DNA from: a virus
Lineage: Duplodnaviria > Caudoviricetes
Length of the DNA: 34,914 nt
Strand: one strand, 5' to 3'
IMG/VR virus record: IMGVR_UViG_3300037502_002994
Location: 1 to 34,914 of that record
Below, piece by piece: positions 1 through 34,914 of the stretch. The notes below the pieces were generated by a model, which had not been told where the DNA came from, made no database searches, and was given only the letters and a program-made list of their open reading frames with translations. The position numbers and the translations under genes are program-made. The first letter of the stretch is position 1. Each line of letters starts with the position of its first letter.

Positions 1-126
1 CCCTTTGATCAACATAAGATCAATTGGCATTGCCTTTCTGCCCATTTTTTCTCACCTCTCTTTCCAAAATTTGTGTGACCCCTTTAACGAAATAAAGGGA
101 ATTTTGTTCACAGAAAACGGCCCGCG
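1..126 (+). repeat. Terminal direct repeat, copy 1 (circular assembly overlap)
   Basis: 1-126 identical to 34782-34907. Confidence 0.95.
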
Positions 127-135
127 CGGTTCCTT
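60..135 (-). other. Probable cos region between HNH and terS
   Basis: GC-rich CCGCGCGGGCCG followed by TTTTCTGTGAACAAAATTCCC in the HNH-terS intergenic gap, the usual cos position; the contig end diverges inside this motif. Confidence 0.6.
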
Positions 136-526
136 ATAGGAGCCTCCTAGAGATTGGAAGCCCCCCTCCCCTTCCGAACCCACCATCCTCAATGGCGGTC
201 TTTCTACTATGACACGGCTTGCATAAAGCTCTCCAGTTATTCTCATCCCAAAACAAATTATAGTTACCCTTGTGTGGTACGATGTGATCAACCTCAGTTG
301 CTGGTGTCAGCTTCCCCTCTTGCTCGCAATGCACACAAAAAGGATGCCTCCGAAGAAACATCCTTCTGGCTCGTCTCCACCTGGCATTGTATCCTCTCTG
401 ACTGGCTGTTGGTCTGTCTTTGTCTTTCTCCCTCACATATTGCTTTCTATGTGCCTCACAATATGTTTCGGTTGTTAGCTCAGGACACATAGGATGATTG
501 CATGGTCTTTTTGGTTTAATGGGCAT
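134..526 (-). CDS. HNH endonuclease (terminase-associated, HK97 gp74-like)
   Basis: CxxC..VDHIVPH..NWRALCKPCHSRKT motif; lies just upstream of terS; start MPIKPKR after GGAG. Confidence 0.92.
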   Translation of the reverse strand: MPIKPKRPCNHPMCPELTTETYCEAHRKQYVREKDKDRPTASQRGYNARWRRARRMFLRRHPFCVHCEQEGKLTPATEVDHIVPHKGNYNLFWDENNWRALCKPCHSRKTAIEDGGFGRGGGLPISRRLL

Positions 527-537
527 GATATCAACTC

Positions 538-568
538 CAAAAAGAAAAAGCACCTCAATGGGTGCTTA
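538..568 (-). terminator. Intrinsic terminator-like hairpin
   Basis: AAGCACC-cattga-GGTGCTT followed by a T-rich tract on the minus strand. Confidence 0.55.
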
Positions 569-772
569 ATTTGTCCTAATATATTTTTCAACATGATATT
601 TAATTTTGTTTTTGTCCAGCATGGTTTCAGTTTTAATTATTCTATATTCTTCATCATCAATAAAAAAAGTGTCACCGAGTCGAAAAATACCGCCTTTTAG
701 ATCTGGGTGTTCGGATGAATCAGTTTCAAATAAAAACTTCCCTTTGTAGTAAAACTCCATTTTGGTTCTCAA
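566..772 (-). CDS. Hypothetical protein
   Basis: ORF with GGGGG RBS, co-oriented, low GC. Confidence 0.65.
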   Translation of the reverse strand: MRTKMEFYYKGKFLFETDSSEHPDLKGGIFRLGDTFFIDDEEYRIIKTETMLDKNKIKYHVEKYIRTN

Positions 773-829
773 ACCAATCCCCCCTATCGTTTTCCAACAA
801 CAACTTCGACAAAGAGGGGCATTTTTCCT

Positions 830-867
830 TCAAAAAACACAACACCGCCCAGCATTCGCTGGACGGC
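830..867 (-). terminator. Hairpin/attenuator downstream of the putative late promoter
   Basis: GCCGTCCAGC-gaat-GCTGGGCGGT followed by GTTGTGTTTTTT. Confidence 0.5.
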
Positions 868-904
868 TCTATATACAAGGAGGGATTATTCACTATTCTG
901 CTTA

Positions 905-956
905 ATACCATACTAACATGTCTATGTTGCCTCGAAAATGCCCACTTTGTGCCCTC
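905..956 (-). promoter_or_regulatory. Putative activator-dependent late promoter
   Basis: Directly downstream of the activator gene; direct repeat GGGCACAAAGTGGGCA (939-954) and extended -10 TGtTAGTAT (910-918); no consensus -35. Confidence 0.5.
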
Positions 957-961
957 AGTGT

Positions 962-1507
962 TCATTCGACCATCCGGATGCCATCAACCCCAAATATCAA
1001 TGCTGACAAGGTTTTGCAGGCATTATTGATATCCTTGTATACCGTTCTCCGATCAATATTGTGCCCTTCAGCAATTTCATCGGCCGTTTTTTTCTCGTCT
1101 GAGATATACATCATGTAGATGGTTTTAAATCGCCTAAGCTCCTCCGGACGATCAGACTGCTCACACATAATCCGATAAACCAACAACATCTGGTCTATGA
1201 ACTTAACCATGGCCAGGGTACGTTCCTTACTGCGCTTTATGGATTCTATTGCAAATTCATCGGTATCCAAGTCTTCCAAAAGCTCAGGGTCCTGCAATTT
1301 TTCCAGCTCTACCTTCACGTCCTGGCAGTGCAACTTAAACGCTCGATAATGTTTGAGCAGCAGTTTTGTGTTTCTTAGGCGCCGGTCACGCTTCTGTTTT
1401 TGCTGACGTTTCTTTTCTTTTTCAAGGAACTCTAGTGCTTTTTCTGCAGCAATATTAGCCACTTCTTCTAAGAGTTTCGGATCCACTTTGGTTTTTGCTT
1501 TTGCCAT
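962..1507 (-). CDS. Late transcriptional activator (ArpU/RinA-like, C-terminal sigma70-region-4-like HTH)
   Basis: RLRNTKLLLKHYR motif and C-terminal HTH (TADEIAEGHNIDRRTVYKDINNA); last gene of the early region. Confidence 0.8.
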   Translation of the reverse strand: MAKAKTKVDPKLLEEVANIAAEKALEFLEKEKKRQQKQKRDRRLRNTKLLLKHYRAFKLHCQDVKVELEKLQDPELLEDLDTDEFAIESIKRSKERTLAMVKFIDQMLLVYRIMCEQSDRPEELRRFKTIYMMYISDEKKTADEIAEGHNIDRRTVYKDINNACKTLSALIFGVDGIRMVE

Positions 1508-1522
1508 ATCCTACCCCCTCCA

Positions 1523-1675
1523 TCAAACTGGGATAACCTTCTTCGTCCCCGTCTCCTTGTGTTGCAGTACCAGGTATTCATCTGTCTTTTTCCGTAGTAA
1601 CCAGTTTCGTGTGTTCAGCCTAGGCGCAATTTTGGCCACCATCTCCCGCTCTGCCCTGGTCAGGTTTCTCCTCAT
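1523..1675 (-). CDS. Small conserved phage protein (50 aa; not in ORF track)
   Basis: MRRNLTRAEREMVAKIAPRLNTRNWLLRKKTDEYLVLQHKETGTKKVIPV; GGAGGTG RBS; ATGA overlap. Confidence 0.7.
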   Translation of the reverse strand: MRRNLTRAEREMVAKIAPRLNTRNWLLRKKTDEYLVLQHKETGTKKVIPV

Positions 1676-1827
1676 TCAAGCACCTCCCAGCCTGAAGTGA
1701 TTTGGTCAGCTATCCAAGCTTCAAGGCGCTCCTGTATATAGTTATCGCGATCAGCTATCTCATCCGGAATGACTATAGTTTCCCTGTATTCGCAGCCCCC
1801 CAACGAAACATAGAACTCAACTTTCAT
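1672..1827 (-). CDS. Small acidic hypothetical protein (51 aa; not in ORF track)
   Basis: MKVEFYVSLGGCEYRETIVIPDEIADRDNYIQERLEAWIADQITSGWEVLE; AGAGGT RBS; fills the operon gap. Confidence 0.65.
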   Translation of the reverse strand: MKVEFYVSLGGCEYRETIVIPDEIADRDNYIQERLEAWIADQITSGWEVLE

Positions 1828-2206
1828 AGACCTCTCTCCTCTTCGGCTTGACCAACCCCCACTCTCTTTTCTTTCTACTTAGTTCTGATTGATAGATGCC
1901 TTTTTCTATAGCAATCTGCTTGTCCAGCCAGCCTTGCTCTTTCAATTTTAGATATTCCTCCTTAGTCAACGGGAAAGATTTACCCTGTCTCTTTCTCTGT
2001 TTCTTACGCTGGTGGGCTTCGTAGTTAGTCAGTATCGGGCCGCGCGCCCCTTTCTTTCCTTTGTTTTTGTTTGGTGGGCCATACTTTCGGTGGATCTCCG
2101 CCAGCTGTTCAGGGGTTAATCTGTATTCGTGAACCTCACCAGGAGGAGAATCGACCATTGGGAACTTAACTCCGCCTAATGCAGCACTTGACACTTTAGT
2201 GACCAT
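1817..2206 (-). CDS. Hypothetical protein with C-terminal HTH-like segment
   Basis: LTKEEYLKLKEQGWLDKQIAIEKGIYQSELSRKKREWGL resembles small phage HTH domains. Confidence 0.7.
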   Translation of the reverse strand: MVTKVSSAALGGVKFPMVDSPPGEVHEYRLTPEQLAEIHRKYGPPNKNKGKKGARGPILTNYEAHQRKKQRKRQGKSFPLTKEEYLKLKEQGWLDKQIAIEKGIYQSELSRKKREWGLVKPKRREVYES

Positions 2207-2381
2207 GCTTGTCCCTCTCTTCCGTATGTTTGTGGCCTAGCTTGCCGTCTTTAACCAGCCACTTGCCACACTTACACTTGATATCCTTTTTAAGCCTGGA
2301 AAGTTGACCAATAGTCATTTTGACTTCTTCAGAACCACAATATGCACACTGCAATGTAATAGACAGTGATCCTTTAACCAT
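2196..2381 (-). CDS. Small zinc-ribbon protein
   Basis: CAYC...CKCG; GGAGG RBS. Confidence 0.7.
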   Translation of the reverse strand: MVKGSLSITLQCAYCGSEEVKMTIGQLSRLKKDIKCKCGKWLVKDGKLGHKHTEERDKHGH

Positions 2382-2399
2382 CTGTTTTTTCCTCCTCCA

Positions 2400-2786
2400 T
2401 CACCCCTCGATCTTTGCAACTAGCATGTTGTTTTTGTCATCCCACACGGCTATTGCCTTCAGCGGAAGCTCCCACTTTAGCTCAGATACAAGAGTGGTGG
2501 ATGTGCAAACAAGCAAGCCTTTTGCCCACCTGAATCTATACCCCAGCTTTTCTGGATGAATAGGCCTCACTGCTATTGCTTTTTTGGCTATCCCTATCTC
2601 GGCAACGTAGAAGCCTTCCTCAGAAGGTTCGGCAACTTCTTTGATCTTGTCCGCGGCTTTTTTTGACAAAGATATTTGCCCCTTCGGTGTGATGCGTATC
2701 GTCATTTCTTTCCTGTATCTGCCATTCTCTCCTCTTTTCCACTCAAACAATTTTGGATCGAAAAAGCGCTTTACGTCTCCGCTCAT
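2400..2786 (-). CDS. Hypothetical protein, possible AbrB-like swapped-hairpin DNA-binding fold
   Basis: TIRITPKGQISLSKK motif; start MSGDVK after GGGGTG. Confidence 0.6.
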   Translation of the reverse strand: MSGDVKRFFDPKLFEWKRGENGRYRKEMTIRITPKGQISLSKKAADKIKEVAEPSEEGFYVAEIGIAKKAIAVRPIHPEKLGYRFRWAKGLLVCTSTTLVSELKWELPLKAIAVWDDKNNMLVAKIEG

Positions 2787-2794
2787 GATTCTCT

Positions 2795-2929
2795 TCACCC
2801 CTTCACCTCTTTGGTAGCTTTCGTATCGACGATTTCCTTCAATCGGTACCCCTTCAGTCGCAACCAAGGAGACCATATCGTTTTGCGAAGCTCCATGCCT
2901 TCTGCGTTACGGTAACAGTACCATTTCAT
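2795..2929 (-). CDS. Small hypothetical protein (44 aa; not in ORF track)
   Basis: MKWYCYRNAEGMELRKTIWSPWLRLKGYRLKEIVDTKATKEVKG; ATGA overlap with the MazG-like gene; GGAGGG RBS. Confidence 0.55.
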   Translation of the reverse strand: MKWYCYRNAEGMELRKTIWSPWLRLKGYRLKEIVDTKATKEVKG

Positions 2930-3255
2930 ATCACTTTCCCTCCGTGCCTGTGCGGCCTCGTCTTGTTGTATTCGTGCTTCTCGCGAATAGCCGCCTCAAG
3001 ATCAATCCCTGCCCATCCACAGTAATCCATGACTCTGATCACGATGTCTGCAAGTTCAGATGGGATACCACACGGCTTGCCTTTCTCGTCATAGTAGATC
3101 TCATCTGGAAAACGCCCGTTTCTGTACTCTTCAAGCGCTTCTGAAACTTCACTGTGGATGAGGGCAACGATATCACCGAATGACCGTTCCTCGTCCCACC
3201 ATCCTTTTTCTTTGGCGTTTTCATGGACTTCTTTCACAAGTTGATCGATGGTCAT
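2926..3255 (-). CDS. MazG-like nucleotide pyrophosphohydrolase
   Basis: HSEVSEALE...ELADIVIR...EKHEYNKTR all-alpha NTP-PPase motifs. Confidence 0.85.
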   Translation of the reverse strand: MTIDQLVKEVHENAKEKGWWDEERSFGDIVALIHSEVSEALEEYRNGRFPDEIYYDEKGKPCGIPSELADIVIRVMDYCGWAGIDLEAAIREKHEYNKTRPHRHGGKVI

Positions 3256-3258
3256 GTA

Positions 3259-3582
3259 TCACTCTCTCCCTTTCCCTTTTTGTTTTCTTGTCCTCTTCTC
3301 AAACCACCATTCCAGGTAGCTGTTTCCTCTTTTCAATGCCTGCTCAAAGCTGAGGCCAGCAACCAAAGTTTTTTCGCTCACAGGTTTTGGTCCAAAGTCC
3401 TTATGCCACTGTCCCCACCACAAGGTCCATGTGCCATCATCCTCTTTGAACAGGAACAACTCTCTGTTTGATGCCAGCGTGCAACTGTATGCTTCGCCTT
3501 CGCGGAGCGTCAGCCACCGATCAAGTCTCTGAGTACTTTGCACACGCGTCCCAGCGGACTCTATGGTCTGTGCCTGGCCCAT
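3259..3582 (-). CDS. Hypothetical protein
   Basis: Co-oriented ORF; start MGQAQ chosen from a GGGGTG RBS (start uncertain). Confidence 0.6.
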   Translation of the reverse strand: MGQAQTIESAGTRVQSTQRLDRWLTLREGEAYSCTLASNRELFLFKEDDGTWTLWWGQWHKDFGPKPVSEKTLVAGLSFEQALKRGNSYLEWWFEKRTRKQKGKGRE

Positions 3583-3763
3583 TGGTATCACCCCGAAAGT
3601 GGCACTTGTAATAACGCTTTCGAGAAAAGGTTTTGTGATATAAGTGTTTGCAGTCTTTGCATTTTTTACCTTGCGGGCCAAAACCAAAAGCTCTGATCAT
3701 AGGGTTTGGATTGGCTTTGGCTGCGTCTGTTTGTACACCCAGATCAAATTCCAACTGTTTCAC
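3521..3763 (-). CDS. Small Cys-rich (metal-binding) protein
   Basis: CKDCKH...YYKC...AC pattern. Confidence 0.65.
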   Translation of the reverse strand: MKQLEFDLGVQTDAAKANPNPMIRAFGFGPQGKKCKDCKHLYHKTFSRKRYYKCHFRGDTNGPGTDHRVRWDACAKYSET

Positions 3764-4034
3764 GTTCCAACACCGCCCTCACATCCTCCACACTGGTGAC
3801 GATGGCTACTATGGCTCCAGCCTTCATCCATTCACTCAACTCATATAGCTGCAGTTTGGTAGCCTTTCCTCCAGGACGTTTCACCTCAAAAAAGTATGCC
3901 TGCCCGTCCTTGACACAAAGGATATCCGGCCATCCGGCCATGTACGGGCCGCCGTGAATTTTGCGGGCCCGTGTTCCTTCCAAGCTATTCAGGTATTTCA
4001 AGATAGCTTCAACGATGGATTTTTCCGTAGGCAT
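3744..4034 (-). CDS. VRR-NUC domain nuclease (probable junction resolvase)
   Basis: GWPDI...FFEVKRPGGKATKLQ PD-(D/E)xK motif. Confidence 0.9.
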   Translation of the reverse strand: MPTEKSIVEAILKYLNSLEGTRARKIHGGPYMAGWPDILCVKDGQAYFFEVKRPGGKATKLQLYELSEWMKAGAIVAIVTSVEDVRAVLERETVGI

Positions 4035-4035
4035 A

Positions 4036-4371
4036 TCAACGCAACTCCTTCAACAGTACAGCCACCTCATTTCGCCATGGCTCCAAGTATTTGGCTTTCA
4101 TTCGCTCATATTCATCGGCGTTCTCCCATGCCATCTTGCCGGTAGGATCAATATCGGGCCGGAGAATGTAGCCTTTTTTGCCTTGTTTTAGCCTTGTCCC
4201 TCCACATCGGAAACCATTCAGGATTCCGGCCAGTTCTTCCCCGTGCCTCTCCATTGCCAGCTCTAGCAGTCGGCACCAAAGTTGGTTATCTTCTTGCAAA
4301 TCCGGCCGAGGATCCTCGGTGTATGGTGGCCGACGATATTCGGTAGGCTGCAAATGTTTTGCTAAGCTCAT
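4036..4371 (-). CDS. Hypothetical protein
   Basis: ORF following the origin; GGAG RBS before MSLAKH. Confidence 0.7.
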   Translation of the reverse strand: MSLAKHLQPTEYRRPPYTEDPRPDLQEDNQLWCRLLELAMERHGEELAGILNGFRCGGTRLKQGKKGYILRPDIDPTGKMAWENADEYERMKAKYLEPWRNEVAVLLKELR

Positions 4372-4389
4372 TTTTTTGTCACTCCGCAA

Positions 4390-4682
4390 TTAGTGGGAAC
4401 GATTCCCACTATTTTTTTGTTAGTGGGAATGGCGCAATCCCTTGTGCCACAAGGATTCACGGCGTTTCATTCCCACTTTCCCACTTTTTTTGCGAATACA
4501 CACCATAATAAATACACCCCTACCCTTACCCTCCTTTAAGGAGGGTGTCGCGCTTATATATAGTTTTTTTATTTTTTAGTGGGAAAGTGGGAATAAGATA
4601 TATAAAACCCGCGTCACTAAAGGCTTTTTTCCATTCCCACTTCTTTCCCACTTTTCCCACTACCCCCCGTTTTGTTCCCACT
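4390..4682. other. Probable replication origin with TTCCCACT iterons in both orientations
   Basis: About ten TTCCCACT/AGTGGGAA copies, AT-rich tracts and palindrome ACCCTCCTT-T-AAGGAGGGT (4528-4546), directly downstream of the DUF927 helicase gene. Confidence 0.75.
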
Positions 4683-6984
4683 TTTCGGTTCTAAGCGCCA
4701 CAACTCTTACCCAGCCGTTTCCAAAATTCCGTTTTGGTTTGTATCTAACTTTGCCGCCTTCCTCTTCCGTTTGTATCCATCCCCGCTCTGCGAAGTCTCT
4801 CAGAATTCGTCTTTCTGAAAAACCGCCTTCGGTCATGCACTTTTGAAAAGCGGTTGGAAGCATGTATACGGTCCCATATTGCACCCAACCGAAGCGCTCG
4901 TTGGTTCCATCGTTAAACTTTGACTTATGTTGCTCCACCCAAGATATGATCCACTCACGTGCCCGGGTAGCATCATCCATATCCGCAGCCGCTTCCAGTT
5001 GTGCAAGAATGGTTTCGGCTAAACTCATCGCTTGAGCAAACGATTCGTCCTCATCTATTCCAAAAATCCATTTGCTAGAGTAATAGTCTCCTAATATCAC
5101 CGTCGCCACGGCTGAAAGGTGGCTTCGGCTCTTGTCCCCTGCTTGTTTGCCCAACTCTTCTTTGAGTACCTCAAAATCAGTTTTAAAAGCTTCGGGATCC
5201 TCAGCCAGCGTTTCCATCATTTGCCGCACAAACATCACGCCTGCATGGCCATGATGTTCTTTTGTCTGTTCATGGATGCGCCCGGCCAGCGATTCATCGC
5301 TGATCGGTAGACCATACAACTCTATAGCCCGGGTACTCACACCGCCCCTCGATGATCCGGTGGTCAGCGGCTCTTCTCCCGTAGTCATGGCAATCGTTCG
5401 CCAGCTTGAAAAGGCTTGTATGCCGCCACCTTTGGCTCCGCGGGTTTTTCCTTTTCCTAACCCTATCATGTAGACTAGACTCTCTATGAAACCTTGCCGG
5501 TCACCAACCACCTGTTTTTCGTCGATGACTAGCGGCAGGTCGGAATAGAAGGCCGCCAAACGTTCCAGTCCCACTTTTGTGGCATTGAAGTTCGCCATCA
5601 ATACATCCGGGTCGCCCCATACACTTAGAGCCGCCTTTGCCGCCGCCGTCTTTCCTCCCCGGCTGGCTCCCCAAGCATGGATCACAAACACCCGTTGATT
5701 GACCAGCTTCAGAAGCGGGGCCGCAAAGCTGGCCGACATCATGAATCGAGCAATAGGGTGGTTTTCTCTGACTGGTTGGACGGCTTTTATCCATTCCTCG
5801 AAATCTCCACTGGATGAGTATCCACTAACTACCGACGATGCACCATCATCATCCACATCCAATACAATGTCCCCTTCAGCCCCTGGAAGAAAATTCTTTC
5901 CAGCCCAGCCCATATGGCTTACTGATTGAATCAAAGGGAGGTTGTTCAGGTTCTCCCGCTCCAGGTCGTCCAGGAATTTGACCAGGAAGCGGGCTGTTTC
6001 GCTGGAAACTGGCAATCCTTTGTTGGTGAGTTGGATTAGGCTTGTCCGATTGAATACCGTTGCTCTGTCAGCCATGATGTGCCGCCACTTTTGATCCCGA
6101 TAGAAAGCTATTTCTACCTTTTCCTGCGATGTTTCGATGTTTCGGAGTCGTTTGGTCAAAATCACCGGCACCGGACAAGCGCAAACCGGTTCTTTTTTGT
6201 TTCCTTGAGACAGCCATATTCCGTTCTCGTTGATTGTCCAGTTGTATGGCTTCCTCAGTTCAATGGGCAGGTTTGGGAGTACCTCACTGAGCGGAGGAGG
6301 CGGCTCATTGGGTTCGACCAGGCGCACTTTTTGCTTCTCAGCAACCTTTTTGTTGACGGCCCGCTCCAGATCATTGAGGTTGACTTTGCCTTTTAGTTCC
6401 TGCTTCAAACGGGCATACTCAGCCGGTTCTTCTTTTTTCAGTACAGCCAGGGCGCCAATGACTTCCTGGTCAAAGATCCGGGTTGGCTCGTCCTCGGCTG
6501 CTTGAACGGCACGCTCGGCCAGTTCTAAGCTTTCCCGCTTCTCCACTTCATCCGGATTCCCGATTACTATCGGACTAGTGATCATGCCCCGAAGCTCACA
6601 GTTTTGGCACCATTCACCGCCGGTGAGTTCTTCCACCCTGGCACAAGTCACCGGTCCCGCTGCTGTCAGAGCATGTTCCAGCTTTTTCTCAGTTTCCCAT
6701 TCTGAGTATCCCGGATAGTCTTGGCTCCATTCGTGGGCCAGGTTCTCCCCACCCTGGCACCGGCCAACGATGGAAAGCATGGCGTACCATTCCGGCTCAG
6801 GAAGAGTAGCCGAATCATCACGGCAGTGCCGCAACCAAGCACAAGCGGCCACAATTGGCTCAATGTGTGCCCGCCGGCTGTCATCCAGGGCCGTTGTTCT
6901 CCTTCGCATTGTCGAGGGAGAGGAGATGGATGTGACTGACACCAAATATCGCTCAATTTCTGCAACCTCATATCGCTGTAGCAT
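4660..6984 (-). CDS. DUF927/Cch-like replicative helicase with N-terminal Cys-rich PriL-CTD-like domain
   Basis: Walker A GASRGGKT, Walker B LVIDE, MTTGE; N-terminal C...GPVTC..WCQNC..SPI. Confidence 0.85.
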   Translation of the reverse strand: MLQRYEVAEIERYLVSVTSISSPSTMRRRTTALDDSRRAHIEPIVAACAWLRHCRDDSATLPEPEWYAMLSIVGRCQGGENLAHEWSQDYPGYSEWETEKKLEHALTAAGPVTCARVEELTGGEWCQNCELRGMITSPIVIGNPDEVEKRESLELAERAVQAAEDEPTRIFDQEVIGALAVLKKEEPAEYARLKQELKGKVNLNDLERAVNKKVAEKQKVRLVEPNEPPPPLSEVLPNLPIELRKPYNWTINENGIWLSQGNKKEPVCACPVPVILTKRLRNIETSQEKVEIAFYRDQKWRHIMADRATVFNRTSLIQLTNKGLPVSSETARFLVKFLDDLERENLNNLPLIQSVSHMGWAGKNFLPGAEGDIVLDVDDDGASSVVSGYSSSGDFEEWIKAVQPVRENHPIARFMMSASFAAPLLKLVNQRVFVIHAWGASRGGKTAAAKAALSVWGDPDVLMANFNATKVGLERLAAFYSDLPLVIDEKQVVGDRQGFIESLVYMIGLGKGKTRGAKGGGIQAFSSWRTIAMTTGEEPLTTGSSRGGVSTRAIELYGLPISDESLAGRIHEQTKEHHGHAGVMFVRQMMETLAEDPEAFKTDFEVLKEELGKQAGDKSRSHLSAVATVILGDYYSSKWIFGIDEDESFAQAMSLAETILAQLEAAADMDDATRAREWIISWVEQHKSKFNDGTNERFGWVQYGTVYMLPTAFQKCMTEGGFSERRILRDFAERGWIQTEEEGGKVRYKPKRNFGNGWVRVVALRTEKWEQNGG

Positions 6985-7585
6985 GTTCCGTCACCTGTAT
7001 CACTTCCACTGGTTTGGGATCTCTTTTGTAATTGATAGTTCCCGGCACTCTCAACACTCGAGCTAGATCACTTGTATTGTCCAGTCGCCAACCGCGTTCT
7101 CTCGCCTTGGCTCGAATAGTAGCTTGGAAACGCTCTGTCAGTGCTTCAGCTTGAGCTCTGTTATATTCTGTTTCAATGTGGAGCGGATCTTTGAATAGCC
7201 AGTATGCATGCAGACCGTGGCCGGAATGGACAACAATGGTAGGCGGCAACCGGAATGTCTGTATAAATTGCATGGCTTCATCTGTATTTTGGGGTAGATC
7301 TCTTTCTTTGTGAGCGTCACTGGCGATGTCTATATCTATCCATAGCCCGGGAATGACCACGACATCCTTGTTTTCACCCCGTCCTCGATACACTTTTTCT
7401 TTCCGTAAACCAACACCAAAATAGACATCTTTGTTTTGGTTAGTTAGCTTGATAGCTGTATCGGCGGCTTGATCCAGCTTGTTCGCTGGAAACCAATGCG
7501 TCCGCTTGTCCTGGAGTGTCCAGAGAGTAAGCCAGCCATCTTGGCAAGCACCATATAATGCATCAAAGAAGTCCAACGTGTTCAC
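6968..7585 (-). CDS. AEP-superfamily primase catalytic domain (RepB-like)
   Basis: WIDID, HSGHGLHAYW and DLARVLRVPGT motifs. Confidence 0.85.
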   Translation of the reverse strand: MNTLDFFDALYGACQDGWLTLWTLQDKRTHWFPANKLDQAADTAIKLTNQNKDVYFGVGLRKEKVYRGRGENKDVVVIPGLWIDIDIASDAHKERDLPQNTDEAMQFIQTFRLPPTIVVHSGHGLHAYWLFKDPLHIETEYNRAQAEALTERFQATIRAKARERGWRLDNTSDLARVLRVPGTINYKRDPKPVEVIQVTEHATAI

Positions 7586-7633
7586 CGTCTCACCGCCTTC
7601 ATATGGTAGGTAGGGAGCCGCTTGGCTCCCTGT

Positions 7634-8377
7634 TTAGAATGGTGCTTCGTCGTCTTCTGCATTTTCAGTAGGCGCCTGGTAATAATCAGTTGTTTCAACG
7701 CCGATACTACGGGTGACTGCTTTAATCCCTTTGCTATATTCAGCGGCTTTTTGTACTTCTTCCGGCGATAATTCCCCGGCCACCGCAAACTGCGCTTGGC
7801 TGTAATTAATGCCGCCTTTGTTCGTTTCTCGCTTCAGAGTGATTTTGGTAATCACTCCGTAGCTGCGCCGCCCGCGGCCAATCACCCGCTTAGCCAAGTA
7901 GTTAGAAAACGGTTTGATACTGGTGGGAGGGAGTGTCAACATCAAGGGGAACATCTCACCTTCGCGCAACAGGTATACCCGGTGCATATTCTTGCAAGCC
8001 TTCCCACCGTTTCCGTCTGGATCACTCCCCCACTGGTTGAATGGGCATGTTTTGCAATCCCCACCAGGATTCCCAGTACCTGACTTACCGTCTAGGCTGC
8101 TGCAATCAGGCGGATTGTTTTGTCCCGAGTATTTATTCTTCCAGTAGGCGTTCACCGGATGGTGATCGACTATAACGCCTACCAACTCTTTGACCATATC
8201 TGGATTATCCGGGTCGTCGCCGGGAACTTCAAATGCCAACCCGCCACCGGAAGGTATTTTCACCCGGTCAAACTCAATAGAGAGCCCTTCCATTTCCTCT
8301 GACATTGCTTCACCTAAATCGTCACCCAACACCGGAAAGTTGAAATCTTCGACTTTTGCCAATGCGTTTTCACTCAT
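7634..8377 (-). CDS. Probable single-stranded DNA-binding protein with 4-Cys module
   Basis: Replication-module position; acidic C-terminal tail EDDEAPF; PPDC..CKTC..KAC. Confidence 0.65.
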   Translation of the reverse strand: MSENALAKVEDFNFPVLGDDLGEAMSEEMEGLSIEFDRVKIPSGGGLAFEVPGDDPDNPDMVKELVGVIVDHHPVNAYWKNKYSGQNNPPDCSSLDGKSGTGNPGGDCKTCPFNQWGSDPDGNGGKACKNMHRVYLLREGEMFPLMLTLPPTSIKPFSNYLAKRVIGRGRRSYGVITKITLKRETNKGGINYSQAQFAVAGELSPEEVQKAAEYSKGIKAVTRSIGVETTDYYQAPTENAEDDEAPF

Positions 8378-8389
8378 GTTCGATTCCTC

Positions 8390-8794
8390 CTATCGTGATT
8401 TTCTGATGCCTACAGTCGTTTTTTCGTAGACGTTGACCAACTCTTCCAAATCTTCTGGGAGTTGGTCGGTTTCACTCAACATTTCACGTACAAATGCGCT
8501 CAATGTATTTGCGTTCACGGTTTCGGTGACCATATCCCCGTATCCGTGATTTTTGAGCCAAGTAAAAAGTTCAGGTTTACGGTCTGGAACAACAGCAGCA
8601 AACGTTTTGGTTTGAACATAGAACGTCTTGCCATTCCGATTGAAGCTTTGCAGCTCTTCTTCTAGCATTTTCATAGACAGTTCTTCGTCCGTCTTTGCAA
8701 TCTTGGCATTGACTGCTTTCAACTCATTCTCAAGTTCTTTTTTTCTGTTTTTCAATTCGGCCAGCTCGTCGGCCAGCTGGAACACATCGCTCAT
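8390..8794 (-). CDS. Conserved phage replication-module protein (coiled-coil N-terminus)
   Basis: Lies between helicase and SSB-like gene; GGAGG RBS. Confidence 0.7.
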   Translation of the reverse strand: MSDVFQLADELAELKNRKKELENELKAVNAKIAKTDEELSMKMLEEELQSFNRNGKTFYVQTKTFAAVVPDRKPELFTWLKNHGYGDMVTETVNANTLSAFVREMLSETDQLPEDLEELVNVYEKTTVGIRKSR

Positions 8795-10488
8795 TGTCCC
8801 TCCCCTTTCTTCTCGAAAAATTTCTTCCAGTTGTCTACAACTAAATCAGCTACATTTTTCTTTTTGCGCAGAGCCTCCATGACGTTTTCATCCACTGTTC
8901 CCCTAGCTACCAGATGGATATAGGTACAAGTGTTGCGTTGTCCTATCCGGTGAATCCTGGCCCGGCACTGCTCGTAATTGGCATAACTATAGTCCAGACT
9001 ATAGAAGATAGCCGTATCCGCTGCTGTCAATGTGATCCCCAATCCGGCTGTCTGCAACTGCGCCACAAACACCCGGCAATCCTCATCCTTCTGGAACCTC
9101 TCAACGGCTGGTCCCCGCTCAGATTGCGGCACGGCACCGGTAATCCAGGCATAATCCACACTGCGCTCTTTCAGAAGATCCAGGATGGCTTCGATCTCAG
9201 GGATGAACCTGGCAAAGATGACAACCTTCTTCCCGGTATCCAATAGGTCATCCAGCGTCTCTTGGAGCAGATGAAGCTTTGCCGTTGAAACCTGCTCCAC
9301 TTCACCCTCGCCGCCGACAAACCCGCCAGATAATTGACTAAGCCTAAGCAGCCTGGAAAGAATGTTGGGGGCGGTGATGGTCTTTTCTTCCGACAGCTCC
9401 GCCACCGACTCCCGAAGCATTTGATTGTATAGCTTCTGCGCTTTGGGCTCCAGGGTGGCATACAAGACCTGATCCACTTGCTCCGGAAGGTCCAGCGCCT
9501 CCGCTTTTGTCACCCGGAAAGCGATGGAGTGCGCTTTCTGCACCAGTTCGGTCATGTTTTTGTAGCCGATAACCTTCTTGGCCCCAGTGTTGCCTATCGG
9601 CTGCTCTACTGCGTACCGAGCCTTGAAAGCATAGAAACTATCCCCGAAAATGTTTGGATCAAGAAACTTGTACTGGCTGAAAAAGTCCAACGGGCTCTGT
9701 GTCACTGGTGTTCCCGTGAGAATCAACCTGTATTTCGCCAGTTTTCCCAATCGGTGGAGTGTTTTGCTCTGCTTGGCCCCGGGTGTCTTGATGCGCTGGC
9801 TCTCATCACAGATGATCATGTCCGGCTTCCACTTGGTCAGCGCTTCCTCCATCCGCCAGGTGGATTCGTAGTTCACCACTGCTACCTGGAGCGTTCCGGG
9901 GTCGGGCTGCCAGGATGCTAGGGTCTTTTCTCTTTCCTTCACCGGACCCTCAAGGGTTCGGACTTCATTGGGAAAATCCGCATACTCAGCAAATTCTTTC
10001 GGCCATACTGGTACCACTGACGATGGAGCGCATATCAGAACTCGTTTCACTTCACTCCGGAGAAACCTCCGCCCGGCAATGGCCACCGATGTAAGCGACT
10101 TCCCACACCCCTGCTCCATCAGGAGCCCTATCGCCGGTAGCGTAATTCCCAAGTTGTACCCCAGTACCTGGTGTCGGAACGGCTTGACCTTGATGGGCAT
10201 GGGTTCCAGCGGTTCAGCCTTTTCCCATCCGGCATCCTTGAGTTTTGAAACTTGTTTTTGCCTCTTGGCGATCTCAGCGATCGCCTCCAAAACATCAAGA
10301 CTAATATCTGCAAGTGGGAAAATCTCTTTAACAGCCCGAACAGTATCCGGGTGAATGGGGTAAGTCCACCGTTTCAGTGTCCCGTCCCACTTGTAGCCAG
10401 GGATCGCTTTGGCTAGCTCGCGGTCTTGATAATCGCACTTCAAAGCGATTCGATTCCTTCTCCTGTCCAACTCTACGACTGCTCGCAT
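8791..10488 (-). CDS. SNF2-family (SF2) helicase
   Basis: MEQGCGKS, ICDESQ, LTGTP, GLGITLT and RIHRIGQ motifs. Confidence 0.93.
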   Translation of the reverse strand: MRAVVELDRRRNRIALKCDYQDRELAKAIPGYKWDGTLKRWTYPIHPDTVRAVKEIFPLADISLDVLEAIAEIAKRQKQVSKLKDAGWEKAEPLEPMPIKVKPFRHQVLGYNLGITLPAIGLLMEQGCGKSLTSVAIAGRRFLRSEVKRVLICAPSSVVPVWPKEFAEYADFPNEVRTLEGPVKEREKTLASWQPDPGTLQVAVVNYESTWRMEEALTKWKPDMIICDESQRIKTPGAKQSKTLHRLGKLAKYRLILTGTPVTQSPLDFFSQYKFLDPNIFGDSFYAFKARYAVEQPIGNTGAKKVIGYKNMTELVQKAHSIAFRVTKAEALDLPEQVDQVLYATLEPKAQKLYNQMLRESVAELSEEKTITAPNILSRLLRLSQLSGGFVGGEGEVEQVSTAKLHLLQETLDDLLDTGKKVVIFARFIPEIEAILDLLKERSVDYAWITGAVPQSERGPAVERFQKDEDCRVFVAQLQTAGLGITLTAADTAIFYSLDYSYANYEQCRARIHRIGQRNTCTYIHLVARGTVDENVMEALRKKKNVADLVVDNWKKFFEKKGEGQ

Positions 10489-10760
10489 TGAAGCACCCTT
10501 CCCCTTTGCTTGTATGGGTAGAAAATTGATAGTGACACTCTGCGTCTTTCGGCAGACACCCATGCCGAACCATCAGACGATCCATGTTCCGGTCTGCATA
10601 ACTCCAACTCAGTCGCTACAATCCTGGCAACCTTATCTGCTTTTTCAACGTCAATGTTTTGAGAAGTATCAAACACATTAATTTTAATGTCCGCTTCTAA
10701 CCCAAATCTTTTCTTAAACTCCCTCTGAATCGTATCAACGGCTTTGGCGAGTTCGCTCAT
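10473..10760 (-). CDS. Hypothetical protein
   Basis: AAAGGAG RBS before MSELAK. Confidence 0.7.
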   Translation of the reverse strand: MSELAKAVDTIQREFKKRFGLEADIKINVFDTSQNIDVEKADKVARIVATELELCRPEHGSSDGSAWVSAERRRVSLSIFYPYKQRGRVLQCEQS

Positions 10761-10778
10761 GGTTTCGCTCCTTTCGGT

Positions 10779-10862
10779 TTGCAATTTGCACTAAACATGT
10801 GACATAATAACTTTGAATAATTTTTTACCTTTGGTCCGCTCTACCGGCGGGCCTTTTTCTTT
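10779..10862 (+). ncRNA. Putative short antisense RNA with own promoter and terminator
   Basis: TTGCAA-N18-CATAAT with extended TG, then GGTCCGC-N7-GCGGGCC-TTTTT; no ORF; opposes the early operon. Confidence 0.5.
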
Positions 10863-10942
10863 TGTTGCCAAGCGGCATATTCCAGCACTCGTAATCTTTC
10901 TTCCATAGTCAGCTGTAGCCACTCACCAACCTTGACATTCAT
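10841..10942 (-). CDS. 33-aa peptide (not in ORF track)
   Basis: MNVKVGEWLQLTMEERLRVLEYAAWQQKKKARR; strong GGAGGTG RBS. Confidence 0.6.
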   Translation of the reverse strand: MNVKVGEWLQLTMEERLRVLEYAAWQQKKKARR

Positions 10943-11003
10943 CCACCTCACCTCCCTTCCAGGTGCTCAGGGAAATTTTTCTTCATTAGGTTGCGGACAA
11001 GCA

Positions 11004-11291
11004 TTACCACTTGAAAGAATTTGTGATTTCAAAGTGGTATTTCTTTGGGACAAAACTTTTCAGGTCCTTGACCTTCCGCAGCTGTTCCCATTGTATTTTT
11101 GGAGGGTACATATGCGCCTCCAGGAAGCGCAATATCTCGATGATGTCGACGGCTTTTTTGGTGATTTCGTCTGCGGTTGGTGCTTTGGGATGCCCCTTTG
11201 AGTACCAATCAATGTTCATCTCTAACATCTCAATCATGTTGCTCACTCCCCATGCTGTAGCCATCAAAACTTTGCTTGGGATCTCATTCAT
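11004..11291 (-). CDS. Hypothetical protein
   Basis: AAGGAGG RBS before MNEIPSK. Confidence 0.7.
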   Translation of the reverse strand: MNEIPSKVLMATAWGVSNMIEMLEMNIDWYSKGHPKAPTADEITKKAVDIIEILRFLEAHMYPPKIQWEQLRKVKDLKSFVPKKYHFEITNSFKW

Positions 11292-11523
11292 AGTGATTAC
11301 CTCCTTTCTCAATCTTCTGAAGTCGGTCATACAGCTCTGTAAGCCACGCACCATCTGCAGTTTGGTATGCGAAGTAGATGAGCTTTTTGATCTTTGCTAT
11401 TTCCCATTGACGTTTGACCAAGTACTTGTATGACTCGACAAACTCCCGCATTTCTTCCTGGTTCAGTTCCCGGTAGTGTTGGATGGCTACGAGTTCTATG
11501 AACCGCTCAGCCACAACGTCCAT
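11284..11523 (-). CDS. Hypothetical phage protein
   Basis: AGGTG RBS before MDVVAERF; overlaps the next gene. Confidence 0.7.
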   Translation of the reverse strand: MDVVAERFIELVAIQHYRELNQEEMREFVESYKYLVKRQWEIAKIKKLIYFAYQTADGAWLTELYDRLQKIEKGGNHYE

Positions 11524-11532
11524 GGCGATCAC

Positions 11533-11802
11533 CTACCCTCTTGGTTGTTCTGAGAGCCATTGCAGCAAAAACCGCTTTGTTTCCTCAGCAGGAAACATCC
11601 ACTTACTACCAACCTTGTACTTGGGGAACCTCGGGTCGTAGAAGAATTTATCCAGGATCGTGTTCCAGGATAAACAAGTGCGCCGCATGAGCTCCTTGCT
11701 ATCCCAAAAAACAAGCTCTGCATCCACTTCTTTAAGCTTTTCCTCGATTTTTTCAAGGTACAGGCGGCGGACCTCTTGTTCATCAACCTGGACTTGAATC
11801 AA
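11533..11802 (-). CDS. HTH DNA-binding protein, possible excisionase
   Basis: FWDSKELMRRTCLSWNTI...KVGSKWMFP winged-HTH pattern; GGAGG + TTG start. Confidence 0.65.
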   Translation of the reverse strand: MIQVQVDEQEVRRLYLEKIEEKLKEVDAELVFWDSKELMRRTCLSWNTILDKFFYDPRFPKYKVGSKWMFPAEETKRFLLQWLSEQPRG

Positions 11803-11832
11803 TGGCCTCCCTCCCTTCGTTCTCCCTCTCAA

Positions 11833-12636
11833 TCAACGGCAGGATGCCGTGTTAGTCTCAACCTGGTGTTCCTCTTTCAACTTTTCGAGAAAGTATAACT
11901 GCCCTTTACCTGTGATGAGCGTTGTCGTGCGAATAAGGTCTTTATCGATAGTGTGGATCACACTTTCTTTTACTTGGAACAGCCCTTGTTCTACGTACTG
12001 CTGTTTCGGTTTGTTTTTCTCTCTCCCCGATTGAATCAGGAAGCCGTTTTTTCTCATCCAGTCGAACAGCCGGTTCCTTCCGATCTTGATCCCATTGTTA
12101 TTGAGGATTTTGGCAAACTCGCCAAACGTGATGGCATCACTTGAGTTGGCGATCGACTTAGCGAAGTTTGTGTAAGGTTTATCCTGTTCAATTTGCTTTT
12201 CAAGGGCTCGCCTTGCTTCCTGTTCCTCTTTCAGCTTTGTAGCCAGCTGGATGAGGAAGTCAGGACTGGTTAGTGCTTTTTCGATGGTTTCACTGGTCAT
12301 GTACGCCCCGTGTTTGCGGATGGATGGGAGGATTTCGTCTGCAACCTTTGCCTGAAATGTTTCGGCCGTCTCGTTTTTTGCTTTCATCGCTAAACGGTAA
12401 AAAATGTTTTCTGGGATAAAACCTTTCCCAACTTGTTGGGAAAAACCGAATTCAGAAATATATCCTCTAACCGTTTCCCATCTCACATATTCAACTCCAT
12501 TTTTCTTCTGAGTAAATCCCAACCCTCTAGCAACATCTTCGAGATTCAACCAGGCTGTTCCGTTTTGATCTAAATATCCTCTCACGCCTTTGACTGAAAT
12601 CAAGCTGCCACCATTAGAAATAGTTAAAGTGCTCAT
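11833..12636 (-). CDS. Phage antirepressor (Bro-N-like + ANT/KilAC)
   Basis: EILPSIRKHGAY, PDFLIQLA, IGRNRLFDWMR and ITGKGQ motifs. Confidence 0.9.
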   Translation of the reverse strand: MSTLTISNGGSLISVKGVRGYLDQNGTAWLNLEDVARGLGFTQKKNGVEYVRWETVRGYISEFGFSQQVGKGFIPENIFYRLAMKAKNETAETFQAKVADEILPSIRKHGAYMTSETIEKALTSPDFLIQLATKLKEEQEARRALEKQIEQDKPYTNFAKSIANSSDAITFGEFAKILNNNGIKIGRNRLFDWMRKNGFLIQSGREKNKPKQQYVEQGLFQVKESVIHTIDKDLIRTTTLITGKGQLYFLEKLKEEHQVETNTASCR

Positions 12637-12875
12637 TTCACCACCTCCTTCTTTTGTTGTTCCTCATAGGTTAACTCGCTAAGTAAAAAAATATCGTCTG
12701 GTTTTTTATTAAAAACACCAGCAATCTTTACAGCCATCTCGTATGATAGCCCCCTTTTTCCTTGTTCGATCTGCCAATAATATGGCTTGCTGATCCCCAC
12801 TTTATCAGCCACATCCTGCAATGTCATTCCTTCTTTTTTTCTTATATGGATCAACTTTTCTCTCTTTTTGCTCAA
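12633..12875 (-). CDS. Cro-like XRE HTH regulator
   Basis: MTLQDVADKVGISKPYYWQIEQG; divergent from the repressor. Confidence 0.9.
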   Translation of the reverse strand: MSKKREKLIHIRKKEGMTLQDVADKVGISKPYYWQIEQGKRGLSYEMAVKIAGVFNKKPDDIFLLSELTYEEQQKKEVVK

Positions 12876-12889
12876 CTTGTTACCTCCTT

Positions 12890-13003
12890 TCAGCGGTTAA
12901 CCTTGAGTTAACTTTATTATAAATTAACTTATTGTTAACTGTCAACATAAAAATTTCTCATTTGTTAACTTTTATTTACGTTAGCAATTAGTTAACTTAT
13001 AAT
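12890..13003. promoter_or_regulatory. Genetic switch: divergent sigmaA promoters and GTTAAC-based operators
   Basis: Minus strand TTGACA(12945-12940)-N18-TATAAT; plus strand TTTACG(12975)-N17-TATAAT(12998); repeated TTAAC-N5-GTTAAC sites, two of them inside the promoter spacers. Confidence 0.8.
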
Positions 13004-13037
13004 ATCTGTAGTTATGAAATTAACGGGGGGTTTATGG

Positions 13038-13487
13038 ATGAGTTTTCCACAAAGGTTAAGAATGTTAAGGAAATCAAAAGGCTTAACTCAAGAAGAATTA
13101 GGACGGAAAGTTAATGTTACTAAGGTATCAATTTCAGGATATGAGAGCGGAAATAGAACACCAGATATGGATACTTTAAAAGCTCTGGCTGATGCATTAG
13201 ATGTAAGCGTCGACTACCTATTAGGAAGGGACAAAGCTCAATATACAAACACCACCCTCCCCGAACTCACTGAGAAGGATGAACGTGACATCCAAAAAGA
13301 ACTTGAGAACCTTATCGCCGGGCTTAAATCAAAAAACGGCTTCGCTGCTTTTGGCGGACAAGACATTAGTGAGCTGGACGAAGAGGATCGGGAACTTCTC
13401 ATCGCTTCTCTTGAGAATTCGTTGCGAATTGCCAAACGCATCGCTAAACAAAAATTCACACCGAAAAAGTACAAAGAAAAACAATAG
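13038..13487 (+). CDS. CI/ImmR-like XRE repressor
   Basis: LTQEELGRKVNVTKVSISGYESGNRTP HTH; C-terminal KFTPKKY typical of ImmA-paired repressors. Confidence 0.92.
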   Translation: MSFPQRLRMLRKSKGLTQEELGRKVNVTKVSISGYESGNRTPDMDTLKALADALDVSVDYLLGRDKAQYTNTTLPELTEKDERDIQKELENLIAGLKSKNGFAAFGGQDISELDEEDRELLIASLENSLRIAKRIAKQKFTPKKYKEKQ

Positions 13488-13503
13488 CAACAGGGGGTTA
13501 CTG

Positions 13504-13926
13504 ATGGCAGGTTGGATCAAACGTGAAGTACAAAAGTTAGTCAAAAAGCACGGCACCAACAACCCCTTCGAGATCGCATCACAGAAAGGTATTGTGCTTG
13601 TGTATGAACAGCTGGGGAACATATGGGGATATCATCACACTTTTAAGCGCATCAAGATCATCCACATCAACGACGATTTGGACGAGCCTATGAAGCGCTT
13701 TGTTTGTGCGCATGAGCTTGGTCATGCAGTCTTGCATCCTGATCTTAGTACCTCATTTTTGCGAAAACGCACACTTTTCAGTATGGATAAGGTGGAAAGG
13801 GAAGCTAATACGTTTGCCATCCGGTTGCTGCTATATGATGATGAGATTATGGAGGGAGAAACCATTGAGCAGTGCTTCAGGAGAAATGGAATTCCTGAAG
13901 ATATGTGTTATCTATATCAAATGTGA
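13504..13926 (+). CDS. ImmA/IrrE-family metallopeptidase (antirepressor protease)
   Basis: AHELGHAVLH...EREANTFA; follows the repressor. Confidence 0.92.
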   Translation: MAGWIKREVQKLVKKHGTNNPFEIASQKGIVLVYEQLGNIWGYHHTFKRIKIIHINDDLDEPMKRFVCAHELGHAVLHPDLSTSFLRKRTLFSMDKVEREANTFAIRLLLYDDEIMEGETIEQCFRRNGIPEDMCYLYQM

Positions 13927-13940
13927 GGGGGAGATTCACC

Positions 13941-14729
13941 TTGAAGGGAATCGGAGCATTTGTTGATGTTGAAACCACGGGGTTGGACACCAAAGCCGAT
14001 GAGATTGTCGAGATGGCCATTGTTCTTTTTAAGTATGACTTGGATAGCGGTCAGATTGCAGAGATTGTGGATGAGTATTGTAGTTTTAACGAGCCATCTA
14101 GAGGGATACCAAGAAAAGCTACAAGTGTGCATGGTATCCGCAAAAAGGATGTTAGAGGACACCAACTGGATCATGACAAAGTTACACAGATGATTGAGAA
14201 GGCTGACTTCATTGCTGCTCACAATGCCAAGTTTGACAGAGGATTTATTCAAAGATACTTTCCTGTAGCAAGTAACAAGCAATGGTATTGCTCAATGAAT
14301 GGTATTCCGTGGCGTTCGTTCGGTTTTAAAAAGAAGTCCCTCGAATCCCTGTTGCATAGTCATAATATCAACATTCAACAAAAACACCGAGCGCTGGATG
14401 ACGTCCATTTGGCGTTACAATTACTTAAGCAACCTTCTCCAGACGGCCAGCCATATCTGAAGTTGATGCTCAAAAAACCATTACCCCCGTCTACAGATCA
14501 AGAAGTAGCGGCCGCCACTGAAACAGTTCAAACTAAAAAACCAATATTACAATTATTGATGGAACAGAAATGGATGGCTTGGGTTGTCACATTAGTATTT
14601 CCCTTCTGGTTCAAAGAAGCACTACTAATCGGCCCAGCCATGATGTGGCTGTATAAGCACCATTCACTAAAAGCCAGATTGTCCATTTCCGTTGTGGCTA
14701 TCATCATATACTTTCTGTTAAGGAGTTGA
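13941..14729 (+). CDS. DEDDh (DnaQ-like) 3'-5' exonuclease with C-terminal membrane anchor
   Basis: ExoI DVETTG, ExoII HNAKFD, ExoIII HRALDD; Pro/Thr linker, then hydrophobic segments at the C-terminus. Confidence 0.85.
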   Translation: MKGIGAFVDVETTGLDTKADEIVEMAIVLFKYDLDSGQIAEIVDEYCSFNEPSRGIPRKATSVHGIRKKDVRGHQLDHDKVTQMIEKADFIAAHNAKFDRGFIQRYFPVASNKQWYCSMNGIPWRSFGFKKKSLESLLHSHNINIQQKHRALDDVHLALQLLKQPSPDGQPYLKLMLKKPLPPSTDQEVAAATETVQTKKPILQLLMEQKWMAWVVTLVFPFWFKEALLIGPAMMWLYKHHSLKARLSISVVAIIIYFLLRS

Positions 14730-14736
14730 CAAGCCT

Positions 14737-15891
14737 ATGGCCAGTTTTCGTAAACGTGGATCTGGGTGGGAGTACCGTATCAAATATATAGATCGGAGAA
14801 CAGGAAAGCCGAGAGAAAAATCTAAAGGAGGTTTTAAAACAAAGAAAGAGGCACAGATTGCAGCGGCTAAAGAAGAAACACGAATCCACCACTATGGCTT
14901 TTCAGAGGATGGTAACGAAAAAGTTGAAGCGTATTTCCAAGAATGGCTAGAAACATACAAAAAACCTCACGTTAAGCCCATTACATACTCCGTACAGGAA
15001 CGTAACGTCCGGCTTAACATTATCCCCAGGTGGGGGAACTACAGACTAAAGGATATTACCAGGAAGGAATACCAACAGTGGATCAATGAACTGAGGGAAC
15101 ATTATAGTGTGGGTACAGTGAGGCGAATACACAGTATTATGAGCAGCGCCCTGGATGATGCCGTGCATGAGTTTAACATTCTACTCGAGAATCCGACTAA
15201 AAAGATTAAAATTCCAAAGGACACCGAAAAAAAAGAGCGGGTGAGTTATTTTACCCGTGAAGAGCTGGACAAATTTCTGAAAACTGTTAAGCGACCCGTC
15301 AAACACGCTAAACACAAACATTCAATTCAATATTATGTGCTGTTTTCTCTCTTGGCCAGAACCGGCTTGCGGATCGGGGAAGCCCTAGCCCTCACTTGGG
15401 ATGACATTGATCTGAAAAAACGCACCTTGTCAGTGAATAAGACACTTGTTTACCCTCTCAATTCAACACCTTATGTTTCTACTCCAAAATCTAAAAACAG
15501 TATTAGAACAATTAAACTTGATAAAACTATGGTTGATCTTTTAAAAAAGCATAGAATCAATCAAAAAGAGGTATATCTTCGATATGAAAATTATAGACCC
15601 TCGGAGAAAAATCTGGTGTTCCATCAACATGATGGTCGTTGGCTAAGGACAAATGTTGTACGAGACTATTTCAAAACAGTATGTAAGCGCGCTGGTGTCC
15701 CCATCTTATCACCGCATGCTTTACGTCATACTCATGCTGTACACCTTTTAGAAGCTGGTGCAAATATAAAATACGTGTCCGAGCGACTTGGTCACGCAAG
15801 CGTGAAAGTCACTGCAGACACGTATCTCCATGTCACCGATAAGATCGAAGATCAAGCATTGTCTCGTTACGAAGAATACATTCAATCTTAA
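14737..15891 (+). CDS. int: Tyrosine integrase
   Basis: N-terminal arm-binding domain (GGFKTKKEA); catalytic R(TGLRIGE), K, H-x-x-R (HALRH), H (LGH) and Y (TYLH). Confidence 0.96.
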   Translation: MASFRKRGSGWEYRIKYIDRRTGKPREKSKGGFKTKKEAQIAAAKEETRIHHYGFSEDGNEKVEAYFQEWLETYKKPHVKPITYSVQERNVRLNIIPRWGNYRLKDITRKEYQQWINELREHYSVGTVRRIHSIMSSALDDAVHEFNILLENPTKKIKIPKDTEKKERVSYFTREELDKFLKTVKRPVKHAKHKHSIQYYVLFSLLARTGLRIGEALALTWDDIDLKKRTLSVNKTLVYPLNSTPYVSTPKSKNSIRTIKLDKTMVDLLKKHRINQKEVYLRYENYRPSEKNLVFHQHDGRWLRTNVVRDYFKTVCKRAGVPILSPHALRHTHAVHLLEAGANIKYVSERLGHASVKVTADTYLHVTDKIEDQALSRYEEYIQS

Positions 15892-15894
15892 TCG

Positions 15895-16108
15895 GTGGGC
15901 AAAAAGTGGGCAAATCCTCTTTTTGTCTGCCTAAAAACCTGATATATAAGGCTTAACCAATACTGCCTTCCATTTCAAACTTAATTATTTAAGGTTTTCA
16001 TATTGTTTCAACGATTAATAAAAACCTTGATATAAAAGGGTTTTTAAAAATCAGCTTATCAAATTTTATCATATTTTTTCGGGCAAAAGTGGGCAAAAAG
16101 TGGGCAAA
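15895..16108. other. attP with GTGGGCAAAAA arm-type repeats; core 15953-15985 = 3' end of sufB
   Basis: Two arm repeats at 15895-15914 and three at 16081-16108; reverse complement of the core reads IKFEMEGSIG-stop, the SufB C-terminus. Confidence 0.85.
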
Positions 16109-16140
16109 TTTTAAGAGAAGGGGAATGCAAAAGAGGAATA

Positions 16141-16170
16141 GAAAAACCCCACGGCTTGACCGCGGGGCTA
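16141..16170 (-). terminator. Intrinsic terminator of the accessory operon
   Basis: CCCCGCGG-tcaag-CCGTGGGG-TTTTT. Confidence 0.8.
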
Positions 16171-16199
16171 TTTGTGTATTCTATATATGCTCAAATAGC

Positions 16200-16568
16200 T
16201 CAGACAAGCTTCCATCCTGTAGAGGCAACCGTCTGGACAATGTGTCCGTTTGGGAGCTCTTTTTTCTCGCGGCGATCATTGTGAAAAACGTACACCCCTT
16301 CAAGGGCGTATGCCTTCGCTCCTGTGTTCGCGTCCATGCATTGTGCCACCAGAGCAGAAAGTTCCTTGAGCATGTACGGCACAGGCGAGGCAAAGACAAC
16401 AATATCTGCATTGTTCGCCAGGTACTCAACGTGCCCTTTCATCTCGGACAACTTCCAACCATCTGCAGGGACGAGAAATTCTTCGTATGAGCCAAAATAC
16501 TCCTTCAAAATTTCAATTTGCTCAGGGAAAAGAGAATGTTGTTCATTTTTCACTACGAAAACTTTCAT
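16200..16568 (-). CDS. Small alpha/beta protein resembling Csx20/Csx15-type ring nucleases (candidate anti-type III CRISPR)
   Basis: Strand + H-x-L-x-x-E-Q N-terminus; C-terminal R-x-E-x3-LPNG hairpin; AAAGGAGG RBS. The CDS is secure; the function is inferred. Confidence 0.5.
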   Translation of the reverse strand: MKVFVVKNEQHSLFPEQIEILKEYFGSYEEFLVPADGWKLSEMKGHVEYLANNADIVVFASPVPYMLKELSALVAQCMDANTGAKAYALEGVYVFHNDRREKKELPNGHIVQTVASTGWKLV

Positions 16569-16587
16569 CTTTGTTCCTCCTTTCAAT

Positions 16588-16621
16588 CCCGCCGTATTTA
16601 TAGTCGCCCGGCGGGTGGCGA
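16588..16621 (-). ncRNA. H-type pseudoknot in the leader of the last accessory gene
   Basis: UCGCC-A-CCCGCCG-GGCGA-CUAUAAAUA-CGGCGGG: S1 5 bp and S2 7 bp, both perfect. Confidence 0.6.
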
Positions 16622-16627
16622 ATATTT

Positions 16628-16909
16628 TTAAGATGATTCGCTGAGCTTCTCAAACTCTTCCTCGGATATAAGAATACCCTCGATCAGAGCATAGCTCAGC
16701 GTGTGTTCGTTGCCGCGTCTAAACTCAATTATTTTGGGCTTGAGAATGTAGCGATGATCACGGTCTTGGCAACCATCGCGCCAGCCGTATTGGGAGCGTA
16801 CATGAAGCGCTCGCACCTTTCTAATTTCACGAAACAATGACTCAAAAGGAACGAAGTTTCCTTTCTCATCATACCCATACGAATACCCACGAACCACTAC
16901 TTTTTGCAT
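16628..16909 (-). CDS. Hypothetical accessory protein
   Basis: GAGG RBS; abuts the HTH stop codon; start may be 16918. Confidence 0.7.
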   Translation of the reverse strand: MQKVVVRGYSYGYDEKGNFVPFESLFREIRKVRALHVRSQYGWRDGCQDRDHRYILKPKIIEFRRGNEHTLSYALIEGILISEEEFEKLSESS

Positions 16910-16910
16910 A

Positions 16911-17105
16911 TCATTCATCCTCCTTTGATTTTTTCGGCTCCGGCCCGTACACCGCGGTCATGGCCTGCTCGGTGACGAGCCAGGTTGAGCCGGATTTTCG
17001 CACGTGGCCTCGTTTGATCCACTCATCGAAACGACCACGCGATATTGCTACTCTGACAGTGCCGCTAGGTTTCCCCCACCGCTCATCCGCCTCGCTAGCC
17101 GTCAT
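16911..17105 (-). CDS. Small winged-HTH protein (Aca-like candidate regulator)
   Basis: MTASEADERWG...TVRVAI..G....RKSGSTWLVT..AM..VYG pattern. Confidence 0.75.
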   Translation of the reverse strand: MTASEADERWGKPSGTVRVAISRGRFDEWIKRGHVRKSGSTWLVTEQAMTAVYGPEPKKSKEDE

Positions 17106-17125
17106 GACGGATGAGAGTGGGGGAA

Positions 17126-17401
17126 CTACTCCCCCAAGCAGTACGCCAGATACTCGCTCACCTCTTCCTCATCAACCCAATCGGAGGCGAATTTTTCAAA
17201 GTCTTCACCATATCCAAAGAAGAACGTCCACACTTCATCAATTTGATGATCTGCGATCCAGTCAACAAAGTTGCTGAAGGATTCAGTTTGAAAATTGCGG
17301 TCCACATTCCACCGCACGAACAAGTCCGCGGAAAGAGACCAGTCCGTGTCCCGATTCACCACTTCCTCAAAAATTTGTTTGACACGATCAGCTTTTTTCA
17401 T
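17126..17401 (-). CDS. Acidic, aromatic-rich 91-aa protein (DNA-mimic / Acr candidate)
   Basis: 22 D/E versus 8 K/R; AAGGAGG RBS. Confidence 0.7.
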   Translation of the reverse strand: MKKADRVKQIFEEVVNRDTDWSLSADLFVRWNVDRNFQTESFSNFVDWIADHQIDEVWTFFFGYGEDFEKFASDWVDEEEVSEYLAYCLGE

Positions 17402-17451
17402 TTCGTTCATCCTCCTTTTGGTTTTGAGAGAGGAGGGGTGAACCCTTCCCC

Positions 17452-17622
17452 TCATTTGATTTCAATGGTTTTCCCGGCATCCAAATCCGTCACATACACT
17501 TTTCCTTCTTCATGGCGACACATGACTTGAGCCAACTGGGCAGCCAATTCTAGGTTGAGCGACTCAATTTCATGCGTTTCATTCTTCTCAAGTGCGACGA
17601 TGTCAACCAGAAACTTTCGCAT
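17452..17622 (-). CDS. Small hypothetical accessory protein (56 aa)
   Basis: AAAGGAGG RBS before MRKFLV. Confidence 0.7.
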   Translation of the reverse strand: MRKFLVDIVALEKNETHEIESLNLELAAQLAQVMCRHEEGKVYVTDLDAGKTIEIK

Positions 17623-17635
17623 TTTTCCACCTCCT

Positions 17636-17998
17636 TTATGCAACATATTTTTTTGCTTTCAACTGGGCATCTACAGCCCAGGTTCCACCAGAAGTGGCGG
17701 CATGGAATTGACCAGTTTGAGCGTCGATGTATCCGCCAAGCTGAGTTTTCAGAATGCTGAACATCCCGGCTTTGTACAAGAGGAAAGTCACTTCGCCGTC
17801 GATGTAGATGCGATGCTTGCCGTATTTTTTCCACTCTTTTCGGCGTGTCTCTTTGTAGGAGACAACGGCAGTACGATCTTTGACAGCTTCCCAGACCATT
17901 TTCAAGGCCATTTTCAGACGAGCCTGATAGTCACCTTCCAAACGTTTTGCAATTTCGTGAGCTTGCTTCATGATTTTGCTCAGGATTTCTTTTTTCAT
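17636..17998 (-). CDS. Basic hypothetical accessory protein
   Basis: IMKQAHEIAK..ALKMVW helical hairpin and WKKYGKHRIYI motif; first gene after the promoter. Confidence 0.75.
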   Translation of the reverse strand: MKKEILSKIMKQAHEIAKRLEGDYQARLKMALKMVWEAVKDRTAVVSYKETRRKEWKKYGKHRIYIDGEVTFLLYKAGMFSILKTQLGGYIDAQTGQFHAATSGGTWAVDAQLKAKKYVA

Positions 17999-18019
17999 TT
18001 TGTTCATCCTCCTTTTTGT

Positions 18020-18072
18020 TACGCTTCCGTATCGTTTGATTATAGTATATACGATACCGTATCAGATTGCAA
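18020..18072 (-). promoter_or_regulatory. sigmaA promoter with two palindromic operators
   Basis: TTGCAA-N17-TATACT; TACG-N4-CGTA at 18050-18061 (in spacer) and 18020-18031 (downstream of -10). Confidence 0.8.
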
Positions 18073-18169
18073 CCCCTTTTTTGAATTTTTTTCGATGCTC
18101 AAAAACCGCATAAGATCAAGGTTTTTCGGGTACATATAAAAGTTTAAATTTTCTGAACATATAAGGCAA

Positions 18170-18200
18170 ACAAAAAAACCCCCCACCACGAGGGTGAGGG
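18170..18200 (-). terminator. Terminator after the lysin gene
   Basis: CCCTCACC-ctcgt-GGTGGGGG followed by a T7 tract. Confidence 0.85.
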
Positions 18201-18206
18201 CAATGG

Positions 18207-18905
18207 TCATGGTCTATACACATCAATAAAACTGTCAAAGCCGGCTTTTTTGAGTTCAGCAACGCGTTTTTCAGCGTTTGCTCTGTCTGCGAATGATCCA
18301 GTCACTACACGATACATGACATTTCCTTGCGGTTGGGTTTGGGCTTTCGGTTGTGGTTTTTGTTTCTTTTTCAACCCAAACGCCTTGGCCAGCCCGTTTA
18401 CATGCCCGCGTGCAATCCGGTCAAGGAACGCAGAATCGCGTAACAGACGCGCATCATTCGCGTTGTCCACAAACAAATTTTCTGTGAGAACGGCCGGCAT
18501 CCTAGTCAGCCGCAACACGGCAAAATTGGCCGCCTTTTTGCCGCGGTCTCGTACACCGCTCAACATTCGCATGATCTCATCATGCACAACATTTCTGAGG
18601 GCGACTGTTCTGCTAGCCTGGCTTGTGTGAATGAACGACTCGAAGCCGGTGCCGCCGCCGGCATTGTGGTGGATCGAAACAAAGTAGTCAGCGCCCCAAT
18701 TGTTCGCCATGCGAGCACGATCCTCCAGGCTCACAAACACATCCCTGTCTCTGCTCATGCGAACCTGAACGCCATCGTACTCGTTGAGCAGGATATCGCG
18801 CATCCGCAACCCGATTTGCAACGCCAGTTCCTTTTCCTGCATCCCGTTTGCCACTGCCCCGGGATCCCGTCCACCGTGTCCGGGGTCGATGAAAATTTTG
18901 GTCAT
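18207..18905 (-). CDS. Endolysin: Amidase_3 + SPOR-like domain (CwlC-like)
   Basis: IDPGHGG..E, VSIHHNA, LTENLFVD; C-terminal YRVVTGSFADRANAE. Confidence 0.95.
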   Translation of the reverse strand: MTKIFIDPGHGGRDPGAVANGMQEKELALQIGLRMRDILLNEYDGVQVRMSRDRDVFVSLEDRARMANNWGADYFVSIHHNAGGGTGFESFIHTSQASRTVALRNVVHDEIMRMLSGVRDRGKKAANFAVLRLTRMPAVLTENLFVDNANDARLLRDSAFLDRIARGHVNGLAKAFGLKKKQKPQPKAQTQPQGNVMYRVVTGSFADRANAEKRVAELKKAGFDSFIDVYRP

Positions 18906-18906
18906 A

Positions 18907-19092
18907 TTAGTTTTCCTCCTTTTCACGATGATTAGCGTCAACATAAGATTCACCAAGAATATACCCAATGGCTACAGCTGCCACTGACAATACAGCCTCG
19001 GTTGGTAGATTCAATCCGAGGCCGTCATTTGCCACAACAAGCAACGCTGTCACCACTGCCATCCAAAATTTGCGTGATTTGAGTTTGTCCAT
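18907..19092 (-). CDS. Holin
   Basis: KLKSRKFW followed by two hydrophobic helices and YILGESYVD; directly upstream of the lysin. Confidence 0.88.
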   Translation of the reverse strand: MDKLKSRKFWMAVVTALLVVANDGLGLNLPTEAVLSVAAVAIGYILGESYVDANHREKEEN

Positions 19093-19093
19093 C

Positions 19094-19285
19094 CTACATC
19101 CCTCCCCCTGAAACTAAAATCAACCCTATCCCTGCCGTGATGATCGCTCCCAAAACAAGCCGGTTGAGCCATTGTAGTGTATTTTTGATATCCTTGATAT
19201 CTTGTGCCATAGTGCTGATGTTAGTTTCAACCATGGCAATTCTCACCTCCAACTGGCGGACACGTTCTTCCAAGTCTTCAGGCAA
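19094..19285 (-). CDS. XhlA-like lysis protein
   Basis: Coiled coil, then WLNRLVLGAII transmembrane tail. Confidence 0.8.
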   Translation of the reverse strand: MPEDLEERVRQLEVRIAMVETNISTMAQDIKDIKNTLQWLNRLVLGAIITAGIGLILVSGGGM

Positions 19286-19303
19286 TATGATCACCCTTTC
19301 AAG

Positions 19304-19330
19304 CAAAATAAAAAACGCCTATTCGGCGTC
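19304..19330 (-). terminator. Terminator-like hairpin between tail and lysis genes
   Basis: ACGCC-gaata-GGCGT-TTTTTATTTT. Confidence 0.6.
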
Positions 19331-19498
19331 TCCATCCAGCGCTTTTTTCAACTCATCATTTTCCTTCCGCAGGCTTTCGTTTTCCTCTTTCAACTGTTCC
19401 GCCTGGGCAGCCAGTATCGCGTTTTCTTGCGTGAGCGCGGCCACTCGGTTGGATAGATTCGCAATCACTTTGTTTGCATCAACTTGCACTTGTTGCAT
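19319..19498 (-). CDS. Small coiled-coil protein (59 aa; not in ORF track)
   Basis: MQQVQVDANKVIANLSNRVAALTQENAILAAQ...; GGAGGG RBS. Confidence 0.75.
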   Translation of the reverse strand: MQQVQVDANKVIANLSNRVAALTQENAILAAQAEQLKEENESLRKENDELKKALDGDAE

Positions 19499-22043
19499 TT
19501 TGCACCCTCCTCACAAGTTCTTGTACTGCTTCCCAAGACAACTCTAATTCATCCCGAACCTCTTGCAATGCCTTCCACAGTACAGCTATCTGACTCTCAA
19601 GCGAAATACCATCCTCCCCGTGCCGGATCATCTCCGGTGACTCTTCATAGATCACACCGAGATGGCGTTCTTCCCGATCTTTGAAACGATATGAGTAGAT
19701 ATGAGTTTTTCCAACCACATCGTCAAGGAGGCGGCCCGTCAGTTCCTCGATATCCTCTTTGTATTCCTCTCGCGAGGATACAACGAAATCAGATGCTTGA
19801 ATGTTTCGATATGCCGTATCTCCGCGGTCTCTGATCTGCACAGTTTCAGCCGAACTGTTCAGACCTTTAACCATTACGCGGCCAAGTATCAGCCCGTAGT
19901 GCGGATAGGAGTCTGTTTCAGTTAGCATCATGCGGTCTGATGATCCAAAGAGAATGATATTTGAATCGAAATAGCCCCGTACTCTTCTTGTTCGTATACC
20001 ATTACTCCCAGCTAAATCTAAGTTTCCGCCAATATCAAGGTTACCCGTGATTAAAGAATTGTTTGCTCGTACGGTAAAATTGTTGAGCGTTATATTGTTC
20101 GATGCTGTTTCGTATCTTTGTATAGTCAAATTGATCAGGCTATCAGAAACAAACTCAACCCACCTTGTTCCCAAAGAAGGACTCCAGCCAGCGGCTAGAC
20201 GTATAGCGTAATTTGACCATTCTTCAAATGGATCCCCTATTTCGAGATGTCTTGTTCTGATATGTCCTTCGAACGTTCCTGATGCCGCAACCAATTGTCC
20301 TACAAACGTCCCGTCCACGCCGTTTAATCTGCCTGTAATTGTGGCGTTTTGGATGTTTGCGTTGATGATATTTGCGTTCGCGATATCCACCCGCTGAAAC
20401 GTTGCGCCTGAGCCGGTGATAGTGCCGGTGATCACCGCGTTTTGCGCCGTGATATCCCCAGCAAGCGTCATATTTCGGGCAATGATGTCACCGTCAAAGA
20501 CACCGCCTGAACGGGTGTATAGCGTGCCTTCAAGATACAGTGATCCGCCTTCAAGTGCGAATATGCCCTCGGAAATCTTCTGCATATCGAGTGACGATAG
20601 TTCTTGATCAAGGTTGTCAAGGCGAATTTCGGCTTGAACAATGTCCTGCTCGGCTTGCGTGATGCGGTTTTCCGCTTCGCCCAACCGCTGTTTTGCCGCC
20701 TCAATCTCCTGCTCCGCTTCCTGTACTCGTTGTTCCGCGTAGCTTTTTGCGTTCTGCTCTGCTTGATCCGCCTTTTGTTGTGCCCCGCTTGTTGTCTCAA
20801 TCGTTCCCGTTCCAACATCAGTGTCAATCTTCTGTTTGGCTTCTTTTCCCGGTTGTGCTTGGATATCAGCATAGTATGTTGAATCCTGGTATACCAACTG
20901 GTCTTTTTGATCAATCGTTTGTTTGTCGTAGGTGACTTCCATTACCTGAGACATGCTGACTTTCTTAGCTATTTCCGCTTGTAGAGCCTTCCAAATTGCT
21001 TTTACATCTTCTTCGGTATATTCGATGAAATCACCAAGGATGATTTTCTTTCGTGACTTGTCTTTGATCGACCGCTCTTGCGTGTGAACACGGGCCTCAA
21101 TGTAAAGAGGCGGACTGAATCCTTCGTCCTTGATCCTCAGCGTATCCCCAAAACGGATTTTTTTGTTCTCCATTCCGGGGACGTTTTCGAGATCAACAAC
21201 ATCAATCTCATACTCGACTATAGCATTGATACGCTTTTCCAACTCATTCTCGGTAAGTGTACGCAAACGGCTCTCTGTCATGTCTTGATCAGTTGACTGC
21301 GGTTCATACACTTCCACCAGGTGTTTTCCGTTGCGCCCCCATCTTTGAAGAGCATCCAAGTCCTCTACAAACACCTCAAGCCGTGTGCCGTCCTCACGTT
21401 CAGGTCCAATACCAACCAGGGCCGTGACAATCTGATCTGTTTTTTCCTTGCGTTCAATACCCAGCAGGTCTTTTCCAAACGTGATCTCTCGTCCTTGCCA
21501 GCTGCCAACACGCTCAACCAGATCAACATAGCGGGCTACGACACGATTGTGGTCAATCTCAACGCGAAAATTCAGTTCAAGGTTAAATTCGCTTGCAATC
21601 CGCTTCAGCAGACTGTAGGGGTTGGTGTGCTCTTCAATGTGTATAGTACGGATACCAGCAAAGGTGATGTTTCCCGGTTGCCACTCTGTACCTGACAGAG
21701 CAAAGGTAACAGCAGTCTGTGCTGTTTGACCACTCAGCGTTTGTGGTCTGATCACTTTTTGCTTTTTCAACTCAAGATAGCTAGCTGTGCAATAGACCGC
21801 CTTAGTTCTATCTAACCTCTGAACCGTTTCCTCAATGATAAATTCTATATACCCGCCATCTTCAGCAGGGATAATGACGCGATTACGGTCTCTAAGATGT
21901 TGTGAGTACCGTTGATCGGCAAAGGTCACAAAGTCGAATATTTCAAGGTGGTCCAACTGCTTTTTATGTGTGTCATCCCAAAAGTCACTAATTGTGTCTA
22001 AAATTGTATCGGTTTGTTGGTCAGTGATGTGTATGAGTGTCAT
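19479..22043 (-). CDS. Tal / central tail spike with coiled coil and C-terminal Peptidase_S74-type chaperone
   Basis: Prophage tail endopeptidase-like N-terminus; heptad repeats; SSREEYKEDI...YRFK...LGVIYEE...LWKALQE. Confidence 0.85.
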   Translation of the reverse strand: MTLIHITDQQTDTILDTISDFWDDTHKKQLDHLEIFDFVTFADQRYSQHLRDRNRVIIPAEDGGYIEFIIEETVQRLDRTKAVYCTASYLELKKQKVIRPQTLSGQTAQTAVTFALSGTEWQPGNITFAGIRTIHIEEHTNPYSLLKRIASEFNLELNFRVEIDHNRVVARYVDLVERVGSWQGREITFGKDLLGIERKEKTDQIVTALVGIGPEREDGTRLEVFVEDLDALQRWGRNGKHLVEVYEPQSTDQDMTESRLRTLTENELEKRINAIVEYEIDVVDLENVPGMENKKIRFGDTLRIKDEGFSPPLYIEARVHTQERSIKDKSRKKIILGDFIEYTEEDVKAIWKALQAEIAKKVSMSQVMEVTYDKQTIDQKDQLVYQDSTYYADIQAQPGKEAKQKIDTDVGTGTIETTSGAQQKADQAEQNAKSYAEQRVQEAEQEIEAAKQRLGEAENRITQAEQDIVQAEIRLDNLDQELSSLDMQKISEGIFALEGGSLYLEGTLYTRSGGVFDGDIIARNMTLAGDITAQNAVITGTITGSGATFQRVDIANANIINANIQNATITGRLNGVDGTFVGQLVAASGTFEGHIRTRHLEIGDPFEEWSNYAIRLAAGWSPSLGTRWVEFVSDSLINLTIQRYETASNNITLNNFTVRANNSLITGNLDIGGNLDLAGSNGIRTRRVRGYFDSNIILFGSSDRMMLTETDSYPHYGLILGRVMVKGLNSSAETVQIRDRGDTAYRNIQASDFVVSSREEYKEDIEELTGRLLDDVVGKTHIYSYRFKDREERHLGVIYEESPEMIRHGEDGISLESQIAVLWKALQEVRDELELSWEAVQELVRRVQNATSAS

Positions 22044-23479
22044 CGATATCTCTCCCTGTATCGCACACTGACATTGAACGAATCACTCGGATGTACCACA
22101 AGCTGATTAAAGCCCTGTTTCAGCTTGAAATAGGTTGCTCCAAAATCCTTTAGCTCCGTTCTATCTTCGCCATTGATCAGTAATTCTTCTGACTTATGAT
22201 CAAATGTTATAACATCCCCGGGATGAGCAATGTATGGGATTTCGTTATCTTCAAGCTTATTGACTTTCCACGCTTTGATATCTTTGATACTCATCTGGGT
22301 TGGAGTATGTCCACCCCATGTAGCTATATGCACTTGGATCTGAGCGACCCGCTGCATATATTTTTCTTCAATATCTATAAAACGTACCGTTCTGCGCGAG
22401 TGATGTTGACCATCAGTTATTTTTCCTATATGTGCAATCCACTCATTACCGACACGTTCTACACGTAAAATACCATCGAAGTCATTCCACGTGGGGCGGC
22501 CACTGCTAGTGGTTGGACTTTCGGCAATGATGTACTTCCCATCCGCAAGGCCGCCGGCTCTGATCTCTCCAAAATTACGAGGAGTGCTGAGACTAGTGTC
22601 TTTCATCGCCATTTTTGCAACTGCATTATTATTCACGTCAAGCAAATAAATCTCAACACGCCCTACACCACTTGCATTCCTATTTTCAATAAGAGCCTCT
22701 ACTCGAAAATCTTGTAATGTTTCAGACAGACTCGTTTTGAGAGCTGGTCCATGCCATCCAGACTGAGCTGTACCAAAACTAGAGGCAACAAATCTATTAC
22801 CTTGTGAGACCATTTCGCCAGTCACAATGCCGCCATCTACTTGATCTCCTGTTGTCCATCCCGTTGTCGTGCTCATTGTATCGTGCTTGATGATCTCGTA
22901 TTCATCGACAACAATTGCATCTATGTCAATCGGCTTGCCTATCATCATATATTCATCTTCTTGATTTTGAATGAGAGCAAACGTGACTGGCTGCAAGACT
23001 TCCAACTCAAATATCGGATCAGCAGGTGCAGTGCCGTTGTTGGTGAGGGTTACAACATCGGACGGGAATGCGGCTGTGAGTTCTGGACCATATGAGTAGG
23101 GATCCAAACACAGGAATTGGATCGTGCCTTGCCTAAAGTTAACAAACCGTGTGAAATCCTCAATCGTATTTTGAACAACCGCATAATATGTGCGCCCGGG
23201 TTCATCATCAAACTGTAAAGGTACAGGTTCATCCGTAATTAGCCATGCAGCAAGTTCATCCCTTAAATGCAAGGCATGTTCATCGTCATACGCGTCAAAA
23301 CCAATAGGTTGATGAATGACAATGGGCTCAACGTCAGTAGATTGTAGATATGCCCCCGGTCTGCCTGGTACGGTAAGTATATTGCGGCGCAAGGGAGCAA
23401 AAGGAGCCTTTTTTCTCCCTGCCAACAAAAACAACCACGGCTTTCTAACCCCGTTGAAAGTTAAGTTTTTAAGTGGCAA
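22040..23479 (-). CDS. Distal tail protein (evolved Dit with inserted domain)
   Basis: LTFNG, LQFDDEPGRTYYA, FLCLDPYSY, YFKLKQGFN, YRERY; 479 aa. Confidence 0.88.
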   Translation of the reverse strand: MPLKNLTFNGVRKPWLFLLAGRKKAPFAPLRRNILTVPGRPGAYLQSTDVEPIVIHQPIGFDAYDDEHALHLRDELAAWLITDEPVPLQFDDEPGRTYYAVVQNTIEDFTRFVNFRQGTIQFLCLDPYSYGPELTAAFPSDVVTLTNNGTAPADPIFELEVLQPVTFALIQNQEDEYMMIGKPIDIDAIVVDEYEIIKHDTMSTTTGWTTGDQVDGGIVTGEMVSQGNRFVASSFGTAQSGWHGPALKTSLSETLQDFRVEALIENRNASGVGRVEIYLLDVNNNAVAKMAMKDTSLSTPRNFGEIRAGGLADGKYIIAESPTTSSGRPTWNDFDGILRVERVGNEWIAHIGKITDGQHHSRRTVRFIDIEEKYMQRVAQIQVHIATWGGHTPTQMSIKDIKAWKVNKLEDNEIPYIAHPGDVITFDHKSEELLINGEDRTELKDFGATYFKLKQGFNQLVVHPSDSFNVSVRYRERYR

Positions 23480-25517
23480 AGCGCTCCCTCCTTGCCTTGT
23501 TTCTTTCTTGAATTTCACTGACGTGGGTTTCCACTATTGCCCCTACAACACGATCATCCATTATGATGTTTTTGCCTTCTCGCACCACCTTGATGAGTTC
23601 AGTTAATAAAGCCTCAATTTTTCCACCGCTGTTTGATAATGCCGGTATCAGATACCTTGCTATAGTCTGCCCCATGAGGTCATAGTTGATAGATTGTGTT
23701 CCTATCCCAATTCCTGATGGAATTGTGCCCACCATAGAGTCCATTGCTGGAATCACATTGTATAACATCTTTTCAAACTCTGGTAACTGCTTTTTCATAC
23801 CATCCATAAAACCTTTAAGCATATTGGCGCCCCAATCCTCAATGAAACGACCTTCACCTTCTTCAGTAGGTGATGCAAACCCAAGAAAGCGGCTAACCGT
23901 AGATGTGACACTGGATACAGCATCACCAACCTTGCCTAGCATTGACTTGATACCGTCAATGAACCCTTGTATCATGTTCCGACCCCAATCTTTTGCACTA
24001 CGAACCAGACCAAGGAAAGCATCTCTGATTGAGTCTCTGATATTAAAAACGGGCTGGGTTACTCTGTCGACAGCTCCTCGGAACACTTCAACAACTCTAT
24101 TCCACATTTGAGTTGATAGCTCTTTCACTCGTGTTCCAAGCGAACGGAAAATATTGATGATGCTGGTACTCAAGTTTCTGAGGATGTTCAAGCCCATTCT
24201 GAACAGATTCAGCTTGAGTATATTCAGAATGACGGTCACAGCACCGGACAGGATTTGTTTGACTCCTTCCCAAGCTTGTGACCAGTTGCCTGTGAACAGG
24301 GCCGCAAACGTCTGAACAAGGCCCATGATAACATCCAAAGCACCAGAGATGATACCTTGGATTGCGCCCCAGATATATTCGATGATCCATTTGATAGCTG
24401 GCATCACCGTTTCAATCACGGATTTAACAAAAGAAAAGGCGTTCTGGACAGCTTGCATGATCATTTCTCCGTTTTCTGCCCAAAACGCTTGGATTTTTGC
24501 CAGTTGAGACTGAATGAAGGGCACAATCAGTCCCATAACGTGCTTAATGATATCCTTGATATGATTGAACACAGTCCGGACAAAATCCCAAACCATGCCG
24601 AGATACCTTAAAAAGTCATCTTTTATTGAAGATAGGCTGTCCCGGTTAGATTTAACCCAGTTTTCAATCCAACTCATGAGTTCCTGTATCCATGAAACGC
24701 CCATCTGTATTACTGCTCCGATTACATCGAAGACAAAACTAAAAACCGATTTGATTGAAGGCAAATGCTTGAGTACCCAATCCAAAAGCGCTTGAAAAAT
24801 AGGGAGGATTTCGGCAGCAACCGAATAGAATATGGCTTGCATCGCCCTTTTTGCCTGGTCCATTGTGTCGGTGAACAACACACCAGCATCAATCATCTCA
24901 TCGCTCATGACCAGGCCGAGTTCATGAGCTTTTTGTTTCAACTCATCAATCGTTCCGCCTTTTGCATTCAACAATGGAAGCAGTTCTTGCCCGTTTCGCC
25001 CAAACAGTTCTTGGGCGATATTCGCCTTTTCAATGCCTTCTTCCATGCCCTGCAAGGCACGGACGACTTCTTCAAACACTTCCTCTTGGGATTTCAACGC
25101 CCCATTGGAGTCATATACGCTGATACCAAGCCTCGCGAATGCTTCAGCACCTTTTCCTGTCCCGTTTGCAGCTTCACCCATTCTTTTTGCCAGTGTTCTC
25201 AACCCGTTCTGCATACTGTCAATTGACACGCCGGATTGGCTGAGGATGAAGTCCCACTCCTGGAAAGCTTGACGGGATATACCCAGGCGTTGACTCAATT
25301 TATCGACCCTGTCTGCGGCGGAGGCAAATTTGTTTGCAGCAGCAAACATACCAGTTCCAACCGCAGCAGCACCAGCAGCAACACCAGCTGCTACCTTTCC
25401 GACGGTCATCAGCCCTGTTTTCAGCTTGCTAGATTTCTTTGTTGCGGAGCTAACGCCTTTTTCAAAATCTTTCGCGTTCAGCCCAAGTTTGACCATCAGA
25501 TTTGCAATGGTACTCAT
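23469..25517 (-). CDS. Tape measure protein
   Basis: IANLMVKLG start; periodic aromatic repeats; position after the chaperones. Confidence 0.92.
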   Translation of the reverse strand: MSTIANLMVKLGLNAKDFEKGVSSATKKSSKLKTGLMTVGKVAAGVAAGAAAVGTGMFAAANKFASAADRVDKLSQRLGISRQAFQEWDFILSQSGVSIDSMQNGLRTLAKRMGEAANGTGKGAEAFARLGISVYDSNGALKSQEEVFEEVVRALQGMEEGIEKANIAQELFGRNGQELLPLLNAKGGTIDELKQKAHELGLVMSDEMIDAGVLFTDTMDQAKRAMQAIFYSVAAEILPIFQALLDWVLKHLPSIKSVFSFVFDVIGAVIQMGVSWIQELMSWIENWVKSNRDSLSSIKDDFLRYLGMVWDFVRTVFNHIKDIIKHVMGLIVPFIQSQLAKIQAFWAENGEMIMQAVQNAFSFVKSVIETVMPAIKWIIEYIWGAIQGIISGALDVIMGLVQTFAALFTGNWSQAWEGVKQILSGAVTVILNILKLNLFRMGLNILRNLSTSIINIFRSLGTRVKELSTQMWNRVVEVFRGAVDRVTQPVFNIRDSIRDAFLGLVRSAKDWGRNMIQGFIDGIKSMLGKVGDAVSSVTSTVSRFLGFASPTEEGEGRFIEDWGANMLKGFMDGMKKQLPEFEKMLYNVIPAMDSMVGTIPSGIGIGTQSINYDLMGQTIARYLIPALSNSGGKIEALLTELIKVVREGKNIIMDDRVVGAIVETHVSEIQERNKARRERFAT

Positions 25518-25539
25518 CTATACAGCCCCCTTTTGGGCA

Positions 25540-25566
25540 ACAAAAACCGCCCCTTGGAGGGCGGCT
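25540..25566 (-). terminator. Terminator-like hairpin before the tape measure gene
   Basis: CCGCCC-tccaag-GGGCGG-TTTTT. Confidence 0.65.
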
Positions 25567-25789
25567 AAAATCCCATAATCTCATCAATATACATGCCTTT
25601 TTGTTTCTTGAACTGTTCAGGGTTTCTCTCTTTCTCAGAAACGATGATCATGTCAAAGAAAAGGTCTATTTCCATATCATCAATGTCTGTTTGAGGAACC
25701 TGGTACGCTCTCGAGTATTGCAAATAAAGATAGGTCACAGCTTCATAGGCGGAGAGATTTAGTTCCTCTCCGCCGTTTTCTCGTTTGGG
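25565..25789 (-). CDS. Tail assembly chaperone -1 frameshift extension (gpGT-like)
   Basis: C-CCA-AAC slippery site with a downstream 9-bp hairpin; -1 frame open to TAG at 25565. Confidence 0.8.
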   Translation of the reverse strand, partial: PKRENGGEELNLSAYEAVTYLYLQYSRAYQVPQTDIDDMEIDLFFDMIIVSEKERNPEQFKKQKGMYIDEIMGF

Positions 25790-26067
25790 AGTTCACCAAA
25801 TTTCTTTTGCATCTCATACATCAACCACTGACCAAGATCACGGAACAAGATGAAAAATTCATCTATGTCCACGTTTTCATCAATGGATTCAGGTGTGACT
25901 GCCGGATCGTTGTAGCAACTCACGATGAAGTCATACAACTGATCCAACCCTTCTTCAGATTCAATGTCTATATCGGACTCCCGAAGCCGAAAAAACTTCC
26001 GCAACAACTTCATCCGCTTCTTTGGTTTGTACAATTTGCCGTCAATTTTTAGTACCGGGACTTTCAC
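25759..26067 (-). CDS. Tail assembly chaperone (gpG-like)
   Basis: Between the tail tube and tape measure genes; acidic helical protein. Confidence 0.85.
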   Translation of the reverse strand: MKVPVLKIDGKLYKPKKRMKLLRKFFRLRESDIDIESEEGLDQLYDFIVSCYNDPAVTPESIDENVDIDEFFILFRDLGQWLMYEMQKKFGELPNEKTAERN

Positions 26068-26080
26068 TCATCAAACCTCC

Positions 26081-26674
26081 TTAGATTACTTGGGGAACAT
26101 AATTAGGATCTTGGAACCAGTCATTGAGAAGTGTGGTTTTGTCCACGCCTGCCGGCAGATTTTCATCATCACTATCCACCCGTCTGAAAACCTTGTCGTC
26201 GGAAAGACGCGCCACACCTCTGAATGTGATTTCCTGCGTTTGAAACTCCACACCATCTTGTTTGGTTTGGTGATCAGCATTTGGTACAGCAAACTTACCT
26301 TTCATCAACCAAATGTAACGATATTCGCCATTTGATTTTTGAGCACGGAAACCAATTGCAACATCAGGTGCTGTTGCATTGGTAGTATAGTCGACAAAGC
26401 CGTTTTGATAGTTCGCCCCAATCAGAAACGCGTAAACTTGCGGCGAAAGATCAGCAACGTTGATTGTCACCTCTACTTGCCCGATTTGACTGTATACTTC
26501 ACGAGGCCCGTCGTCAGCAAAGAATGTCTCAATCGAAGAATTGAAATTTATGTTCGCCGTTGTGATGTTCGGCACATGCACAGACGTGCCGTAAGTTGTC
26601 CCGTTTGCATCATCAGATTGAATAGGAGCATAGTGAAACATATCCAGACCAATTAAAGGCTTTCCACCAGCCAT
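26081..26674 (-). CDS. Major tail (tube) protein, phi13-like
   Basis: IGLDMFHYA, FFADDG, AIGFRAQKSNG and WLMKGKF motifs. Confidence 0.92.
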   Translation of the reverse strand: MAGGKPLIGLDMFHYAPIQSDDANGTTYGTSVHVPNITTANINFNSSIETFFADDGPREVYSQIGQVEVTINVADLSPQVYAFLIGANYQNGFVDYTTNATAPDVAIGFRAQKSNGEYRYIWLMKGKFAVPNADHQTKQDGVEFQTQEITFRGVARLSDDKVFRRVDSDDENLPAGVDKTTLLNDWFQDPNYVPQVI

Positions 26675-26679
26675 TTAGG

Positions 26680-27060
26680 TCACCCCCAAATAGATTTGTC
26701 TTGAAAATAAAAAACACCATCAACTGCAATATGATGCAGTTTGGTGTCTTTTTCGTACATCTCAACATCACTGTCATCATACGAAGCATAGATGGCATTT
26801 GCGTCATCGTTTCCGATAGCTTCTATTGCCTCACGGATTTGATCCGCCACTTCCCGGGCCTTTCCATACTGCGGATCAAAGCAAGAAAACTGCAAACGCA
26901 GTTGCCGGTTGCCCATTATACGCCTTGGATCAGCCACCCGATGCATGACAACATAAGGCGTCTGGACATTGTCCGGCGCACGGCCCGTATATATCCGCCT
27001 ATCCACCAAAGAAACATAATCACGCATAAAGTCGCGGATGAAATACTGCAAAGGCATCAC
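26680..27060 (-). CDS. Tail terminator/completion protein
   Basis: RIY...P...PYVV..., RLQFSCF; position before the tail tube gene. Confidence 0.75.
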   Translation of the reverse strand: MMPLQYFIRDFMRDYVSLVDRRIYTGRAPDNVQTPYVVMHRVADPRRIMGNRQLRLQFSCFDPQYGKAREVADQIREAIEAIGNDDANAIYASYDDSDVEMYEKDTKLHHIAVDGVFYFQDKSIWG

Positions 27061-27452
27061 ACTTTCGTCACTTGATTTTTGATGTCGTTTATAATTTGTT
27101 GCATGACTTGAGATGCTACAGCTGCCCATCCAGATCTAAATACGGGATTCGGTGATTGTTTTGATGTTCCAAACTCAAGAAAATGAAAGTGCGGAGCAAT
27201 TCTTCTGTCAACGGCAACAATCCCGATAGTGGGATACATATCACTTCTTGGCATTAGTTTGTGAACAATTGAACGGCGAGCATTTCCGGTGGGACCTATC
27301 GGCGCTCTAGAACGAATTTGATCAGCCGCTTGTTTTGCTGCTTTCTCAATGATGACTTCCTGCATACTGTCATCCACTTGTTTCAACAGTTTCTGCATGT
27401 TCCTTTCCAGTTCTTCAAAGCCTTCAATCTCAACTTTGAACTGGCTGCTCAT
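27057..27452 (-). CDS. HK97 gp10-like tail component
   Basis: IEGFEEL, RAPIGPTG and FLEFGTSK motifs. Confidence 0.88.
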   Translation of the reverse strand: MSSQFKVEIEGFEELERNMQKLLKQVDDSMQEVIIEKAAKQAADQIRSRAPIGPTGNARRSIVHKLMPRSDMYPTIGIVAVDRRIAPHFHFLEFGTSKQSPNPVFRSGWAAVASQVMQQIINDIKNQVTKV

Positions 27453-27777
27453 CTCCCAGAACCTCCTTGACCCGAAGAACTGTCCACCGTTTGTCAATGT
27501 GATAGTAGGATTCTATTTCAAAGGTGCGCTTTAATCCACTTTGAACAAATGATGCTCTCATGGTCGGTTGAATTGTCGGGAGATACCGGATTGTGATCTC
27601 ACCTGCCAGCTCAGAATTCACCTTTTGTGCTTCCCAATAGTCACGTCCTGAAAGTGGCTTATACTTACCCCATACCTTCTTGAACAATTGATACTCCTGA
27701 ACAGGCTCGCCATACTCATCTTCGCCATCCACGAGCGTTTCCAGAGTGATGCGCAAATCCAAGTCACCAGCTTGCAT
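27430..27777 (-). CDS. Head closure / head-tail adaptor (SPP1 gp16-like)
   Basis: AGDLDLRI, DEYGE, VWG..PLSGR and ITIRY motifs. Confidence 0.88.
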   Translation of the reverse strand: MQAGDLDLRITLETLVDGEDEYGEPVQEYQLFKKVWGKYKPLSGRDYWEAQKVNSELAGEITIRYLPTIQPTMRASFVQSGLKRTFEIESYYHIDKRWTVLRVKEVLGDEQPVQS

Positions 27778-28328
27778 TACAACCACACCCTATACGGCCA
27801 CAACAGGGCCTCAAAAGTGAACGGAACCTGTGATATACTACCGTCGATAACAGGTGTCCTTTTTTCGTATAGATGATTGACGAGCAGCATGATGGCCTGC
27901 TTGATTGGTTCCGGGAGCGTTTCAGCATCATAACCAGCCTGGAAACGAACCCGGACAGCGCCGGAAGGGAACAAGTCACCAGGTCTGTTGTGAAAGTGAA
28001 TTACACCAGGTTCGGAATCGGTGTCAACTGAATAATCAGCCGGGTCAAGCGTTTGCGTTTGACCATGACGATCCCTGTATTGTACAGATTCAATCAATGC
28101 GAGAGGGGGACGAGGCACTTTTAGGCGTTTTGGAAATTCATCAACGATCAGTTCAAATGTTTGAACCGCAATAGAACGCCTTGTGAACGCCTCTGTATGT
28201 TCCCTAGCTACTTTGATGAGGGATTGAATCAAGGTATCTTCGTCATCGTGATCTACACGGAGATAGAGTTTTACGTCTCCCAAACTAATGGGTTCTTGTG
28301 TGGCTGGTAAGATGACACGAATGTTCAT
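27777..28328 (-). CDS. Head-tail connector (gp6-like, long form)
   Basis: EPISL..VKLYLRVD..EDTLI; PEPIKQAIMLLVNHLYEKR. Confidence 0.9.
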   Translation of the reverse strand: MNIRVILPATQEPISLGDVKLYLRVDHDDEDTLIQSLIKVAREHTEAFTRRSIAVQTFELIVDEFPKRLKVPRPPLALIESVQYRDRHGQTQTLDPADYSVDTDSEPGVIHFHNRPGDLFPSGAVRVRFQAGYDAETLPEPIKQAIMLLVNHLYEKRTPVIDGSISQVPFTFEALLWPYRVWL

Positions 28329-28513
28329 TCGTCACCCTTCTTTCGCCTAGTTCGGGTCTCTTTGGGTTTTACGATGGCAGTTTCCTTTTCGACAGGTTCC
28401 GCCAAACCAGCTTTGATATATTGAGAAGCGATCTGTTTATCAAGGTCAACAATTTCACCCGCCGTATATGAGAAGTTAATACCAGCCATACTTTGCAGAA
28501 TTCTGACTTTCAC
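28325..28513 (-). CDS. Small head-associated hypothetical protein
   Basis: GEIVDL....A..YIKAGLAE motif after the capsid gene; GGAGGTG RBS. Confidence 0.75.
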   Translation of the reverse strand: MKVRILQSMAGINFSYTAGEIVDLDKQIASQYIKAGLAEPVEKETAIVKPKETRTRRKKGDE

Positions 28514-28565
28514 GTTTTCACCTCCACAATAGTGGAAAGGCAGGTGTTACCCTGCCCTTACTTCA

Positions 28566-29792
28566 TTAGACGGAAGCCATTTGCAATACCTTCACTGCTT
28601 CCTCAAGGATCAGGCGACCATCAACACGTTGACGCATACGGAATCCAACGTGACCGGTTTTGGCATACAGCTCATCAAGACGTTGCATGATACGGCCCTG
28701 GCGGTCAGCAATCCAGTAATAGGAGAATGCGCCAAAGGCTAACGGCTTTTCGCTTGCACCAATTTCAGGCACAAACTGGGACACAGCGACAGGGCGGCCA
28801 AGGATTCTGTCCGGCTGTCCGGCCTGTAAACCAGGCTGCCACAGATACTGACCATCGTTGTCCTTAAGTTTACGGATCGCCTTGATAGTACTGTCATTAG
28901 CCAACCATGTAGCCCGGGAACGATAAGGACGTTTCAGGCTATGATACAACTCAATCAAGTCATCACCGGTGATTGCATTCGTCGTGGCAGCAGTGTGCCC
29001 CACTTCAGCATCCTGGATCACACCGCGGGGTTTTCCGATTCCGTCACCGTTGACAAAGGCGGCTTCCTCAGCTTCACCAAAGCTGCGGCCAAAGGCATCG
29101 CTTGTATATTGCTCCAAGTTGAAGGCGGAATCATAGAGCAACTCTTCAGAGATTTTCATGATGCGACCCAGTTTGTAGGCACGCAGAACCTTTTGACCGA
29201 AGGTTGCGTCGCTTTCAGTATATTCTTCTTCCTCACCCAACCAAGCAGCTTGCCCTTTGTCGGCTTCAACCGGGATTTCCCGGTCACCAGAGCTGGTAGT
29301 GATGACAGTGGCCAAGCCGCGCATGACGTTGTTTTCCTCAAGTTTCTGGATCAACTGGCGTTCGAACTCGTCCGGGACAGTATATCCACCGGCTGAATCA
29401 ATACCAACAACCAGCGCACGAACTTCAGGATCTCTCAACATACGCAGTTGTTCAGCATCCAGAGCATTCCGCCCCATCCGAATAGCATCCCAGAACGCTG
29501 CACGGTATTCTTCGGTTGCCCGGAGAGGTTTATCACGTTTTTCGTCTTCTGCTTGAGGCACTTGACGAATCGGATCTTTATCCCGTTTTTCCAGATCGGA
29601 TTCAAGAGCAGCCAAACGCTCTTCACGCTCAATGTCTTTGCCCAACCTGTCAACATCAGCCATGATGCGGTCATATTGTTCTTCCTCTTCAGCAGTCAAA
29701 TCGCGTTTTTCAGCCTCAGCCTTATCCAAAATTTCACGTGCTTGTTGTACCAAAGCAGCTCTTTTTTGTTTCATATCCAAAACTTTTTTCAT
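28566..29792 (-). CDS. HK97-family major capsid protein
   Basis: Coiled-coil delta domain; GGYTVP, ISEELL.DS, FVNGDG..KPRG, KLKDNDGQYLWQP and ILGRPV motifs. Confidence 0.96.
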   Translation of the reverse strand: MKKVLDMKQKRAALVQQAREILDKAEAEKRDLTAEEEEQYDRIMADVDRLGKDIEREERLAALESDLEKRDKDPIRQVPQAEDEKRDKPLRATEEYRAAFWDAIRMGRNALDAEQLRMLRDPEVRALVVGIDSAGGYTVPDEFERQLIQKLEENNVMRGLATVITTSSGDREIPVEADKGQAAWLGEEEEYTESDATFGQKVLRAYKLGRIMKISEELLYDSAFNLEQYTSDAFGRSFGEAEEAAFVNGDGIGKPRGVIQDAEVGHTAATTNAITGDDLIELYHSLKRPYRSRATWLANDSTIKAIRKLKDNDGQYLWQPGLQAGQPDRILGRPVAVSQFVPEIGASEKPLAFGAFSYYWIADRQGRIMQRLDELYAKTGHVGFRMRQRVDGRLILEEAVKVLQMASV

Positions 29793-29794
29793 CT

Positions 29795-30421
29795 TTAAAT
29801 GACCTCCTTAGCGATTATTTCAAGTTTTTTGCGTTTCAATGACAAACTGCGCGCCTGCGGCTTGTCTTCTGCCCCACCGTCCGCCTGGAGCGATGAGGCA
29901 TACTCTTCATACACTTGTTTTGCTGAGCGAACCCCAACACTGGAATCCGGGTATGCCGGAAACGGTGTGGGGCTGATTTCAAACAGATTCACTTCTACCA
30001 ATGTGCGGATGACATTGTTCTCATCGCTGTTGTCCCACTCATCCACAACTGTCTCAAAACCAAAAGAGACACCATCCACATCACCACGTTTTATGGTTGC
30101 GGCGGCGTCTCTTCCCCATGTTGTATCAGGAAGTTCAAGTTCAAACTTGAGTCCTCTGTCATCTTCCCACAGCTTCAATGTTCCGTTTTTTGTGCTACCT
30201 AGCACCAAGTCACTGTTGTGGTTCCACAGCGCTTTGACGTTTGAGTTTCTAAGCGATTTCTCAAAAGCCCCCTTTCTGACTTTTTCTCTGAAACCGTATA
30301 AAGGAACAGATAGCTTCTCAAACTCCACAACATAGCCACCAACAATGGTTTTCCCGTCGTCAGTGTTTCTGATCTCCATGTTCGACAATTCAACGTGTCT
30401 GCGTTCAAGTTCTTTACTCAC
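29795..30421 (-). CDS. HK97-family prohead protease
   Basis: ALWNHN, GVSFGF and EISPTPFPAYP motifs. Confidence 0.95.
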   Translation of the reverse strand: MSKELERRHVELSNMEIRNTDDGKTIVGGYVVEFEKLSVPLYGFREKVRKGAFEKSLRNSNVKALWNHNSDLVLGSTKNGTLKLWEDDRGLKFELELPDTTWGRDAAATIKRGDVDGVSFGFETVVDEWDNSDENNVIRTLVEVNLFEISPTPFPAYPDSSVGVRSAKQVYEEYASSLQADGGAEDKPQARSLSLKRKKLEIIAKEVI

Positions 30422-30432
30422 CCAAATCACCT

Positions 30433-30462
30433 CCAAAATAAAAAACACCCTATACAGGTGTT
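30433..30462 (-). terminator. Terminator-like hairpin after the portal gene
   Basis: AACACC-tgtatag-GGTGTT-TTTTATTTT. Confidence 0.55.
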
Positions 30463-32485
30463 ATGACCCAGCTACTATCGTACAGTTACAACCCCTATGC
30501 AAAGGAGGATGTCCAATGTTTGACGATGGTTGAATCGTTTTTCCGTTGGCTTCAAACTCTTCTCCTGCTTGTACAAAGGAACTGTGAACACCAGCTGTCT
30601 TTCCGTCTAGTTCGGTACAAAAATCACAAGCATTGTTTTCAGCAACCCACCTCAGTATTGTCACACCAACGGCAGCATAGACAAACCTGGCAATGGCGTT
30701 TGAAGCTCGGACAATGTTTTCGTCCGTTTCACTTTCGATTCTGTCCTCGTACCAAGAATCAAACTCATCCTGAAGCTCTTCGACAATATCCACATTTTCT
30801 GCAACAGCTCTCTCAATCGCCTTTCTAAGCCTTTCGATTGATCCGCCAGTATGTCGACGGTTCATAAACATTTCATAGCCTCGAACAAATTCCTCCAATT
30901 CAGGTGTCATGCCTGCTTCGGCTCCAACCTCATCTGCAATACCACTCTGAACAGCTTCAGCCATAGACAACAGAACAGGGAGCACTTGGCGTCGAAAGTA
31001 TTCCTCATGCTGCCTGTAAAAGTCAGAGATCCAGGCCAAAAATTGATCAATATCTCGGCTTTGTAACTGTTTCCTGGCCTGTCTCATGACATCAGCTTCT
31101 TCCCGTCGAATCACACGCGTCAGTGCATCTTTGAGCAAGCGCTTGAAACTTCGGTTCAGACTCCAACGTATTTCAGCTGCTCGTCTTTGGCGTCGCTCTA
31201 AAGCTTTTTTTTGAATAGTACGTCCCTCTCCATTTGTTCCGTCTTGACCATTATCTTCTTCATTGACTTCTTGTCCATTCTCGATCCTGGCCTGATCAGC
31301 CGGAATCATATTCATTGGTACAAAGTAGATGTTGCCTTGTCCATCAGGCAGAGGATTCATGTTTTCCATCTCTCTGACATCATCAGCGCTCAGCCAACCC
31401 CACTGACGGCCAATAGCATAGGCTTTGTACCGGCTTTCGATATCACCGCGGAGCAGACCGTCAACCACGAATTCAGCAAAGTATTGTTTGCGTCCTTCAC
31501 GGCCAAACAGTTTATTGTTTATTGCCTGCTCCCAGCGTACTAACCACGGCCGTATAGTATGAACCACAAAGTCAATACTCTGGTGTTCGATATTTGAGAA
31601 TGTGGCCCGTTCTAAATCTGCCAGCATATGCGGAGGCACACGGAAAAAACGGGCAATCTCAGTTACCTGAAACTTTCTTGTTTCAAGGAACTGTGCTTCT
31701 TCTGGCGGGATACCAATTTGTTTATATTGCATTCCTTCTTCCAGGATGGCTATTCTGTGGGTCTTGCTCAACCCCTGGTGCATCTCTTCCCATGATTTGC
31801 GAAGTCTGGCCTGTGCCTCTTCACTCAAGTTCCCCGGATGTTCCAGAACACCGCCAGGTTTGGCCCCGTTTCCAAAGAACCTGGCTCCGTATTCTTCGGC
31901 AGCCAAACCAAGTCCAATGGCTTCACGGGCCAGACGGATTGGGCTGTATCCTACAAGGCCATCAAAACTCAATCCCGGGATATGAAACACTCTATAGGCA
32001 GGTAAAATGACTTGAGTACCATCAGGGAGAATGGTTTTGTATTCAATTTCACCATTTTTGTTTTTTCGCTCCGGCCATGTCTTGTCCGGTCTCAACGGCC
32101 AAAGCCCTCTGACCCTGCCAGCGCGGTCATATTCAATTTCGGCATAAAAATTCCCCCACAAGGCCAGGTGTCCCATTGCTGTTTCGCGAAATGTGAACGA
32201 TGTCATCTCTTCGTTTGGCCTGTCGTGGAGGATCTCGTACAGGTAGTGGTCATATGCTCGCTCTTTCCCCCGGGGTGAAAGCCGTCTATAAACGGGTAAA
32301 GGCAGGCTAGCGACTGTCTCAGCCAGTATTCTCACACAAGCATATACGGCAGTGTGTGTCAAAGCTGTTTGCGGATCAACCTTCTTGCCTGTCGCAGATG
32401 GAGATGATAGCAATGCCTCTTTCAGCCAACCAGAGGGATTGGCCAGCGTACTTCTTTTTTCAAGCAACGTTGATATGATTCCCAC
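30461..32485 (-). CDS. HK97-family portal protein fused to a MuF (SPP1 gp7-like) minor head domain
   Basis: AVYACV, GYSPI, QFLETR, IARFFRVPP in the first ~400 aa; C-terminal W...CDFC..LDG...PPLHRGCNC. Confidence 0.9.
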   Translation of the reverse strand: MGIISTLLEKRSTLANPSGWLKEALLSSPSATGKKVDPQTALTHTAVYACVRILAETVASLPLPVYRRLSPRGKERAYDHYLYEILHDRPNEEMTSFTFRETAMGHLALWGNFYAEIEYDRAGRVRGLWPLRPDKTWPERKNKNGEIEYKTILPDGTQVILPAYRVFHIPGLSFDGLVGYSPIRLAREAIGLGLAAEEYGARFFGNGAKPGGVLEHPGNLSEEAQARLRKSWEEMHQGLSKTHRIAILEEGMQYKQIGIPPEEAQFLETRKFQVTEIARFFRVPPHMLADLERATFSNIEHQSIDFVVHTIRPWLVRWEQAINNKLFGREGRKQYFAEFVVDGLLRGDIESRYKAYAIGRQWGWLSADDVREMENMNPLPDGQGNIYFVPMNMIPADQARIENGQEVNEEDNGQDGTNGEGRTIQKKALERRQRRAAEIRWSLNRSFKRLLKDALTRVIRREEADVMRQARKQLQSRDIDQFLAWISDFYRQHEEYFRRQVLPVLLSMAEAVQSGIADEVGAEAGMTPELEEFVRGYEMFMNRRHTGGSIERLRKAIERAVAENVDIVEELQDEFDSWYEDRIESETDENIVRASNAIARFVYAAVGVTILRWVAENNACDFCTELDGKTAGVHSSFVQAGEEFEANGKTIQPSSNIGHPPLHRGCNCTIVAGS

Positions 32486-32495
32486 TACGTTTCAC

Positions 32496-32630
32496 CTACT
32501 TTCCTAAGCCCAACCATAGAAACAATCCTCCAATCACTATCAAAGCTGATGGAGGGTATATCATCCAAAGTCCAGCGAAGAGCAGTCCCATGCCTATCAG
32601 ACATATAAAGTCCCTTAGGTCTGGCTTCAC
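32496..32630 (-). CDS. Small membrane protein between terL and portal
   Basis: 44 aa with two hydrophobic helices; GGAGGGG RBS. Confidence 0.75.
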   Translation of the reverse strand: MKPDLRDFICLIGMGLLFAGLWMIYPPSALIVIGGLFLWLGLGK

Positions 32631-32643
32631 TCTCTCCCCTCCC

Positions 32644-34332
32644 TCACAGGGTGATGATTCCTCTTTCTTCATAGACACTTCTTTTGTTCGCCTGAATCAC
32701 CATTGCTCTTGCATGTGCGTTTATCGTTGCTGCTATAGGGTCAATTCTGTGCGATGATTTGGATTTATCAAGCATGATATTTTCATTTGAATCTTGTCTT
32801 GTGACTGCGTTTCCTATTGACCATGTTAAAACTGGGTTGTTGTTGTGGATAACTTCTTTCTTATACACTTTTTCTCTAAAGTTCTTCGTTGCCTCTCCTA
32901 GTGTCTTAAACCCTTGTCTGATTTCCACAACTTCATAACCTTCATTCACCATACTTTGAGCAAATTGAGTAGCGTTATAAGGGTCGTAATCTATTTCTTT
33001 GATAACCCAATCGTTTTCTTTTTCCTGTTTGATGATGTATTCCTTAACAAAGTCATAATCCACCACCGCACCGGGTGTAGTGGTGATCCATCCTTTTTTT
33101 ACCCATAAGTCATATGGCACTTTGTCAGTTTTTCTTTTTTCTGCTAAGGTCTCTTCAGGCATGAATGAGTGAGACAATACAACGTATTTATTGTCAATCG
33201 GAAATACAAAACTAACCGATGTTAAGTCTATCTTTGAAGATAAGTCCACACCAACAAAGCACTCTTTTCCTCTTAGATCAGGTAATTCATCAGTGCCACA
33301 TTCAGCCCATTTTGACATGCTCATATAGCCGTTTTCCTTTTGGTCTACCCAAACATTCATATGTTTGGTGAGGAAGTTCCTCATCTTTTCCGGCACATCA
33401 AGAGCCGCTTTCAATTGGCTCCTGAGATAGTTCTTACCTTCCTCGTATGAACAGAGAATAGGATTAGCTTTTTCCCAGTTCCGCTCATCCTTGATATCAT
33501 CGTCTTTGTCCAACTCATTGATCATCACAAAGTATTCATCATTTTCCACCGGGTTGTTAGGATCAAGGATCTGGGAAACATACTTATATTCGACACTGTA
33601 GCACGGGTTTTGAAGTTCAAACCCAGCTGTGGTAATGATCATCAATAAGGGTTGTGGCCGGGCAGCCATCCCGGAATCAATGATGTCATATATTTCAGAT
33701 GTCTCATGAGCATGATATTCATCAATGATGCCACACTGAGGGTTGAGACCATCTCCTGTTTTCCTGTCCTCTTTTGAAAGCGGCCTGATGAATGATTCGC
33801 TTTTGATGTGCTCGATCTTTCCATAAGCAACTTTGAATTTGCCTTTCAGTTCATCACAACTGTTTAGTTGTGCCTTTGTTTCATTCCACACAATCTTGGC
33901 TTGCTCCGTTTTTGTGGCCCCAATATAAACCTCTGCCATCCCTTCACCAAGTGCCATAGCCTCATATGATGCCACACAGGCCAGCGATTGAGACTTGGCA
34001 TTCTTCCGGGCCACTTGCCAATAGGCTTTTTTAAAGCGCCTCAAGCCGGTATCTTTGTGTATCCAACCATAGATGTTTGAAAACACAAATACCTGAATGG
34101 GATGCGGTTCAATGTACTGACCCCTGAGCTTCCCTTTGGTATGCTTGAATAGGCTCATCCAACGCAGGAACCGCAGCGCCTTCTCTTCATCAAAAATATA
34201 AGGTAACTCGTCTGTTCCCTCTCGTTCAATATCACGCAAAAAACGCTGACAGGCCCATTTGTGCTTTTGACAGGCAACTATTTCCCCATCCAGGACATCA
34301 TGGCAATACTGCACCATCCAATCCCGTAGCAT
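32644..34332 (-). CDS. terL: Terminase large subunit
   Basis: VARKNAKS, IIDEYH, ITTAG, GVDLS and RIDP motifs. Confidence 0.96.
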   Translation of the reverse strand: MLRDWMVQYCHDVLDGEIVACQKHKWACQRFLRDIEREGTDELPYIFDEEKALRFLRWMSLFKHTKGKLRGQYIEPHPIQVFVFSNIYGWIHKDTGLRRFKKAYWQVARKNAKSQSLACVASYEAMALGEGMAEVYIGATKTEQAKIVWNETKAQLNSCDELKGKFKVAYGKIEHIKSESFIRPLSKEDRKTGDGLNPQCGIIDEYHAHETSEIYDIIDSGMAARPQPLLMIITTAGFELQNPCYSVEYKYVSQILDPNNPVENDEYFVMINELDKDDDIKDERNWEKANPILCSYEEGKNYLRSQLKAALDVPEKMRNFLTKHMNVWVDQKENGYMSMSKWAECGTDELPDLRGKECFVGVDLSSKIDLTSVSFVFPIDNKYVVLSHSFMPEETLAEKRKTDKVPYDLWVKKGWITTTPGAVVDYDFVKEYIIKQEKENDWVIKEIDYDPYNATQFAQSMVNEGYEVVEIRQGFKTLGEATKNFREKVYKKEVIHNNNPVLTWSIGNAVTRQDSNENIMLDKSKSSHRIDPIAATINAHARAMVIQANKRSVYEERGIITL

Positions 34333-34826
34333 TAGACATCACCAAACATCTTTTCAAACGCCGTCGGCTCCTTCTTCTCTTGTTTCGGGATAGCAATTTT
34401 AGCCCTGGCTGCCGGTGTAAGGCCAAACTCGTTGGCCAACGCTTTCATCTGTTCATGAAGATGCTTCTTTTTCGTCAAAAGAGGATGCGGAACTTTGTTT
34501 GTTTCGGCTGCCTTGTTTGTGTATTCGACCATGAGGCCCTCTTCTTCAATGATCCGTGTACACTCAATATAATTGACGTACGCATCACAATAGAGAGCAA
34601 GGGCATGGACATCAACATTTGTGATGAGACCTACTTCCTGCAATTCCTTGGCCAGCTGTTTGAACACTTTTTTGGCCTCTTTTGACAGCCACGTTGGCGG
34701 TTTGACTTTGTCAGCTTTCGGCTTGATCCGCTCCTCGGCTTCCTTCCGCTCCTGGATCTCTTTCTTTGTCAGATGTTTGTTCCCTTTGATCAACATAAGA
34801 TCAATTGGCATTGCCTTTCTGCCCAT
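34332..34826 (-). CDS. terS: Terminase small subunit (P27 family)
   Basis: PPTWLS..AK, LALYC..Y, HPLL and EFGLTPAAR motifs. Confidence 0.95.
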   Translation of the reverse strand: MGRKAMPIDLMLIKGNKHLTKKEIQERKEAEERIKPKADKVKPPTWLSKEAKKVFKQLAKELQEVGLITNVDVHALALYCDAYVNYIECTRIIEEEGLMVEYTNKAAETNKVPHPLLTKKKHLHEQMKALANEFGLTPAARAKIAIPKQEKKEPTAFEKMFGDV

Positions 34827-34907
34827 TTTTTCTCACCTCTCTTTCCAAAATTTGTGTGACCCCTTTAACGAAATAAAGGGAATTTTGTTCACAGAAAACG
34901 GCCCGCG
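34782..34907 (+). repeat. Terminal direct repeat, copy 2
   Basis: Identical to 1-126; the last 7 nt (AAAGGGG) do not match. Confidence 0.95.
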
Positions 34908-34914
34908 AAAGGGG

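Follow-up and report, generated by a model that had tools for sequence, protein, structure and literature searches.

The stretch of DNA analysed here (the window), a linear virus record 34,914 bases long, encodes, by Pfam, a terminase, portal, capsid, lysin, integrase, repressor and antirepressor, with the lysin and integrase converging on an att region in a manner resembling a free temperate phage genome. Because the genes described below have named relatives in Parageobacillus, Geobacillus, Aeribacillus and Anoxybacillus phages, we infer a thermophilic Bacillota host. Between the lysin terminator and the att region lie six small minus-strand ORFs, as an earlier note on this DNA reported, which together make up a cassette with the following features:

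18207-18968: lysin (Amidase_3+SPOR, Pfam)
18180..18200, minus strand: lysin terminator, the upstream boundary of the cassette
18044..18072, minus strand: SigA-type promoter, TTGCAA-17-TATACT, 9/12 consensus
18049..18062, no strand: putative operator 1, ATACG-N4-CGTAT, within the −35/−10 spacer
18020..18032, no strand: putative operator 2, ATACG-N4-CGTA, just 5′ of the g1 RBS
17636..17998, minus strand: g1, 120 aa, basic, with an N-terminal helical motif common to the Gp111-like first genes of such cassettes
17452..17622, minus strand: g2, 56 aa, acidic cargo, pI 5.0
17126..17401, minus strand: g3, 91 aa, very acidic cargo, pI 4.1, likely the N-terminal part of a frameshift fusion
17126..17135, minus strand: predicted −1 slip site (G GGG GAG) abutting the g3 stop TAG
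17071..17125, minus strand: 3′ hairpin (about 20 bp) that follows the g3 stop and carries the g4 ATG at its top
16911..17135 (ATG-started ORF 16911-17105), minus strand: g4, HTH_59 (PF20038), in the −1 frame
16628..16909, minus strand: g5, 93 aa, orphan cargo
16200..16568, minus strand: g6, 122 aa, CARF-like Rossmann protein, candidate cyclic-oligoadenylate ring nuclease or sponge
16145..16169, minus strand: cassette terminator
15953..15985, no strand: att core, downstream of the integrase
14737-15891: integrase

The att core is supported by other contigs of run X1, which have only positions 15953-15985 in common with the window. The cassette has its own terminator (16169-16145), as previously noted, and a near-identical one is located directly 3′ of the HTH in the related locus L001. 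Gene starts were picked by SD spacing, and those of g3 and g6 agree with database calls (91 and 122 aa). The strong RBSs described earlier are found at five genes, which have AGGAGG-type sites, but the g4 ATG has no SD and sits atop a stable hairpin. Scans of the six genes against named families returned HTH_59 only, and no window protein matches a named Acr or Aca family (Pfam, NCBIfam, PHROGs, PADLOC), in agreement with the first reading that none of the five non-HTH proteins is a named Acr. The same four collections hold no family match for g2, and neither they nor searches for relatives or in the Atlas gave a usable match for g5, short relatives of which occur in compost contigs. The g1 match to PF07410 is weak (E 0.06), and a viral scan of g1 gave only two 14-residue matches, which were ignored. 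The fold model of g3 is unusable (pLDDT 58), and phmmer against the PDB matched neither g4 nor g6.

A near-consensus sigmaA promoter had been proposed upstream of g1, and TTGCAA-17-TATACT is indeed present, but a scan of the region scored 12 promoter-like sites where 6.3 would be expected, and a consensus match on its own thus carries little weight. The two operator-like palindromes also proposed are distinctive, as TACG-N4-CGTA has two copies in the whole 34.9 kb window, both in the cassette promoter (18020 and 18050); the N4 centre of operator 1 is altered in runs X2 and X3 (18056). A SigA-type promoter with a spacer palindrome and a pre-RBS palindrome precedes g1-like genes in L001, L034 (AP45), L035 (JGon-2020a), L036 (A403), L264, L286, L287 and L335, and L106 and L292 have a matching layout of promoter and paired palindromes 5′ of their first gene; the ACG-N4-CGT form is absent from L032 and L033 (NIIg3.2 and E2) and from L175. 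Read by eye and without a tree, the operator arms vary along with the HTH recognition helix: ATCACG arms occur with TVR-SSC/AAC/ASC, GATACG with TVRVAI or SVRRDL, and CCCG-type arms with TVKRAC. The locus shares with acr-aca operons both a co-encoded HTH regulator (HTH_59) and promoter-overlapping inverted repeats conserved with that regulator, and the HTH protein very probably binds the paired ACG-N4-CGT operators. The acr-aca-like architecture first suggested for the window – promoter, paired operators, g1-like gene and HTH_59 – recurs in other phage records, and the siting near lysis genes is also borne out, related cassettes often lying beside the lysin.

The small HTH gene of the earlier description is confirmed in its domain (HTH_59, Pfam E 5.6e-16), but it is probably an extension of g3 by frameshifting and not free-standing. 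The −1 frame is open across the g3 stop and reads on into HTH_59, with the match scoring 64.3 bits with the −1 extension versus 58.7 from the ATG (Pfam). This ATG, at 17105, is 20 nt past the g3 stop, in frame, the sole ATG, and inside the stable hairpin. The heptamer G GGG GAG abuts the stop, and a near-identical motif, GGGGGAA, is a phage motif (PMC10885494); A AAA AAG, like G GGA AAG, is described as shift-prone in PMC5009743. The junction is not an assembly error, because it is identical in L001 and independent contigs span it without gaps.

The evidence from the hairpin is mixed. Its z-score in the window is −3.2 in one folding test, and with an approximate shuffle the values are −5.6 to −7.2 in the window, L001 and L106 versus −2.2 to +1.0 in 13 controls. 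Several frameshift-type loci have only a weak hairpin (z −0.3 to −3.4, and −0.75 to −1.2 in another test), and a strong one is present in L275, L280 and L281, three loci of the own-start class (z −3.9 to −6.0). Covariation among three sequences comprises one compensatory and two one-sided changes and is not significant (189/500 shuffles), and Rfam gave two chance-level matches only. The PHROG label of 'excisionase' for g4 was set aside, since its relatives are in the same cassette type and far from the integrase; g4 of the window itself lies near att.

Junctions of this type recur. An exact search for the 21-base junction element recovered L001 together with L138, an unrelated metagenome contig; in L138 the element runs into an HTH_17-like frame that has no start ahead of the first helix. 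A relaxed motif scan, which returned at least 120 of about 130 loci, 40 of them with short flanks and with redundant loci included, showed that the motif stop ends an ORF of at least 100 codons in 34 of 117 scorable cases, compared with 306 of 13,549 other TAA/TAG sites (2.3%). It yielded four further HTH-like cases (L142, L144, L175 and L195), that in L175 having no Pfam match and its HTH being assigned by eye, and it also returned tail-type genes, with a Big_2 extension in L208. No ATG, GTG or TTG precedes the first helix in L138, L142, L144, L175 or L195, in which the HTH is HTH_17-like or unassigned.

An HTH_59 alignment independent of the motif fetched 73 viral loci, many near-identical, which were automatically classed as having their own start (61), an in-frame cargo-HTH fusion (7) or a frameshift (5); L287 and L335 were then moved from the own-start to the frameshift class by eye because they share their junction with L274, L286 and L292. 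All five of these use G GGA AAG-TAG and lack a Met anywhere ahead of the HTH's end; in L106, which was among the 11 loci inspected of 30 genome loci fetched, the junction reads A AAA AAG-TAG. Related cassettes carry three different slippery heptamers, mostly without a usable start codon, and in this manner couple 11 unrelated acidic cargo families to an HTH. Across the 73 loci, 482 distinct genes were called; six of these terminate with any of the three heptamers, and each of the six lies directly before the HTH, which argues that the repressor is likely a −1 frameshift fusion. HTH_59 was found in none of 12 family-level genomes.

The pattern at these junctions is thus that sought for programmed frameshifting – a heptamer in register followed by a conserved −1 ORF that lacks initiation signals of its own – with the qualification that the window keeps an SD-less ATG. 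L001 also keeps an ATG at the junction, and reinitiation could occur in the window because its ATG is in frame and 20 nt past the g3 stop. Were the locus an ordinary acr-aca-like operon, translational coupling would start a separate 64-aa HTH protein at ATG 17105, and the resemblance to a slip site would be incidental; most of the HTH_59 domain does lie downstream of this in-frame ATG, the majority of HTH_59 genes in the 73-locus set have their own start, and databases call such short proteins (P0065). We nonetheless regard this as quite improbable, in that the ATG lacks an SD and is buried in the hairpin, the domain match reaches upstream of it, and relatives have three different heptamers and no usable start. 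A real fusion arising from RNA polymerase slippage, with one base added on the G run, is more improbable still: the slip site does contain five G, and transcriptional slippage yields equivalent products according to PMC5009743, but the G GGA AAG of relatives lacks a long run, and without exception the heptamer stands in tandem-slip register directly 5′ of the stop. Very probably, then, the HTH gene is expressed by −1 frameshifting at the end of g3, with a predicted g3-HTH fusion of about 163 aa that would act as an Aca-like autorepressor.

The genes around this junction are variable. L001 and the window have the g3-g4 junction, the HTH ends and the terminator in common, while the cargo differs and L001 lacks g5 and g6. 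Contigs of compost runs join position 16170 to 16932, 16623 to 16928 and 17142 to 17397 (short sides of 22-38 bases, 85% likeness), as would be expected if cargo is exchanged while the joints stay fixed. Twelve cargo proteins that were compared fall into 11 unrelated families, L274 and L287 being the sole related pair, with pI values of 4.1-5.5, so that even a small sample holds 11 unrelated acidic families.

A search of neighbours for known Acrs, as the earlier note had recommended, was partly productive. The cassette of the Parageobacillus phage JGon-2020a contains a g1-like gene, a gene with a g3-type domain (55% identical), an HTH_59 fusion, and a 121-aa gene resembling AcrIII-1/DUF1874. 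When aligned to seven DUF1874/AcrIII-1 proteins with hhalign, the 121-aa protein gave a probability of 92% over 76 columns with a score of 41 (shuffle maximum 19), and it keeps the GH motif, which has a catalytic role in AcrIII-1; Pfam and PDB phmmer both missed the DUF1874 similarity. With g6, this would make two cassettes of one type, each with a different candidate ring nuclease. Elsewhere the yield was low, with no NCBIfam Acr family among 119 chosen neighbours except a sub-threshold AcrIIA3 match, and no Pfam Acr family among 54 of 109 cargo clusters. The AcrIIA3 match is that of a g1-like protein in L003, which has a similar N-terminus and lies beside a g6 relative (23 bits, cut-off 70); g1 itself has no AcrIIA3 match.

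Gene g6 has 64 close relatives and belongs to a family of 527 clusters or representatives at 50% identity. Its near-invariant residues are N8, H11, Q17, S61-P62-x-P64, H96-N97-D98-x-R100 and a K-K-E-L-P-x-G hairpin. His11 (Motif-I) is present in 99% of 180 family sequences and aligns with the corresponding His of Csx20 and Csx15, and its position between β1 and α1 is that expected of a Csx15/Csx20-like superfamily. According to PMC13148439, the Motif-I His is catalytic in Csx15, which also employs another His plus an Arg cluster, and for some Csx15 proteins the activity is limited to sequestering cA4.

The g6 structural model is confident (pLDDT 94.5) and Rossmann-like, with CARF/SAVED similarities of Z 4.9-5.5 – including Csm6 (Z 5.5, rmsd 2.9, 92 aligned) and Csx1-Crn2 (Z 5.2, rmsd 3.8, 104 aligned) – that are below or tied with unrelated Rossmann domains, among them those of LacI type (top Z 7.0). 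Foldseek found no match at E 0.001 in the PDB or BFVD, and no Csx15 or Crn1 chain is among the 50 VIA-align matches listed, which excludes nothing. An Atlas match to MJ1673 (0.87) is a lead only; the Csx20 model also matches in M. jannaschii. Comparison of a profile of 180 g6-family members with an 18-sequence Csx20 set gave a score of 32.5 (P 3.8e-5) confined to 26 N-terminal columns, which none of 60 column shuffles reached (maximum 24); for reference, Csx20 scores 36 against Csx15, and g6 scores 23.5 against Csx15. The Csx20 NCBIfam model (NF040559) is not listed for any of 57 g6 members at E up to 1, and our own Csx20 profile brought two of 180 members under E 0.01 (best 0.0009). Membership of g6 in Csx20 was rejected, as the family cut-off is not reached. 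Against AcrIII-1/DUF1874, g6 gave an hhalign probability of 1%, and none of 180 members fell under E 0.01 by hmmsearch.

Among the neighbours of g6 relatives, 150 of 151 representatives were scanned with Pfam, revealing ArdA (one cluster, three loci), ArdC, RadC twice, and RHH and HTH regulators, with no match for most and no Cas family among the 150. The expectation that homologs co-locate with anti-defence genes therefore finds support in ArdA and ArdC, but most neighbours are without annotation, and replication or metabolic genes surround some of the g6 relatives (L019). No CRISPR array was present in 43 g6 loci, a weak test because only two of 19 Csx20 loci held one in their short flanks; a repeat array in L010 was rejected as a CRISPR and is a tandem repeat. 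Profiles of g6, Csx20, Csx15 and DUF1874 matched nothing among 284 proteins of HTH_59 loci, so g6 and HTH_59 are not regular partners. On balance, a role for g6 in acting on cyclic oligoadenylates is slightly favoured.

The cassette could instead be an autoregulated accessory (moron or host-takeover) module whose cargo is not anti-defence, with g6 binding another nucleotide or being metabolic. No window protein is a named Acr, the g6 fold matches are generically Rossmann, and the L019 context is in keeping with such a role. Set against these are the AcrIII-1-like gene of the JGon-2020a sister cassette, ArdA and ArdC adjoining g6 relatives, the Motif-I His of g6, and a cargo that is small, acidic and rapidly swapped, and we judge the accessory reading unlikely. 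The cargo is probably anti-defence.

We therefore favour, as a fairly likely account drawn from the sequence, a six-gene operon with paired operators and a frameshifted g3-HTH repressor, whose cargo likely disarms host defences and includes the candidate ring nuclease g6. The sequence itself shows the genes, operators and terminator, the arrangement of slip site, stop and hairpin, and the return of that arrangement with unrelated cargo; the course of events proposed from it is as follows. Host RNA polymerase would fire the cassette promoter upon DNA entry or prophage induction; the majority of ribosomes would halt at the g3 TAG and free the cargo, and a minority would slip −1 at G GGG GAG to give g3-HTH_59. 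The fusion would dimerise on both ACG-N4-CGT operators, with the promoter being shut only once cargo has accumulated. For its part, g6 would cleave or bind cA4 via the invariant His11 and a cluster of His96, Arg100 and Lys, blunting type III CRISPR signalling. Overall, the locus is a probable anti-defence cassette with apparently undescribed Aca-like regulation.

A broader proposal is tentative: that Bacillota phages repeatedly append an autorepressor to the preceding anti-defence protein by −1 frameshifting, with slip efficiency fixing the ratio of inhibitor to repressor and the regulator missed or truncated by gene callers, and that g6 represents a new and large viral family, of ring nucleases or signal sponges, separate from AcrIII-1, AcrIII-2 and Csx20. 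If true, it would add a translational-recoding route to Aca-type control and reveal anti-defence operons of a class in which the regulator is overlooked by gene callers. New inhibitors could be sought through the slip-site-plus-HTH junction and through the ACG-N4-CGT promoter, and g6 is a candidate, open to direct testing, for a viral enzyme, new and widespread, that counters cyclic-nucleotide immunity.

Each of the components – acr-aca operons, Acr-HTH fusions, phage −1 frameshifts and viral ring nucleases – has precedent, but their combination, and the g6 family, appear to be undescribed in the main texts of the literature searched. Neither HTH_59/PF20038 nor 'frameshift' occurs in the main text of a 2026 Aca survey (PMC13551039), and HTH_59 was met in the searched literature only in a phage genome description. 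A search of mostly non-subscription literature for a frameshifted Acr-regulator fusion turned up only the proposal of PMC10732046 for the split AcrIB2 homologs gp28/gp29; this places a frameshift inside a phage acr locus as here, but it is a proposed +1 event joining two Acr halves, with no HTH joined.

The cassette resembles acr-aca operons (Aca1-14; PMC13551039) in its strong promoter with inverted repeats, small cargo and co-encoded DNA-binding regulator, and csx20 homologs are reported there in Aca14 operons. It differs in its regulator, which is likely added to a cargo gene by frameshifting. The Acr-HTH proteins AcrIF24 and AcrIIA36 combine cargo and repressor in one chain, like the in-frame fusions of related cassettes, whereas the fusion in the window is a predicted minority product set by a slip site and theirs are fixed and in frame. 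AcrIF24 is reportedly an Acr with a built-in HTH autorepressor. In AcrIIA36, the repressor domain is Aca12 (PMC13551039).

Similarities of g6 to Csx20, Csx16 and Csx15 include a size of about 120 aa, a derived Rossmann fold, a His in the β1-α1 loop and a basic C-terminal hairpin, and Csx20 is found in a few phages (PMC12409355 and PMC13148439). In contrast to these families, g6 has no family-model score, has its own SPxP and HNDRxKKELPxG motifs, and lies in a viral, small-gene context with no CRISPR array in the 43 loci. The −1 frameshifts of phage tail chaperone and Ig-like genes (PMC5009743) provide the closest likeness to the junction, with a heptamer near the gene end giving a C-terminal extension, but they append a virion domain, whereas the cassette frameshift would append a transcription regulator.

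Two of the intergenic spaces in the minus-strand cassette of six small genes (g1-g6) contain GC-rich hairpins, each placed ahead of a ribosome binding site (RBS):

16590-16625, GC-rich intergenic hairpin ahead of the RBS of g6, which encodes a putative CARF-like protein
17426-17451, GC-rich intergenic hairpin ahead of the RBS of g3

Compost contigs without g6 nonetheless give good coverage of the first of these, and the hairpins are possibly sites of RNA processing or recombination joints.

Beside the cassette, the att core, on the minus strand, looks like the final codons of a host gene, whose frame is carried on in host-like contigs and which may be sufB. Repeated GGGCAAAAAGTGGGCAAA units lie on both sides of the core, and are likely integrase arm sites:

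15895-15914, GGGCAAAAAGTGGGCAAA units
15953-15988, att core
16080-16108, GGGCAAAAAGTGGGCAAA units

The interval between repressor and integrase (13279-14729) encodes a DEDDh exonuclease, whose C-terminus is hydrophobic, along with a peptidase resembling IrrE.

The G GGG GAG-stop-hairpin element, the predicted -1 slip site at the end of g3, is also present at the ends of other genes. Tail- or capsid-type genes terminate in it at six comparison loci (L149, L150, L152, L160, L185 and L208), with -1 extensions that are short or Ig-like, and a long helicase-like ORF does so at position 1501 of L156, L171 and L206, where the element opens a Cys-rich -1 extension of 59 aa. A single genome, G823, has three occurrences (L259, L261 and L262), all with TGA as the stop and closing one ORF family; the long -1 frame that follows in L262 resembles a DNA-binding domain by eye.

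A diverged second g6-like copy adjoins the g6 homolog at L017:4940-5239, L029:5272-5532 and L048:5499-5864. Upstream of a g6/ArdA cluster, L010:1530-1750 was considered as a CRISPR array and rejected, as it is a tandem repeat with a unit of approximately 34 bases. Divergent genes resembling AcrIII-1/DUF1874 are present in Parageobacillus phage JGon-2020a (L035:2642-3007), where Pfam did not detect the gene, and in Moorella phage MTATph1 (L136:2348-2824).
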